Origin: Alphaproteobacteria bacterium
GTDB lineage: Bacteria; Pseudomonadota; Alphaproteobacteria; JAAXGF01
Reading direction: 5' to 3'
Assembly: GCA_963555825.3 (NCBI GenBank)
Contig: CAUVXB020000001.1
Coordinates: 2,208,001 to 2,272,000, forward strand
Length of the DNA: 64,000 nt
Shown here: positions 1 through 64,000 of the stretch, piece by piece
Layout: the number at the start of each line of letters is the position of its first letter
Numbering within the stretch: position 1 is the first letter of the stretch
Program-made: the position numbers and the translations under genes
Notes under the pieces: generated by a model
What the model was told of the DNA's origin: nothing
The model's database searches: none
What the model saw: only the letters and a program-made list of their open reading frames with translations

Positions 1-6
1 GACCTG

Positions 7-441
7 GTGGACAAACGCGATGAAGCCAACCGGGTCTGGCTCAAGGAAGCTTTTGACGCGGCACATAAATACAACTCGGGCGCCGTGGTCATCGCTTCCC
101 AGGCCGATGTGATAGATGTGGAAAATGACGTTCGCGACATGCCGTGCAGTCGCACCGTGCGCATGAGGTGCGATGCCTTTGCCCCATTCCGGGACCATCT
201 AATGCGCCTCGCGGCCGGTTTCAAGAAGCCGGTGCTGTTTGTTCATGGCGACACCAAATGGTTTTGCCTCGACAAGACGTTTGGCGGGAAAATAGCTCCC
301 TTGCTGTGGCGGCTCAATGCCCTGGGTGACACCACTTCTAAAGTCGACGCGACGGACATTACCGTGCGGTTCCACGATGAAAATCGGCCTTTCGAGATCA
401 AGCCACTGACAACCGACGAGTCGCTCGAAAAATGCCGCTAA
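7..441 (+). CDS. C-terminal part of a putative metallophosphoesterase-like protein (probably begins before the window)
   Basis: Open frame from the window edge; KPVLFVHGDT resembles the calcineurin-like xxVHGDxH motif; lower GC than its neighbours. Confidence 0.5.
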   Translation: MDKRDEANRVWLKEAFDAAHKYNSGAVVIASQADVIDVENDVRDMPCSRTVRMRCDAFAPFRDHLMRLAAGFKKPVLFVHGDTKWFCLDKTFGGKIAPLLWRLNALGDTTSKVDATDITVRFHDENRPFEIKPLTTDESLEKCR

Positions 442-520
442 TTCCGTTTGGATCGAGCCTCGACGTAGCGCGCCTCGAGCGCTTTGATTGAGCCCTGGAT
501 CGACGTGACCTTGGCGCGGA

Positions 521-1105
521 TCACCGGATCGAGGGGTGCGCTTCGAAATGTTCGACGGTGCCCGCCTCCATGTCGAACTTCTGGCGCTCGGACTGGTGCG
601 GGATCGCCGTGCCGTACAGGTGCAGGTGCATCTTGACGTCGTCGCCCGACATGTGGATCGAGTGGATGTCCTCGGGCATCAGGCAGACGCCGGCGCCGGG
701 GCGCACGGTGATCTCCCGGGCGACGCGCAGCTCGGCCTTGCCGGCGGCCGTGTCCTCGCCGACGCGCTCATAGATCCTGTTGTGCTCGTCGCCGCGCACG
801 CCGACCACGACCGCCCAGGTCTTGTGGTTGTGCGGCGGCGTGTTCTTCTCGTCGGTGCCGCAGTTGAGGTAGAGCGTGAAGCGGTGGTCGTCGTCCTCGC
901 TCAACAGGTAGAGCTGGCTGTCGCGGCCGCTCTCGGGCGGCGTGTACTCGGCGTGCGGGAACAGATCGGTCCGGTCGCCGAGCTTGATCAACTCGGCGCG
1001 GATCGCCTCGAGCGCGGTACGGGTCACGCCCTGGGCCGCCTCGATCTCGCGCACCGCCGCGATGGTCTCGGCGACCGCCGTCGCCCGTGCCTCGGCAACG
1101 CTCAT
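521..1105 (-). CDS. Cysteine dioxygenase-like cupin protein
   Basis: PPHNHKTWAVVVGVRGDEHN and PEDIHSI...HLHLYG cupin/CDO motifs; ATG at 1105 with GGAGG RBS. Confidence 0.8.
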   Translation of the reverse strand: MSVAEARATAVAETIAAVREIEAAQGVTRTALEAIRAELIKLGDRTDLFPHAEYTPPESGRDSQLYLLSEDDDHRFTLYLNCGTDEKNTPPHNHKTWAVVVGVRGDEHNRIYERVGEDTAAGKAELRVAREITVRPGAGVCLMPEDIHSIHMSGDDVKMHLHLYGTAIPHQSERQKFDMEAGTVEHFEAHPSIR

Positions 1106-1181
1106 GTCAGCCTCCGTCGTATCCCTGAATGTCCTCGGCCGATGATCGCGCAATCGGCCCGCGCCGTCCAGTCCGGTGCGT

Positions 1182-1994
1182 TCAATCGGGCAGCGTCTGG
1201 GCAAGCCGTCCACCGAGGCGCAATGGCTGGACGTCGAGCGCAAGCCCGGTGGTATCGTCGGTCTCGACCACGGTGCCGCACAGCGTTGCCTCGCCGAGCG
1301 CGGGCGTCAGTCGGCCGGTCGGCATCTGCCGCGTGAAGCGCGCGACCGCCAGCGACTTCTCCATGCCGATCACCGAATCATAATCGCCGCACATGCCGGC
1401 GTCGGTGTGATAGGCGGTGCCGCCGGGCAGGATCTGCGCGTCCGCGGTCGGCACGTGGGTGTGGCTGCCGACCGCGAGCGAGGCGCGGCCGTCGACGACA
1501 TGGCCGAGCGCCATCTTCTCGCTGGTCGCCTCGCCGTGGATGTCGACGACGCAGGCGGCCACCGTGCCGCCCAGCCGGTGTTGCGCCAGCGCGGCCTCGA
1601 CGGCGGCGAACGGATCGTCGAGCGTCGGCATGAACAACCGGCACATGACGTGCACGACCAGCACCTTGCGGCCCCGCTTCGCCTCGAACACCCCGGCGCC
1701 GCGCCCCGGTGTGCCCTTGGGATAGTTGAGCGGGCGCAGCAGCCGCGGGTCGCTGTCGATATAGGTGATGATCTCGCGCTGGTCCCAGACGTGGTTGCCG
1801 GTCGTGATGACGTCGGCGCCGGCGGCATAGAACTCGGCGCAGATCTTCGCCGTGATGCCAAAGCCGGCGGCCGCGTTCTCGCCGTTGAGCACGACGAAGT
1901 CGAGACCGAGTTCGTCGCGCAGGCCGGGCAGCCGGCCGGTCACCACGTCGCGTCCGGCGCGGCCGACGACGTCGCCGATGAACAGGATCTTCAC
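1182..1994 (-). CDS. ymdB: YmdB/TIGR00282 family metallophosphoesterase
   Basis: ILFIGDVVG, NGENAAAG, GNHVWD, DIHGEATSEK, GSHTHVPTAD motifs; GTG start overlaps the upstream stop. Confidence 0.9.
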   Translation of the reverse strand: MKILFIGDVVGRAGRDVVTGRLPGLRDELGLDFVVLNGENAAAGFGITAKICAEFYAAGADVITTGNHVWDQREIITYIDSDPRLLRPLNYPKGTPGRGAGVFEAKRGRKVLVVHVMCRLFMPTLDDPFAAVEAALAQHRLGGTVAACVVDIHGEATSEKMALGHVVDGRASLAVGSHTHVPTADAQILPGGTAYHTDAGMCGDYDSVIGMEKSLAVARFTRQMPTGRLTPALGEATLCGTVVETDDTTGLALDVQPLRLGGRLAQTLPD

Positions 1995-2578
1995 GCGAAG
2001 GCCACCGCGCGGCACTCGGTCACCAGCCAATCGAGCGGCTGGTCGTTGGTGTTCGTCGGCACCGACGCGATGCATTGTGCGTCGAAGCTTATGCCGACCG
2101 CGGTCACCGCCGAGCCGGCCGCGCGCAGGCCATCGAGCGTGCGGTCGTAGAAGCCGCCGCCATAGCCGAGCCGAAAACCGCGCGGATCGACCGCGAGCAG
2201 GGGCACCAGCAACAGGCTGGGCGTTACCTCGGCCGCCGCCTCGCCGGGCACCGAGGTGCCGAAGACGGCCGGCTCGAGGGTATCGCCCGGCCGCCAGCGC
2301 CGGAAGACGAGCGGCCGTCCCTTGCCGAGGACCACCGGCAGGCCGATCGGATGGCCGCGTGCGTCGAGCGCGCCGAGCAGCGGGCGCGCATCGAACTCGT
2401 CGTCCATCGGCCAATAGCCGGAAACGACACAACCGGGCGCCGGCGTGATCGCGTCGAAGAATTGGCTGACCGCGTGTTCGCCGGCATCGGGCGCGGCGGC
2501 GCGGGCTTCGCTCCGGCGCGCGCGGGTCTCGGCGCGCAGCAGGCGCTTCGCCTCGGCGGTCGGATCGGCGGTTGTCAT
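1991..2578 (-). CDS. ygfA: 5-formyltetrahydrofolate cyclo-ligase
   Basis: VPLLAVD..GFRLGYGGGFYDRTL motif; follows ssrS as is usual. Confidence 0.92.
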   Translation of the reverse strand: MTTADPTAEAKRLLRAETRARRSEARAAAPDAGEHAVSQFFDAITPAPGCVVSGYWPMDDEFDARPLLGALDARGHPIGLPVVLGKGRPLVFRRWRPGDTLEPAVFGTSVPGEAAAEVTPSLLLVPLLAVDPRGFRLGYGGGFYDRTLDGLRAAGSAVTAVGISFDAQCIASVPTNTNDQPLDWLVTECRAVAFA

Positions 2579-2607
2579 CGGGACGCCGCCGAGCGGCGGT
2601 GGAAGTT

Positions 2608-2770
2608 GAGCGGGACCGCCTCGACCGTCGGCCTATGCAAGTCCTCTGTGGCCTGCTTGTGCAGGTGGGCGCCATATTCCGAAACCACGGCTCCGGAAGG
2701 GACAGCTCCCGTTTGGTCGATATTGGCCCCAGGGAATAATGCGACCTGACGTGCCGCGCAGTGCCCGCCC
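2608..2770 (-). ncRNA. ssrS: 6S RNA
   Basis: zapA-ssrS-ygfA synteny; 5' GGGCGGG pairs with 3' CCCGCTC; ~163 nt; contains TTCCCTGGGGCC...GGGAGCTGTCCC typical of alphaproteobacterial 6S. Confidence 0.8.
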
Positions 2771-2783
2771 ATGCTTATCTTAA

Positions 2784-4425
2784 CCGACATTCCCCATATA
2801 CCATCCAAATTCGTGGAAATCGTACCACTTTCCCACCGCCAAGGGAACTGTATCCCCTATGCAGCCATCCGATGGCATGATTTTGGTAATCGGCCCGCGC
2901 TTGGAAGGCCACTCGGTCATTTTTCTCGCCATCCAGACACACCTCTCCTGTCGCTTTCTCCTCGCCGTCGATTCCCTCGGCCTACGCCGGAGCGGGTCTT
3001 CGTCGCAGATCATCAATCAAGCTCAGGATTTTCCGGAACAGGTCCCTCGGCACCGCCACCTCAGCCAATTGGAACGTAACGTAGCGGCCATGTCGGACAA
3101 CCTTGGCCCCGATCTTCACCAGCTTGTCGCGCAACGTCGTCATCGACCAGTGCTCCACCTCCTTCGGCAAAGCCAGTGTCCTCATGAAGTTGCCCAGATT
3201 GTAGGCCAGGGCGTGAAGCTGGAGCCGAACGGCATTGTTGCGGAACTTGCGACATGACAGACGGGTCCAGTTGATGGCGTTCTTGCCTTCCTTGATGTGC
3301 TGCTCCGCCGTGCCACGGTGATTATAGAACGCCACCACCCGCTTGGTAGGGCGCGACAGATTAGTGACGATGAAACCGACGCGAGGAACCAGCTCGCCGG
3401 GGTGCCACTCCACTTTGGCCACGACACGGCGCTTCTTGTTCCACGATCCGGCCTGATAGCTGAAGCTGGCGTGGAAACGGCGAACATGGTCGGGCGGGCG
3501 ACCGACAGGTCGCGTAAGCAGATGGGCAATGTTCCGCTGGAGAATCGCGTTCGCTTTGAGGCGGATGACGTAGAGTAATCCCTCGGCTTCGAGATATTCG
3601 TATATCTCCGGTGAGGCGAAGGCGGCATCGCCACGAAAATACAGCCGCACCTTCCTTTCCTTATAGCGCATCACCACCGGCTCCAGAACATTCCGCCATC
3701 CGTCGGCACTGTGAACATTACCGGGGCGCAGGGAACATCTCTCCAAGTCGCCGAACTGGTTGAACAGGAATAGCGGATGCTAGCAGGTACAGCCGAAGTG
3801 ACCATTGTACGCTGTTCCCTCTTGTTCGCCATGGGTCGGGCTGACGCTGCTGTCCATGTCGAGAATGATCATCTTCGGCGGATGGCGGTCATGAACCTTG
3901 TCGATCCACACCCCGTTCATGTCGACCAAGGCTTCAACGTTCTCGTCGGTGGCCAATAGCTCCGTCTCGAAGCGTCCCATCTGGCTGGTGGAAGCGGCCT
4001 GTCTTTCGATGGCCTTGCCGCCAACAATCCAGCGCATGGCGGGATCGCGTCCCAGACGGTCGGCGTCGTTCACATCGTCATAGCCGCCAAGGCGCCCGAA
4101 AACGGACTGGCGAAACTGACCCGTCATGCCGTGCCATCCGTTCTTGCCGGTACGGCTATCCTGGAAAACACCCTCGGCCATCTCAGTCAGGCCGAGGGCA
4201 TCGTCAAGCTCCCGGTAGGCGAGCAACCCGGCATCAGAGGTGATCTTGGAACCGTGGAATTCAAGCTTCAATCGACGGTCAAAAACGACCCGAAGGCACC
4301 CCGGTTTCGATTCACCCATCGGGTGTGCCATATCCGCCGCTCCATGTATGCTACAACTTCATGATTCTTATAGCAGAATCGCCTTCTCGCCGCACTGAAT
4401 ATCGACGATACTTGGGAAATGCGGG
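2784..4425 (-). mobile_element. IS1380-family element, copy 1 (1642 bp)
   Basis: Imperfect terminal IRs CCCGCATTTCCCA / CCGACATTCCCCA; 5-bp TSD CTTAA at 2779-2783 and 4426-4430; near-identical to copy 2. Confidence 0.92.
2982..4331 (-). pseudogene. IS1380 DDE transposase with an in-frame TAG at 3780-3782
   Basis: ORFs 3780..4331 and 2982..3746 share a frame (GHFGCTC*HPLF, where family members usually read CYHP); ITSDAGLL, LDMDS, FRGDAAF, YNHRGTAEQHIKEGK motifs. Confidence 0.85.
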
Positions 4426-4426
4426 C

Positions 4427-4768
4427 TTAAGCACTCTCGAGGTGGTCTGCAATATCCTCGATCCGACGGGCGATGGCCTCCATGACGGGCGCGACCGCGG
4501 CGTCGGGCTCCGGCGCCGTCGCTTTCTTCACCTTGGCCGCGGTGGCGCCCAGGCGGTCGATCTCGGCGCCGGCGTCGAACAGCTTGTCGCACAGCACCAG
4601 GCTCGCCATCACCATGAGCCGAAGGTCGCCGACGTTGCCAACGCTCTCGACCAGCTCGGCGACCCGGTCGTCGACATAGGCGCCGAGGCGCTTGATCCGC
4701 TCCTCCTCGCCGTCCTCGCAGGCGATGTTGTAGTCGCGGCCATTGACCGACAGCGTGACCTGGCCCAT
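4427..4768 (-). CDS. zapA: Cell division protein ZapA
   Basis: MGQVTLSVNGRDYNIACEDGEE...RLMVMASL motif; ssrS synteny. Confidence 0.9.
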   Translation of the reverse strand: MGQVTLSVNGRDYNIACEDGEEERIKRLGAYVDDRVAELVESVGNVGDLRLMVMASLVLCDKLFDAGAEIDRLGATAAKVKKATAPEPDAAVAPVMEAIARRIEDIADHLESA

Positions 4769-4769
4769 G

Positions 4770-5009
4770 TCAGCCCTCCAGAACGGTCTTGAGGTGCGCG
4801 ATCGCGGCGTCGAGCCGGCCCGTTGCCGTCTCGGTCACCTGCTCCAGCGCGGCGTAGTCGTTGCGTATCTTCTCAAGATCGGCGCTCAATTGCTGTTGAT
4901 CGCCCTGCGGCGCGCCCCCTGCGGTCGCTTGTTCCTTGAGCCTGCGCGCCGCGGCCTCAAGCCTGTCGAGTGCGGCCTCCAATTTTTGCTGTGCTTCTGT
5001 CGGGCTCAT
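4770..5009 (-). CDS. Small coiled-coil protein upstream of zapA (DUF4164/ZapB-like)
   Basis: Helical heptads, C-terminal RLDAAIAHLKTVLEG; conserved position before zapA. Confidence 0.7.
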   Translation of the reverse strand: MSPTEAQQKLEAALDRLEAAARRLKEQATAGGAPQGDQQQLSADLEKIRNDYAALEQVTETATGRLDAAIAHLKTVLEG

Positions 5010-5140
5010 AATCAAACAATTTCAGTGTGTTACATTGAAACACTCATGCCTTGCTAAGGCTTTTAAGTCATATCGCACGGAACGCGCGGCGTCAATCGCG
5101 CCCGGTGAGCAGCGCCGGCCGCGCGGCGGCAACAAGCCGG

Positions 5141-5169
5141 TTGACGTTGCAGACGCGGGAAGCCATGGT
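5141..5169 (+). promoter_or_regulatory. Putative sigma70 promoter for tkt
   Basis: TTGACG-N17-CATGGT. Confidence 0.35.
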
Positions 5170-5194
5170 GCGACGCGCCCGCGAGGCGCTCACC

Positions 5195-5467
5195 CTAACC
5201 CGGAATTCTCGCCATGGACAGGTGCGGCACGGCGGATATCGGACGACAGGCGAGGAAAAGCGCGCGGCGCGATGCTTGCGCATCGGGCAAACGCTTTGAC
5301 GCCGCCTGTCGTCCGATATCCACCGCCCTTCGGGTCGCGCCGGGCGGGCCGCCCGCGGCGTCGAAGGCCTTGCGCGTAGCCCAGGCTATGCGCGGCGGCC
5401 TTCTTCTGGCGGATCGGCGCCGCCCGACGCGATGACGCGCCTGTCCATGGTGACAAGGCCGGGCTAG
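5195..5467. repeat. ~273-bp MITE-like palindromic element, copy 1
   Basis: ~28-bp imperfect terminal IRs ending in CCATGGACAGG; internal hairpins; diverged inverted copy at 38947-39220. Confidence 0.8.
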
Positions 5468-5495
5468 ACGCAACTGATCACGAATTTTCCCGCAT

Positions 5496-7502
5496 ATGAC
5501 GATGGCCCAATCCACTGACGAGGCTGCCGCCGTCGGCCACCACGAGATGGCCAACGCCATCCGCGCCCTGGCGATGGACGCGGTTCAGGCGGCCAATTCG
5601 GGCCACCCCGGCATGCCGATGGGCATGGCCGACGTGGCGACCGTCCTGTTCGACCAATTCCTCAAGTTCGATGCGAGCCGCCCCGACTGGCCCGACCGCG
5701 ACCGTTTCGTGCTGTCGGCCGGCCATGGCTCGATGCTGCTCTATTCGCTGCTCTATCTGACCGGTTACGAGAACATGACGATCGACCAGCTGCGCAGCTT
5801 CCGCCAGCTCGGCAGCCGCACGCCCGGCCACCCCGAATACGGCCATACGGCGGGCGTCGAGACGACCACCGGGCCGCTCGGCCAGGGCCTCGGCAACGCG
5901 GTCGGCATGGCGCTCGCCGAGCGTCACCTGGCGGCGCGTTTCGGGCCGGATGCGGTCGATCACCACACTTATGTCATCGCCAGCGACGGCGATTTGATGG
6001 AGGGCCTCAGTCACGAGGCGGCGTCGCTCGCCGGCCATCTGGGCCTCGGCAGGCTCATCGTGCTGTACGACGACAACGGCATTTCGATCGACGGCTCTAC
6101 CGCTCTATCGCTCTCTGACGATGCGCTCGGCCGCTTCGCGGCCTATGGCTGGGAGACGGCGGCCGTCGACGGCCACGATCCGGACGCGGTCGCCGCCGCG
6201 ATCGCCGCCGCGCGCGGCGGCGACCGGCCGTCGCTGATCGCCTGCCGCACGACGATCGGCTACGGCGCGCCGACCAAGGCGGGTACGGCGGCGGCCCACG
6301 GCGCGGCCTTGGGCGCGGACGAGATCGCCGGCGCGCGCGAAGCGCTCGGCTGGCCCCATCCACCGTTCGAGGTGCCCGACGACATATTGGCGCGCTGGCG
6401 TGACTGTGGCGCCCGGGGCGCTGGCGAGGCGGCGTCGTGGGACGCCCGCATCGCCGGCCTCGATGCCGCGACGCGCGCTGAATTCGAACGCGTCCAGCGG
6501 GGTGGCCTGCCGGACGGCTGGCACGACGTGGTCGTCGCGCACAAGGCGCGCCTCGCCGACGAGCGACCCACTTGGGCGACGCGCAAGGCGAGCCAGGAAG
6601 CGCTCGAGGTGCTGATTCCGGCGATCCCGGAGATGGTCGGCGGTTCGGCCGACTTGACCGGCTCGAACAACACCAAGGCGGGCAACATGGCGGCCATCTC
6701 GGCCGGCAGCTACGGCGGCCGCTACATCTATTACGGCGTTCGCGAGCACGGCATGGCGGCGGCCATGAACGGCATGGCGATCCACGGCGGCGTCATCCCC
6801 TACGGCGGCACCTTCCTGATGTTCACCGACTACTGCCGGCCGTCGATCCGCCTGGCGGCGCTCTCGGGGCTGCGCGTCGTTTATGTCATGACCCATGATT
6901 CGATCGGCCTCGGCGAAGACGGGCCGACGCACCAGCCGATCGAGCATCTCGCGTCGCTGCGCGCGATGCCCAACCTCAACGTCTTGCGCCCGGCCGACGC
7001 CATCGAGACCGTCGAGTGCTGGGCGCTCGCGCTCGCCGCGCCGCACACCCCCTCGGTCATCGTACTGACCCGCCAGGGTCTGGCCACGGTGCGCACCAGT
7101 CATACCGAGGAGAACCTCTGCGCGCGCGGCGGCTACACGCTCGCCGCAGCCGACGGCGCGGCGCGGGCAACGCTGATCGCGACCGGTTCCGAGGTCGGCG
7201 TCGCGCTCGCCGCGCGCGAGACGCTACAGGCCGAGGGCGTGCCGACCGACGTCGTCTCGCTGCCGTGCTGGGAGTTGTTCGACCGCCAGGACGCCGATTA
7301 TCGCGCCCAGGTGCTCGGCGCCGACACCGCGCGCGTCGCGGTCGAAGCGGCGGCGCCGTTCGGCTGGGAGCGCTATGTCGGCGACCGCGGCACGGTCATC
7401 GGCATGACGAGCTTCGGCGCCTCGGCGCCGGCCAAGGACCTGTTCGCCCACTTCGGCATCACCGCCGAGGCCGTCGTCGCCGCCGTCAAGGAACGGCTCT
7501 AG
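5496..7502 (+). CDS. tkt: Transketolase
   Basis: [43 protein letters not shown]. Confidence 0.98.
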
Positions 7503-7521
7503 TATTCCCTGGCCCGATTAG

Positions 7522-9850
7522 GTGCAGGTGACCGACCTCGGCATCAACCAACCGGTCGAGCGGCGCGAGGACGCGCGGCTGCTGGCCGGGGCCGGTTCAT
7601 CGCCGACGCGCAGCCGCCCGGCACGGTGCATGGCGTCGTGTTGCGCTCGCCACACGGCCATGCCCGCATCGAAAACCTCGACGTCGGCGCGGCATCCACG
7701 GCGCCCGGCGTCCTCGCCGTCATCACCGCCGCCGACCTCGCCGCCGACGGTGTCGGTGAGAACCCGTTGTTGTTCAAGCCGCCGGTACGCGAGGGCACGG
7801 TATTCGTCGAACACCTGCCGCCGGTGCTCGCCGCCGAGGTCGTGCGTTTCGTCGGCGATGGCGTCGCCTTCGTCGTCGCCGAGACGCTCGATCAGGCGCG
7901 CGACGCCGCCGAGCTGGTCGAGGTCGACTACGCGCCGCTGCCCGCGATCGCCGATTACCAAGCGGCGGCGCGCGACGATGCGCCGGCCGTCTGGGACGAC
8001 GCCCCCGACAACATCGTCTTCACCTATGAGATCGGCGATCGGGCGGCGACCGACGCGGCGCTGGCCGCCGCCGCGCATTCGTCGAGCTCGAAGTCCTGAA
8101 CAACCGCGTCGTGGTCAACGCGATCGAGACGCGCGGCGCGATCGGCCAGTGGGACGCCGCGCGCGGCAAGTTCACCCTCGAGACCGGCACGCAGATGCCG
8201 AACCGCAAGAAGCTGCAGCTCACCGAGCATGTCTTCGACATCGACGCCGATGCGCTGCGTGTCGTCGTCAGCGACGTCGGCGGCGGCTTCGGCGGCAAGA
8301 ACACGTTGTATCCCGAGCACGTCCTGGTGCTCTACGCGGCGCGCCGGCTGGGCCGTCCGGTCTGCTGGATCGGCGAACGCGGCGAGGCCTTCACCGCCGA
8401 CTACCACGGCCGCGACAACCTGACGCGCGCCCGGCTCGCGCTCGACGGCGACGGACACATGCTCGGCATCGCGATCTCGACGCGCGCCAACATCGGCGCC
8501 TACACCTCCGACCGCGCGGCGATCGCGCCGGTCAACAGCGTCACCATGATCCCAAACATCTATCGCGTGCCGGCGCTCCACGCCGAGGTCCGCGGGGTCT
8601 ACACCAACACCCAGCCGACGACGGTCTACCGTGGCGCAGGCCGGCCCGAGGGCCTCTACCTGATCGAGCGGCTGATCGATGTCGCGGCGCACGACTTACG
8701 CATCGACCGGGTCGAATTGCGCCGCCGCAACCTGATCCCGGCCGACGCCCTGCCGCACCGGACGCCGACCGGCGTGACGTACGATACCGCCGACTTCGCC
8801 GCCATCATCGAGGCCGCGACGGAACGCGCCGACTGGGCGGGCGCCGCGGCGCGCAAGGCCGCGGCCGCCGAGCGCGGCAAGCTGCGCGGCATCGGCATGG
8901 CAAGCTATGTCGAGCGAACCGGCGGCGGCGCGGCGATGGGCGAGAGCGCGCGGATTTCTTTCGACGGCGACGGCAACGCCGCGGTCATGGTCGGCTCGAT
9001 GGCCAACGGCCAGGGACACGAGACGATGTTCAGCCAGATCGTCGCCGATCGCCTGGGTCTGCCGTTCGACAAGATCGCCATCGTCGAGGGCGACACCGAC
9101 CGGGTGGCGACCGGCTCGGGCACCGGCGGCTCGTGGTCGGCGGTGCTCGGCGGCGGCGCGATCTGGCTGGCCGCCGAGCGCATCGTCGACACGGGCCGTG
9201 TGATCGCCGCCCATCTGCTGCAGGCATCGTCCGGCGAAATCGAGTTTGACAGGGGCGTCTTCCGGGTCGCCGGGACCGACCGGTCCGTGACGCTCGAGGC
9301 GGTCGCCCGGGCCGCACAGGATCCCGCCAGCCTGCCGCCGGATAGTGCGCCCGGCCTCGACGAGACGGCCCGCTTCACGCCCACCGATCACACCTACCCA
9401 TACGGCTGCCACGTCTGCGAGGTCGAGATCGACCGCGAGACCGGCACTGTCGAGATCATCGGCTACACCGCGGTGCACGACTTCGGCGTGGCGCTCAACC
9501 CGTTGATGCTGGCCGGCCAATTCCATGGCGGCGTCGCGCAAGGGCTCGGCCAGGCGCTACACGAGCACACCGCATACGACGCCGACGGCCAGGTGCTGAG
9601 CGGCTCGTTCATGGACTACCGCCTGCCGCGCGCCGACGACCTGCCGGCATTCGACTACGTCATGCAGCAGACGCCGGCCGCGCAGAACCCGATGGGCATC
9701 AAGGGCGGCGCCGAATCGGGCGCCGCCGGCGCGCCGCCGGCCGCGGTCAACGCAGTGGTCGACGCGCTCGCCCCGTTCGGCGTCCGCCACCTCGACATGC
9801 CGGCGACGCCCGAGAAGATCTGGCGGCTGATCCAGAGCGGCGAAGGATAG
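7522..9850 (+). pseudogene. Xanthine dehydrogenase/CoxL-like molybdoprotein large subunit with two frameshifts (~7595, ~8080)
   Basis: RREDARLL, RSPHGHARI, VGGGFGGK, VYRGAGRPE, GQGHET, GIKGGAE pieces lie in three frames; the frameshifts could be consensus errors. Confidence 0.75.
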
Positions 9851-9969
9851 TCAACGGCGTCCGGTTGGGTCGTCGCCCTATTGGCTCTACATCGCTGTTG
9901 ACCCACGGCGGCGAGGCGTCTAGACCAGCGGCGCACGCCACAACTCGCTATGTCTCCAGGAGAAAGTGA

Positions 9970-10974
<1,005 letters not shown>

Positions 10975-10999
10975 TGCGTCAGCCGAACACACGGCCGGC

Positions 11000-11111
11000 A
11001 TCTACCAGCCTGCGACTGCAGGCCGCCGACCGTTCGGCCAGTCTTGATCCGATAAGATTGGCATGCGCGGCGATTGAGCGCAGGTCATCTTCACAGCGTG
11101 AAGGTGACCGG
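11000..11111 (+). repeat. Structured intergenic repeat family B, copy 1
   Basis: Core GGCCGCCGACCGTTCGGC...GCATGCGCGGCGATTGAGCGCAGGTCA-hairpin-TGACCG shared with 20519, 47242 and 53551. Confidence 0.75.
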
Positions 11112-11122
11112 AAACCAAACTA

Positions 11123-12316
<1,194 letters not shown>

Positions 12317-12328
12317 TCCGGTTCGCCG

Positions 12329-12769
12329 ATGGGCCGGCCCGTCATCGTCTTCCACAACCTCGAACACGCCCGCGCCGCGCTCGCCGGCGCGGTCGAGGCG
12401 GATGTCGCGATCACCCTGCGCAGCGCGCCCGGCGCCGCGGCCTACGCCGGCGCCGGCTATCTCAAGGCGATCGCCGACGCCGCCACCAAAGGCCACCCGG
12501 ACGCCCGAGTGACCTGGGTCATCGACTGCGGCGCCGACGCCGGTACGGCGCTCGGCGCGCTGCGCATCGGCTGGCAACGCGTGCGCTTTTCGGGCCCCGA
12601 TTCACTGCGTGAAAAACTCACCGACATTGCCGCCCAACAGGATGCCACGGTAACCGGCGAGACCACCGGCGAGACGGTTCTCGACCTCCTCGACACTACC
12701 GGCCCAGAAGCAACCTGCCTGGCCTTCCTCGACAAAGCACGGGCCCGCGACCCATCCAGCAAAGGTTGA
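12329..12769 (+). CDS. Conserved hypothetical protein (aldolase-like fold possible)
   Basis: Typical codon usage; LRSAPGAAAYAG and IDCGADAGTALGALRIG; sits between pgk and fba. Confidence 0.65.
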   Translation: MGRPVIVFHNLEHARAALAGAVEADVAITLRSAPGAAAYAGAGYLKAIADAATKGHPDARVTWVIDCGADAGTALGALRIGWQRVRFSGPDSLREKLTDIAAQQDATVTGETTGETVLDLLDTTGPEATCLAFLDKARARDPSSKG

Positions 12770-13183
12770 TCGAGCCGAATAAAAATGCAAAAATTGCATG
12801 GTGATGCTTGTTCATCAATCGGCACCGGGGGATAAAAGGATATACTCGCAATTCGATACGATCTATCGGTCTGGTGACCGTTGGCCGAAATTGTGCTTGC
12901 GGCCCACGGAGTAGAACCGTCAGTGCTTTTTGTTTGAAAAATGAAATCAGGGAACGAAAATGCGAAAAGAAAACGTTAAAGAATATGAGCTGTTGCGGCG
13001 CGAAGTTCAAGATGTGAAAAATTGTATAACCAGCTACATGGGGTTTTCCCTTGGTGGATCGGCTTTTGCGTTCATCATAATTGATAACACCCGCATTTCC
13101 CAAGTATCGTCGATATTCAGTGCGGCGAGAAGGCGATTCTGCTATAAGAATCATGAAGTTGTAGCATACATGGAGCGGCGGAT

Positions 13184-14533
13184 ATGGCACACCCGATGGG
13201 TGAATCGAAACCGGGGTGCCTTCGGGTCGTTTTTGACCGTCGATTGAAGCTTGAATTCCACGGTTCCAAGATCACCTCTGATGCCGGGTTGCTCGCCTAC
13301 CGGGAGCTTGACGATGCCCTCGGCCTGACTGAGATGGCCGAGGGTGTTTTCCAGGATAGCCGTACCGGCAAGAACGGATGGCACGGCATGACGGGTCAGT
13401 TTCGCCAGTCCGTTTTCGGGCGCCTTGGCGGCTATGACGATGTGAACGACGCCGACCGTCTGGGACGCGATCCCGCCATGCGCTGGATTGTTGGCGGCAA
13501 GGCCATCGAAAGACAGGCCGCTTCCACCAGCCAGATGGGACGCTTCGAGACGGAGCTATTGGCCACCGACGAGAGCGTTGAAGCCTTGGTCGACATGAAC
13601 GGGGTGTGGATCGACAAGGTTCATGACCGCCATCCGCCGAAGATGATCATTCTCGACATGGACAGCAGCGTCAGCCCGACCCATGGCGAACAAGAGGGAA
13701 CAGCGTACAATGGTCACTTCGGCTGTACCTGCTAGCATCCGCTATTCCTGTTCAACCAGTTCGGCGACTTGGAGAGATGTTCCCTGCGCCCCGGTAATGT
13801 TCACAGTGCCGACGGATGGCGGAATGTTCTGGAGCCGGTGGTGATGCGCTATAAGGAAAGGAAGGTGCGGCTGTATTTTCGTGGCGATGCCGCCTTCGCC
13901 TCACCGGAGATATACGAATATCTCGAAGCCGAGGGATTACTCTACGTCATCCGCCTCAAAGCGAACGCGATTCTCCAGCGGAACATTGCCCATCTGCTTA
14001 CGCGACCTGTCGGTCGCCCGCCCGACCATGTTCGCCGTTTCCACGCCAGCTTCAGCTATCAGGCCGGATCGTGGAACAAGAAGCGCCGTGTCGTGGCCAA
14101 AGTGGAGTGGCACCCCGGCGAGCTGGTTCCTCGCGTCGGTTTCATCGTCACTAATCTGTCGCGCCCTACCAAGCGGGTGGTGGCGTTCTATAATCACCGT
14201 GGCACGGCGGAGCAGCACATCAAGGAAGGCAAGAACGCCATCAACTGGACCCGTCTGTCATGTCGCAAGTTCCGCAACAATGCCGTTCGGCTCCAGCTTC
14301 ACGCCCTGGCCTACAATCTGGGCAACTTCATGAGGACACTGGCTTTGCCGAAGGAGGTGGAGCACTGGTCGATGACGACGTTGCGCGACAAGCTGGTGAA
14401 GATCGGGGCCAAGGTTGTCCGACATGGCCGCTACGTTACGTTCCAATTGGCTGAGGTGGCGGTGCCGAGGGACCTGTTCCGGAAAATCCTGAGCTTGATT
14501 GATGATCTGCGACGAAGACCCGCTCCGGCGTAG
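13184..14533 (+). pseudogene. IS1380 transposase with an in-frame TAG at 13733-13735
   Basis: Translation identical to copy 1 except one N/S change; same amber codon. Confidence 0.85.
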
Positions 14534-14649
14534 GCCGAGGGAATCGACGGCGAGGAGAAAGCGACAGGAGAGGTGTGTCTGGATGGCGAGAAAAATGACC
14601 GAGTGGCCTTCCAAGCGCGGGCCGATTACCAAAATCATGCCATCGGATG

Positions 14650-16099
14650 GGCGATGTCCCTATCTCTGTTGAAATTCGTGGGGCAGGCGTCGCTGGTTGA
14701 TGATGCTATGCTGCCTTCATGATGGTTTCAATGGCACTGTCGGCCTGAGCCTTTCTCAAGTGTTCCTGGAGAGCATTTCGGAGGATGGGCAGCTGACGAT
14801 AGGCCTTGAGGCGACGGAAGGTTTTCTGGGCCTCCAGCAGGCCGGCGGCGGTCCATCTGAGCGCCATCTCGGCGTGTCTCCAGCGTTTGACGTTGCGGGT
14901 GACCTGGCGCACCGTGCCGAGCGCGTTCTCGACGATGTTGGTGCAGGCGAGCGAGCGCCGGAGTTCGTGCGGCAGGCCGAGGCGGATGACGGTGAGGATC
15001 TCGTCCAGCCCCTCCAGGATGCTGCCCGAGACGCCCGGTTCCTCATGCTCCAGACGCCGGGCCAGGTTGCGCAGCAGCCGTTCGGCCTTGTCTGCGTCGT
15101 CCTGGTCCCAGGCCTGACGGAGCGCCTTCTTGACGCTCGCATGCAAATGCAGGGGCAGGCGCTCGATGATGTTACGGCCCTTGTGGACCTGGCAGCGCTG
15201 GATGGCGGCGGCCACACCGAAGGTGTTGCGGATCGCTTTGCTGAGCGCCTTCGCGCCATCGACGATGAACAGCCGGGGCAGCGTCGGATCGAGCCCCCTG
15301 GCGAGGAGATTGTCGAGCAAGGCCTGGACGACGACAGTGTTCTCCGTCGCCCCCTCGACCACGGCCAGGACATGCTTGTCGCCGTTGCCATCGACGCCGA
15401 TCGCCGCCACCAAGACATGGTCGCCGACATGCAGACCGTCGATCTGGATGACCAGCAGGTCGAGCTCCGAGAGGTCCGAGGCGAGCCAGGCCTTCATCTT
15501 CTTGCGCGACAGCGCCACAAAGCGCCGGGAAACGGCCGACTTCGAGGTGCCGTCGCCACGCGCTTTCGCCAGGTCGCCCTCGGGCAGACGGACCGCGCGG
15601 TGGTACTTGCGGGTCGACACGTTCAGGACCATCAGGTTGAGCGCCCACTCGAGCAACAGGTTGCCGTCGCGCAGCACCTGCCAGCTCTCCAAACCCACCT
15701 CCTTGCCAGCATGGTCGCGAACCCGTGGCCGCTGCACTTTCACGCGGCCGCCGTGGTAGCCGATCTCGCTCTGCGTATGGCCCCAGCGATAACCCCGACG
15801 GTTCCCATGGCGACGATGTCGGGCCCCGCACACGGTCGTGGCGTCCTCCTCCATCATCTCGGCCAAGGCCTCGACCCCGGCCAGGAGACAGAACCGATCC
15901 ACGCTGAGACGGACTGCGTCCATCGCGTCTGCCAGCGGCGGCATAGGAAACGAGGTGGCAAGGGCTTTCGGGCTACTGGAACTACGGATATTCTTTCCCA
16001 TGGTGTCGTTCTCCCTCTTGGGTTTGCAGCACCCGGAGCCTAACGGCTCCAGGAGAGCGACACCTACCTCAACTTTTCAACATCGACCGGGACATCTCC
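14650..16099 (-). mobile_element. IS256-family element (1450 bp)
   Basis: IRs GGCGATGTCCC..TGTTGAAA / GGAGATGTCCC..TGTTGAAA; 8-bp TSD ATCGGATG at 14642-14649 and 16100-16107. Confidence 0.9.
14706..16001 (-). CDS. IS256 (mutator-like) transposase
   Basis: VSTRKY, IQIDG, IVDGAKAL, QRCQVHK, CTNIVEN motifs. Confidence 0.92.
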   Translation of the reverse strand: MGKNIRSSSSPKALATSFPMPPLADAMDAVRLSVDRFCLLAGVEALAEMMEEDATTVCGARHRRHGNRRGYRWGHTQSEIGYHGGRVKVQRPRVRDHAGKEVGLESWQVLRDGNLLLEWALNLMVLNVSTRKYHRAVRLPEGDLAKARGDGTSKSAVSRRFVALSRKKMKAWLASDLSELDLLVIQIDGLHVGDHVLVAAIGVDGNGDKHVLAVVEGATENTVVVQALLDNLLARGLDPTLPRLFIVDGAKALSKAIRNTFGVAAAIQRCQVHKGRNIIERLPLHLHASVKKALRQAWDQDDADKAERLLRNLARRLEHEEPGVSGSILEGLDEILTVIRLGLPHELRRSLACTNIVENALGTVRQVTRNVKRWRHAEMALRWTAAGLLEAQKTFRRLKAYRQLPILRNALQEHLRKAQADSAIETIMKAA

Positions 16100-17309
16100 A
16101 TCGGATGGCTGCATAGGGGATACAGTTCCCTTGGCGGTGGGAAAGTGGTACGATTTCCACGAATTTGGATGGTATATGGGGAATGTCGGTAACAGTATGT
16201 CCAGCGACGCTATGGGTCCATATGCGTCATTCACGCCAATTGCGATTGCACTTGTAATCACGTTAGTGTTGTTGATCGTCTACTACAAATTCAACTCTCA
16301 CAACAGATATGCGGGCTATTGCAAATTGCTAAACGAAGAATCATGGAACATCCCGTCGGAATTAAACGAAGATGTGTATACCTGGGAAATTTGCATTGAC
16401 AGACTTAGGCACTTCGACACGCATAAACACGAACTAATTAGCCTTTGTGAAGGAGCAACCATCGAAGTCGAAGGTAACGTTGATGACGCGAAAAAACGGC
16501 AGATAAAAGACAAATTTTCTTCGGAGATTCAAGATATTTCGGGACTCGATCCGAAAATTGACAATAATAAAAAGAGGAATGGTTTTCGCTTGTTTCGACG
16601 TTCAATTCGAGGAGAGCATGACTCTTCATCCTGGGGATTCCCAATCCGGGTGACTTTAGTTTTCTTTTTGACTAGCACGGTGAATATTTTATGGAATTGT
16701 TGGATTTATTTGGCAGACATCATCACTTTTAGCCAATGCCAGCAAGGTCGGATACGGAGCAATTATTGTGCAAATAATATTTCTTACTCTCAACATCGTT
16801 ATATTTTCAGTGTTGTTGTCTCTTTGGTCGTTTTTATTTGGAAAACTCCACACGCTTATGAATGGCAGCTCCACAGTTCACAATTTTTATCTGAGGTTTA
16901 TCCCAATTCGAAACAATTACTTGTGTCGATATCTACAAATTACTCTACTATATAAGATGGGATTTGGCCTCTAGTCGGTGAGGCACGGGATAAACGCGCA
17001 TTCGACAGTGCCTTGCGTTCGCATTGGGGACGTTTTGAACGTAGCTTGATAGCTCCGTCTGTTTCGCGCACATGCGGAGATTTTATGGCTGATATTGGGG
17101 GTGACAAGTTGGATCATCGGATGGAGCAGTCGATCCTCGTAAGTTGGGAGACAGGGCCGTAGTTTGTCAATATTTCGGCTGTGTAGGGTTTTGCGTTGAG
17201 AGGGAAACGGCAATTCGCCTAATTCCGTGCGCGGCCGTTGCAAATCGGTCTTGGCTGGGCTATCTCATGGGTCGATCACGCAATCCCCGAGCGACAGAGA
17301 ACCCGCCCC

Positions 17310-18341
17310 ATGACCGCACACGAACTCGTTGAAACCGCCCGGGCATTGGTCGCCGAGGGCAAGGGAATCCTGGCCGCCGACGAGAGCAGCGGCACCATCA
17401 AGAAGCGCTTCGATTCGATCGGCGTGGAGTCGACCGAGGAGAACCGCCGCGCCTATCGCGAATTGCTGTTCACCACGCCAGGCGCCAACGAATTCATCTC
17501 GGGCGTCATCCTCTATGACGAGACGCTGCGCCAATTCGCGGCGGGTGGCGAATCGCCGTTCCCGTTGCTGCTCGCCGATCAGGGCGTCATTCCCGGCATC
17601 AAGGTCGACACCGGCGCCAAGGCGCTGGCCGGCGCGCCGGGCGAGAAGATCACCGAGGGGCTCGACGGCCTGCGTGAGCGTTGCGCCGAGTACTATGCGC
17701 TGGGCGCGCGCTTCGCCAAATGGCGCGCCGTGATCACCATCGGCGACGGCATCCCGAGCGCCCGTTGTATCGACGCCAATGCCCATGCGCTGGCGCGCTA
17801 CGCGGCGCTGGCGCAGGCAGCCGGGCTGGTTCCGATCGTCGAGCCCGAGGTAATGATGGACGGCGATCACGGCATCGAGCGCTGCGCCGAGGCCACCGAG
17901 GCGGCGCTGAATGCCGTCTACCGCGAACTCCATGCCCAGCGGGTCATGCTCGAGGGCAGCCTCTTGAAGCCCAACATGGTGCTGCCTGGCGCCGATCACG
18001 CGGCGCAGGCGAGCGTCGCCGAGGTCGCCGAGGCGACCGTCGCCGTGCTGCGCCGCTGCGTGCCCGCCGCAGTGCCCGGCATCGTCTTCCTATCGGGCGG
18101 CCAAAACGACACGGTCGCCACGGCGCATCTCAACGCGATGAACGCGATGGACACGGCGCACCCGTGGCAGCTGAGTTTCTCATACGGCCGCGCTCTGCAG
18201 GCACCGACCCTCAAGGCGTGGGCCGGCAAAGCCGAGAACGCTGCCGCCGCCAAGGACGCCTTGTACCACCGGGCGCGGCTCAACGGTGCTGCCCGCTACG
18301 GCCGCTACAGCGCCGAAATGGAGCGCGAAGCGGCCGCCTGA
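17310..18341 (+). CDS. fba: Class I fructose-bisphosphate aldolase
   Basis: GKGILAADES, GARFAKWRAV, VPIVEPEV, LLKPNMV, LSFSYGRALQ. Confidence 0.95.
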   Translation: MTAHELVETARALVAEGKGILAADESSGTIKKRFDSIGVESTEENRRAYRELLFTTPGANEFISGVILYDETLRQFAAGGESPFPLLLADQGVIPGIKVDTGAKALAGAPGEKITEGLDGLRERCAEYYALGARFAKWRAVITIGDGIPSARCIDANAHALARYAALAQAAGLVPIVEPEVMMDGDHGIERCAEATEAALNAVYRELHAQRVMLEGSLLKPNMVLPGADHAAQASVAEVAEATVAVLRRCVPAAVPGIVFLSGGQNDTVATAHLNAMNAMDTAHPWQLSFSYGRALQAPTLKAWAGKAENAAAAKDALYHRARLNGAARYGRYSAEMEREAAA

Positions 18342-18357
18342 GGGCCCGCCGCCACCG

Positions 18358-19005
18358 ATGGCAACCACCGAGCGGCGCTGCCGCCTCTATCTGATCACGC
18401 CGCCCGACCTGGCGCCCGACGGTTTCGCGCCGTCGCTCGCCGAGGCGCTCGACGGTGGCGACGTCGCCTGCGTCCAGCTCCGCATGCCGGACGTCGACGA
18501 CGGGGTGCTTGTCCGCGCCGTCGAGACGTTGATGCCGATATGCCGCGAGCGCGACGTCGCCTTTCTGGTCAACGGACACATCGATGTCGTCGCGGGTCTC
18601 GACGTCGACGGCGTGCATATCGGCCGCGCCGAGGGCGTCGCCGAGGCGCGCCGACGGCTCGGCGACGGCGCCATCGTCGGGGTTTCCTGCGGCGGCTCGC
18701 GCGACGCCGCGATGCGCGCCGGCGAGGCGGGCTGCGACTACGTCTCGTTCGGCGCCCTGTTCGCTTCGACGACGCTGCCGGACGCGGAAATCGTCGCGAC
18801 CGATGTCGTCGCCTGGTGGAGCGACCTGATGGAAGTGCCCTGCGTCGCGGTCGGCGGACTGACGCCGGCGAATTGCGTGGCGGCGACGGCGGCGGGCGCT
18901 GATTTCATCGCCGTTTCGGCGGCGGTGTGGAGCGATCCGAAGGGTCCCGGCGCGGCCGTCGCGGCGTTCAACGCGGCGATTGAACGCGCCCGGACGACCT
19001 GTTAG
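18358..19005 (+). CDS. thiE: Thiamine phosphate synthase
   Basis: RLYLITPP, VQLR, DGVHIG, IVGVSC, DYVSFG, PCVAVGG. Confidence 0.88.
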   Translation: MATTERRCRLYLITPPDLAPDGFAPSLAEALDGGDVACVQLRMPDVDDGVLVRAVETLMPICRERDVAFLVNGHIDVVAGLDVDGVHIGRAEGVAEARRRLGDGAIVGVSCGGSRDAAMRAGEAGCDYVSFGALFASTTLPDAEIVATDVVAWWSDLMEVPCVAVGGLTPANCVAATAAGADFIAVSAAVWSDPKGPGAAVAAFNAAIERARTTC

Positions 19006-19058
19006 GTTCCGCGCGCGAAATCACCCCGCCGAACACCAAAATCCGCTAGGCTTACGCC

Positions 19059-19625
19059 ATGAAGATCAACGGCAACGCTATCCGTCCCGGCAACGTCATC
19101 GAGCACAAGGGCCGCCTGTGGGCCGCCGTCAAGATCATGCACACGCAGCCCGGCAAGGGTGGCGCCTATGCCCAGGTCGAACTCAAGGACATCCGCAGCG
19201 GCACCAAGCTCAACGAGCGCTTCCGCTCGGCCGAGACGGTCGAACGCGTGCGGCTCGACGAGAAGGAGCACCAGTTCCTCTACGCCGAGGACGCGCAACT
19301 CACCTTCATGGACAACGAGACCTACGAGCAGATCACGCTCGACGCCAGCGCGGTCGGCGAGCAGGTGGTCTACCTGAGCGATGGCATGACGGTTACCATC
19401 CTCAGCTTCGAGGGCGAGCCGATCTCGGTACAGCTGCCCGACATGGTCACGCTCGCGATCGCCGAGACCGAGGCCGTCATCAAGGGCCAGACGGCCTCGT
19501 CGTCGTTCAAGCCGGCGATTCTCGAGAACGGCGTGCGCATCATGGTGCCGCCGCATGTCGAAGCGGGTACCCGCGTCATCGTCGCCACCGCCGACGGCGC
19601 GTACCGTGAGCGCGCGCGCGATTAG
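19059..19625 (+). CDS. efp: Elongation factor P
   Basis: [22 protein letters not shown]. Confidence 0.97.
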
Positions 19626-19646
19626 CGCGCGCCGCCCCTCCCCCAT

Positions 19647-20447
19647 ATGGCTCCCCGTTCCCCCACCATCACCGTCATGACCCAGGCGGCCTACAAGGCC
19701 GCCCGCGGGCTGACGCGCGATTTCGGCGAGATCGAAAAGCTTCAGGTCTCGAAGAAGGGGCCGGCCGATTTCGTCACCAACGCCGATTTGCACGCCGAGA
19801 AAGTACTGCGCTACGAGCTCGCGCGGGCGCGGCCCGGCTTCGGTTTCCTGCTCGAGGAGGCCGGCGCGATCGCCGGCGACGACGAGAGCCGGCGCTGGAT
19901 CGTCGACCCGCTCGACGGCACACTCAACTTCATGCACGGCATCCCGCATTTTGCCATCTCGATCGGCCTCGAGCAGAATGGCGAACTGGTCGCCGGCGTG
20001 ATCTACGACCCGTTGCGCGACGAGCTGTTCCACGCCGAGAAAGGCGCCGGCGCCTACCTCAACAACCACCGCCTTCGCGTTTCGTCGCGCGGTAACCTCG
20101 CTGACGCCGTGATCGCCACCGGTATTTCGTGGCGCGGCCGCGAGCGCCACGAGAGCTATCCGGCAGAGCTCGAGGCGGTGACGGCCAAGTGCGCCGCCGT
20201 GCGCCGCCTGGGCGCAGCCGCGCTGGATATCGCCTATGTCGCCGCCGGCCGCTACGAGGCCTTCTGGCAACCGGCGTTGTCGCCTTGGGACATCGCCGCC
20301 GGCCTGTTGATCGTGCGCGAGGCGGGCGGCTACGTCACCGAGATCGACGGCGGCGCCAACCCACTCGGCTCGGGCGACGTGCTGGCCGCGAACGACCGCC
20401 TGCACCGCCCCCTGACGGTGCTCCTCAAGGCCGCCGCCAAGGGTTAG
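19647..20447 (+). CDS. suhB: Inositol monophosphatase
   Basis: WIVDPLDGTLNF, WDIAAG. Confidence 0.93.
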   Translation: MAPRSPTITVMTQAAYKAARGLTRDFGEIEKLQVSKKGPADFVTNADLHAEKVLRYELARARPGFGFLLEEAGAIAGDDESRRWIVDPLDGTLNFMHGIPHFAISIGLEQNGELVAGVIYDPLRDELFHAEKGAGAYLNNHRLRVSSRGNLADAVIATGISWRGRERHESYPAELEAVTAKCAAVRRLGAAALDIAYVAAGRYEAFWQPALSPWDIAAGLLIVREAGGYVTEIDGGANPLGSGDVLAANDRLHRPLTVLLKAAAKG

Positions 20448-20518
20448 GGCATAAGCCGATAGATCGGAATCGATCGGCCTATGCCCGCCTGCGCCAATCG
20501 TGATTCCGACATAATGGG

Positions 20519-20617
20519 AGGCCGTCGGCCCTGCGGCCAGCTTTGATTCCATAAGATTGGCAAGCGCGGCGATTGAGCGCGGGTCACCTTTACGCAGTTA
20601 AGGCGACCGGACAATGC
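20519..20617 (+). repeat. Structured intergenic repeat family B, copy 2
   Basis: ATAAGATTGGCAAGCGCGGCGATTGAGCGCGGGTCA...GACCGGACAATGC matches copies 1 and 4. Confidence 0.7.
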
Positions 20618-20739
20618 GCGAGTGAGTCCTGGTTTATGGCAAGGCGGTTGTTGTCGGTTGGCCCCTGAGTTATTGTGACAATGCGGCGCGCGACGAGGGT
20701 TTGTCTCACCGCATGCGCCGAAATGAACGAGCGGAACGA

Positions 20740-21570
20740 ATGATGATGGGCAGTCTGAAAAGTCCGCGGGGGAGGCTATCGATCCACGTCGCAATCGCCG
20801 TCGCCCTGGTCGGCGGCGCGGCCCTTGGCGCGACGGGCGCATCGGCACAGAACACGCTGGTCATCGGCGGCAGCGGCCTGCCCGGCGTCGAGGTCAATCT
20901 GCAGGCGATCGAGACGTTAGGCTACCTGCCGGCACCGCGCCAGCTGCTGACGCCCGGCACGCCGAGAAGCGGCGCGCCGGCGATCCAACTGATTCCGCCG
21001 GGCGGCGTGGCGGCGCCCGCGCGGGTCACGCTGGCGCCCCCGCCGCCGCCCGAGCCCGCCAGCCCACCGCCCATGCCGGAACCGGTCGTGACGACGACGG
21101 CCACCATGATGCCCGAGCCGGAGCCAGCGCCCGCGCCGCCACCCGAACCCGAACCGGTCGCCGCACCGGAACCGCCACCGGCGCCCGAACCGGTTGCCGA
21201 ACCGGCGCCGGTCGTCGCGGCGCTGCCGGCCGCCGTGCCCGTCGGCGGCATGGCGCCGGGCGAGGAGATGCGCCTGTTGTTCGACGGCGATTCGGCCGAA
21301 CTCGCCGGCGACGCGTCGACCCAGCTCAGCGATCTCGCCGCGCAGCTCACCGCCGACGAGGGCTTGCGCGTACAGGTCAAGGCCTACGCAAGCGGGTCCG
21401 GCGGCAGTGCGAGCACGGCGCGCCGCATCTCGCTGTCGCGCGCGCTCGCCGTCCGCGCCCATCTGATCGGCGAGGGCGTGCGCTCGACGCGCATCGACGT
21501 CCGCGCGCTGGGCAACAAGTCCGAGGATGGACCCGCCGAACGCGTCGACGTCGTACTCGTCGCCCGTTAG
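20740..21570 (+). CDS. Exported Pro-rich OmpA-like domain protein
   Basis: Signal peptide, PEP linker, RISLSRALAVRAHL...RIDVRALG...RVDV. Confidence 0.8.
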   Translation: MMMGSLKSPRGRLSIHVAIAVALVGGAALGATGASAQNTLVIGGSGLPGVEVNLQAIETLGYLPAPRQLLTPGTPRSGAPAIQLIPPGGVAAPARVTLAPPPPPEPASPPPMPEPVVTTTATMMPEPEPAPAPPPEPEPVAAPEPPPAPEPVAEPAPVVAALPAAVPVGGMAPGEEMRLLFDGDSAELAGDASTQLSDLAAQLTADEGLRVQVKAYASGSGGSASTARRISLSRALAVRAHLIGEGVRSTRIDVRALGNKSEDGPAERVDVVLVAR

Positions 21571-21624
21571 CCCTCCGGCGCGAACGAATCTGGCCCGATT
21601 GACAGACCCCCGATTGACAGACCA

Positions 21625-22776
21625 ATGACACGGCCTCAGGTCTACCTCACGCGCATGGTCTTGTTCGTCTGCGTCGTCGCCGTGGCGGCGGCGTGGATGT
21701 TCGTCGGTTTCGACACGATCCCGCGCGCCTTCATGGCCAATCGTTGGCTCAACGGCCTGATCATCGGCGTCATTCTTCTGGGCATCGGCTACATTTTCCG
21801 CCAGGTCGTCAGCCTGTCCCCCGAGGTCGACTGGATCGAGACCTTCAGGCGCAACGAGCCCAGCCTTGCCGTGCAGAAGCCGCCCCGCCTGCTAGCCTCG
21901 ATGGCGACCATGCTGGGCGAGCGCCAGGGGCGGCTCTCGCTGTCGGCGATGTCGATGCGCGCGCTCCTGGACAGCATCGCGTCGCGGCTCGATGAATCGC
22001 GCGACATCTCGCGTTATCTGATCGCCCTTTTGATCTTCCTCGGCCTGCTCGGCACGTTCTGGGGCCTGCTCGACACGATCTTTTCGGTCGCCGCGGTGAT
22101 TCAGGGTCTATCGGTCGGCGAAGGCGACATCACGGCCATTTTCGACGACCTCAAGAGGGGCCTTCAGGCGCCGCTGTCGGGCATGGGGACGGCATTCTCC
22201 TCGTCGCTCTTCGGCCTCGCCGGCTCGCTCGTGCTCGGCTTTCTCGACCTGCAGGCGAGCCAGGCACAGAACCGCTTCTACAATGACCTCGAGGAATGGC
22301 TATCGAGTCTGACGCGGCTCGGCAGCGGCGTCGAGCTGGGCGACGGGGGCCAGTCGGTGCCGGCTTACGTCAGCGCGCTCCTCGAGCAGACGGCCGAAAG
22401 CCTCGATACGCTTCAGCGCACGCTGACGCAGGGCGAGAGCAGCCGCTCGACGGCCGATCTGCGCATGCTTGACTTGACCGAGAAGCTCGCGACGCTGACC
22501 GACCAGATGCGCGCGGCACAGACCCTGATGGTCAAGCTCGCCGAGAACCAGATGGACCTCAAGCCGATACTGCAGCGCCTGACCGATCTGTCGGCCCAAA
22601 CCGACGGCGGCGTCGACGAGGCGACGCGCGGGCATATCCGCAACATCGACGTCTACATTACCCGCCTGCTCGAAGAGACCGTGTCGGGGCGCACGCAGTT
22701 GATCGACGGACTGCGCAGCGAGATCAAGCTGCTGGCCCGCACGATCGCCGCGCAAAGCGACGCGAACCGGGAATAG
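21625..22776 (+). CDS. MotA/TolQ/ExbB-like membrane protein
   Basis: FLGLLGTFWGL and GMGTAFSSSLFGL TM motifs. Confidence 0.85.
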   Translation: MTRPQVYLTRMVLFVCVVAVAAAWMFVGFDTIPRAFMANRWLNGLIIGVILLGIGYIFRQVVSLSPEVDWIETFRRNEPSLAVQKPPRLLASMATMLGERQGRLSLSAMSMRALLDSIASRLDESRDISRYLIALLIFLGLLGTFWGLLDTIFSVAAVIQGLSVGEGDITAIFDDLKRGLQAPLSGMGTAFSSSLFGLAGSLVLGFLDLQASQAQNRFYNDLEEWLSSLTRLGSGVELGDGGQSVPAYVSALLEQTAESLDTLQRTLTQGESSRSTADLRMLDLTEKLATLTDQMRAAQTLMVKLAENQMDLKPILQRLTDLSAQTDGGVDEATRGHIRNIDVYITRLLEETVSGRTQLIDGLRSEIKLLARTIAAQSDANRE

Positions 22777-22788
22777 GGGCCGCGCCCG

Positions 22789-24255
22789 ATGGCGAGTCGC
22801 CTGCGCCGCCAACAACGTACCAGCGACATCTGGCCTGGCTTCGTCGACGCCCTGTCGACGTTGCTCTTGGTCATCATGTTCGTGCTCGTCGTCTTCATGC
22901 TGGCGCAGTATTTCCTCAATTGGGCGCTGTCGGGCGCCGACAAGACGATCGACAGGTTGACCCGCCAGGTGAATGAGCTGGCCGAGTTGTTGTCGCTCGA
23001 GCAACAGGGCAACGCCGAGTTGCGCCTCGACATCGCCCAGGTCTCGGCCCAACTGCAGAACTCGAGCGCGGCGCGCGACGAACTCTCGTCGCAGCTTCTC
23101 GCGCTTCAATCGGAACACGGCGCGCTCGGCGCGCGGCTCGCCAGCATCGTGACCGAGCGCGACGCGCTCGAGCTGCGCGTCGAGCAGATTACCGAGCGCG
23201 CCGCGTTGGCAGATGCGGAGGCCCAGGCGCTGCGCGAGGCGCTCGCCGAGGCCGACAAGACGATCACCGCCGACCGCGAGACGATCGAGCTCCGGCTCGC
23301 CGAGCTGGCCAGCCTTCGCCAAGACATCGCCGCTCTGCGCAAGGTGCGCGACGAGCTCGAGGGTCAGGTCGGCCAGCTCGCCGTGATCCTCGAAGAGAAA
23401 CAGGGTGCGCTGGACGAGAGCCGCGCCGACGTGACGCGGCTCGATCAGGCGAACACCGCGCTGCGCGACCGCTCGAAGGAGCTCGAGGCGCGGCTCAGCG
23501 ACGAACAAGAGCGCACGTCGCTCGCCCAGAAGGAGATCGAGAAACGCGAGGTGCGCCTGCGCGACCTGGTGCTCGCCCTACGCCAGAGCGACGAGGCGCT
23601 GCTCGCCGAGCGCGACCTGTCGGCCGAGGCCCAGGCCAAGATCGACCTCTTGAACCAGCAAATCGCCCTTCTCAGGCAGGAACTTGCGCGCATTGCCGAT
23701 GCGCTCGACGCGTCGGAAGCCAAGGACATCGAGCACCAGGCGGTAATCGCCGATCTCGGCACCAGGCTCAACCGCGCGCTCGCCGGCAAGGTCCAGGAGC
23801 TGCAGCGCTACCGCTCGGAATTCTTCGGCAAGCTGAGCGAGGTGTTGGGCGACCAGCCGGGCATCCGGGTCGAGGGCGACCGTTTCGTCTTCTCGTCGGA
23901 GGTGCTGTTCGCCTCGGGCTCGGCGGTTCTCGGCGACGAAGGCCGCGTTCAGATGTCGCGGCTCGCCGAAACCTTGCTGCTGATCGCCGCCAAAATTCCC
24001 GACGACCTGCCCTGGATACTGCGCGTCGACGGCCACACCGACAAGATCCCGATCTATACGGAAAAGTTCCCGTCGAACTGGGAACTGTCGACCGCTCGCG
24101 CGATCTCGGTGGTGCGCTATCTGACGGACCAGGGCGTACCGCCCCATCGACTGGCGGCCACCGGCTTCGGCGAATTCCAGCCGATCGATACGCACGACGA
24201 CGAGATCGCCTTGCGCCGCAACCGCCGGATCGAACTCAAGCTGACCACCCGGTAG
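22789..24255 (+). CDS. MotB-like peptidoglycan-binding protein with a long coiled coil
   Basis: WPGFVDALSTLL TM, coiled coil, VDGHTD, NWELSTARA, NRRIEL. Confidence 0.88.
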   Translation: MASRLRRQQRTSDIWPGFVDALSTLLLVIMFVLVVFMLAQYFLNWALSGADKTIDRLTRQVNELAELLSLEQQGNAELRLDIAQVSAQLQNSSAARDELSSQLLALQSEHGALGARLASIVTERDALELRVEQITERAALADAEAQALREALAEADKTITADRETIELRLAELASLRQDIAALRKVRDELEGQVGQLAVILEEKQGALDESRADVTRLDQANTALRDRSKELEARLSDEQERTSLAQKEIEKREVRLRDLVLALRQSDEALLAERDLSAEAQAKIDLLNQQIALLRQELARIADALDASEAKDIEHQAVIADLGTRLNRALAGKVQELQRYRSEFFGKLSEVLGDQPGIRVEGDRFVFSSEVLFASGSAVLGDEGRVQMSRLAETLLLIAAKIPDDLPWILRVDGHTDKIPIYTEKFPSNWELSTARAISVVRYLTDQGVPPHRLAATGFGEFQPIDTHDDEIALRRNRRIELKLTTR

Positions 24256-24261
24256 CCCCGC

Positions 24262-25362
24262 TTGACGCTCATCTCCGCACCACAACTGCGTCAAATGGTG
24301 TTGGCGCTCGCTATTGGCGCGGTCGGCGGCGCGGTCTTCGCCTGGTTGCGCATGCCGCTCGCTTGGATGATGGGCGCCATGTGCCTGACCACGGTGGCGT
24401 CGCTGGCGCGCGCGCCGATCCGCGTGCCGACGCCGCCGCGCCAGTTCATGATTGCGGTTCTCGGCATCATGCTGGGCAGCGCCTTCCGCCCCGAGATGCT
24501 CGATCAGGCCGGCCAGTGGGGCATCAGTCTCGCGGGGCTTTTCGTCTACGTCGCCGTGGTCGCCGCGATGGTCGCCTGCTATTTCCGCTGGGTCGGCCGT
24601 TACGACCCGACGACGGCGTATTTCGCGGCGATCCCGGGTGGCCTCTCCGAGATGATCATGGTCGGCGGCGCATCCGGCGGCGACGAACGGACGATCGCGC
24701 TGACGCACGCCTCGCGTATCCTGATCGTCGTCCTGATCATTCCCTTCTGGTTCCGCCTGGTCGAAGGCTACGTGCCGCCGCCCGGCGGCATCGGCTCGGC
24801 ATTCCCGCCATTCTTGGAAATCCCGGCATACGACCTCGTGGTGTTGACGCTGTGCGGCGTCATCGGCTATCCGCTGGCGCGCCTGATCGGCGTCCCCGCG
24901 GCGCCGTTGACCGGACCGATGGTATTGAGCGCCATCGCCCATCTCACCCTGATGACGTCGTCCCGCCCGCCGCTCGAATTGATCATCGCCGCCCAGGTGG
25001 TGATGGGCAGCGCCATCGGCTGCCGCTTCGCCGGCATCGCCGTCGCGCGCGTGCTGCACGCGATCTTCGTGGCGCTCGGGGCGACGGCCATCATGCTCGG
25101 CGCCGGTGTCGCCTTCAGCCTGGCCATGGGCCGGCTGACCGATCTCCCGGTCGAGGCCCTTGCGCTCGCCTACGCGCCCGGCGGGCTCGCCGAGATGAGC
25201 CTGATCGCGCTCGCGCTGGGCATCGACCCGGCGCTGGTCTCGACCCACCATGTGGTGCGTATCTTCATCGTCGTGCTGATCGCGCCGTTCGCCTTCACGG
25301 TCTTCACGCGCTACCGCGACAGGCGCCGCGCCGCGGCGGGCCAACCGGCCAAGGGCGACTAG
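24262..25362 (+). CDS. AbrB-family (putative ammonia monooxygenase-like) membrane protein
   Basis: Two PGG(L)xEM repeats and multiple TM helices. Confidence 0.85.
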   Translation: MTLISAPQLRQMVLALAIGAVGGAVFAWLRMPLAWMMGAMCLTTVASLARAPIRVPTPPRQFMIAVLGIMLGSAFRPEMLDQAGQWGISLAGLFVYVAVVAAMVACYFRWVGRYDPTTAYFAAIPGGLSEMIMVGGASGGDERTIALTHASRILIVVLIIPFWFRLVEGYVPPPGGIGSAFPPFLEIPAYDLVVLTLCGVIGYPLARLIGVPAAPLTGPMVLSAIAHLTLMTSSRPPLELIIAAQVVMGSAIGCRFAGIAVARVLHAIFVALGATAIMLGAGVAFSLAMGRLTDLPVEALALAYAPGGLAEMSLIALALGIDPALVSTHHVVRIFIVVLIAPFAFTVFTRYRDRRRAAAGQPAKGD

Positions 25363-25564
25363 AGCGTCGTCCGATTTGTTCGAAGTCGATCGTTATCGGA
25401 AAATGGTCGTCGTGCCACGGCATCCCGCCCGAAGGCTGTGTTCGGATGCGCAGTGGTCACGGTCTTGGGTGGGACTTACGGCCAATCAATAATCTTCGAT
25501 CATGTCCGGTTTCGAGCGCAAAGCGGACTCCGCAACGTGTTCTGCCTAATGTCAGCTTTTAGCC

Positions 25565-25725
25565 GAGGCTGTTGAAAAAGTCGGTAGCGGAACCAAACTC
25601 GCCAATTTCCCGGAACCAATGAGAATTCGATTTCAATGAAATCAAAGACTTAGGAAAACACCGATTTCGGAGAATTGGCCAATTCAGGCTAAAAATGGAT
25701 GTTTCGGGACTTTTTCAACAGCCTC
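25565..25725. mobile_element. 161-bp MITE with IS1182/IS5-like ends
   Basis: Perfect 18-bp IR GAGGCTGTTGAAAAAGTC; 4-bp TSD AGCC at 25561-25564 and 25726-25729. Confidence 0.8.
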
Positions 25726-25728
25726 AGC

Positions 25729-26676
25729 CATGTGTGGACGGCTCCCTGTTGGCAAGAGATTTTGTGACGTTGATGCAAGCTGGTCGGGTGCTGCCATGTG
25801 TCCGGCCTTTTGGTGCGGCGTACATGTGTGGACGGCTCCCTGTTGGCAAGAGATTTTGTGACGTTGATGCAAGCTGGTCGGGTGCTGCCATGTGTCCGGC
25901 CTTTTGGTGCGGCGTACATGGCCGCTGGCCCTAATGCGATCCGCGGGGTCGGGTCCCATGTGTGGACGGCTCCCTGTTGGCAAGAGATTTTGTGACGTTG
26001 ATGCAAGCTGGTCATGTGTCCGGCCGTACATGGCCGCTGGGGCTGGCCTGTGACGATGCTGCGGATGGTCGGGTGCTGCCATGTGTCCGGCGCGGGGTCG
26101 GGTCCCATGCGATCCGCGTGGACGGCTCCCTGTTGGCAAGAGATTTTGTGACGTTGATCCTGCAAGCATGCCTTTTGGTGCGGCGTACATGGCCGTCCGG
26201 CCTTGCGATTGGTGCGGCCCATGGGCGGACGGCTCCCTGTTGCCAAGATGCGATCCGCGATGCAAGCTGGTCGGGTGTGGACCGCCCCTGCGGCCCATGT
26301 GTGGACGGCGTACATGAAGCCGCTGGTTAATGCGATCCGCGGGGTCGGTCCCAGCGCAAGATGATTTTGTGACGTTGATGCAAGCTGGTCGGGTGCTGCC
26401 ATGTGTCCGGCCTTTTGGTGCGGCGTACATGGCCGCTGGCCCTAATGCGATCCGCGGGGTCAAGCTGGTCGGGGGTCCCATGTGTGGACGGCTCCCTGTT
26501 GGCAAGAGATTTTGCTGGCCATGCAAGCTGGTCGGGTGCTGCCATGTGTCCGGCCTTTTGGTGCGGCGAGATTTTGTGACGTTGATGCAAGCTGGTCGGG
26601 TGCTGCCATGTGTCCGGCCTTTTGGTGCGGCGTACATGGCCGCTGGCCCTAATGCGATCCGCGGGGTCGGGTCCCA
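25729..26676. repeat. Tandem and scrambled array of the terminal 94-134 bp of the IS1111 right end
   Basis: GGACGGCTCCCTGTT six times, GGTCGGGTGCTGCCATGTGTCCGGC six times; clean units at 25729-25822 and 25823-25956, jumbled middle. Confidence 0.85.
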
Positions 26677-26760
26677 GTCATAAGCACGCGCTCGAGGCGC
26701 CGTGGCTATAGCGGGTTTTCCCGATCCTCGGTTCGACCGATTTTGCATTACGTCACTTAC
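26569..26760 (-). ncRNA. Putative bridge/seek RNA of the IS1111 element (ends approximate)
   Basis: Downstream of tnp; CCGCTA-T-AGCCAC matches the target; CCGCACCA and ACACATG match the circle junction. Confidence 0.6.
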
Positions 26761-26797
26761 ACTCCGCCAAACTCGTGAACGCCTTGTTTTCGTCGGC

Positions 26798-27820
26798 CTA
26801 GGCCGTCGCGGGCCTGCGATAGGTTCCGCCATGTCTCAGAAGCGCCCAGGCAATGCGGGCGTTCTTGTTGGCCAGCGCCACGGCCGCGACCTTGGTCGGC
26901 TTGTCGGCGATGATGTTGGCAAGCCATGGATCGGTCGTGCCGCGTCGCTTGGCGTGGCGGATGACCGTCATGGCGCCGGCGACCAGCAGCCAGCGCAGGT
27001 ATTGATCGCCCTGCTTGGAGATCCGCCCCATGCGCTCCTTGCCACCGGTCGAGTTCTGTCTTGGCACCAGCCCGATCCAAGCGGCCATTGAGCGGCCCGA
27101 TTTGAAGATCGACGGATTGGCAATCGAAGATGCCAGCGCGCTCGCCGTGATCGGTCCGATGCCGGGTGTGGTTTCGAGACGCAGGCTCTCTTCGTTCGTC
27201 CGGTGCCAGGCGTGGATACGCCTCTCAGCGCCGACGATCTCCCGCTCCAGCGACAGCAACTGCCGCGCCAGCCCTTCCAGGCAAGTCCGCGCCAGGGGCG
27301 GAATGCGCTCATCCGCCTCATCGCTGATCACCGCGAGCAGCTCCTTGACCTGCGGCAACCCGGTTCGCGCCACCACCCCGAACTCCGCCATGTGCGCCCG
27401 CGTAGCGTTGACCAGCATGGTTCTCTGGCGGACCAGAAGCTCGCGCGTTCGGTGCAGCATCAGAACGCTCTGCTGCTCGACGCTCTTCACCGCGACAAAG
27501 CGCATCGTCGGGCGCGTGACGGCCTCGCAAATAGCCTCCGCATCGGCAGCGTCATTCTTGTTCCGCTTCACGTAGGGCTTCACATAGCGCGGCGGCATCA
27601 GCTTGACCTCATGCCCAAGCGCCGCGATCTCCCGCGCCCAGTAATGCGCGGTCGCACATGCCTCCATACCAACCAGGCAGGGCGGCTGTTTCTCGAAGAA
27701 GGCCAGCACCTGACGCCGCCTCAACTGACGGCGGACGACCACGGTTCCCTCGGCGTCAACGCCATGCACCTGAAATACGTTCTTCGCAAGATCAACACCG
27801 ATCGTGATAACTTCGTTCAT
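26798..27820 (-). CDS. IS110-family recombinase/transposase
   Basis: IGVDLAK, GMEAC, KNDAADAEAI (DEDD); GLVPRQNSTGG catalytic Ser; intact. Confidence 0.95.
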   Translation of the reverse strand: MNEVITIGVDLAKNVFQVHGVDAEGTVVVRRQLRRRQVLAFFEKQPPCLVGMEACATAHYWAREIAALGHEVKLMPPRYVKPYVKRNKNDAADAEAICEAVTRPTMRFVAVKSVEQQSVLMLHRTRELLVRQRTMLVNATRAHMAEFGVVARTGLPQVKELLAVISDEADERIPPLARTCLEGLARQLLSLEREIVGAERRIHAWHRTNEESLRLETTPGIGPITASALASSIANPSIFKSGRSMAAWIGLVPRQNSTGGKERMGRISKQGDQYLRWLLVAGAMTVIRHAKRRGTTDPWLANIIADKPTKVAAVALANKNARIAWALLRHGGTYRRPATA

Positions 27821-27959
27821 GGACGGCTCCTATTTCCCTGTGGTTCATCGAAACCACCATTTTGGCACCTAGATGCCTGCGGGTGGGAGCCGTCCACCGC
27901 ATCACTAGCGGACATTCGCACGGGACGCCGCAGAGCGATGATTGCTCCTCGAATCACAT

Positions 27960-28072
27960 CGGCGTCCGCCCTCGCTGACGACGATGAAGGGTGCCAAGAA
28001 CATGGGGTGGGTGAAGTAGTTTTTGCCCTCGGTCTCCATCATCGACAGCACAGAGCAACGGAACGACCTCAT
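27960..28072 (-). pseudogene. C-terminal fragment of a CHAT-domain-like protein
   Basis: Translates SVLSMMETEGKNYFTHPMFLAPFIVVSEGG, like the HPxxWAPFxxxG(E/D)G end of CHAT domains. Confidence 0.5.
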
Positions 28073-28308
28073 GGGTTCTCCTCGGTATGATTAGTGCGGA
28101 TCGCCGCAGCGCGGGCTTCCATATTGGCCGCTTCTGATCCACGGTCGGTCTCTCGTAGCAGGGTGGCGTTTTCGTCGCGATGGACCCAACCCGGAAGTCG
28201 GCATCGCTGCCACTGGGCATTCTCAACGTCGTGCAGTAGCATCGAACAAATCGTTTAATTACTTATCAACCTTGCTGCATAATTTGAGTTCGTAACTCGG
28301 ATTCGGCT

Positions 28309-28443
28309 TGGGCCGAGATCGGTTTTGCCGCCGACGTTGAACGCACCAATGCTGAAATCCTGCCGCACATTCTGACGGCGGAAGGCGACCGCGGTGCGGT
28401 AATGACGATCAAGCAGTACAGGGGCGAGACAATATGGCTGTGA
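28309..28443 (+). pseudogene. 3' remnant of a LicC-like nucleotidyltransferase paralog
   Basis: WAEIGFAADVERTNAEILPHILTAE aligns with WIEIDFAADIERANAEVLPRILAAE of 32217..33029; the downstream DNA is also similar. Confidence 0.7.
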
Positions 28444-28467
28444 CTGGCATCGAAGCAATACCACTCC

Positions 28468-29589
28468 CTAGTGTCCCGATTCCGAAGTTCGCATGATTTT
28501 CGCCTGCTGTTCAGCGATTTCGATTGTTCGGAGGCAGAAGCGCTGGATGGCGCCGAGGATGTCATCGGCGGATTTGGTCCATTTGAAGGGTTTGGGGTTC
28601 TGGTTTGTCGTGTCGATGTAGTCGAGGATGGTGCGCTCCAACTCCTTGGTGGAGCGATGGACGCCGCGCCTGATCTGCTTGTCGGTCAGCAGCCCGAACC
28701 AGCGCTCGACCTGGTTCAGCCAGGAGGCGCTGGTGGGTGTGAAATGGGCCTGCCAGCGCGGCCGTTTGGCGAACCAGTCGCGGATCGCCTTGGTCTTGTG
28801 GGTCCCGTAGTTGTCCATGACGATGTGGATGTCGAGATCAGCAGGGACGTTCGCCTCGACGAGGTCGAGGAATTTGCGGAACTCTCGGGCCCGATGGCGC
28901 GGGAAACATTTGCCGATGATCTCTCCCGTGGCGATGTCGAGGGCCGCGAAGAGAGAGGTCGTGCCGTGGCGCTTGTAGTCGTGGCTGCGCCGCTCCGCCT
29001 GCCCGGGGCGCATCGGCAAGAGGGGCTGGGAACGGTCCAGGGCCTGGATCTGGCTCTTTTCGTCGACACAGAGAACCAGGGCACGATCCGGCGGCGCCAA
29101 ATACAGACCGACGATGTCGCGGACCTTCTCCACGAAGAAGGGATCGCTCGACAGCTTGAAGGTCTCCGAGCGATGCGGCTGCAAGCCGAAGGCCCGCCAG
29201 ATGCGATGAATGGTCGAGGGCGCGTGGCCGCTCGCCCGCGCCATCGAGCGAAGGCTCCAATGGGTCGCGTCCGGCGGCGTCTCTTCCAGCGTCAGCCGGA
29301 CCGCTTCCGCGATGGCGTCATCGCCGATTTGACGCGGCGCGCCGGGGCGGGGTTCGTCGTACAGACCGTCGAGGCCCTCCGCCGCATAGCGGCGACGCCA
29401 CTTGCCCACGGTGTCCGCGCTCGCCTCGAGACGAACGGCGATCTCCTTGTTCTCCAACCCTTCCGCCGCCGCCAAGACGATCCGAGCCCGCCGCGCAAGC
29501 CCCTGCGACGTCTTGCGACGACGAGACAGCGCCTCCAATTCGGCGCGCTCGTCATCGCTCAAAGAGATCGTCACCGCCACTCTCGCCAT
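28468..29589 (-). CDS. IS630 transposase
   Basis: [40 protein letters not shown]. Confidence 0.93.
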
Positions 29590-29649
29590 CAATCGCGCCT
29601 CCTAAAAACAAATAGAGACATAATCATATCAATTTATCGATCAGGACAC
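28471..29649 (-). mobile_element. IS630-family element
   Basis: IR GTGTCC(C/T)GAT; TA duplication in a CTAG target. Confidence 0.9.
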
Positions 29650-29653
29650 TAGG

Positions 29654-30949
29654 GTGATCGCCGCGTTGATCGCCTCGGCGCTTTATGTAGCAACTTATCT
29701 ATCCTTCGTCCGCCTCTTGAGATATCCACGGAACTGGTATCCGCCCAGCTTACGCGCGTCCCTGACGACAGGAGTGCTCGCGGCCCTTACAGTAGCGCTG
29801 GTATCGCTGTCGCCCGATGGCCTCGACCGTGCCGCCCTGGCCGTCTCGGTCGGTTTTATCGTCGTCTTGTTTTACATAATAGCGGCCCCTGCGCTCGCCT
29901 TTTGGCCGGCCTCCGGATTGGCCAACCGGGCGGTAGAATTCTTGGCGAAACACTGCAACTACGCTGGGCTGTGGCTGCTGGGTCCGGCCTTCTTCGCGGG
30001 ATTGGCGATCTCAAACATCAAACTCCAAGCGTTCCTGGCAACCGCAATGGCAATCGAACTAACATGGTTCCTTCGTCAGCTTTGGGTCGGTCGCCAACAG
30101 CGCCGTCTTTATCCCCTAACCAATAACGACCTGTCGGTCCTGGAGACCTAGGCGAAGGGCGATCTTGCGGCATTCCGGCAACGCCATGACATCCGCGAGC
30201 TGGTGCTGTCAAAGGACGCCGTCGGTTGGAAAGGGTGTGGGAAAGGGACGCCAGCCTGTCCACTCAATCTCTACGTCAACCGTCTCGGTCTCAACACTGC
30301 GCCCTGCTGCCGTGATCACATGAAGGATCTTAGCCATTATGTCGCCGCCTGCTTGGTCGAAATGGGTGTCGTGCATTGGCTGGAGGGGGGCAGCCTTCTT
30401 GGGGCCGTACGGGAGAGCGGAAAGCTTCTCGATTGGGAGGACGACATCGACCTCTCGGTTCTGCTCGACGATGACACGACCTGGGAGCGGTTGACGGCCG
30501 AATTCGTAGAACGCGGTGCGCGGGATGGTTACAATGTCGACCTTTTCGACAAGAAAGGCTTCGTCTCGATTTCATTCGATCCGCCAAAACGATGGCCCTT
30601 CCGGTGGGAGCGCAATCGCCTGCGTGGCGAAATCCGAGCCGACATAATAATTTACCGACGGGCGATCAGCTACGGTGAAACCGTGCTCGAAAGGCGGAGT
30701 CACAAGGGCGCCATGCCGGCCACCGAGAGCGGCGGTTATGGCGTACCGCTGGAAATCGTCTTACCTACATCGACGGTCCCCTTTCTCGGCGGAGAAATTG
30801 CCTGCCCGAACCAATCCGAAGCTTACTTACGGATGTTGTACGGCGACTACAGTAAGGTCGATTATACCTATGTCGATTCGGGACCGGCCAATGCTCGCGC
30901 AAGAATAAACCTTGCCTATCCGGTTATCACCCACACCCACTATATGTAG
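29654..30949 (+). pseudogene. Membrane-anchored LicD-family phosphotransferase with an in-frame TAG at 30149-30151
   Basis: N-terminal TM ORF and 30203..30949 share a frame; WLEGGSLLGAVR..LDWEDDID and YLRMLYGDY LicD motifs. Confidence 0.75.
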
Positions 30950-31185
30950 TGTGCACCCATTTTCCTGAGTAAAGCTCGGTGCAGGTCGAAGCGGAGATAT
31001 CTCCGGCGATGCCGAGCAGGGACTCGGACGGCATTGTAGCGGCTTTTAGGCGACACTTTAGCGTGGTGGAAATCCTAATCATTGAGTCGGATTTGGCAAA
31101 ACGCCACGTTGCATAAAGGACCGTCACTTCATTGAAATTTATCTGAAATCGGAGGTGAACGACACCGATGGAATATTCCAGGAAA

Positions 31186-31494
31186 TCAGAGCTTCATTGA
31201 ATTGTAGGATTCGAGTGCCGGATTATTCACAAATAGCTCTGTGAACTGGTTTTCAAGTTCGCTCAATACGTCATATGGAGTAAACGGATTGAGGATCACG
31301 TTCTTGCGTGTCGCTTCGTCTTCGCTGCGACTCAAAACGCGCAGGAGACTAACAGGCGCGGACGGGTTCTTCGCAACGATTCGTGCCAGCGCGTCGCTTT
31401 CTTCGACTAGTGCCGTCAATCGCTCAGACGATGTCGTTTCATCAGCAGCTTCCCGTCTGGCCGTGGGTTTCTTCGTTTTTCCCTTGGTCGCCAC
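31186..31494 (-). CDS. Short leucine-rich-variant repeat protein (possibly a fragment)
   Basis: Three repeats of the VAxNPxxP..L..L type. Confidence 0.55.
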   Translation of the reverse strand: MATKGKTKKPTARREAADETTSSERLTALVEESDALARIVAKNPSAPVSLLRVLSRSEDEATRKNVILNPFTPYDVLSELENQFTELFVNNPALESYNSMKL

Positions 31495-31855
31495 CGTTCC
31501 GTCCCCCGATGTTAAGTACGTGACGTGAATTAAACTCCGGTTCGGTTTTCAGAACAATCAAGAATTAGCCGGATCGCCTCCTCAATGCGCCTGCGCCGGC
31601 CCTTGCCTGCAGTCCAAGGAGACACACTACATATAGTGGGTGTGGGTGATAACCGGATAGGCAAGGAATAAACATTATCGGCGATCCACCAGTCCAATAG
31701 TCAACCGCAATATCGTTCGTACGGCAGACGTGCCGAACATCATCTCCGGTACCGTGAAAGTATTGACTGTAATAGTCTCTCCACTTGCCCACCCCACCGG
31801 AGTTGCAGGGTGCGAAATAGGGGCAGGTCACCGGCTTAAATGTTGCCGCAGGCGT

Positions 31856-32008
31856 ATGATGGAGTTTCTCGGACGACTTCTCTGCTGGCTCGGGTTTCAC
31901 GACTACCGGGTGGTTGACGCGAACTTCAGCTTCGGCGCCGGCGGCGGGGTCGAAACGGTGGAATACCGGCGCTGCGGCGGCCGGGTGACGCGCCACGGCA
32001 GCTCATGA
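31856..32008 (+). CDS. 50-aa putative Zn-ribbon microprotein
   Basis: LGRLLCWLGFHDYR...FGAGG.VE(Y)RRCG; paralog at 33581. Confidence 0.6.
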   Translation: MMEFLGRLLCWLGFHDYRVVDANFSFGAGGGVETVEYRRCGGRVTRHGSS

Positions 32009-32216
32009 CGGCGGTCGCCGTTCCACGGTTGCTATACCTGGGCGGGCCTTCGCCCCACCCAAGGCTGTACGTAATCTATTAGCGAATGATCTAACGCCAA
32101 GTTATGGTGTAAGCCGTGAGTTGCACTCGCTTAGCCCCAGTTCCGGATGCCATGGCGCGGTCGGAACGCCACAAAATCGCCCCTCACCTAGGTGCTCGGT
32201 GATGCTTCGATGCCGA

Positions 32217-33029
32217 TCACAGCATCTGTGCCGCCCCTCGCGCCATGTCCCTTTCGATCGACAACGCTGGGCGACGGTGACTCTCCGCCGCCAGAATACG
32301 CGGCAGGACCTCGGCATTGGCGCGCTCGATATCGGCGGCGAAATCAATCTCGATCCAAGGCGTGCCAGTGATGTCCTCGAATGCGAAGGTGCCGCGCGGC
32401 GAAGTCAGCAGCACGTCGCGGATCGCCTCCTCGTACGGTTGCCGCCGGCGGCCTTGCATGAGGTAGAGCCTGGTCTGGGCGATGATGTCCTCGGCCACAC
32501 GCGCCGACAGTTTGAATAATCCCACCGATTCCCCGCAGAAATCAAACTCGGTGCTCAGCCACTTGCGGAACTCGACAATCTCACCGTGCCGGACGCACAG
32601 CTTGACCGGCTCATCACCCGGCATGAAATCGCGATCAAGGAGCAGGCAGTTCTGGTGCCGGGAGGTGACGAGACGCCGCACGAGACCCTCGTCGTAGAGA
32701 CCGTCGGCGTCCATAAGCAACACCGGTCCGCCGCAGCACAACTCGTCGCGCAGGGTCCACAAGGTGACGATGTTCCCCTCGTCGTAATCCTCATTGAACA
32801 CGGTGCGCACAAAGTCCTCCTCGCCTAGATCGGCAATCTCCTGTTCGATTTCTTCCTGATGATAGCCGACGCCGAGCACCAGTTCCTCGACGCCGTGTCG
32901 CCTGAGAATCTCGACGTGCCGTTGCAGCAACGATTCGCCGCCAAACCGGGGCAATACCTTCGGTGGGTGTTCCGTGACCGCTGGTCCCAGCCGCGCGCCG
33001 ATCCCAGCAGCCAACATGACTGCCTTCAT
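32217..33029 (-). CDS. Phosphocholine cytidylyltransferase-like (LicC-family) NTP transferase
   Basis: MKAVMLAAGIGARLG..PK, WIEIDF. Confidence 0.82.
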   Translation of the reverse strand: MKAVMLAAGIGARLGPAVTEHPPKVLPRFGGESLLQRHVEILRRHGVEELVLGVGYHQEEIEQEIADLGEEDFVRTVFNEDYDEGNIVTLWTLRDELCCGGPVLLMDADGLYDEGLVRRLVTSRHQNCLLLDRDFMPGDEPVKLCVRHGEIVEFRKWLSTEFDFCGESVGLFKLSARVAEDIIAQTRLYLMQGRRRQPYEEAIRDVLLTSPRGTFAFEDITGTPWIEIDFAADIERANAEVLPRILAAESHRRPALSIERDMARGAAQML

Positions 33030-33368
33030 CCCTCGTTCCTTACTACAGTGATCGCCCACGGTGTCGGAAACGGCCGCACGGCTCGCTGGCAAGGCAGGAA
33101 CTCTTGGCTCCCCTTGCCGGTTCGGGGCGCAACAATTCGGAAAGATCCATTCAAACTATCACACAATTCGCGGTTTGTAATGGTCCGGCGGCGGCGTCAG
33201 ATCGGACCCCGCTTGGGCAATATGGGAGCGGAAGCACGGGAAGCACTATGGCAGACCGCGCGCCGGGTCGTGGCAGCTTGCAAGACCCGTTACGAAATGA
33301 AGGGTGCAGAGATTGGCGACCCACTCTAGAGGCCCTTGACAGGCGATCATGGCCGCCCATCGATCCTC

Positions 33369-33551
33369 CTACGCTTCAGTAAGCCAGCTTCGCCCGTCGC
33401 GCCAGTCATCTGTAATCTTACAACGCGGGCAAATGCGCTCACCCAGCCAGTCACTCATGAACAGCTTGCGGCACTTCAAGCATCGTCGCTGCTCGCTCTC
33501 AGGCTCGCGTTCAGGCTCTGGCTTCAGTTTGCTATGGCGTAGTGAGAACAT
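33369..33551 (-). CDS. Small CxxC...CxxC zinc-finger protein
   Basis: RRCLKCRKLFMS....ERICPRCK. Confidence 0.6.
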   Translation of the reverse strand: MFSLRHSKLKPEPEREPESEQRRCLKCRKLFMSDWLGERICPRCKITDDWRDGRSWLTEA

Positions 33552-33580
33552 GCTTCAAGAAAGCGGCTTTCAAATCAGTT

Positions 33581-33769
33581 TCATCCCGAGCGCGTGGTGG
33601 CGGTTCCGCAGCGCCGACATTCCACCTTCTGCACTTGGCCACCTGCACCAAAGGCGCCGACCACCTCGATGAGACGGTAGTCGTGAAAGCTCAACCGGCA
33701 GAGAAGACGGCCGATCCAGTCGGGCAGCTTGTCGCGGCTTTCTGCCACGGTCCGAATTCTTGAACGCAA
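33581..33769 (-). CDS. Putative Zn-ribbon microprotein (start uncertain)
   Basis: IGRLLCRLSFHDYR...FGAGGQVQKVECRRCG. Confidence 0.6.
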   Translation of the reverse strand: MRSRIRTVAESRDKLPDWIGRLLCRLSFHDYRLIEVVGAFGAGGQVQKVECRRCGTATTRSG

Positions 33770-33775
33770 CCGCTG

Positions 33776-34807
33776 TCAGGGGACGGCGCCCGAGCCGCCC
33801 CTCCGGTTGTCGATCAGCACCTTGTCCATGTCGCGCATGATGACCTTCATGGTCTCCAGGTAGATGCGCCGCCTGGTGACGTCCTTCTGCTGCAGGTACT
33901 CCGCGTAGACCGACAGGAAGCGCTGCGACTCGCCGGTGGCGATGGCGATCTTCTGCTCCTTGTAGCCCTCGGCCTCGTTGACGATCTTCTCGGCCTCGCC
34001 CTCGGCGTGCGCCACCACCTCGTTCAGGTAGGCCGTCGCCTCGTTGACCTTGCGCTCCTTGTCGGCGCGCGCCGCCTGGACGTCGCGGAAGGCGGCCAGC
34101 ACGATGCCCGGCGGGTCGATCTTCTGGAGCTGCACGTCGGTCACCTCGATGCCGGAGCCGTATTGGTCGAGGATGCGCTGGACCAGCTCCTGCGCCTCGC
34201 CCTCGATGCGGACGCGGCCCTGGGTGCGCGCGAACTCGAACCCGGACTTGCCGATGATCTCGCGCAGCGCGCTCTCCGAGGCGTCCTTCACCGTTCGGTC
34301 GGGGTTGCGGATGTTGAACAGGTACAGCCCGGCGTCCTTGATCCGCCAGAAGGTCACGAAATTGACGTCGATGATGTTTTCGTCGCCGGTCAGCATCAGG
34401 CTTTCCCGGGGCACGCTGCGCACCAGGTCGGTCTGGCGCTGCTCGCCGCCCGAGAGAAAGCCTACCTCGGTGCGGTTCACCCGCGTCACCTTGGGCCTGA
34501 AAATTTCGCCAATCGGCGCCGGCAGATTGTAATTTAGGCCCGGCTGGGTGGTGCCGACCCATTCGCCGAAGATCAATGCAACGCCTTGTTCCTCGGGCTG
34601 CACCCGGTAGAACCCGGTGGCGAGCCAGCCGAGCAGCACGACGACGATGATGACCAGAATACCGCGCGCGCCGCCGACGCCGCCGGGGATCAGCCCGCGG
34701 ACCCGGTCCTGGCCCTTGCGCAGCAACTCCTCGAGGTCGGGCGGTCGCGGGCCCTGTGGGCCGCGGCCCCAGGGACCCTGGCCGCCGCCGCCTTGATTAT
34801 CCGACAT
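33776..34807 (-). CDS. hflK: HflK-like SPFH protein, solo copy clipped at both ends
   Basis: GPWG..PPDLEE, MLTGDENIID, AFRDVQAARAD, RIYLETM; stops at VP without the usual YLPL tail; no hflC. Confidence 0.8.
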   Translation of the reverse strand: MSDNQGGGGQGPWGRGPQGPRPPDLEELLRKGQDRVRGLIPGGVGGARGILVIIVVVLLGWLATGFYRVQPEEQGVALIFGEWVGTTQPGLNYNLPAPIGEIFRPKVTRVNRTEVGFLSGGEQRQTDLVRSVPRESLMLTGDENIIDVNFVTFWRIKDAGLYLFNIRNPDRTVKDASESALREIIGKSGFEFARTQGRVRIEGEAQELVQRILDQYGSGIEVTDVQLQKIDPPGIVLAAFRDVQAARADKERKVNEATAYLNEVVAHAEGEAEKIVNEAEGYKEQKIAIATGESQRFLSVYAEYLQQKDVTRRRIYLETMKVIMRDMDKVLIDNRRGGSGAVP

Positions 34808-35197
34808 TTCCCATATATTCCCAGATAACAGTCATATCGACTCCGACAGTACCCAAATTTCATCGGTCATTGGAATCGTTTCACCTCCGCAGCCGTCTGA
34901 CAGGCAGATTTTGGTCATTTGACTGTGTTCGCAAGCCCATTTGGTCCAGTTGTTCGTCACCCAGACGCACCTCTCCCGTCAACCGACATGTTCCCAGGCT
35001 CCCGTTCAGCATCGTGGTGGTGGCCTTGGCCGCAGACCATCGATCAGGCGCAGAATCTCGACGAACGGGGTTCTGGGTATGGCGACCTCCGCCATCTGGA
35101 AAGTGATGTAACGGCCGTGGCGCACGACCTTGTCGCCAATCTTGACCAGCTTCTCCCGCAGGATCGTAAGCGACCAATGCGCTGTTTCCTCGGGCGG
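34801..35197 (-). mobile_element. Right-end remnant of a second IS1380-family element
   Basis: HWSLTILREKLVKIGDKVVRHGRYITFQMAEVA matches the IS1380 C-terminus above; the end CCGACATTTCCCATATA matches its IRR. Confidence 0.8.
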
Positions 35198-35218
35198 GGT
35201 TTACTTCTGCTTTGGGTC

Positions 35219-36903
35219 CAGCCTGTGTGAGAACGTTTGCTGCTATTTCTGTGTGGCGCGTCTTTGGGTTTGGATGATCAGTCGGGACGTGTTTTCCGGG
35301 ATTATGGATTTTCGCCGCTCGTGCGGGCTTTTCGGCCGGCTGGCGCCGTTGTGAGCCGCGATGTGGCCGGGTATGGGCGTAATTGTCGGCGCAGGGGCGC
35401 CTATGCCGTCCTGATCGCCGCGATCAGCGGGTCGATGCCCATGATGTTCATGACGCGCTTGAGATTGTAGGCCAGCACGTGCAAGGCCATCTCGGTCCTC
35501 ACCCGCTTCAGCGTCTTCATCTGGAAGTGCGTCGCGCCCATCCAGGCCTTGAGGGTGCCGAAGGGATGCTCGGCCGTCTCGCGCCGCCGACGCATCGCCT
35601 CCGGGTGCTCGTCGAGCCGCCTCTCGACGGCCTCGAGAATGTGTTCGTGCTGCCAACGGGTGATGCGGCGCTGCTTGGCCGTGGTGCAGCGATGCTTGAT
35701 GGCGCATCCCTGACAGGCGTTGGTCCAGTAGCGCCGCATGCTCAGCCCCCTCTCCTGGCTGGTGAAGCGGTAGACCAAACGCTCGCCGGCCGGGCAGCGA
35801 TAGACATCGTCGGCGGCCAGATAGACGAAGTCCTGTTTGCCGAAGCGGCCCTTGGCCTTGGCTCCAGAGGTCAGCGGCTTAGGCAATGTGACGGTGATGC
35901 CGGCCTCATCGCAGGCCAGAATCTCCTTGCCGTTGTAGTAGCCGCGATCGGCAACGACATCCAACTCGTCGGTCTCCAGAGCCGCCTTGGTCCGCTTCGC
36001 CATGGCTGAGAGCTGGGCGCGGTCGGTGCCCTGATTGGTCACCTCGTGGGCAACGATCAGGTGATGCTTGGTGTCGACGGCGGCCTGAACGTTGTAGCCC
36101 ACCACGCCGGAACCCCGGCCGCTCGTCGCCATCGAGCGGGCATCGGGATCGCTCAGAGAGATCTGCTGGTCCGGGCTCGCACGCCGCTCGACTTCAAGCG
36201 CCTTCAGGCGCCGCATCTCCTGCTTGAGGATCGCAATCTTGTCGGCCAGACGAGTCGTCTTGGTCGTCCGCGCCAGCGACGGCTCTTGCCGGTCGGCGCT
36301 GTCCAACTGGTCCAGATAGCGCGCAACGCTCGCCTCGATCTGCGCCACCCGCCGCGCCATCTTGGCCCGCGTGAAGTTCCTGTCCCGGCTGTTGACCGCC
36401 TTGAACTTACTGCCGTCGATCGCCACGCTCGCCTCGGCGAACAGCCCCAGTTGCCGGCACAGGGCGACGAACCGGGCGCAGACCTTGCGGATCGCACGGC
36501 CGTTGTCCTTGCGGAAGTCGGCGATCGTCTTGTGATCCGGCGCCAGCCGGCCGACCAGCCACATCACTTCCACATTGCGCCCGGCCTCCCTCTCGAGCCG
36601 ACGGCTCGACTGAACCCGGTTGAGATAGCCGTAGATGTAGAGCTTCAACAAATCGCAAGGATGATAGGCCGGCCTGCCGGTCGCCAGCGGCTCGACCCGG
36701 TTAAAGCCGAGACCCCCAAGATCGAGCTCATCGACGAAGACGTCGATCGCCCGAACCGGGGTGTCCTCGCCGATCCAGTCTTCCAGGCGCTCGGGAAACA
36801 ACGTGCCCTGGCTGCGATCGACACCCTCCACAAAACGCTTCATCAGACCCTCCCGCCAAAGCACAAGAGAATCATAACACCATCGACGTATTCACACAGG
36901 CTG
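35219..36903 (-). mobile_element. IS1182-family element (1685 bp)
   Basis: IR CAGCCTGTGTGA..ACGT; 4-bp TSD GGTC at 35215-35218 and 36904-36907. Confidence 0.9.
35401..36843 (-). CDS. IS1182 transposase
   Basis: GRPAYHP, SSRRLE, PDHKTIADFR, IDGSK, ADRGYY, AEHPFGTLK. Confidence 0.93.
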   Translation of the reverse strand: MKRFVEGVDRSQGTLFPERLEDWIGEDTPVRAIDVFVDELDLGGLGFNRVEPLATGRPAYHPCDLLKLYIYGYLNRVQSSRRLEREAGRNVEVMWLVGRLAPDHKTIADFRKDNGRAIRKVCARFVALCRQLGLFAEASVAIDGSKFKAVNSRDRNFTRAKMARRVAQIEASVARYLDQLDSADRQEPSLARTTKTTRLADKIAILKQEMRRLKALEVERRASPDQQISLSDPDARSMATSGRGSGVVGYNVQAAVDTKHHLIVAHEVTNQGTDRAQLSAMAKRTKAALETDELDVVADRGYYNGKEILACDEAGITVTLPKPLTSGAKAKGRFGKQDFVYLAADDVYRCPAGERLVYRFTSQERGLSMRRYWTNACQGCAIKHRCTTAKQRRITRWQHEHILEAVERRLDEHPEAMRRRRETAEHPFGTLKAWMGATHFQMKTLKRVRTEMALHVLAYNLKRVMNIMGIDPLIAAIRTA

Positions 36904-37016
36904 GGTCATGAGCAGACCTCCAGCGATCTCGTCTTCGAAGTCCGGTTCGGAGCGGTAAGCGGACGTGCCCGCATGCGCGACGAGGCAAGCAAACCGGCCA
37001 AGGGCGACTAGCTGAT

Positions 37017-38861
37017 CTAATCGGCGAGCAGGCGCGCATCGCCGGCTGGTGTCTCGCGCGGCGCGACGTCGGTGTCGAACTGCAGCTCGGCGAGGCGGGC
37101 GTAGAGGCCGCCCTGGGCGATCAGCTCGTGGTGCGTGCCCTCGGCGACGGCGCGCCCGTGGTCCATGACGACGATCCGGTCGGCCTTGAGAACGGTCGCC
37201 AGGCGATGGGCGATGACGATCGTGGTGCGGCCGGCCATCAGCCGCTCGAGCGCTTGTTGCACCATGCGTTCGCTTTCCGCGTCGAGCGCGCTGGTCGCCT
37301 CGTCGAGCAACAGCACCGGCGCGTTGCGCAGGACCGCCCGGGCGATGGCGATGCGTTGGCGCTGGCCACCCGAGAGCTGTACGCCGCGCTCGCCGAGGTA
37401 GGTGCCGAAACCGTCGGGCAGCCGATCGATGAATTCGCTCGCCGCGGCGGCATCGGCGGCGGCGCGCAGCTCTGCGTCGCTCGCCTCGGGCCGGCCGTAG
37501 CGGATGTTCTCGGCGGCGTCGGCGGCGAACACGACTGGTTCCTGCGGCACCAGGGCGAGGCGCGCGCGGACCTCGGCTGGATCGGCGTCGCGCAGATCGA
37601 CGCCGTCGAGCGTGATGGTCCCGTTGCCCGGGTCGTAGAAGCGGAGCAGGAGTTGGAAGACGGTCGTCTTGCCGGCACCCGAGGGACCGACCAGGGCGAC
37701 CGTCTCGCCGGCGGAAACCCTGAGACTGAAGTGGTCGAGCGCCGATAACTCGGGGCGCGCCGGATAGCGGAAAGTGATGTCGTCGAACGCGACGACACCC
37801 TTGGGCGGCGTCGGCAGGGCGACCGGCGCGGCCGGCGCGGCCGGCGCGGCGATGCCGGGCGCGGTGGTCAGCAAATCCATCAGTCGCTCGGTCGCGCCCG
37901 CCGCGCGCTGCAGCTCGCCGACCACCTCGCTCAAGGCGCCGACCGAGCCGGCGACGACCACGGCGTAGAAGACGAAGGCCGACAGCTCGCCCGCGCTGAC
38001 CCGCCCGGCGATGACGTCGTGCCCGCCGATCCACAAGACCGTGCCGACCGCGCCGAACACGGTGACGATGACGAAGGCGGTGAGCATGGCGCGCGCGCTG
38101 ATCCGGCCGACCGCGGCGCCGAAGGCGTCCTCGACGCGCGCACCGAATCGGTCGCGCTCGAGCGGCTCGCGGCCGAAGGCCTGGACGGTGCGCACCGCGT
38201 GCAGGCTCTCGTCGATATGCGCGCCGATATCGGCGACGCGGTCCTGACTGAGGCGCGACAGGCGGCGCACGCGGCGGCCGAAGACGACGATCGGCAGGAT
38301 CACCACCGGCACGACCAAGAACACCAGCGCGGTCAACTTGGGACTGGTGATGGCCAAAAGCGCCGTACCGCCGAACAGCAGCAGCATGTTGCGCAGCGCC
38401 ATCGACGTGGTCGCGCCGAGCACGACCTGCAGCACGGTGGTGTCGGTGGTCAGCCGCGAGACGATCTCGCCGGTGCGCGTCGCCTCGAAGAACGCCGGGC
38501 TGATGCCGACGACGTGGCCGTAGACCGCGCGCCGGATGTCGGCGACGACGCGCTCGCCGATCCACGAGACCAGGTAATAGCGGCCATAGCTCGCCATCGC
38601 GAGCAGCGCGGTGACGCCGAGCATGACGATCAGCGCCTGGTCCAAGAGCGCCGTGTCGTCGCCACTGAAGCCCTCGTCGACCAGCCGGCGCAGGCCGAAA
38701 CCGAGCGCCAGCACCGTGCCCGCCGCGGTTATCAGCGCGACCATGGCGCCCGCGATAGCCAATTTGTAGGGCGCCAGAAACGGCAGCACGCGGCGCAGCT
38801 GGCCGAGCTCGCGGCCACGCGTGCGGTCGCCGGCGACATCGTCGGTTCCGGGTCGCCTCAT
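37017..38861 (-). CDS. MsbA-related ABC exporter (permease plus ATPase)
   Basis: Six TM helices, GPSGAGKTT, LSGGQRQR, LLLDEATSALD. Confidence 0.92.
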   Translation of the reverse strand: MRRPGTDDVAGDRTRGRELGQLRRVLPFLAPYKLAIAGAMVALITAAGTVLALGFGLRRLVDEGFSGDDTALLDQALIVMLGVTALLAMASYGRYYLVSWIGERVVADIRRAVYGHVVGISPAFFEATRTGEIVSRLTTDTTVLQVVLGATTSMALRNMLLLFGGTALLAITSPKLTALVFLVVPVVILPIVVFGRRVRRLSRLSQDRVADIGAHIDESLHAVRTVQAFGREPLERDRFGARVEDAFGAAVGRISARAMLTAFVIVTVFGAVGTVLWIGGHDVIAGRVSAGELSAFVFYAVVVAGSVGALSEVVGELQRAAGATERLMDLLTTAPGIAAPAAPAAPVALPTPPKGVVAFDDITFRYPARPELSALDHFSLRVSAGETVALVGPSGAGKTTVFQLLLRFYDPGNGTITLDGVDLRDADPAEVRARLALVPQEPVVFAADAAENIRYGRPEASDAELRAAADAAAASEFIDRLPDGFGTYLGERGVQLSGGQRQRIAIARAVLRNAPVLLLDEATSALDAESERMVQQALERLMAGRTTIVIAHRLATVLKADRIVVMDHGRAVAEGTHHELIAQGGLYARLAELQFDTDVAPRETPAGDARLLAD

Positions 38862-38946
38862 CGGCCGCGCCGCCTAACTGCGGCCGCTGCTTGGGAGACA
38901 GCCTTGAAACTGCCGAAACTCACGGTCATGTAGTGTTTTGCCCGCC

Positions 38947-39220
38947 CTAGCACGGACTTCTCACCATGGACAGGCGCGTCATCGCGTCGGGCGGTCGCCG
39001 ATCCGCCAGGAGAAGGCCGCGGCGCGTAGCCTGGGCTACGCGCAAGGCCTTCGACGCCGCGGGCGGCCCGGGCGGCGCGACCCGAAGGGCGGCGGATCTC
39101 GGACGACAGGCCGCGTCAAAGCGCTTGCCCGATGCGCAAGCATCGGGCGGCACGCTTTTCCTAGTCTGTCGTCCGATATCCGCCGTGCCGCACCTGTCCA
39201 TGGTAAGAAGGCAGAGCTTG
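38947..39220. repeat. ~274-bp MITE-like palindromic element, copy 2 (inverted)
   Basis: Reverse-complement homolog of 5195-5467. Confidence 0.8.
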
Positions 39221-39375
39221 CGCCCGTCAAATTGCGGGGCGGGCTATCGGTATCGCATGGCGGCGGACAACACAAGGCCGCTAGGCAAGACAGATCAAGA
39301 CGGTTAGGCGAAAAGTCGACTTGCCGGACGGCTTCGGCTTGGCTATAACTCGCGCCCGGTCCGAGGAGCACTGTG

Positions 39376-39597
39376 ATGAAAAAAGATATCCACCCCGATT
39401 ACCACGAAATCAACGTGGTGATGACTGACGGTACGAATTTCACGACGCGTTCGACCTGGGGCGAGCCCGGCGCCACGATGACGCTCGACGTCGATCCCAA
39501 GTCGCACCCGGCGTGGACCGGCGGCGCGACGCGTGTCGTCGACCGCGGTCAGGTGGCGAAGTTCCGCAAACGCTTCGGCAGCTTCGGCCTCAAGTAA
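39376..39597 (+). CDS. rpmE: 50S ribosomal protein L31
   Basis: [20 protein letters not shown]. Confidence 0.96.
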
Positions 39598-39714
39598 CCG
39601 CTGCGCGCGGGCCGCTTTGCGCGGCTCCGCGATTGACTCGAAACGCGCAGACTTCTATAGAGCGGGACAAGTTTTCGTCCCGTCCAGAACAATCGGAATT
39701 ACGGAGCATAACCG

Positions 39715-39849
39715 GTGAAACGCACGTTCCAGCCCAGCGTCCTCGTCCGCAAGCGGCGCCATGGATTTCGCGCCCGCATGGCGACCGCTGGTGGCCGCAA
39801 GGTTCTGGCCAATCGCCGCGCCAAGGGGCGCAAGCGGCTCTCAGCCTGA
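39715..39849 (+). CDS. rpmH: 50S ribosomal protein L34 (not in the ORF track)
   Basis: [24 protein letters not shown]...[11 protein letters not shown]. Confidence 0.96.
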
Positions 39850-39854
39850 TTTCG

Positions 39855-40238
39855 ATGGTCGTCCGCATCGCGCGGCTCAAGCGGCGTGCCGAATTCCTGC
39901 GCGTCGCCAGTACGCGGCGGAAGTGGGTAACGCCCGGCCTCATTCTTCAGGCGGCTGACGGCGCCGCGGAAGGCGATTTCCGCGTCGGCTTTACGGCCAG
40001 CCGCAAGGTTGGCGCTGCGGTCGCGCGCAACCGGGCACGCCGTCGCCTGCGCGCCGTCGTCGACCGGGTCATGCCGACGCGCGCCCGGCCCGGCACCGAT
40101 TACGTCGTCATCGCGCGTCAGGCGACCGTCGCGCGCCCGTTCGACGCGTTGGTCGGCGACATGGAAGAAGCATTCGACCGGCTCGCCGCGAAGCACCAGC
40201 GCGCCACGGAACGAGGGCAAGGGAAAGCCGCGACATGA
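39855..40238 (+). CDS. rnpA: Ribonuclease P protein component
   Basis: [24 protein letters not shown]. Confidence 0.93.
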
Positions 40239-40498
40239 AAGTCATAAGCCTGCTGCTGCGCGGCCTCGTCCGCCTCTATCAGTGGACGATCTCGCCGATT
40301 CTCGCGCCGCGCTGCCGGTTCCTGCCGACCTGCTCGGAATATGCCATCGACGCGATCGACCGGCATGGCCCGTTCGCGGGCGGCTGGCTCGCGCTCAAGC
40401 GCATTGCCCGCTGCCACCCGTGGGCCGGCTGGGGCTACGATCCGGTACCCGACGCGGGCGCGCGGCGCGACGCCGACGACGATCATGCCGCGGCCTGA
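40235..40498 (+). CDS. yidD: Membrane protein insertion efficiency factor
   Basis: [24 protein letters not shown]. Confidence 0.95.
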
Positions 40499-40519
40499 CC
40501 CAGCAGCGGAACAACTGAC

Positions 40520-42322
40520 ATGACCGACCAGAAAAACCTGCTGCTGTTCGTCGGCATCACTATGGTGATCCTGATCGGCTTCGAGTTCCTCTATGTCGCG
40601 CCGCAACGGGAGCAGTTCGAAGAACAGCAGGCGTTGCAGCAGGCAATCGACGACGCCAACCAAGAGGCGCAGCCGCCGGCCGCGCCACAGGCGCCATCGA
40701 CGGCGGGCGGTGGCGAAGCGCCGGCGCTGCCCGGCACCGCCGCGACGCCCGGCGGCGAAGGCGCGATCAGCCGGGACATGGCGCTCGCCCAGACGTCGCG
40801 CGTCGCGATCGCGGCGCCGCGCGTCGGCGGCTCGATATCGCTGACCGGCGGGCGGATCGACGACCTGACCCTGATCGATTACAACGAGACGCTCGAGCCG
40901 GACAGCCCGAAGATCGACCTCCTGCTCCCGGTCGGCACCGCCGACGCCTATTACGCCGAATTCGGCTGGGTGCCCCAGGACGCGACGGTCGCGGTGCCGA
41001 GCAGCGAAACCGAGTGGACGGCCGACGCCGCGGCGCTGGTGGTCGGCACACCGGTTAATCTGAGCTGGGACAACGGCAACGGCCTGCGCTACGTCAACCG
41101 GTTCGAAATCGATGCCGACTACATGTTCACAGTCACCCAGCGCGTCGAAAACTCGGGCGTGACACCGGTGACGCTGTATCCCTACGGCCTGATCAGCCGG
41201 AGCGAGACACCGGTGACGCTCGGTTTCTATATCCTGCATGAGGGGCTGCTCGGCGTCTTCAACGGCACGCTCGACGAACAGGATTACGACGATCTGCAGG
41301 AAAAGGGCACGATCAACGCCTCGAGCACGGGCGGCTGGATCGGCATCACCGACAAGTACTGGTTGGTCGCGCTGGTGCCTGACCAGGCGGCGCCGTTCTC
41401 TGCGCGTTACGTCTTCAATCCACGCGGCGGTCGGGACAAATACCAGGTCGACTACCAACGCGAGGCCATGGTCGTGCTGCCTGGCGGCAGCATCGAAGTG
41501 ACCGATCATCTCTTCGCCGGCGCCAAGGAAGTGCGTGTCCTCGACAACTACCAGAATGCCCTGAGCATCACCAATTTCGACCTCGCCGTCGACTGGGGCT
41601 GGTTCTATTTCCTGACCCGCCCGTTCTTCCTGATTCTCAGTTACTTCACCAAGCTGATCGGCAACTTCGGCCTCTCGATCCTGCTGTTCACGGTGATCAT
41701 CAAGCTGATCTTCTTCCCGCTCGCCAACAAGTCGTACAAGTCGATGAGCAAGATGAAGAAGCTGCAGCCCAAGATGGTCGAGATGAAAGAGAAGTACGGC
41801 GACGACAAGGCCAAGCTGCAGCAGGAGATGATGGCACTCTACAAGGCGGAGAAGGTCAACCCGATGTCGGGTTGCCTGCCTATCATCGTCCAGATTCCGG
41901 TGTTCTTCGCGCTCTACAAGGTGCTGTTCGTCTCGATCGAGATGCGCCACACGCCGTTCTACGGCTGGATCCGGGACCTCTCGGCGCCCGATCCGACGAC
42001 CGTGTTCAATCTCTTCGGGCTGATCCCCTGGACGCCGCCCGACATGCTGCTGATCGGTGTCTGGCCGCTGATCATGGGCGCCACCATGTGGTTGCAGCAG
42101 AAGCTCAACCCGACGCCGCCCGATCCGACCCAGGCCAAGATCATGATGATGCTGCCCATTGTGTTCACCTTCATCCTGGCGCGCTTCCCGGCCGGCTTGG
42201 TAATCTACTGGTGCTGGAACAACACGCTTTCGATCGCCCAGCAATGGTTCATCATGCACAAGATGGGCGTCAAGATCGGGGATTCGGGCAGTGCCGCCAA
42301 GCCGACCGACAAGTCTTCTTGA
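40520..42322 (+). CDS. yidC: Membrane protein insertase YidC
   Basis: VDWGWF, GCLPIIVQIPVFFALY, WIRDLSAPDP. Confidence 0.97.
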   Translation: MTDQKNLLLFVGITMVILIGFEFLYVAPQREQFEEQQALQQAIDDANQEAQPPAAPQAPSTAGGGEAPALPGTAATPGGEGAISRDMALAQTSRVAIAAPRVGGSISLTGGRIDDLTLIDYNETLEPDSPKIDLLLPVGTADAYYAEFGWVPQDATVAVPSSETEWTADAAALVVGTPVNLSWDNGNGLRYVNRFEIDADYMFTVTQRVENSGVTPVTLYPYGLISRSETPVTLGFYILHEGLLGVFNGTLDEQDYDDLQEKGTINASSTGGWIGITDKYWLVALVPDQAAPFSARYVFNPRGGRDKYQVDYQREAMVVLPGGSIEVTDHLFAGAKEVRVLDNYQNALSITNFDLAVDWGWFYFLTRPFFLILSYFTKLIGNFGLSILLFTVIIKLIFFPLANKSYKSMSKMKKLQPKMVEMKEKYGDDKAKLQQEMMALYKAEKVNPMSGCLPIIVQIPVFFALYKVLFVSIEMRHTPFYGWIRDLSAPDPTTVFNLFGLIPWTPPDMLLIGVWPLIMGATMWLQQKLNPTPPDPTQAKIMMMLPIVFTFILARFPAGLVIYWCWNNTLSIAQQWFIMHKMGVKIGDSGSAAKPTDKSS

Positions 42323-42968
42323 CGGCGCCAACGACGCGGCCGCGATCGAGGCCGGCCGCAAGCTCTTCGCGCAGACCTGCGACTTCGTCACCGGCGCCGC
42401 GAGCCACGATGGCCTGCCCGCCGCGGCATTGGTCGAGGTCGCCTTCGCCGGGCGTTCGAACGTCGGCAAGTCGAGCCTGATCAACGCGCTGACCGGGCGC
42501 CGCACGCTGGCGCGCACGTCGAACACGCCGGGCCGCACCCAGCAGATCAACTTCTTCGATCTCGGCGGCCGACTCATGCTGGTCGACCTGCCCGGCTACG
42601 GCTACGCCAAGGCGCCGCGCGCCGAAATCGACGCCTGGACCGATCTGGTCAACGCCTATCTGGTCGACCGGCCGACGCTGCGCCGCATCTGCCTGCTGAT
42701 CGACGCGCGCCATGGCGCCAAGGACAACGACCGCCGGGTGATGGCGATGCTCGACACCGCCGCGGTGACCTATCAGGCGGTGCTGACCAAGGCCGACAAG
42801 GTCACGTCGGCCGCGCTCGAAGACGTCGTGGCGGCCCTCGGCGGCGAGCTCGCCCGCCACGCCGCGGCACACCCCGAGATCGCGGTCACCAGCGCGCAAT
42901 CGGGCGACGGCATCGCCAATTTGCGCGCCACACTCGCAGCGCTGGCAGGTCCCAAAGAGTTCGTTTAG
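42291..42968 (+). CDS. engB: GTP-binding protein EngB/YihA (start uncertain)
   Basis: [22 protein letters not shown]. Confidence 0.92.
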
Positions 42969-42979
42969 AGTCCCGCGCC

Positions 42980-43888
42980 ATGACCAAGTCCCGCAATTCC
43001 GACGTCAAGCACTGGCTGCGCACCGCCGCGACGATCTCGGAGGCCCTGCCCTATCTGCGCCGCTTCTCGGGCAAGACCTTCGTGATCAAATACGGCGGCC
43101 ACGCGATGGGCGACGATCGGCTGGCGGCGAGCTTCGCCAATGATATCGTGCTGATCAAGCAGGTCGGCATCAACCCGGTCGTGGTGCATGGCGGCGGACC
43201 GCAGATCGGCGACATGCTCGAACGTCTCAAGATCCATAGTTCCTTCGTCGACGGCCTGCGCGTCACCGACGCCGACACCGTCGAGATCGTCGAGATGGTG
43301 CTGTCGGGCAGCATCAACAAGCAGATCGTCACCTTGATCAACGCCGCCGGCGGTCACGCCGTCGGGCTGTCGGGCAAGGACGGCCGACTGATCGAGGCAC
43401 GCAAGCTGCAGCGCACGCAGCGCGACCCCGACTCGAACATCGAGCGAGTCCTCGACCTCGGCTTCGTCGGCGAGCCGGTGCGCATCAACATCGGCGTGCT
43501 CGAGGTCTTCGCCAAGTCCGACATGATCCCGGTGATCGCGCCGATCGGCGTCGGCGAGAACGGCGAGACGTACAACATCAACGCCGACACCGCCGCCGGC
43601 GCAGTCGCCGAGGCGCTCGGCGCCTACCGGCTGATGATGCTGACCGACGTGGCCGGCGTGAATGACGCCGACGGCGAACTGGTCTCGCGCATGTCGATCG
43701 AGAAAGGCCGCGCGCTGATCGCCGACGGCACCATCGCCGGCGGCATGATCCCCAAGGTCGAGACCTGCCTCGCGGTGGTCGAGGCCGGCGCCGACGCGGC
43801 GCATATCCTGGACGGCCGCGTGCCGCATACGCTGCTCGTCGAGGTGTTCACCGCATCCGGCACCGGCACCATGATCGAGGCCAGCTGA
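42980..43888 (+). CDS. argB: Acetylglutamate kinase
   Basis: [29 protein letters not shown]. Confidence 0.96.
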
Positions 43889-43896
43889 GCGGCGCC

Positions 43897-44589
43897 ATGG
43901 ACGTCTTGACCAAACGCGCGGAATTCGACCATGTCGAGACCTGGATCTTCGATCTCGACAACACGCTTTATCCTGCGCGCTTCAACCTGTTCGACCAGGT
44001 CGACCTGCGGATCGGCCAGTTCATCGCCCAGGCGCTCGAAGTCGACCACGACGAAGCGCGCCGCGTGCAGAAGCAGTACTTCCGGGCCCATGGCACGACC
44101 CTGCGCGGCCTGATGGACCACCATGGCGTGGCTCCCGCCGACTTCCTCGAATTCGTGCACGAGATCGACTACCACCTGATCCCGCCGAATGCCGAGCTGG
44201 AGCGCGCGCTCGGCCGATTGCCAGGGCGCAAGATCATCTTCACCAACGGGACGACCGACCACGCCGACCGGGTGATGGACCGCCTGGGCGTCGCGCATCA
44301 TATCGAGGGCGTCTTCGACATCGTCGATGCCGACTACGTGCCCAAGCCGGAACCGGGCCCCTACGACACCATGCTCGCACGCTTCGGGATCGACCCGCGC
44401 CGCGCGATCATGGTCGAGGACATCGCGCGCAACCTGGCGCCCGCGGCGGCGCTCGGCATGACCACCGTATGGGTGCGCACGACCAGCCAGTGGGGTCAGC
44501 AAGGCAGCGGCGATGATTATGTCCACCACATTATCGACGACCTCGCCGACTGGCTGATCGCCTTCGTCGACGGCGCGCCCGGCGGTTGA
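43897..44589 (+). CDS. Pyrimidine 5'-nucleotidase (HAD)
   Basis: WIFDLDNTLY, FTNG, PKP, VED. Confidence 0.88.
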   Translation: MDVLTKRAEFDHVETWIFDLDNTLYPARFNLFDQVDLRIGQFIAQALEVDHDEARRVQKQYFRAHGTTLRGLMDHHGVAPADFLEFVHEIDYHLIPPNAELERALGRLPGRKIIFTNGTTDHADRVMDRLGVAHHIEGVFDIVDADYVPKPEPGPYDTMLARFGIDPRRAIMVEDIARNLAPAAALGMTTVWVRTTSQWGQQGSGDDYVHHIIDDLADWLIAFVDGAPGG

Positions 44590-44646
44590 CAGACCACGCC
44601 GCGAAGTTAGGTTACCCTCATTCCACTCCTCATCTCGGGCTAGGCC

Positions 44647-45501
44647 ATGACAGATAGCGACCTGCAGAAAATCATCGACGACGCCTGGGAGCAGCGCGAC
44701 AGCGTCGGGCTCGACAGCGCCCCGGCGCTGCACGCCGCGGTCGACGCCGCGCTCGACGGCCTCGATAGCGGCCGCCTGCGCGTCGCCCAGAAGATCGACG
44801 GCGCCTGGCATGTCAACCAATGGCTCAAGAAGGCCGTGCTGCTGTCGTTCCGGCTCAAGCCGACGGCAACGATCCCCGGCGCGCCGGGCGACGCCGCGCC
44901 GTGGTACGACAAGGTGGCGTCCAAGTTCGAAGGCTGGGGAACGCCCGAGTTCGAGGCCGCCGGCTTCCGCGCCGTGCCGTCCTGCATCGTGCGCCATTCG
45001 GCGCATGTCGCGGCCGGCGTCGTCTTGATGCCGTGCTTCATCAACGTCGGCGCCTATGTCGGCGAAGGCACCATGATCGACACCTGGGCGACGGTGGGAA
45101 GCTGCGCCCAGATCGGTAAGAACTGTCACATCTCGGGCGGTGCCGGCATCGGCGGCGTGCTCGAGCCGCTGCAGGCCGAGCCGGTGATCATCGAGGACAA
45201 CTGCTTCATCGGCGCCCGCAGCGAGGTCGCCGAGGGCGTCATCGTCGAGACCGGCGCGGTGCTCTCGATGGGCGTCTACATCGGCGCCTCGACCAAGATC
45301 GTCGACCGCGCCAGTGGCGAGATCCACTACGGCCGGGTGCCGGCCTATTCGGTGGTGGTGTCGGGCACCCTGCCCCCCAAGTCTTCGTCCGGGACTGACG
45401 CCAACACCCTGGACCCCAGCCTCTACTGCGCCGTCATCGTCAAGCAGGTCGACGAGCGGACCCGGTCCAAGACCTCGCTCAACGAGCTGCTGCGCACATG
45501 A
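44647..45501 (+). CDS. dapD: Tetrahydrodipicolinate N-succinyltransferase
   Basis: [32 protein letters not shown]. Confidence 0.97.
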
Positions 45502-46652
45502 CCAACGACATCGACCCGGTCGCGCTGGCCCGTGCACTGATCGCCTGTCCCAGCGTGACGCCGCACGACGGCGGCGCGCTCGGCGTTCTCGAGAATGCGC
45601 TAGCCGGTTTCGGCTTCACCAGCCACCGGCTCAGCTTCGACGAGCCGGGCACCGAGCCGGTCGACAACCTGTACGCCCGGCTCGGTGACGGCGCGCCTAA
45701 TTTCTGCTTCGCCGGCCATACCGACGTGGTGCCGGTCGGCGACGATGCCGCCTGGTCGCTCGATCCATTCGGCGCCGAGATCGTCGACGACGTGCTCTAC
45801 GGCCGCGGCGCGGTCGACATGAAGGGCGCAATCGCGTGCTTCGTCGCCGCCGTGGCGCGCTTCCTGGCGACGCGCGGTGGTCGATTCGACGGCTCGATCA
45901 GCTTGCTTATCACCGGCGACGAGGAAGCGGTGGCGATCAACGGCACGCGCAAGGTGCTCGAATGGATGGCCGAGAACGGCGAGACGATCGACGCCTGCGT
46001 CGTCGGCGAGCCGACCAACCGCGAGACGCTTGGCGACATGGTCAAAATTGGCCGCCGTGGCTCGATCTCGGGCACGCTTACCGTGCGTGGCACCCAGGGC
46101 CACGTCGCCTATCCGCAGCTCGCCGACAATCCGGTGCCGCGGCTGGTCAGGACGCTCGCGGCGCTCGACGACCGGGTGCTCGACGAGGGCACCGAGCACT
46201 TCCAGCCGTCCAACCTCGAGGTCACCACGATCGACGTCGGCAATACCGCCGGCAACGTCATTCCGGCCGAGGCGTCGGCAGAATTCAACATCCGCTTCAA
46301 CGACCACCATACCGGCGCGAGCCTGAGCGAGTGGCTGCACGCGACCTGCGCCGAACACGCCGGCGAACACGAGCTCGGCTTGCACCACAGCGGCGACGCC
46401 TTCCTGACGCCGCCCGGCCCCTTGAGCGCGCTGATGAGCGAGACCGTGGCGCGCGTGCTCGGCGTTCCACCCGAGCTCAGCACGACCGGCGGCACCTCGG
46501 ACGCCCGCTTCATCAAGGACTACTGCCCGGTGGCGGAATTCGGCCTGGTCGGCCAGACCATGCACAAGGTCGACGAACGCGTCGCGCTCAAGGAGTTGCA
46601 CGCGCTGACCGACGTCTACGCCGCCGTGCTCGACGCCTACTTCGCCGACTGA
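45498..46652 (+). CDS. dapE: Succinyl-diaminopimelate desuccinylase
   Basis: [28 protein letters not shown]. Confidence 0.96.
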
Positions 46653-46671
46653 TGCCGGGCGTCGCCGACTG

Positions 46672-47232
46672 ATGCCAAAGCTCGCCGAGGTCGGCCGCGC
46701 GATTTACGGCGCCTGGCGCCTGATGCTGTTCGACGCCGGCGGCATGGCGTATCTCGACACCTCGATCGACGGTTTCTGGCGCTCGTTTTTCGCCGCCGTC
46801 GTCGTCGCGCCGGCCTATGTGGTGTTCGTCGTCACTGGTCTCACAACGGCCGACGCCGAGGCCGTCGATCCCGCTTGGGCGGCGCTGGTCAAGGGCGGCG
46901 CCTATCTCATGAGCTGGGTCGTCTTCCCGGCCGCCGCCGTCTTCGTCACGCGGCTGCTCGGCGTGACCGGGCGCTACATCCCGTTGATCGTTGCCTACAA
47001 CTGGTCGAACGTGCCGCCGCTGCTGATCCTGTTGCCGGCCGCGATGCTGACCGCCTCGGGCAGCGGGATCGGCGAGACCATAGGGACACTCGCGCTTCTG
47101 TTCATCCTAGTCTACGAGTGGTTCGTCGTGCGCGTCGCGCTCGGCGTCGCCGCGTTCACCGCGGTCGGCATCGTCGTCCTCGACGTCTTGCTGGGCCTGA
47201 TCATCCAGATGAGCACGACAAGTCTGCTATAG
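46672..47232 (+). CDS. Hypothetical membrane protein
   Basis: ~5 TM helices; FWRSF and VAYNW motifs. Confidence 0.75.
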   Translation: MPKLAEVGRAIYGAWRLMLFDAGGMAYLDTSIDGFWRSFFAAVVVAPAYVVFVVTGLTTADAEAVDPAWAALVKGGAYLMSWVVFPAAAVFVTRLLGVTGRYIPLIVAYNWSNVPPLLILLPAAMLTASGSGIGETIGTLALLFILVYEWFVVRVALGVAAFTAVGIVVLDVLLGLIIQMSTTSLL

Positions 47233-47241
47233 AAATTTGTG

Positions 47242-47325
47242 CGGTCACCTTCGGTGACCTGCGCTCATTCGCCGCGCATGCTCTTCGCCGAACGGTCGGC
47301 GGCCCGCGGTCGCGGGCTGGTAGAT
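47242..47325 (-). repeat. Structured intergenic repeat family B, copy 3 (short form)
   Basis: Reverse complement matches 11000-11111 with shortened hairpins. Confidence 0.7.
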
Positions 47326-47330
47326 TCGGG

Positions 47331-48068
47331 TCAATAACGCACCGCGACCAGATAGAGACCTTCCGCGGGCGCCGTCGGGCCGGCGGCGGAACGGTCGCGT
47401 GCGGCCAGCGCGGCGGCGACGTCGTCGGCCGTCCACTTGCCTTCGCCGACCAGCTTGAGTGTGCCGACCATGTTGCGCACCTGATGGTGCAGGAACGAGC
47501 GCGCCCGCGCGGTCGCGATGATCTCGTCGCCGTCGCGTTCGACGGTCAGCGCATCGAGCGTCTTGTCGGGTGATTTCGCCTGGCACTCGCTGGCGCGGAA
47601 GCTGGTGAAGTCGTGGTGACCGACAAGCCCCCGCGCGGCGCCGTCCATGGCGGCGACATCGAGCGGCTTGGCGACCCACCAGGCGCGGCCGCGATCGAGC
47701 GCCAGCGGGCCGCGTCGGTTGGTGATGCGGTAGCGATAGGTCCGCTCGACCGCCGAGCGACGCGCGTCGAAATCGCTGCCGACCGCCTCGACCGCGACGA
47801 CCGCGATCGCCGCCCGACCCAGGTGGTGGTTGACCGCGTCGCGCACCACGTCGGCCTCCCGGGCGCGCGCCAGATCGAGATGTGCGACCTGGCCCAACGC
47901 GTGAACGCCCGCGTCAGTGCGCCCGGCGCCGTGGACCGTGACGCGCTCGCCCGAGAACGCCGCGACCGCTTCTTCGAGCGCCTGTTGGATCGACGGCCCA
48001 TTGTCCTGACGCTGCCAGCCGACGAACCCGCAACCGTCGTATTCGAGGGTGAGCTTGTAGCGCGGCAT
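47331..48068 (-). CDS. truA: tRNA pseudouridine(38-40) synthase
   Basis: [20 protein letters not shown]. Confidence 0.96.
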
Positions 48069-48070
48069 GA

Positions 48071-48994
48071 TTAGCCGAGCACCGAGCCGACGGCGAGGCG
48101 CGCGCCGCGCAGATAGGCCGCGCCATCGGCCGGCGCCTTGCCGGCGCGCTGCACCGTGACCAGTCTGAGCGCGGCCGCGCCACAGGCGACCGTCGGCTCG
48201 TCGCCGATCAGCGTGCCCGGTGCGCCGATGCCGTCGACGACGTCCGCCGCGAGCACCTTCACCGCCGTCCCGCCGACCTCGAACCAGGCGCCTGGCCGCG
48301 GCGCGAAGGCACGCACCAGGCGTTCCAACTCGACGGCCGGCCGATGCCAGTCGAGGCGGCCTTGCTGCTTGGTCAGTTTGGCGGCGTAGGTGGCGCCATC
48401 CTCGGGCTGAGGCGTCGCCGTGAGCGTGCCCGCCGTGGCCTGATCGAGCGCCGCGACGATCAGCCGGCCGCCAAGCACCGCGAGGTCGTCGTGCAGTGTC
48501 CCGCCGGTCGCATCGGCCGGCACGGGCACGCGCTCGACCAGCAGCACAGGGCCGATGTCAACGCCCTCTGCCATCCGGATGATGGCGACGCCGGTCGCCG
48601 CGTCGCCGGCCTCGATGGTGCGCGGGATCGGCGCCGGACCGCGCCACCGCGGCAGCAACGACGGATGAACGTTCAAACAGCCGAGCCGGGGCGCGTCGAG
48701 CACCGCGCGCGGCAGGATCTGCCCATAGGCGACGACGACGCAGGCATCGCAGCCCAACGCGGCAAAGTCCGCCTGCGCGGCCTCGTCGCGCAGGCTCGTC
48801 GGCGTTGCCACGTCGAGGCCCAACCGCTCGGCGGCGTCATGCACCGGGGTTTGCCGCGGTTTGTGGCCGCGCCCGGCGGGCCGGGGCGGTTGGCTGTAGA
48901 CGCGGGCGATGTCGTGGCCGGCGGCGTGGATGGCTTCGAGCGACGGCACGGCGAACGCCGCCGTGCCCATGAAGACGAGGCGGAGGACAGGCAT
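48071..48994 (-). CDS. fmt: Methionyl-tRNA formyltransferase
   Basis: [25 protein letters not shown]. Confidence 0.96.
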
Positions 48995-48996
48995 GG

Positions 48997-49521
48997 TTAG
49001 GCGCTTTTCAGCGCCCGCGCCTTGCGCAGCTTGGTCAGCCTGCGAAGGATGATGCTGCGCCGGACCGCCGACAGGTGGTCGACGAACAGGATGCCCTCGA
49101 GGTGGTCCATCTCGTGCAGGATGCAGCGCGCCAGCAGGCCCTCGGCGTCGATCTCCTGCTCGACCCCGTCGGCGTCGAGGTGGCGCAGCTTGACTTCGCC
49201 GGGCCGCCGCAGTTCGACGAATTGGTCGGGCAGCGAGAGACAGCCTTCCTCGGCCATGACCTGCTCGTCCGACACCCAGACGATCTCCGGGTTGACCAGC
49301 CGAAGCGGCGCGCTGGGCTCGCCCTCGCGCGCGATGTCGATGACGATGACGCGCTTGGCGACGCCGACCTGGATCGCCGAGATGCCGACGCCGGGCGCGT
49401 CGTGCATGGTTTCGATCATGTCGTCCATCAGCTTGCGCAGACCGTCGTCGACCCGCTCGACGGGCTCGGACTTGATCTTGAGGCGCGCATCGGGCGCGAT
49501 GATGATGGGCAGGATCGACAT
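48997..49521 (-). CDS. def: Peptide deformylase
   Basis: [19 protein letters not shown]. Confidence 0.96.
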
Positions 49522-49636
49522 GGCGCGGAGTTTAGCTCTTTCCTCGAATTTGCAACAGCGTAGGTAAGTTGGCGCGTCGTCGGCGTCAAGCCGTGCTAAT
49601 GTCGCCGCCGAGCGCGATGGTGAAGAGGAATTGGAC

Positions 49637-50698
49637 ATGGACGCCGGCTGGTTGATCGTCGTCGCCGCCGTGTTGGCGGCGGGGCTCGCGGCGCTCGCCG
49701 TCTTTCTCTTGTCGGCGCAGAAGGAGTTGAGCGGCCGGCTCGCCCAGATGGCCGAGACCAGCGCCGCGGCACAAGCGACCATCAACAAGACGCTCGAGGA
49801 GCGCCTCGACGCGGTAACCAAGCGCCTCGGCGACGGCCTCGAGCAGTCCACGGTCCGCACCCAGAAGACGATCGGCGACATCCAGTCGCGGCTCGCCGTC
49901 ATCGACGCCGCCCAGAAGAACCTCACCGAGCTGGCCGGCCAGGTCGTCGGCCTGCAGGACATCCTGGCCAACAAGCAGGCGCGCGGCGCCTTCGGCGAGG
50001 TCCAGCTCGAGGACCTGGTACGCAACATCCTGCCGCCCTCGGCCTATGAATTCCAGGCGACGCTCGCCAACGGCAAGCGCGCCGACTGCCTGATCAAGCT
50101 GCCCGACCCGCCGGGGCCGATCGTGGTCGACGCCAAGTTCCCGCTCGAGAGCTATCACGCGCTGCGCGCGGCGCAAGACGACGCCTCAAAACTCGCCGCC
50201 GGACGGGCCTTCGGCCAGGACATCTTGAAGCATATCAAAGACATCGCCGAGCGCTACATCGTTCCCGGCGAGACCGCCGAATCGGCGCTCATGTTCCTGC
50301 CGTCGGAGGCGGTCTACGCCGAGCTTCACGCCGAGTTCCCGGAAGTCGTCGAGCGCTCGTACAGGGCGCGCGTCTGGATCGTCTCGCCGACCACGCTGTG
50401 GGCGCTGTTGAACACCGTGCGCGCGGTGCTCAAGGACGTCCAGATGCACGAACAGGCCGGCATCATCCAGAAGGAGGTGCTGACCATGCTGAGCGACGTC
50501 GCGCGGCTCGACGACCGCGTCGGCAAGCTGCAGCGCCACTTCGACCTGACGAGCGAGGACATCCGCCAGATCCGCATCTCGACCGAAAAGGTGACCAAGC
50601 GCGGCGAACGCATCGAGGGCCTCGAGCTCGGCGAGAACGACGCCGCCGAGGAGCTGCCAGTCCCGCCGGTCACCCCGCTCGAAGTGAAGGAGGGCTGA
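49637..50698 (+). CDS. rmuC: DNA recombination protein RmuC
   Basis: RGAFGEVQL, VDAKFPL, MFLPSEAVY, VSPTTL. Confidence 0.92.
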   Translation: MDAGWLIVVAAVLAAGLAALAVFLLSAQKELSGRLAQMAETSAAAQATINKTLEERLDAVTKRLGDGLEQSTVRTQKTIGDIQSRLAVIDAAQKNLTELAGQVVGLQDILANKQARGAFGEVQLEDLVRNILPPSAYEFQATLANGKRADCLIKLPDPPGPIVVDAKFPLESYHALRAAQDDASKLAAGRAFGQDILKHIKDIAERYIVPGETAESALMFLPSEAVYAELHAEFPEVVERSYRARVWIVSPTTLWALLNTVRAVLKDVQMHEQAGIIQKEVLTMLSDVARLDDRVGKLQRHFDLTSEDIRQIRISTEKVTKRGERIEGLELGENDAAEELPVPPVTPLEVKEG

Positions 50699-50737
50699 AC
50701 GGCCCGAACCGTCACCGCCGCATTGCGTCCCCTTGCG

Positions 50738-51331
50738 TCAAACCTTCTGGCGCGCCTTGAGGGCCGCGGCCAGCGTGCCGTCGTCGAGGTATTCGAGCTC
50801 GCCGCCGACCGGCACGCCCTGGGCGAGCCGCGAGATCGTGACGTCGCAGTCGGCGAGGCGGTCGGCGATGTAATGCGCCGTCGTCTGGCCGTCGACCGTC
50901 GCACTGGTCGCGAGGATCACCTCGGTGACCTCGGGCGCCGCGGCACGGGCCACCAGCCCGGCGATGTTGAGGTCCTCGGGGCCGATGCCGTCGAGCGGCG
51001 ACAGCACGCCGCCGAGCACGTGAAAGCGGCCCTTGAAGACGCCGGTGCGCGCCAGCGCCCAGAGGTCGGCGACCTCCTCGACGATGCAGATGACCGATCG
51101 ATCGCGCCGCCCGTCCTGGCACAGCGCGCATGGATCGGCGGTATCCAGGTTGCCGCACACCGAACACGGCGCGACGCGCTCGGCCGCGACGCCAAGCGCG
51201 GCAACCAGCGGCGCCAGCACGGTGTCGCCGTGCTTCAACAGGTAGAGCGTCGCGCGGCGCGCCGAACGCGGCCCGAGGCCGGGCAGCTTGGCGAGCAACT
51301 GGATAACGCGGTCGATTTCGGATGTCGTCAC
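50738..51331 (-). CDS. recR: Recombination mediator RecR
   Basis: [12 protein letters not shown]4 zinc finger, [12 protein letters not shown]. Confidence 0.96.
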
Positions 51332-51350
51332 GGCGACGCGACCCGAGCGA

Positions 51351-51674
51351 TCAGAACGGCAATTGCATGCCGGGCGGCAGTTGCAGGCCGCCGGTCAGTT
51401 TCTGCAATTCCTCGCTGGCGTGGGCGTCGACCCGCGTCTTGGCGTCGTTGACAGCGGCAACGACCAGATCCTCGAGCACCTCGATGTCGGCGGGATCGGC
51501 GAGTGCCGGGTCGATCTTGATGCCGCGCAGCTCGCCCTTGCCGTTGAGCGTCGCGGTAACCAGCCCACCGCCGGCGGCGCCCGAGATCTCGACCGCCTCG
51601 AGCTTGGCCTGCATCTCGGCCATCTTCGACTGCATCTCCTGCGCCTGCTTCATCAGGCGGCCGATGTTCGTCAT
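51351..51674 (-). CDS. ybaB: YbaB/EbfC nucleoid-associated protein
   Basis: [25 protein letters not shown]. Confidence 0.94.
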
Positions 51675-53365
51675 GTCGCCTCCTCTTTGTCCGCGTCGCC
51701 GGGCGGCGTCGCGCGCGGCCTGACGTCGGTTACCTTGGCGTCGGGGAACGTGTCGAGCACCGCCTTGACCAGCGGGTGTTGCTCGGCCTCGGCGATCGCC
51801 TCGCCGAGAGCTTGCGCCGCCTGCTCGCCGAGTGTCGGCGCGCCGTCGTCGCTCGACACCACGGCGACCCAGCGTTGGCCGGTCCAATTGGTCAGCTTCT
51901 CGCCCAGCGCGTTTGCCAACTTCGACGGCGCCTCGGGGGTCGGGTGGAACTCGATACGGCCGGTCTCGAAGCGCACCAGCCGGACGTGGTTTCGCAGATG
52001 GGTCGCAAGCACCATCTCAGCCTTCGCCTCGGCGAGCGCGATGACGTCGGCCAGGCTGGTCGGCTGCGGCGGACCGTCGGGCACCGGGGCCGGCGCGACC
52101 TCGACCAGCTCGGCGGGCGCCGTGGCGGCCATGCCGCGGTGTGCGCCGTCATCGGAGGAACGGGATGCGGCGGCTGGCGGCGGTGCCGGCGCCGCGCCAC
52201 CCTTGGTGAGCGCCTTGACCAGCTCGGCCGGCGCCGGCAGCTCGGCGACATAGGCGAGCCGCACCATGACCATCTCGACCGCGGACAGCGGATTGGGCGC
52301 GACGCGCGCCTCGCCGAGGCCCTTCATGAGCATCTGCCAGCAGCGCGCCAGCACGGGCATCGAGAGACGCCCGGCGAGGTCGGTGCCGCGTTTCCGCTCG
52401 GCCTCGGGCACGTTGATCGCGCCCGCCGCGTCGGGCACCACCTTGACCCGCGTCAGCCAGTGGGTCAGCTCCAAGAGGTCCTGGAGCACGACCAGCGGGT
52501 CGACGCCGGCGGCGTACTGGCGCGCCAGCGCGTCGAGCGCGCTCTTGATCTCGCCCGCCATCAGCGCCTCGAACAGGTCGAACACCTGGATGCGATCGGC
52601 GAGGCCGAGCATGTCCGAGACCTGCTGCTCGTCGATCGTCGCGCCGGCATGGGCAATCGCCTGGTCGAGGATCGACAGCGCGTCGCGCACCGAGCCGTCG
52701 GCCGCGCGTGCGATCAGCGCGAGCGCCGCGGGCTCCGCCGTCACCGCCTCCTTGGCCAGAATTTCCTCGAGATGGCCGACCAGCAGCGCGGCGTCGATGC
52801 GCCGTAAATCGAAGCGCTGACAGCGCGACACCACGGTGACCGGCACCTTGCGCGTCTCGGTCGTGGCGAAGATGAACTTGACGTGCGGCGGCGGCTCCTC
52901 GAGCGTCTTCAACAGCGCGTTGAAGGCGTTGCGCGACAACATGTGCACTTCGTCGACGATGTAGATCTTGTAGCGCGCCGAGACCGGCCGGTAGCGCACG
53001 CCCTCGATCAGCTCGCGGATGTCGTCGACGCCGGTGCGGCTGGCGGCGTCCATCTCGAGCACGTCGACGTGACGGTCCTCGGCGATCGCCACGCAGTGCT
53101 CGCATGCGCCGCAGGGCGTGATCGTCGGGCCACCCGCGCCGTCGGCGCCGATGCAGTTGAGCGCGCGCGCGAGGATGCGCGCCGTCGTCGTCTTGCCGAC
53201 GCCGCGCACGCCGGTCAACAGATAGGCATGCGCCAGGCGCCCGCCCTCGATCGCGTTCGAGAGCGTGCGCACCAGCGCGTCCTGGCCGATCAATTCGGCG
53301 AAGATGGCAGGGCGATATTTGCGGGCGAGGACCCGGTAGGAACGATCGCTCGTTTCGGTGCTCAT
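51671..53365 (-). CDS. dnaX: DNA polymerase III gamma/tau
   Basis: [25 protein letters not shown]. Confidence 0.97.
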
Positions 53366-53409
53366 TCGGCTTGTCTGGCCCCGATACCTTTTAAGGTGGA
53401 TGAGCGACG

Positions 53410-53510
53410 GGTGGGAGACTGAACGCCGACCCGGGCCGGTCTCGTTACGGCTGCTTCCTTCCGGACCTGACCGGGTTGGCGAGTGGCCCGTCCGTCGCCA
53501 GCCTCCCACC
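53410..53510 (-). ncRNA. ffs: SRP RNA (4.5S)
   Basis: TCAGGTCCGGAAGGAAGCAGC domain IV; paired ends; upstream of dnaX. Confidence 0.93.
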
Positions 53511-53550
53511 GCACTATAGCAGGAAGGCATGGCCGCGAAACAAGACTTAG

Positions 53551-53631
53551 GGCATTGTCCGGTCAGCTTTACGACGTAAAGCTGACCTGCGCTCAATCGC
53601 CGCGCATGCTTCCGCCGAACGGTCGGCGGCC
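53551..53631 (-). repeat. Structured intergenic repeat family B, copy 4
   Basis: Same core; abuts a C23 run at 53630-53652. Confidence 0.7.
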
Positions 53632-53785
53632 CCCCCCCCCCCCCCCCCCCCCTCTTGTCCCACTAAGGTTGGCGCGGGCTGGCATGATACGACCGATACA
53701 GATCGATCGGCTCGTGCTTTGGCACCGTTCCGGGCCGACTTTTCGGTGGCTTGTCAGTGCCCGGCGGCTGTGCAAGGCTCCGGCC

Positions 53786-54703
53786 ATGGCACGCATCAAC
53801 GTCTATGCTGGCGGGACGCTCGACCGCCTCTCGGGCCATCGCGGCGACGCGGCCTGGATCGCCGCCCGGCGCGCCGATCCGGCGAGCCGCTACGTCGTCG
53901 TCTGGCGCAGTCGCTGCCTGGTAAGTGACGGCGAGCCGCCGCATATCGCGCTGTTGGACCACGCGACGATCCAGCCGGTCGTCGAAGATGCGGTGGAGGT
54001 CGCGCTGCTCGGCGTCGACGGCGGTGCCGCCTATTTCGCGGTCGGCCTGCCGGCGTCGACCGACGACCCGACCGAGGGCCCGCTCGCCGGGCTCGGCGCG
54101 TTCGAGGATCTGCGCGCGGTCGGCGGCCGCCTGACCGCGTCCGAGGCGGCCATGCTGGCGCTCTCGCGCGGCATCATGTACTGGCACGAGCGCCATCTGT
54201 TTTGCGGCGTCTGCGGCAGCCCGACCGCGAGCCGCGACGCCGGCTTCATCCGGTTGTGCGCCAACGACGCCTGCAACGCGCAGCATTTCCCGCGCACCGA
54301 CCCGGCCGTGATCATGGCGGTGAGCGACGGCGACTACTGCCTGCTGGGCCGCGGCCGCGACTGGCCGAAGGGCCAGTATTCGACGCTCGCCGGCTTCGCC
54401 GAACCGGGCGAGAGCCTCGAGGAGGCGGTCGCCCGCGAGGTCGTCGAGGAATCGGGAATCGTGGTGCGCAACGTGCGCTATCATTCGTCGCAGCCGTGGC
54501 CGTTCCCCGGCTCGATCATGCTCGGCTTCCACGCCGAAGCGGCGACCACCGAGGTGACGGTCAACCACGACGAACTCGAGGACGCCCGCTGGTTCCACCG
54601 CGACGAGTTGTTGAACCCGCGCGACGGCTTCCGCCTGCCGCGCACCGAATCGATCGCCCGGCGCCTGGTCGAGGACTGGCTCTCGGGCGCGATCGACGGA
54701 TAG
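53786..54703 (+). CDS. nudC: NAD(+) diphosphatase / NAD-cap decapping enzyme
   Basis: FCGVCG, FPRTDPAVI, Nudix box, SQPWPFP. Confidence 0.94.
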   Translation: MARINVYAGGTLDRLSGHRGDAAWIAARRADPASRYVVVWRSRCLVSDGEPPHIALLDHATIQPVVEDAVEVALLGVDGGAAYFAVGLPASTDDPTEGPLAGLGAFEDLRAVGGRLTASEAAMLALSRGIMYWHERHLFCGVCGSPTASRDAGFIRLCANDACNAQHFPRTDPAVIMAVSDGDYCLLGRGRDWPKGQYSTLAGFAEPGESLEEAVAREVVEESGIVVRNVRYHSSQPWPFPGSIMLGFHAEAATTEVTVNHDELEDARWFHRDELLNPRDGFRLPRTESIARRLVEDWLSGAIDG

Positions 54704-54722
54704 GACAACAGACCTATAATAA

Positions 54723-54896
54723 TGGGGTCAGACACTTTTATTATGGTTTATTTATAGATAGATAAATGGTGTCTGACCCCACTAGGCTTGAGTATCAAAA
54801 TTGATTTAAACATATTGCAAATTTATACGGGGTCAGACACCATTATTATTCATTGACTATAAATAGTTAAAATAGAGTCTGACCCCGTATAAATTT
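54723..54896. repeat. Pair of AT-rich-looped palindromes (GGGGTCAGAC...GTCTGACCCC), REP-like
   Basis: IRs 54723-54735/54769-54781 (13 bp) and 54819-54838/54877-54896 (20 bp). Confidence 0.75.
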
Positions 54897-54924
54897 GGCA
54901 TGTCGTTGGGCGGCGGGCGCTCGC

Positions 54925-56949
54925 CTAGTCGGCCGATACCTCGACCTCGACCGAGTGCACGCAGGTGCTTTCGCCCATGTCGGTCTTGATGCCCGGGTTG
55001 AGCGCGTTGACGTTGACGCCCGCGCCCTCGCGCTTGGGCCAGCGGCCCTTATGGCTGAGCGCCGCGCCGCGCGGCACGATGTCGCTGACCTCGAGCGTCA
55101 GCGCGAGAGAGCCGACGTCGTTCGACAGGCGCACCGCGTCGCCGGCGGCGAGGCCGCGCTCGGCGGCGTCGTCCGGGTGCAGCGCGACGGTCGCCGGGCC
55201 GAGCTGCTCGGCGATCTTCTCGTCGTTGGCGTAGGAATCGTTCATCTGCCAAGCGGAAGCGGGCGTCAGCAGCCGGAGCCGGCCGCCGGTCGGCCGGGCG
55301 TCGGCGCCCGATTGCGGCACGCGCGGCAGGCCGGCGGCCTCGGCGCGCGCGCTGGCGATCTCGATGCGTCCGCTCGGCGTCGGGAACGCCAAGTCGTCGA
55401 AGGCGATGAAGGGCTCGTCGAAGGCCGGCACCGTTCCCTTCTCCTTGAGCGCGGCGAAGCCGCCGTCGACGCCCATCGCCTCGACCAGCGTCGCGATGAT
55501 CGCCTCGTCCGTCTCGACCAGCTCGGGCTCGTCGAAGCCCATCGCCCGGGCCAGGCGGCGGAATATCTCCTGGTTCGGCAGCGCGCCGCCGATCGGCTCC
55601 TGGGCCTTGACCTGGGCCGCGACGACGAGGTTGAAGTAGGACGTCACGATGTCGTCGAACTCGAGGAAGCTCGCCGCCGGAAGCACGATATCGGCGAGAT
55701 CGGCGGTGTCGGTCGCAAACAGCTCGATGACGACCGAGAACAGGTCCTCGCGCGCCAGCGCGGCGCGCAACCGGCGCTGCTGCGGCCCCGACGCCGCGAC
55801 GTTCATGTTCCACGACAGGAAGGCGCGGCTCGCAGCGGCGTCTTCGAGGCGCTCGGCGAGGTCCATGTGGCTGATCGTCCGCGCGCCGCCCCGCCTGAGG
55901 TGGGGCGCCGCGAGATAGTCGCCGTCGAGCCCGCGATTGGCGGCGCCGTTGAGGTAATAGATGCCGGTGCCGGGCTTGCCGATATGGCCGGTCGCCGCGG
56001 GCAGCATGGCGCAGGCGCGAAACACGTTGCCGCCGCGCGGCTGGCGCTGCAGGCCCTGGCCGAGCCACAGCATCGACGGACCGGCGCCGTAGATGCGCGC
56101 GGCCTCGACGATCTTGGCGGCGGGCACGCCGGTCTCGGCCTCGCCCCACGCCGGGTCGCATCTGGCGATCTCCGGCGCGACCTCGTCCCAACCGATCACG
56201 TTGGCGGCGACGAAGGCGTCGTCGACCAAGCCGTCGCGCCGCATCACGTGCAGCAGCGCGAAGGCGAGCGCGGCGTCGCTGCCGGGGAACGGCCGCAGGT
56301 GCAGATCGGCGTCCTCGGCGGTCGGATGGCGCAGCGGATCGATGACGATGACCTTGCCGGGCGTCTCCTTGAGCCAGTGCTTGTGCTGATGCGGCGCCGA
56401 GGCCGACGGATTGGCGCCCCAGACGACGATGCAGGCGGTGTCCTTCGCCGTCCTTGGATCGAAGCCCACCGTCGAGGTACCCAGCACGTAGCGGAGCGCG
56501 ACATGGCCGGCGTTGTTGCAGATCGTGTCGGGGTCGACCTCGGTGGCGCCCAGGCGGTTAAAGAAGCGTTCGGGGAAGTTGCCAGCGATCAGCGAGCAGG
56601 TGCCCGTGTAGTGGGCGTGAATGATCGCCTCGGGACCGGATTCAGCGGCGATCGCGCCGAAACGCTCGGCGATCTCGCCGATTGCCGAGTCCCACGAGAT
56701 CGGCTCGAACTGGCCGCTGCCTTTGGGTCCGCTGCGGCGCAATGGCGTGGTCAACCGGGCCGCGGGGTCGCGGAACACGCCGTTGTAGGCGAGCGCGCAT
56801 TTGCCGCACAGCGCGCCGCGGCTGACCGGATGCTCGGGGTCACCGAGCACCTTGGTGATCTCGCCGCCGCGCTTGATGACGACGATACCGCAGGCGTCGT
56901 AGCAGTCGCGCGGACAGGTCGTGCGAACGTGTTCCCTCTTGCCGGGCAT
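54925..56949 (-). CDS. Molybdopterin (bis-MGD) oxidoreductase, DMSO reductase superfamily
   Basis: TCPRDCYDAC...LCGK Fe-S motif; ADIVLPAA; C-terminal LHPDDA domain. Confidence 0.88.
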   Translation of the reverse strand: MPGKREHVRTTCPRDCYDACGIVVIKRGGEITKVLGDPEHPVSRGALCGKCALAYNGVFRDPAARLTTPLRRSGPKGSGQFEPISWDSAIGEIAERFGAIAAESGPEAIIHAHYTGTCSLIAGNFPERFFNRLGATEVDPDTICNNAGHVALRYVLGTSTVGFDPRTAKDTACIVVWGANPSASAPHQHKHWLKETPGKVIVIDPLRHPTAEDADLHLRPFPGSDAALAFALLHVMRRDGLVDDAFVAANVIGWDEVAPEIARCDPAWGEAETGVPAAKIVEAARIYGAGPSMLWLGQGLQRQPRGGNVFRACAMLPAATGHIGKPGTGIYYLNGAANRGLDGDYLAAPHLRRGGARTISHMDLAERLEDAAASRAFLSWNMNVAASGPQQRRLRAALAREDLFSVVIELFATDTADLADIVLPAASFLEFDDIVTSYFNLVVAAQVKAQEPIGGALPNQEIFRRLARAMGFDEPELVETDEAIIATLVEAMGVDGGFAALKEKGTVPAFDEPFIAFDDLAFPTPSGRIEIASARAEAAGLPRVPQSGADARPTGGRLRLLTPASAWQMNDSYANDEKIAEQLGPATVALHPDDAAERGLAAGDAVRLSNDVGSLALTLEVSDIVPRGAALSHKGRWPKREGAGVNVNALNPGIKTDMGESTCVHSVEVEVSAD

Positions 56950-57055
56950 GACGCCTTTACTCCCGATACTTTCGACTTGGTTCCAATCTAGCACCACGCT
57001 TCGCGTGCGCCCAGCCATGCTATGATCACGCGCGAATGACGAGGCGGACGACAGC

Positions 57056-57949
57056 GTGACCGGCGGCCCCCAGATCGCCCTGCTGCCCGACGGGCGCCGG
57101 CTGCATATGCAGCACGGCCCGATCGACCTGATCATCGAGGCCTTCGGCCCGGCCGACGAGGTGCGCGCCGCGTACGGCCAGGCCGAGGCCCGCTTCGTCG
57201 GGCTGCTCACGACGCTGGTCGGCGAGCTCGATCTGCTCCGTACGCCGATCGCCGAAATCACGACCGAGCCGGATGGCCCGGTGGCCAAGCGCATGGCCGC
57301 CGCCTGCCGGCCCCATGCCGACGTCTTCGTCACGCCGATGGCCGCCGTCGCCGGCGCCGTCGCCGACGACGTGCTGGCGGCGCTGATCGACGGCCGCACG
57401 CTGGCGCGCGCCTACGTCAACGACGGCGGCGACATCGCGCTCCACCTGACGCCCGGCGAGCGCTTCGACGCCGGCCTGGTCGGCGACCTCGCGCGCCCGG
57501 CGATCGACGGCGTCGCGACGATCGATGCGGCGCTACCGGTGCGCGGCATCGCGACCAGCGGGCGTGGCGGCCGCAGCCTGAGCCTGGGCATCGCCGAGAC
57601 GGTCACCGTGCTGGCGCGCGACGCGGCCGCGGCCGACGTCGCGGCAACGCTGATCGCGGGTGCCGTCGACGTCGACGACCCGGCGATCGAGCGCCTGCCC
57701 GCGAGCGATCTCGACGCCGACAGCGACCTCGGCGCGCGTCTCGTCACGGTCGCCGTCGGACCGCTCGGCGACGGCGCCGTCGGCGATGCGCTCGACGCCG
57801 GCGAAACCTACGCCGAGCGCCTGCGGCGTGCTGGACTCATCCATGGCGCCGTGCTGGTATTGGCCGGGCGCGATCGCGTCGTGGGCGATGTCATCCGGCG
57901 CCTCGCCGCGCCCGACGGGGACCGATCGAGAGGGCTGACGTGTCGCTGA
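57056..57949 (+). CDS. UPF0280 / ApbE-like protein
   Basis: HGPIDL, TPMAAVAGAVAD, NDGGDIA, ATSG..GRS.SLG. Confidence 0.85.
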   Translation: MTGGPQIALLPDGRRLHMQHGPIDLIIEAFGPADEVRAAYGQAEARFVGLLTTLVGELDLLRTPIAEITTEPDGPVAKRMAAACRPHADVFVTPMAAVAGAVADDVLAALIDGRTLARAYVNDGGDIALHLTPGERFDAGLVGDLARPAIDGVATIDAALPVRGIATSGRGGRSLSLGIAETVTVLARDAAAADVAATLIAGAVDVDDPAIERLPASDLDADSDLGARLVTVAVGPLGDGAVGDALDAGETYAERLRRAGLIHGAVLVLAGRDRVVGDVIRRLAAPDGDRSRGLTCR

Positions 57950-58524
57950 TCCGGCTGCGCAAACAGGCGACCTTCGTCGAGGAAGTTTTCCACGAGGGCG
58001 GCCCGCCGCCTGTCGCCCCGCTCCTGCGCGGCGCGGTCTGCGCGGTGCTGCACAACCCCTATGCCGGGCGCTGGGAACCCGACATCGCGCCCATGATGGA
58101 GGCGCTCAAGCCGCTCGGGCTCGCCATGGCCAACGCGCTGATCGACGCGCTGGGCGGCGATCGGCGCCGCATCGAGGGCTATGGCAAGGGCGCCATCGTC
58201 GGCGCCGCGGGCGAGTTGGAGCACGGCGCGCTGTGGCACGTGCCGGGCGGCTATGCCATGCGCGAGGCGCTCGGCGGCGCCAAGGCGATCGTGCCGTCGA
58301 CCAAGAAGGTCGGCGGCCCCGGTACGCGGCTCGACGTGCCGGTCACGCATATCGACGCGTCCTACGTGCGCAGCCATTTCGACGCCTTCGAGGTCGGCCT
58401 GGCGGACGCACCCGCGGCCGACGAGATCGTCGTCGCCCTGGTCATGACGACAGGCGCGCGGATTTACGCCCGCGTCGGCGGTCTCGCGGCCGACGAGATC
58501 GCGGGCGAGGACGGCTTGCGCTAA
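57940..58524 (+). CDS. Amino-acid-synthesis family (AA_synth/DUF1185) protein
   Basis: NPYAGR, YGKGAIVG, GELEHG, VRSHFD, RVGGL. Confidence 0.85.
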   Translation: MSLIRLRKQATFVEEVFHEGGPPPVAPLLRGAVCAVLHNPYAGRWEPDIAPMMEALKPLGLAMANALIDALGGDRRRIEGYGKGAIVGAAGELEHGALWHVPGGYAMREALGGAKAIVPSTKKVGGPGTRLDVPVTHIDASYVRSHFDAFEVGLADAPAADEIVVALVMTTGARIYARVGGLAADEIAGEDGLR

Positions 58525-58555
58525 ACCGGACCAGCGAACGACACGGGAGGGAACC

Positions 58556-59143
58556 ATGGGCACCGCGAAAATCCGCAAGATCTGCACCGTCGTCGAGGAG
58601 ACGCAGACCGAGATGGGCCGCGCGATCGACCCGCCGACACGCAAGGCCGTCGCCGTCGCGGTCATCGAGAACCCGTTCGCCGGCCGCTACGTCGAGGACC
58701 TCGAAGAGCTGATGGCGATCGGCGCCGAGCTGGGCGATTTGCTGGGCCGCCGCGCGGTCGCGGCACTTGGCGTCGAACCGCCGGATATCGAGAGCTATGG
58801 CAAGGCGGCGATCGTCGGCGAGGGCGGCGAATGGGAGCACGCCGCCGCGATCCTCCACCCGCGCCTCGGCAAGCCGCTGCGCGACGCGGTCGAGCACGGC
58901 GCGGCGCTGGTCCCCTCGGCCAAGAAGATGGGCGGGCCGGGCACACCGATGGACGTACCGCTGGGCCACAAGGACGCGGCCTATGTGCGCAGCCACTTCG
59001 ACGCCATCGAGGTGCGCATTGCCGACGCGCCGCGCGCCGGCGAGATCGTCGTCGCCGTTGCGGTAGCCGATTCGGGCCGCCCGCTGCCGCGCGTCGGCGG
59101 GCTGACGACCGACGAGGCCAAGGGCGAGGACGGGCTGCGCTAG
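58556..59143 (+). CDS. Amino-acid-synthesis family (AA_synth/DUF1185) protein, paralog
   Basis: NPFAGR, YGKAAIVG, EHAAA, VRSHFD, GEDGLR. Confidence 0.85.
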   Translation: MGTAKIRKICTVVEETQTEMGRAIDPPTRKAVAVAVIENPFAGRYVEDLEELMAIGAELGDLLGRRAVAALGVEPPDIESYGKAAIVGEGGEWEHAAAILHPRLGKPLRDAVEHGAALVPSAKKMGGPGTPMDVPLGHKDAAYVRSHFDAIEVRIADAPRAGEIVVAVAVADSGRPLPRVGGLTTDEAKGEDGLR

Positions 59144-59193
59144 CCGATCCGCCGCCACACACATCCCCAAATAGCCACGCAAGGAGCCGTGCG

Positions 59194-60345
59194 ATGGCGC
59201 CGATCCGCCCCGCGATCAGCGAGATGGAAGACCAGAAGATTTCAGCCGTTTCGAACCTGGCGATCGGCGACCCCGACGTCATCCCGCTGTGGTTCGGCGA
59301 ATCGGACTTGGTAACGCCCTCGTTCATCCGCGACGCGGCCAAGGACGCGCTCGACGCCGGCCACACCTTCTATTTGCCGGTGCGCGGCCTGCCGGCGCTC
59401 CGCCAGGCGATCCGCGACTATGTCTCGGTGCTCCACGACATCGACCTCGACATCGAGCGCGTCACCATACCGGGCGCGGCGATGGAAGCCATCATGATCG
59501 CCACCGAATGCCTGATCGACAACGGCGACAACATGGTCATGGTCTCGCCGATCTGGCCCAACATCTTCTATACCGTCGACATCATGGGCGGCGAAGGCCG
59601 CCACGTCCGGCTCGACGACCGCGACGGCCGCTGGCAGCTCGACCTGGACAAATTGTTCGACGCCTGCGACGCGCGCACCAAGGCCATCTTCATCGCCTCG
59701 CCGGGCAACCCGACGGGCTGGGTGATGAGCCGCGAGGAGCAAGTGGCCGTGCTCGGCTTCTGCCGCGAGCGCGGCATCTGGATCATCGCCGACGAGGTCT
59801 ACAACCGGCTGGTCTACGACCGGGAGATCGCGCCGTCGTTCCTCGAGATCGCCGAGCCCGAGGACCCGGTGTTCGTCGTCAACAGCTTCTCGAAGTCCTG
59901 GGCGATGACCGGCTGGCGGATCGGCTGGATGGTCGCGCCGCCGAGCCTGGGCCACACCTTGGGCCAGTTGAGCTGCTTCAACAACACCGGCGCGACCAAC
60001 TTCGCCCAGCACGCCGCCGTCACCGCGATCACCCAGGGCGAGGCGTTCATCCGGGAGATGCGCGCCTACGCGCGCCGCGGCCGCGACTTCGTCTACCAGC
60101 GCGCCGCGGCGATCCCGCGGCTCGACCTCAACCTGCCCGAGGGCGCGATATACGCCTTCATGCGCGTCGACGGGCTCGACGACAGCCTCGCCTTCGCGCA
60201 AGCCCTGGTGCGCGAGGCGCGCGTCGGCCTGGCGCCTGGCGCGGCCTTCGGACCCGGCAACGAGGGTTATCTGCGGATGTGCTTCGCCTGCAAGGAAGCC
60301 TGGCTGTCGATCGCGATGGACCGCCTGGAAGCCGCCCTCGCCTAG
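59194..60345 (+). CDS. PLP-dependent class I/II aminotransferase
   Basis: SPGNPTG, ADEVY, SFSKSWAMTGWRIG. Confidence 0.92.
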   Translation: MAPIRPAISEMEDQKISAVSNLAIGDPDVIPLWFGESDLVTPSFIRDAAKDALDAGHTFYLPVRGLPALRQAIRDYVSVLHDIDLDIERVTIPGAAMEAIMIATECLIDNGDNMVMVSPIWPNIFYTVDIMGGEGRHVRLDDRDGRWQLDLDKLFDACDARTKAIFIASPGNPTGWVMSREEQVAVLGFCRERGIWIIADEVYNRLVYDREIAPSFLEIAEPEDPVFVVNSFSKSWAMTGWRIGWMVAPPSLGHTLGQLSCFNNTGATNFAQHAAVTAITQGEAFIREMRAYARRGRDFVYQRAAAIPRLDLNLPEGAIYAFMRVDGLDDSLAFAQALVREARVGLAPGAAFGPGNEGYLRMCFACKEAWLSIAMDRLEAALA

Positions 60346-60447
60346 GCGCCAGGCGGCGTTCGCCGGCCGCGGCCCGGAACGGCGACGACCTCTCATCGAC
60401 GCGACCACCAAAGGTCCCTGTCCTCACAACGGATCTTCCTCATAACA

Positions 60448-60502
60448 GTGTCCGACACTATTTTAACAATTTGATAGACAATGCGATAAAGGAGTCTGAC
60501 AC
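60448..60502. repeat. Degenerate copy of the AT-rich-looped palindrome
   Basis: GTGTCCGACAC-N33(AT-rich)-GAGTCTGACAC, similar to 54723-54896. Confidence 0.5.
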
Positions 60503-60549
60503 CATTAAATTGAAATATTCACATTTCTGTGGTGGACGGGCCGGCGGCG

Positions 60550-61068
60550 TTATTCGTCCGTCGCCGCGTTGTCGATGCCGAAGGCATGGCGCAGCGCGAC
60601 GATGGCCGGGCCCGAGATAAAGTAGTGGCCCTTGAGATAGGTCTTGTTGGCCTCGTCCCACACCCAGTCGCGCGCGCGCCAGTTGAACAGCCAGGCGTCG
60701 CGCATGTCGGTGATGTTCTTGAGCCGTTGGGTGATCGTCGTGATCTCGCGGCCGAGCGCACCGTAGTCTTTGTGGCCGGTCGCTTCGTAGAGCGCCGCGA
60801 TGTCGGCGCGCCCGACCACACCGTCGGCGTCGTAGTCGGTGCAGAAAGCGCGCAACAGCTCGCGCGAGCGGCCGACCAGACCGCGGATCAGCCGGCGCGC
60901 CTCGTCGTCGTTCAAGGGGTACGAGGTGTTGCCCTCGGGATCCCAATCGAGGCCGTTGGCGCCCTCGGCCAGCCGATCCGCCTCATCGTGCACGAGGTCG
61001 AGAATCTCGCGCCGCGCCTCAGGGCTCAACTTGCGCAGCAGCGCCTCGTCGATGACGAAACTGACCAT
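60550..61068 (-). CDS. Hypothetical protein
   Basis: GGAGG RBS before ATG 61068; host-like codon usage. Confidence 0.7.
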   Translation of the reverse strand: MVSFVIDEALLRKLSPEARREILDLVHDEADRLAEGANGLDWDPEGNTSYPLNDDEARRLIRGLVGRSRELLRAFCTDYDADGVVGRADIAALYEATGHKDYGALGREITTITQRLKNITDMRDAWLFNWRARDWVWDEANKTYLKGHYFISGPAIVALRHAFGIDNAATDE

Positions 61069-61226
61069 GATCGCGCCTCCCCTTACCGATGCAACGCGCC
61101 GCCGACGCGCCGCTGTCGCCATCATAATACCTTTGCCGCGCCGAGACCATCGCGCGTCGGGCTTTCGCCGGAACGCCCGTGGTGTTACTCTGTCGGCGAC
61201 CATGACGATCCGGCGGGCCCAGGCGG

Positions 61227-61670
61227 ATGATCTCGAAAACTGACCAAAGCGGCACGCGCGCAACGGGCGGCGGGCCGTTTGCCTTCTTCAGCCGCAAGAA
61301 GCGCCCGAACACGGTGATCGCCGCCGACATGAAGATCGTCGGCGAGCTCGAAAGCGACGGCCACGTCCACATCGACGGCACCGTCGAGGGCGATATCTAC
61401 GCCAACTTCGTCACGGTCGGCGAGACCGCCCATGTCGAGGGCGTGATCGTCGCCGAGGAGGTCCAGATCGCCGGCTCGGTCGACGGGCGCATCGAAGCGC
61501 CGGTGGTGTTCATCGAGGCGACCGCGCGGGTCGTCGGCAGCGTCTTCCACACCGAGATCGAGATCGAGGAAGGCGCGCTGATCGAGGGCCGCCGGCCGTG
61601 GCGGCCCAAGGTCTACCTCGAGGAGCGCAGCGCCAACCGAGGCGTCGAGCAAGACGCCGGCGACGCATAG
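61227..61670 (+). CDS. Bactofilin (polymer-forming cytoskeletal protein)
   Basis: TVIAADMKIVGEL..HIDGTVEGDI beta-helix repeats. Confidence 0.88.
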   Translation: MISKTDQSGTRATGGGPFAFFSRKKRPNTVIAADMKIVGELESDGHVHIDGTVEGDIYANFVTVGETAHVEGVIVAEEVQIAGSVDGRIEAPVVFIEATARVVGSVFHTEIEIEEGALIEGRRPWRPKVYLEERSANRGVEQDAGDA

Positions 61671-61763
61671 AACTTTTGAAATACCGCCCAAGGCGGTATG
61701 GTATGGGTAACGGCGCAGGCATTCGCGCCCCGGGTTTCAATCAAGTTGCGAGGGATGAGGGAC

Positions 61764-62408
61764 ATGTTTGGCAAAGGCGAGAAAGAGGCAGAGAGCGGCC
61801 CGGCGCAGCCCGCGCGGGGCTTCGGCAAGTCCGACAAGGACACGTCCGCGCGCGGCGCCGGCAAGGCGAGCGGCGAGGTCTCGGCGATCAGCGCCGACCT
61901 CAAGGTCGTCGGCAATCTCGAAAGCGCCGGCGACATCCAGGTCGACGGCACCGTGGTGGGCGACATCAACAGCCGCTCGCTGACCGTCGGCGAGGGCGCC
62001 CATGTCGAGGGCTCGATCACCGCCGAGAAGGTGCGCATCTGCGGCAAGCTGTCGGGCCAGGTGACCGCCGCCTCGGTGTCGATCGCCGCGACCGCGGTCA
62101 TGAACGGCGACATCACCTACCAGGTGCTCTCGATCGAGGAAGGCGCGTCGCTCGAGGGCCGCTGCCACAGGGTCGACTCGACCGGCGCCTCGACCGCGCC
62201 AAAGGTCGCCGCGGTCAAGCCCGCGGCCAGCCCGGCGCCGGCGGCCGCCTCGGGCAGCGGCGGGAGCGGCGGCAGCGCCTCGTCGGGCAGCGGCGGAAGC
62301 GGTGGCGCCTCGTCGGGCAGCGGCGGCAGCGGCGGAAGCAGCGGCGCCTCGTCGGGCAGCGGCGCAAGCGGCGGCGCCTCGTCGGGCGCAAAACCGGCCG
62401 CCGGGTAA
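61764..62408 (+). CDS. Bactofilin with a Gly/Ser-rich tail
   Basis: ISADLKVVGNL..VDGTVVGDI..LSIEEGASLEG; repeated GASSGSGGS tail. Confidence 0.88.
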   Translation: MFGKGEKEAESGPAQPARGFGKSDKDTSARGAGKASGEVSAISADLKVVGNLESAGDIQVDGTVVGDINSRSLTVGEGAHVEGSITAEKVRICGKLSGQVTAASVSIAATAVMNGDITYQVLSIEEGASLEGRCHRVDSTGASTAPKVAAVKPAASPAPAAASGSGGSGGSASSGSGGSGGASSGSGGSGGSSGASSGSGASGGASSGAKPAAG

Positions 62409-62441
62409 CGGCGGCGACAATACGCGCCAAAATTCGAGCTT

Positions 62442-62472
62442 AACGGGCCGCGGCCGCCGTCGCGGCCCGTTT
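62442..62472. terminator. Hairpin terminator between convergent genes
   Basis: AACGGGCCGCG-N8-CGCGGCCCGTT. Confidence 0.55.
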
Positions 62473-62493
62473 CATTCGCGAGATCCGCGCCCC

Positions 62494-63606
62494 CTACCCC
62501 CACACCTTCTCGGCCGTTTCGCAGAGCACCGCGAGCTTGGCGCTTTGCTCGTCGATGGTCAGCGCGTTGCCGCCGATCGAGGTGGCGAAGCCGCATTGCG
62601 GGCTGATCGCGAGGCGCTCCTTGGGTATATGGCGCGCCGCGTCCTCGATGCGCGCGGTCATCTCGGCGACGGTCTCGAGACCGCCGTGCTTGGTGGTGAC
62701 CAGGCCGAGGACGACGGTCTTGTCGTCGGGCACCTCGGAAAGGGGCGTGAAGTCGCCCGAGCGTTCGTCGTCGTATTCGAGCATCAGGCGATGGGCGTCG
62801 ATGCCCTTGAAGATCGGCGCCGCGATCGCGTCGTAGCCGCCCTCGACCAGCCAGCGGCTGCCCTGGTTGCCGCGGCACAGATGAAACGCGAAGGTGACGG
62901 CATCGTCGACGCCGCGCATCAGCTCGTTGTCGAGCTCGAGGCCGAGGCCGAGCCATTGCGCGACGGTCCAGCCCTGGGATTCGTAGAACGCGCGGGTCTT
63001 GGGGTCGATCAGCAGCGGGTAATGCGGCGCGTCGATCTGGATGTAGGTACAGCCCAAGCGCACCAGTTCCTCGACCTCCTCGCGCAGGATACGCGTCACG
63101 TCGGCGAGGAATTCCTCCAGCGTCGGGTAGGCGTCGCGCGAGCGCTCCGGCGACCACAGGTTGGCGAGCATCGACGGGCTCGGCAGCGTCACCTTGACAC
63201 ACTTCGCCGTTCGCGCGCGCATGTAGGTGAACTCCTCGGCCGACAAGTGGCGGCGGCGTGTCATCGGGGCGACCACGCCGAGCTCGGCCGGGCGTTCGGT
63301 GGTCTTGTCGCCGACGTTGCCGTCGCCGTGCCACTCGCCCCACAGGAAAGCGTCGATGTCCCAATCGCCGAAGCCATCGACCGCCTGAACCAACTGACTC
63401 TGGAACGACAGCCGGCGCATCTCGCCGTCGGTCACCACGCCGAGCCCGGCGGCCTCTTGAAGCTCGACGCAGAAGTCGACCGCCCGATCCTCGGCCGCCT
63501 TGAATTCCGCGCGGCCGATCGTCCCGGCCGACAGCGCTTCTTGCGCGTCGAGCAGCTCCTTGGGCCTCAGCAGACTGCCGACGACGTCGGCGCGGGCGGT
63601 GATCAC
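62494..63606 (-). CDS. Cobalamin-independent methionine synthase II family protein
   Basis: DVVGSLLRP, TDGEMRR, IQIDAP, HLCRGN, LEYD, SPQCGF. Confidence 0.9.
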   Translation of the reverse strand: MITARADVVGSLLRPKELLDAQEALSAGTIGRAEFKAAEDRAVDFCVELQEAAGLGVVTDGEMRRLSFQSQLVQAVDGFGDWDIDAFLWGEWHGDGNVGDKTTERPAELGVVAPMTRRRHLSAEEFTYMRARTAKCVKVTLPSPSMLANLWSPERSRDAYPTLEEFLADVTRILREEVEELVRLGCTYIQIDAPHYPLLIDPKTRAFYESQGWTVAQWLGLGLELDNELMRGVDDAVTFAFHLCRGNQGSRWLVEGGYDAIAAPIFKGIDAHRLMLEYDDERSGDFTPLSEVPDDKTVVLGLVTTKHGGLETVAEMTARIEDAARHIPKERLAISPQCGFATSIGGNALTIDEQSAKLAVLCETAEKVWG

Positions 63607-63675
63607 GGCGCGGTCCTCCCGGTCATCCCGCCTCGACGTTATCACAGGGCGAAAGTCCGGGCGCGATATGAGCAG

Positions 63676-64000
63676 CTACTGATCCGACACCCCGGCGATC
63701 GCCGGTCGCCAGCAGATCACCCGCTTGAAGACGACGACGCTGACCGCGACGATCAGGGCGACAGCCAGGTAGGTCACGGCCTCCCACAGCAACCGTTCGA
63801 TGACCTGCTCGATCGGACCGAAGCCTCCAGCGGCGTTGGCGAGTCGGATCGTAAGGGCTCTCAACAACTCGTGGCCGAGGAACCCTATCGGCAAGTAGGC
63901 AAGAGCGAGACATCCCAACATACGCCAACTGGCGCCCTTCATCAGGCGCCATGAGTCGTGGGGATCCATCGGTTCGTCGACGGCGATGGCGGGCAGCACG
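63676..64000 (-). CDS. Hypothetical membrane protein, C-terminal part (runs off the window)
   Basis: Open frame from the edge with TM segments; LPAIAVD..SW.L.KG..WR. Confidence 0.55.
   Translation of the reverse strand, partial: VLPAIAVDEPMDPHDSWRLMKGASWRMLGCLALAYLPIGFLGHELLRALTIRLANAAGGFGPIEQVIERLLWEAVTYLAVALIVAVSVVVFKRVICWRPAIAGVSDQ

Follow-up and report, generated by a model that had tools for sequence, protein, structure and literature searches.

Why is the right end of an otherwise ordinary insertion sequence (IS) present several times over beside its own recombinase gene? The question is raised by positions 25729-26676 of the 64,000-nt stretch of DNA analyzed here (the window; G000:C1:2208001-2272000, from a genome of two contigs and 6.04 Mb), across which the right end (RE) of an IS1111-type element of 1364 bp is expanded. 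Six near-identical copies of this IS are found in the genome, five besides the window copy. A natural contiguous single unit of 1364 bp was used as the canonical element and numbered in window orientation from the RE terminus. It starts with the RE terminus CATGTGTGGACGG and finishes at the left end with ..CCGCATCA; for the innermost window copy, window position equals 26540 plus canonical position.

The element, its target and its core dinucleotide

The element and its insertion site comprise the following features.

26798-27820, minus strand: IS110-family DEDD recombinase, intact, 340 aa, with both Pfam domains and 100% identical in 5 copies
27885-27897, minus strand: left-end sub-terminal inverted repeat, located by motif search
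26569-27904, minus strand: IS body, canonical 29-1364, a 1336-nt exact match to the canonical element with the left-end core CA at 27903-27904
25562-25728, no strand: left part of a REP/MITE-like high-copy repeat, the insertion target, with 21-nt inverted arms at 25562-25582 and 25708-25728
27905-27917, no strand: right half of the interrupted target, CTAGCGGACATTC, from flank comparison of copies and empty sites

The 340-aa open reading frame matched PF01548 (1.7e-16) and PF02371 (7.9e-26) in Pfam, so that it has the size (about 330-350 aa) and the N-terminal PF01548 and C-terminal PF02371 domains of an IS110-family DEDD recombinase. A perfect 13-nt sub-terminal inverted repeat (IR; canonical 6-18 and 27885-27897) sits 5 nt in from the right end and 7 nt in from the left, and 257 bp of non-coding sequence separate the stop codon at 26798 from the terminus in the canonical copy. 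Sub-terminal IRs and a 3' non-coding region are listed as IS1111-group features in the available text of PMC11187229, and both were found here together with site-specific insertion at a core dinucleotide. The element is an ordinary IS1111-type member of the IS110 family with a whole recombinase gene, as the initial annotation had proposed on both counts. No near-identical copy was found outside this genome when 61 genomes (G000 and 60 others) were searched; six including G000 matched, the best outside match being 75% identical. A promoter scan of 25650-28000 returned no sigma-70-like sites.

The insertion site was defined by comparing occupied and uninterrupted repeats. The 22-nt left flank (25707-25728) matched 22 places in the genome at up to 4 mismatches, two or three of them occupied sites, and was followed by CA in 10/22 and by TA in 8/22. 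Uninterrupted repeats hold one such dinucleotide, running from the flank through a single CA or TA into nnAGCnGACATT, the sequence found just beyond the left end of the window IS. Across the six copies, flanks part directly outside CA at both ends, with ..AGC-CA / CA-yTAGCGGACATT kept among insertion sites, and insertion shares the core dinucleotide without a longer target duplication. CA is the core common to element and target, and the earlier assignment of a CA core to both ends is borne out by the diverging flanks and by the single CA or TA of the empty sites. A related element with a TA core occupies the TA variant of the same REP-like repeat.

Predicted guide RNA gene and right-end array

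From its fold and conservation, the 3' non-coding region is predicted to hold a seekRNA/bridge-RNA gene. The predicted structure (-73.6 kcal/mol, z = -3.22) was not equaled by any of 200 shuffles, and the architecture of the region, closed by a long-range stem, is conserved across 11 aligned regions (an alignment that leaves out T1, which has no anchor, and G003b, which is identical once trimmed). The stem reads GTGACGT..ACGTCAC here and GTGAGGT..ACCTCA in R5 and G001a, a compensatory change. The predicted RNA was placed on the minus strand because the available text of PMC11187229 derives the RNA from the region downstream of the transposase gene (tnp); a search of 25300-28300 against Rfam (evalue mode) gave no matches. 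In the nomenclature of 10.64898/2026.08.14.744561, as far as its accessible text goes, the right end corresponds to LD, and the candidate guide segments are as follows.

26575-26758, minus strand: predicted seekRNA/bridge-RNA gene in the 3' non-coding region, with closing stem GTGACGT/ACGTCAC
26702-26714, minus strand: target-guide segments GTGGCT (reverse complement of core and right flank) and TAGCGG (sense of the other flank)
26604-26617, minus strand: donor-side guide of the innermost unit, consisting of RE terminus (LD), core and first flank bases in the same sense

GTGGCT and TAGCGG match both target strands around the core, as short segments of a seekRNA should. An antisense segment to core and flank stands at about -165 in 8/12 related non-coding regions and changes with the flank (for ISx the scan script chose a longer chance match, and GTGGCT at 162-167 is the corresponding segment). 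The donor-side segment, made of the RE terminus, the core and the first 2-4 flank bases, lies between -69 and -72 relative to the terminus and covaries with core and flank in 11/12 of these regions; in this element, 9 nt of it match the integrated right junction. The donor-binding loop of an IS621-type bridge RNA has both a left-donor and a right-donor guide, and the segment found here is of the left-donor type. No candidate right-donor guide, recognizable by covariation with the left end, was found in the 12 related regions. The match of GCATCA to the left end was rejected as a right-donor guide, since relatives whose left ends differ have it too and it forms part of the closing stem; the antisense match GCCATGT at -98 was left aside, as it varies together with the guide in no more than two lineages when judged by eye.

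Decomposition of the expanded end against the canonical element gave the order flank, 1-94, 1-134, 1-57, mosaic, 1-36, 45-92 and 29-1364 in canonical numbering.

25729-25822, minus strand: outermost RE unit, canonical 1-94, exact to canonical 1-98, opening with the core CA next to the flank
25823-25956, minus strand: second RE unit, canonical 1-134, exact to canonical 5-136
25957-26013, minus strand: third RE unit, start only, canonical 1-57, exact
26014-26478, no strand: mosaic and unmatched filler, with canonical fragments of 10-55 nt and one of 99 nt
26479-26568, minus strand: extra terminus copy (canonical 1-36), separated by 6 nt of filler from canonical 45-92

The 13-nt right-end IR, allowing one mismatch, was found six times on the plus strand between 25734 and 26496 (five exact) and once on the minus strand at 27885-27897. 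The donor-guide motif had seven matches (six exact) between 25793 and 26617, five of them in the array 5' of the innermost one; for neither motif did any of 100 shuffles reach seven. Tandem Repeats Finder (TRF) reported a 94-bp period with 2.0 copies and 100% matches at 25729-25920, which makes at least two adjacent same-strand copies of at least 95% identity with a unit of at least 50 bp, and a repeat search of the window returned a 132-nt unit in 5 copies. The 94- and 134-bp units hold the donor-side segment and the sub-terminal repeat and lack the target guide. Since the guide segments covary with the flank, the amplified units can be placed in the donor-side half of the predicted RNA gene. 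The initial annotation had counted about six copies each of the right-end IR and the donor guide and had located both within the units, in agreement with the motif counts and the covariation. It had also described the target guide as unamplified, which holds for the window, where the motif occurs once (26702-26714), but is no rule, as the 296-bp units of another copy (C2:2096440-2099800) contain it.

The joints between units are of two kinds. Those at 25823 (98->1, CATG overlap with the terminus) and 25957 (136->1, CA overlap) are exact, flanked by perfect matches of 98 nt or more and of 55 nt or more. The third junction that had been called clean, at 26479, is literally present, but its left side is in register over 5-6 nt only. 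A further, putative joint at 26568 (92->29) is long and exact on both sides, with a 1-nt overlap that is not CA and no restart at the terminus. Within the mosaic (about 26014-26478), joints have overlaps of 0-1 nt or 5-25 nt of filler matching nothing, and comparison with the canonical element revealed the CA/terminus signature at none of them. The middle of the array is probably not literal sequence, because the process behind the clean joints cannot explain those found there; the caution already voiced about this jumbled stretch was justified.

Arrays at other copies, at a second element and in other assemblies

Comparison with the other copies of the IS, a check that had been proposed at the outset, revealed RE arrays in 4/6 near-identical copies, the other two (C2:523880-525520 and C2:1504800-1506430) being single-ended. 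Besides the window, the array loci are:

C1:169450-171560 (locus B): units of 94, 94, 134 and 134 bp
C2:1402650-1405400 (locus D): units of 66, 66, 66 and 872 bp
C2:2096440-2099800 (locus F): roughly ten units of 24 bp followed by units of 138 and 296 bp, and some jumbled stretches

Unit sizes across the four array loci are thus 24, 66, 94, 134, 138, 296 and 872 bp, with TRF copy numbers outside the window of 94 x3, 134 x3, 66 x4.1, 872 x2, 296 x3.3 and 138 x2.2. The 296-bp units take in the target guide and the final tnp codons, and the 872-bp unit extends over 209 tnp codons. In the clean arrays, units shrink toward the flank (134, 134, 94, 94; 872, 66, 66, 66; and 134, 94 in the window).

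Seven types of junction restart at the terminus, joining it to internal sites at canonical 25, 67, 95, 135, 139, 297 and 873, and all seven of these sites are CA. With 53 CA dinucleotides in canonical 3-900 (frequency 0.059), the probability of 7/7 by chance is about 2.5e-9 if breakpoints are assumed to be uniform. Within the first 150 bp, 5/7 CA sites are used as junctions. Overlaps with the terminus measure 7, 4, 3, 2, 2, 2 and 2 nt, the longest being CATGTGT (7 nt) at the 66-bp junction and CATG (4 nt) at the 94-bp junction; as four types overlap by CA alone, longer microhomology is not needed. All unit boundaries that restart at the terminus carry the RE terminus, a left-donor-only pattern, and the partner sites resemble neither the left end nor the target beyond 0-2 nt (contiguous left-end match, 0-1 nt). 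Two clean joints depart from the rule, 92->29 in the window and 98->67 at locus F, the latter connecting two internal CATG sites. Reciprocal deletion products and solo units were not seen anywhere in the genome.

A second IS110-family element of the same genome, with four copies and a 343-aa recombinase that carries both Pfam domains and is 32% identical to the first, follows the same pattern with a different core. Its core is AC (uninterrupted target TTTTTAC-AC-AGCCTGG in other flanks), and its right end is duplicated in 4/4 copies, with units of 630, 122, 203 (x2) and 23 bp, each of which links ..GAGA-AC to an internal AC (three of the four duplications were found by TRF, and the 23-bp one was read by eye). 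When tandem arrays of at least 95% identity within 1.5 kb were sought at four other IS110 lineages in the genome (6, 5, 1 and 12 copies), none was found at the 24 copies, and closely related elements of the same genome with 79% and 56% identical recombinases had arrays in 0/11 copies. An abundant IS630-like element (168 BLAST rows) showed one tandem duplication genome-wide. Given the 24 IS110 copies and the IS630-like control, the arrays are specific to the two elements rather than general to repeats in this assembly.

Relatives elsewhere were surveyed at 80 loci encoding recombinases of 60-84% identity, where TRF found a tandem repeat near the tnp 3' end at 5/80. At L098, ..CCACACA-TG-GATCAG.. 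occurs twice in a 98-bp unit, and the internal site GGCCA-TG is the homologue of site 95; L073, its sister copy in the same MAG, has a single end. At L131, ..CCATACA-TG is joined to an internal TG 193 bp upstream (193-bp unit), and L134, in the same MAG, has the same unit as judged from TRF only. A 62-bp internal duplication at L081 does not involve the terminus, and the 21-bp repeat reported by TRF for L118 is about 600 bp away. Terminus-type duplications hence amount to 3/80 loci in two genomes, both MAGs from other assemblies, and end duplication recurs in independent assemblies at low frequency. Among 30 metagenome contigs with the 30-nt terminus (31 termini), none had a second terminus on the same strand, a weak null given that short-read assemblies tend to collapse arrays; by inspection, all termini followed REP-like flank and none followed IS-internal sequence.

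In public read data, the 94-bp junction at 25823 is covered by two short Logan contigs, X2 record 21 (56 nt, 0 differences, 26 and 30 letters on either side) and X1 record 3 (77 nt, 1 difference, 49 and 28 letters). Both are below the 31+31 letters set as the threshold for junction support, and this support from two public runs is a weak hint. An X7 contig linking 25755 to 26568 was not taken as specific to this locus, since it corresponds to the canonical single end and has 29 letters on its short side. Bins 25994-26425 had no Logan-contig cover in four runs (X1, X2, X7 and X12), which was not counted as evidence.

Origin of the arrays and relation to known systems

We consider it probable, though far from settled, that the region is an RE extended by tandem re-copies of its terminal 94 and 134 bp, generated through RE-anchored recombination by the element's own recombinase. 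Each unit would start at the true terminus, having arisen when the terminal core CA crossed over with an internal CA. The mechanism, including its dependence on the recombinase, is what we infer from the arrangement of units and junctions. The recombinase, carrying the 3'-encoded seekRNA/bridge RNA, would re-engage the integrated right junction, to which one guide segment matches over 9 nt, and would exchange strands with nearby DNA offering little beyond the core, in a one-sided "LD-only" half-match. The partner would most simply be a sister copy. The stretch from the internal CA to the end would be duplicated by this exchange and added on the flank side, and units of equal size could later vary in number by ordinary homologous misalignment, which is all that runs of equal units need. 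In published work, as far as the available texts go, IS621 recombines with a match in one arm plus the core (10.64898/2026.08.31.748434), and the tandem non-coding units found next to IS110 transposases (n = 468) retain hardly any matches other than LD (10.64898/2026.08.14.744561).

Three observations implicate the elements' own recombinases: the terminus is reused exactly, the core rule holds in two elements with different cores, and other repeats in the genome are array-free. Sister-copy exchange or a single-strand route is more likely than re-insertion of partial circles, because units of 23-24 bp cannot be double-stranded circles. The decrease in unit size toward the flank fits additions at the outer junction that favor nearby cores. 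Against the re-copying explanation stand the 92->29 and 98->67 joints, the array-free close relatives (0/11), the low frequency at relative loci (3/80), the null among metagenome contigs (0/30), the possible slippage origin of the 66- and 94-bp junctions, the lack of a clear likeness of partner sites to left end or target, and the absence of reciprocal deletion products and solo units.

Alternatively, the recombinase could have played no part in the founding duplications, which would then have arisen in a structured end by replication slippage or by template switching at microhomologies, with homologous misalignment amplifying them afterwards. We regard this as unlikely, although the 7-nt and 4-nt overlaps with the terminus mean that the 66- and 94-bp junctions could also have come about by slippage, and runs of equal units (66 x3, 138 x4, 296 x3 and about 24 x10) are expandable by homology alone. 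The non-CA joint 92->29 and the 62-bp duplication of L081, away from the terminus, also fit such a process. Against it stand the restart of 7/7 recurrent junction types exactly at the terminus, four of them with an overlap of 2 nt only, and a second element that behaves alike with a terminus and a core (AC) of its own; other abundant repeats in the assembly are also without such arrays.

Nested insertion is a somewhat fainter prospect, and one we do not expect to hold. Here, whole IS circles would insert off-target at an internal CA of a resident copy, and homologous recombination between the two bodies would delete one of them and leave an extra end. The same junction of RE terminus, core and internal sequence would result whatever the unit size, 23-24 bp included. 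Half-site partners are tolerated in IS621 insertion according to the available text of 10.64898/2026.08.31.748434, and whole-module tandem repeats have been reported for IS110. No nested intermediate was seen at any of the 10 copies, however, and the falling unit sizes argue against this route, as the deletion would erase earlier units lying between the bodies, which would make series such as 134, 134, 94, 94 and 872, 66, 66, 66 hard to build. The initial annotation had suggested recombinase-driven self-insertion or end re-copying; the part ascribed to the element's own recombinase agrees with the junctions at CA (7/7) and at AC in the second IS, but self-insertion of whole circles fits the mixed arrays poorly.

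It is very improbable that the arrays were created by faulty assembly or polishing at a repeated element and exist in no real molecule. The window middle and parts of locus F do resemble a consensus of mis-phased reads, and the assembly may stem from a mixed population. Against this, clean, 100% identical units and a specific junction rule appear in two unrelated elements, at 4+4 loci, junctions of this kind are also present in two further assemblies, and the two short contigs described above cover the 94-bp junction, if only as a sub-threshold hint.

Under the preferred re-copying explanation, the sequences suggest that an integrated right junction stays a substrate, that nearby core dinucleotides are enough as partners and that arrays grow at their outer end, points which bear both on the mechanism and on the design of editors. 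Bridge/seek-RNA recombinases are under development as genome editors, and half-match reactions are the main known source of their off-target events. The genome offers an unusually dense natural sample of half-match-type events (8/10 copies of two elements, with base-resolved junctions), and one from the IS1111 branch, in which re-copying affects the very end that holds the guide RNA gene. Units holding a sub-terminal IR and the donor-side half of the RNA gene would also provide several alternative right ends; the many donor loops that the initial annotation had pictured are hypothetical. A bolder proposition, which we think will probably prove wrong, is that in this genome two unrelated IS1111-like elements have hypervariable right-end arrays that are actively growing, and that a 2-nt core is enough on the partner side. 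If it were true, the arrays would be a natural, readable record of half-match events, and the many copies of donor guide and IR might in turn influence transposition, by serving as alternative right ends or by acting as decoys for the recombinase-RNA complex. For annotation, ends of IS110/IS1111 elements may be multi-copy, and a consensus there may not be literal.

The initial annotation knew of no such architecture in the literature, a statement that no longer holds, as tandem non-coding units beside IS110 transposases are the subject of 10.64898/2026.08.14.744561. According to its available text, those units likewise lie in tandem on one strand beside the recombinase gene and match LD (the right end) only at their boundaries, and its authors read them as half-match recombination resolved in place. 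In contrast to that preprint, whose text lacks the word IS1111, the element here is IS1111-type with its guide RNA gene 3' of tnp, and the units contain part of the RNA gene and the sub-terminal IR. Here, junctions can be assigned to the core dinucleotide itself, most of the CA sites nearby serve as junctions, and units go down to 23-24 bp, whereas the screen described in the accessible part of the preprint required at least 50 bp. Among the listed literature matches for IS1111 and tandem were Coxiella typing papers and none on end arrays.

The half-match reaction of IS621, in which a match in one arm plus the core suffices, provides a biochemical basis for RE-anchored events (10.64898/2026.08.31.748434, available text). 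IS621 differs in being of IS110 type, with a 5' bridge RNA and a CT core, in a cell-free setting; the same portion of that work reports no tandem end arrays, and several partner sites here match in the core only, with no arm match at all. ISPpu9 resembles the present element as a REP-targeting IS110-family member with a small-RNA gene downstream of tnp, and its extra end-like boxes A' and B' give rise to alternative junctions that cross at the fixed dinucleotide AG (PMC12288879, accessible text). In the modular ssr9 minicircles of ISPpu9 described there, a single extra module with diverged boxes moves as a separate unit, whereas here many identical partial end copies stand in tandem and solo units are absent from the rest of the genome. 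ISEc11, ISPa11 and ISKpn4 share the recombinase of about 340 aa, the sub-terminal IRs, the long 3' non-coding region, the fixed insertion position and a pair of short segments that match a REP-like target on opposite strands; end amplification is not described for them in the available text of PMC11187229. For CazIS110-1, tandem repeats were a by-product of an IS110 recombinase in 3/96 colonies, but these were whole-cargo repeats that reverted rather than partial end units (10.1101/2025.10.25.684509, as far as accessible). Overall, the array looks like an instance of the tandem-expansion class reported in 2026, a by-product of the recombinase and not a new kind of system. New here are the IS1111 setting, in which the re-copied end includes part of the guide RNA gene, the resolution of junctions to the core, units shorter than 50 bp and the density of such arrays in one genome.

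Hairpins within the units of the right-end array

A terminator scan placed a 10-pair hairpin followed by TTTT in each unit of the right-end array of the IS1111-type element (hereafter, the IS), on the strand antisense to its transposase gene (tnp):

25782-25807, 25876-25901, 26387-26412, 26530-26555 and 26594-26619; + strand; 10-pair hairpin, then TTTT

The hairpin overlaps the donor-side guide, a segment of the predicted seekRNA/bridge-RNA gene, and includes G-T among its pairs, which would therefore be lost on the tnp strand.

Right-end duplications and junctions of other IS110-family elements

Right-end tandem duplications of 630, 122, 203 (twice) and 23 bp were found in a second IS110-family element of the source genome (32% identity to the IS), and its core, AC, forms the joint in all of them:

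C1:343900-346700, C1:934800-937100, C2:1372000-1374600 and C1:1664500-1666700 (contigs 1 and 2; locus handles L141 and L142); second IS110-family element

At C2:523880-525520, a single-ended copy of the IS is joined end to end with the right end of a relative sharing 79% recombinase identity, producing a near-perfect palindrome at the junction (..GTCCACACATAGC meeting CATGTGTGGAC..). Near C2:1017000, another copy of this relative is adjoined by a mere 13-nt remnant of the IS terminus, followed by unrelated sequence.

Insertion target and neighbouring genes

The following features surround the IS:

22789-24255; OmpA-domain protein
24262-25362; AbrB-family membrane protein
25562-25728 and 27905-27917; REP/MITE-like repeat with 21-nt inverted arms, the insertion target of the IS
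28468-29592; - strand; IS630-type transposase gene with DDE_3 and HTH domains, adjoining the IS

The upstream OmpA-domain and AbrB-family neighbours (22789-25362) appear to bear no relation to the IS. Genome-wide, at least three IS110-family lineages (the IS, its TA-core relatives and the relatives with 56% recombinase identity) are inserted in the REP/MITE-like repeat, at positions that differ among them. In the sequencing runs, depth bins over this repeat lay far above those of unique flank, depth not being equivalent to copy number.

Other tandem arrays in the genome

An IS630-like element is very abundant across the genome (168 BLAST rows), and one copy carries an internal 277-bp tandem duplication (C2:1324774-1325328). 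Sequence resembling its flank adjoins two of the 20-bp-unit arrays listed here:

C1:918031-918171, C1:1153667-1153806, C2:928738-928858 and C2:1785795-1785984; arrays of 20-bp units, 6-10 copies
C2:3235078-3236084; array with a 61-bp period

Judged from its TRF consensus, in which a unit of ~29 nt is conserved, the 61-bp-period array looks like a candidate CRISPR array.
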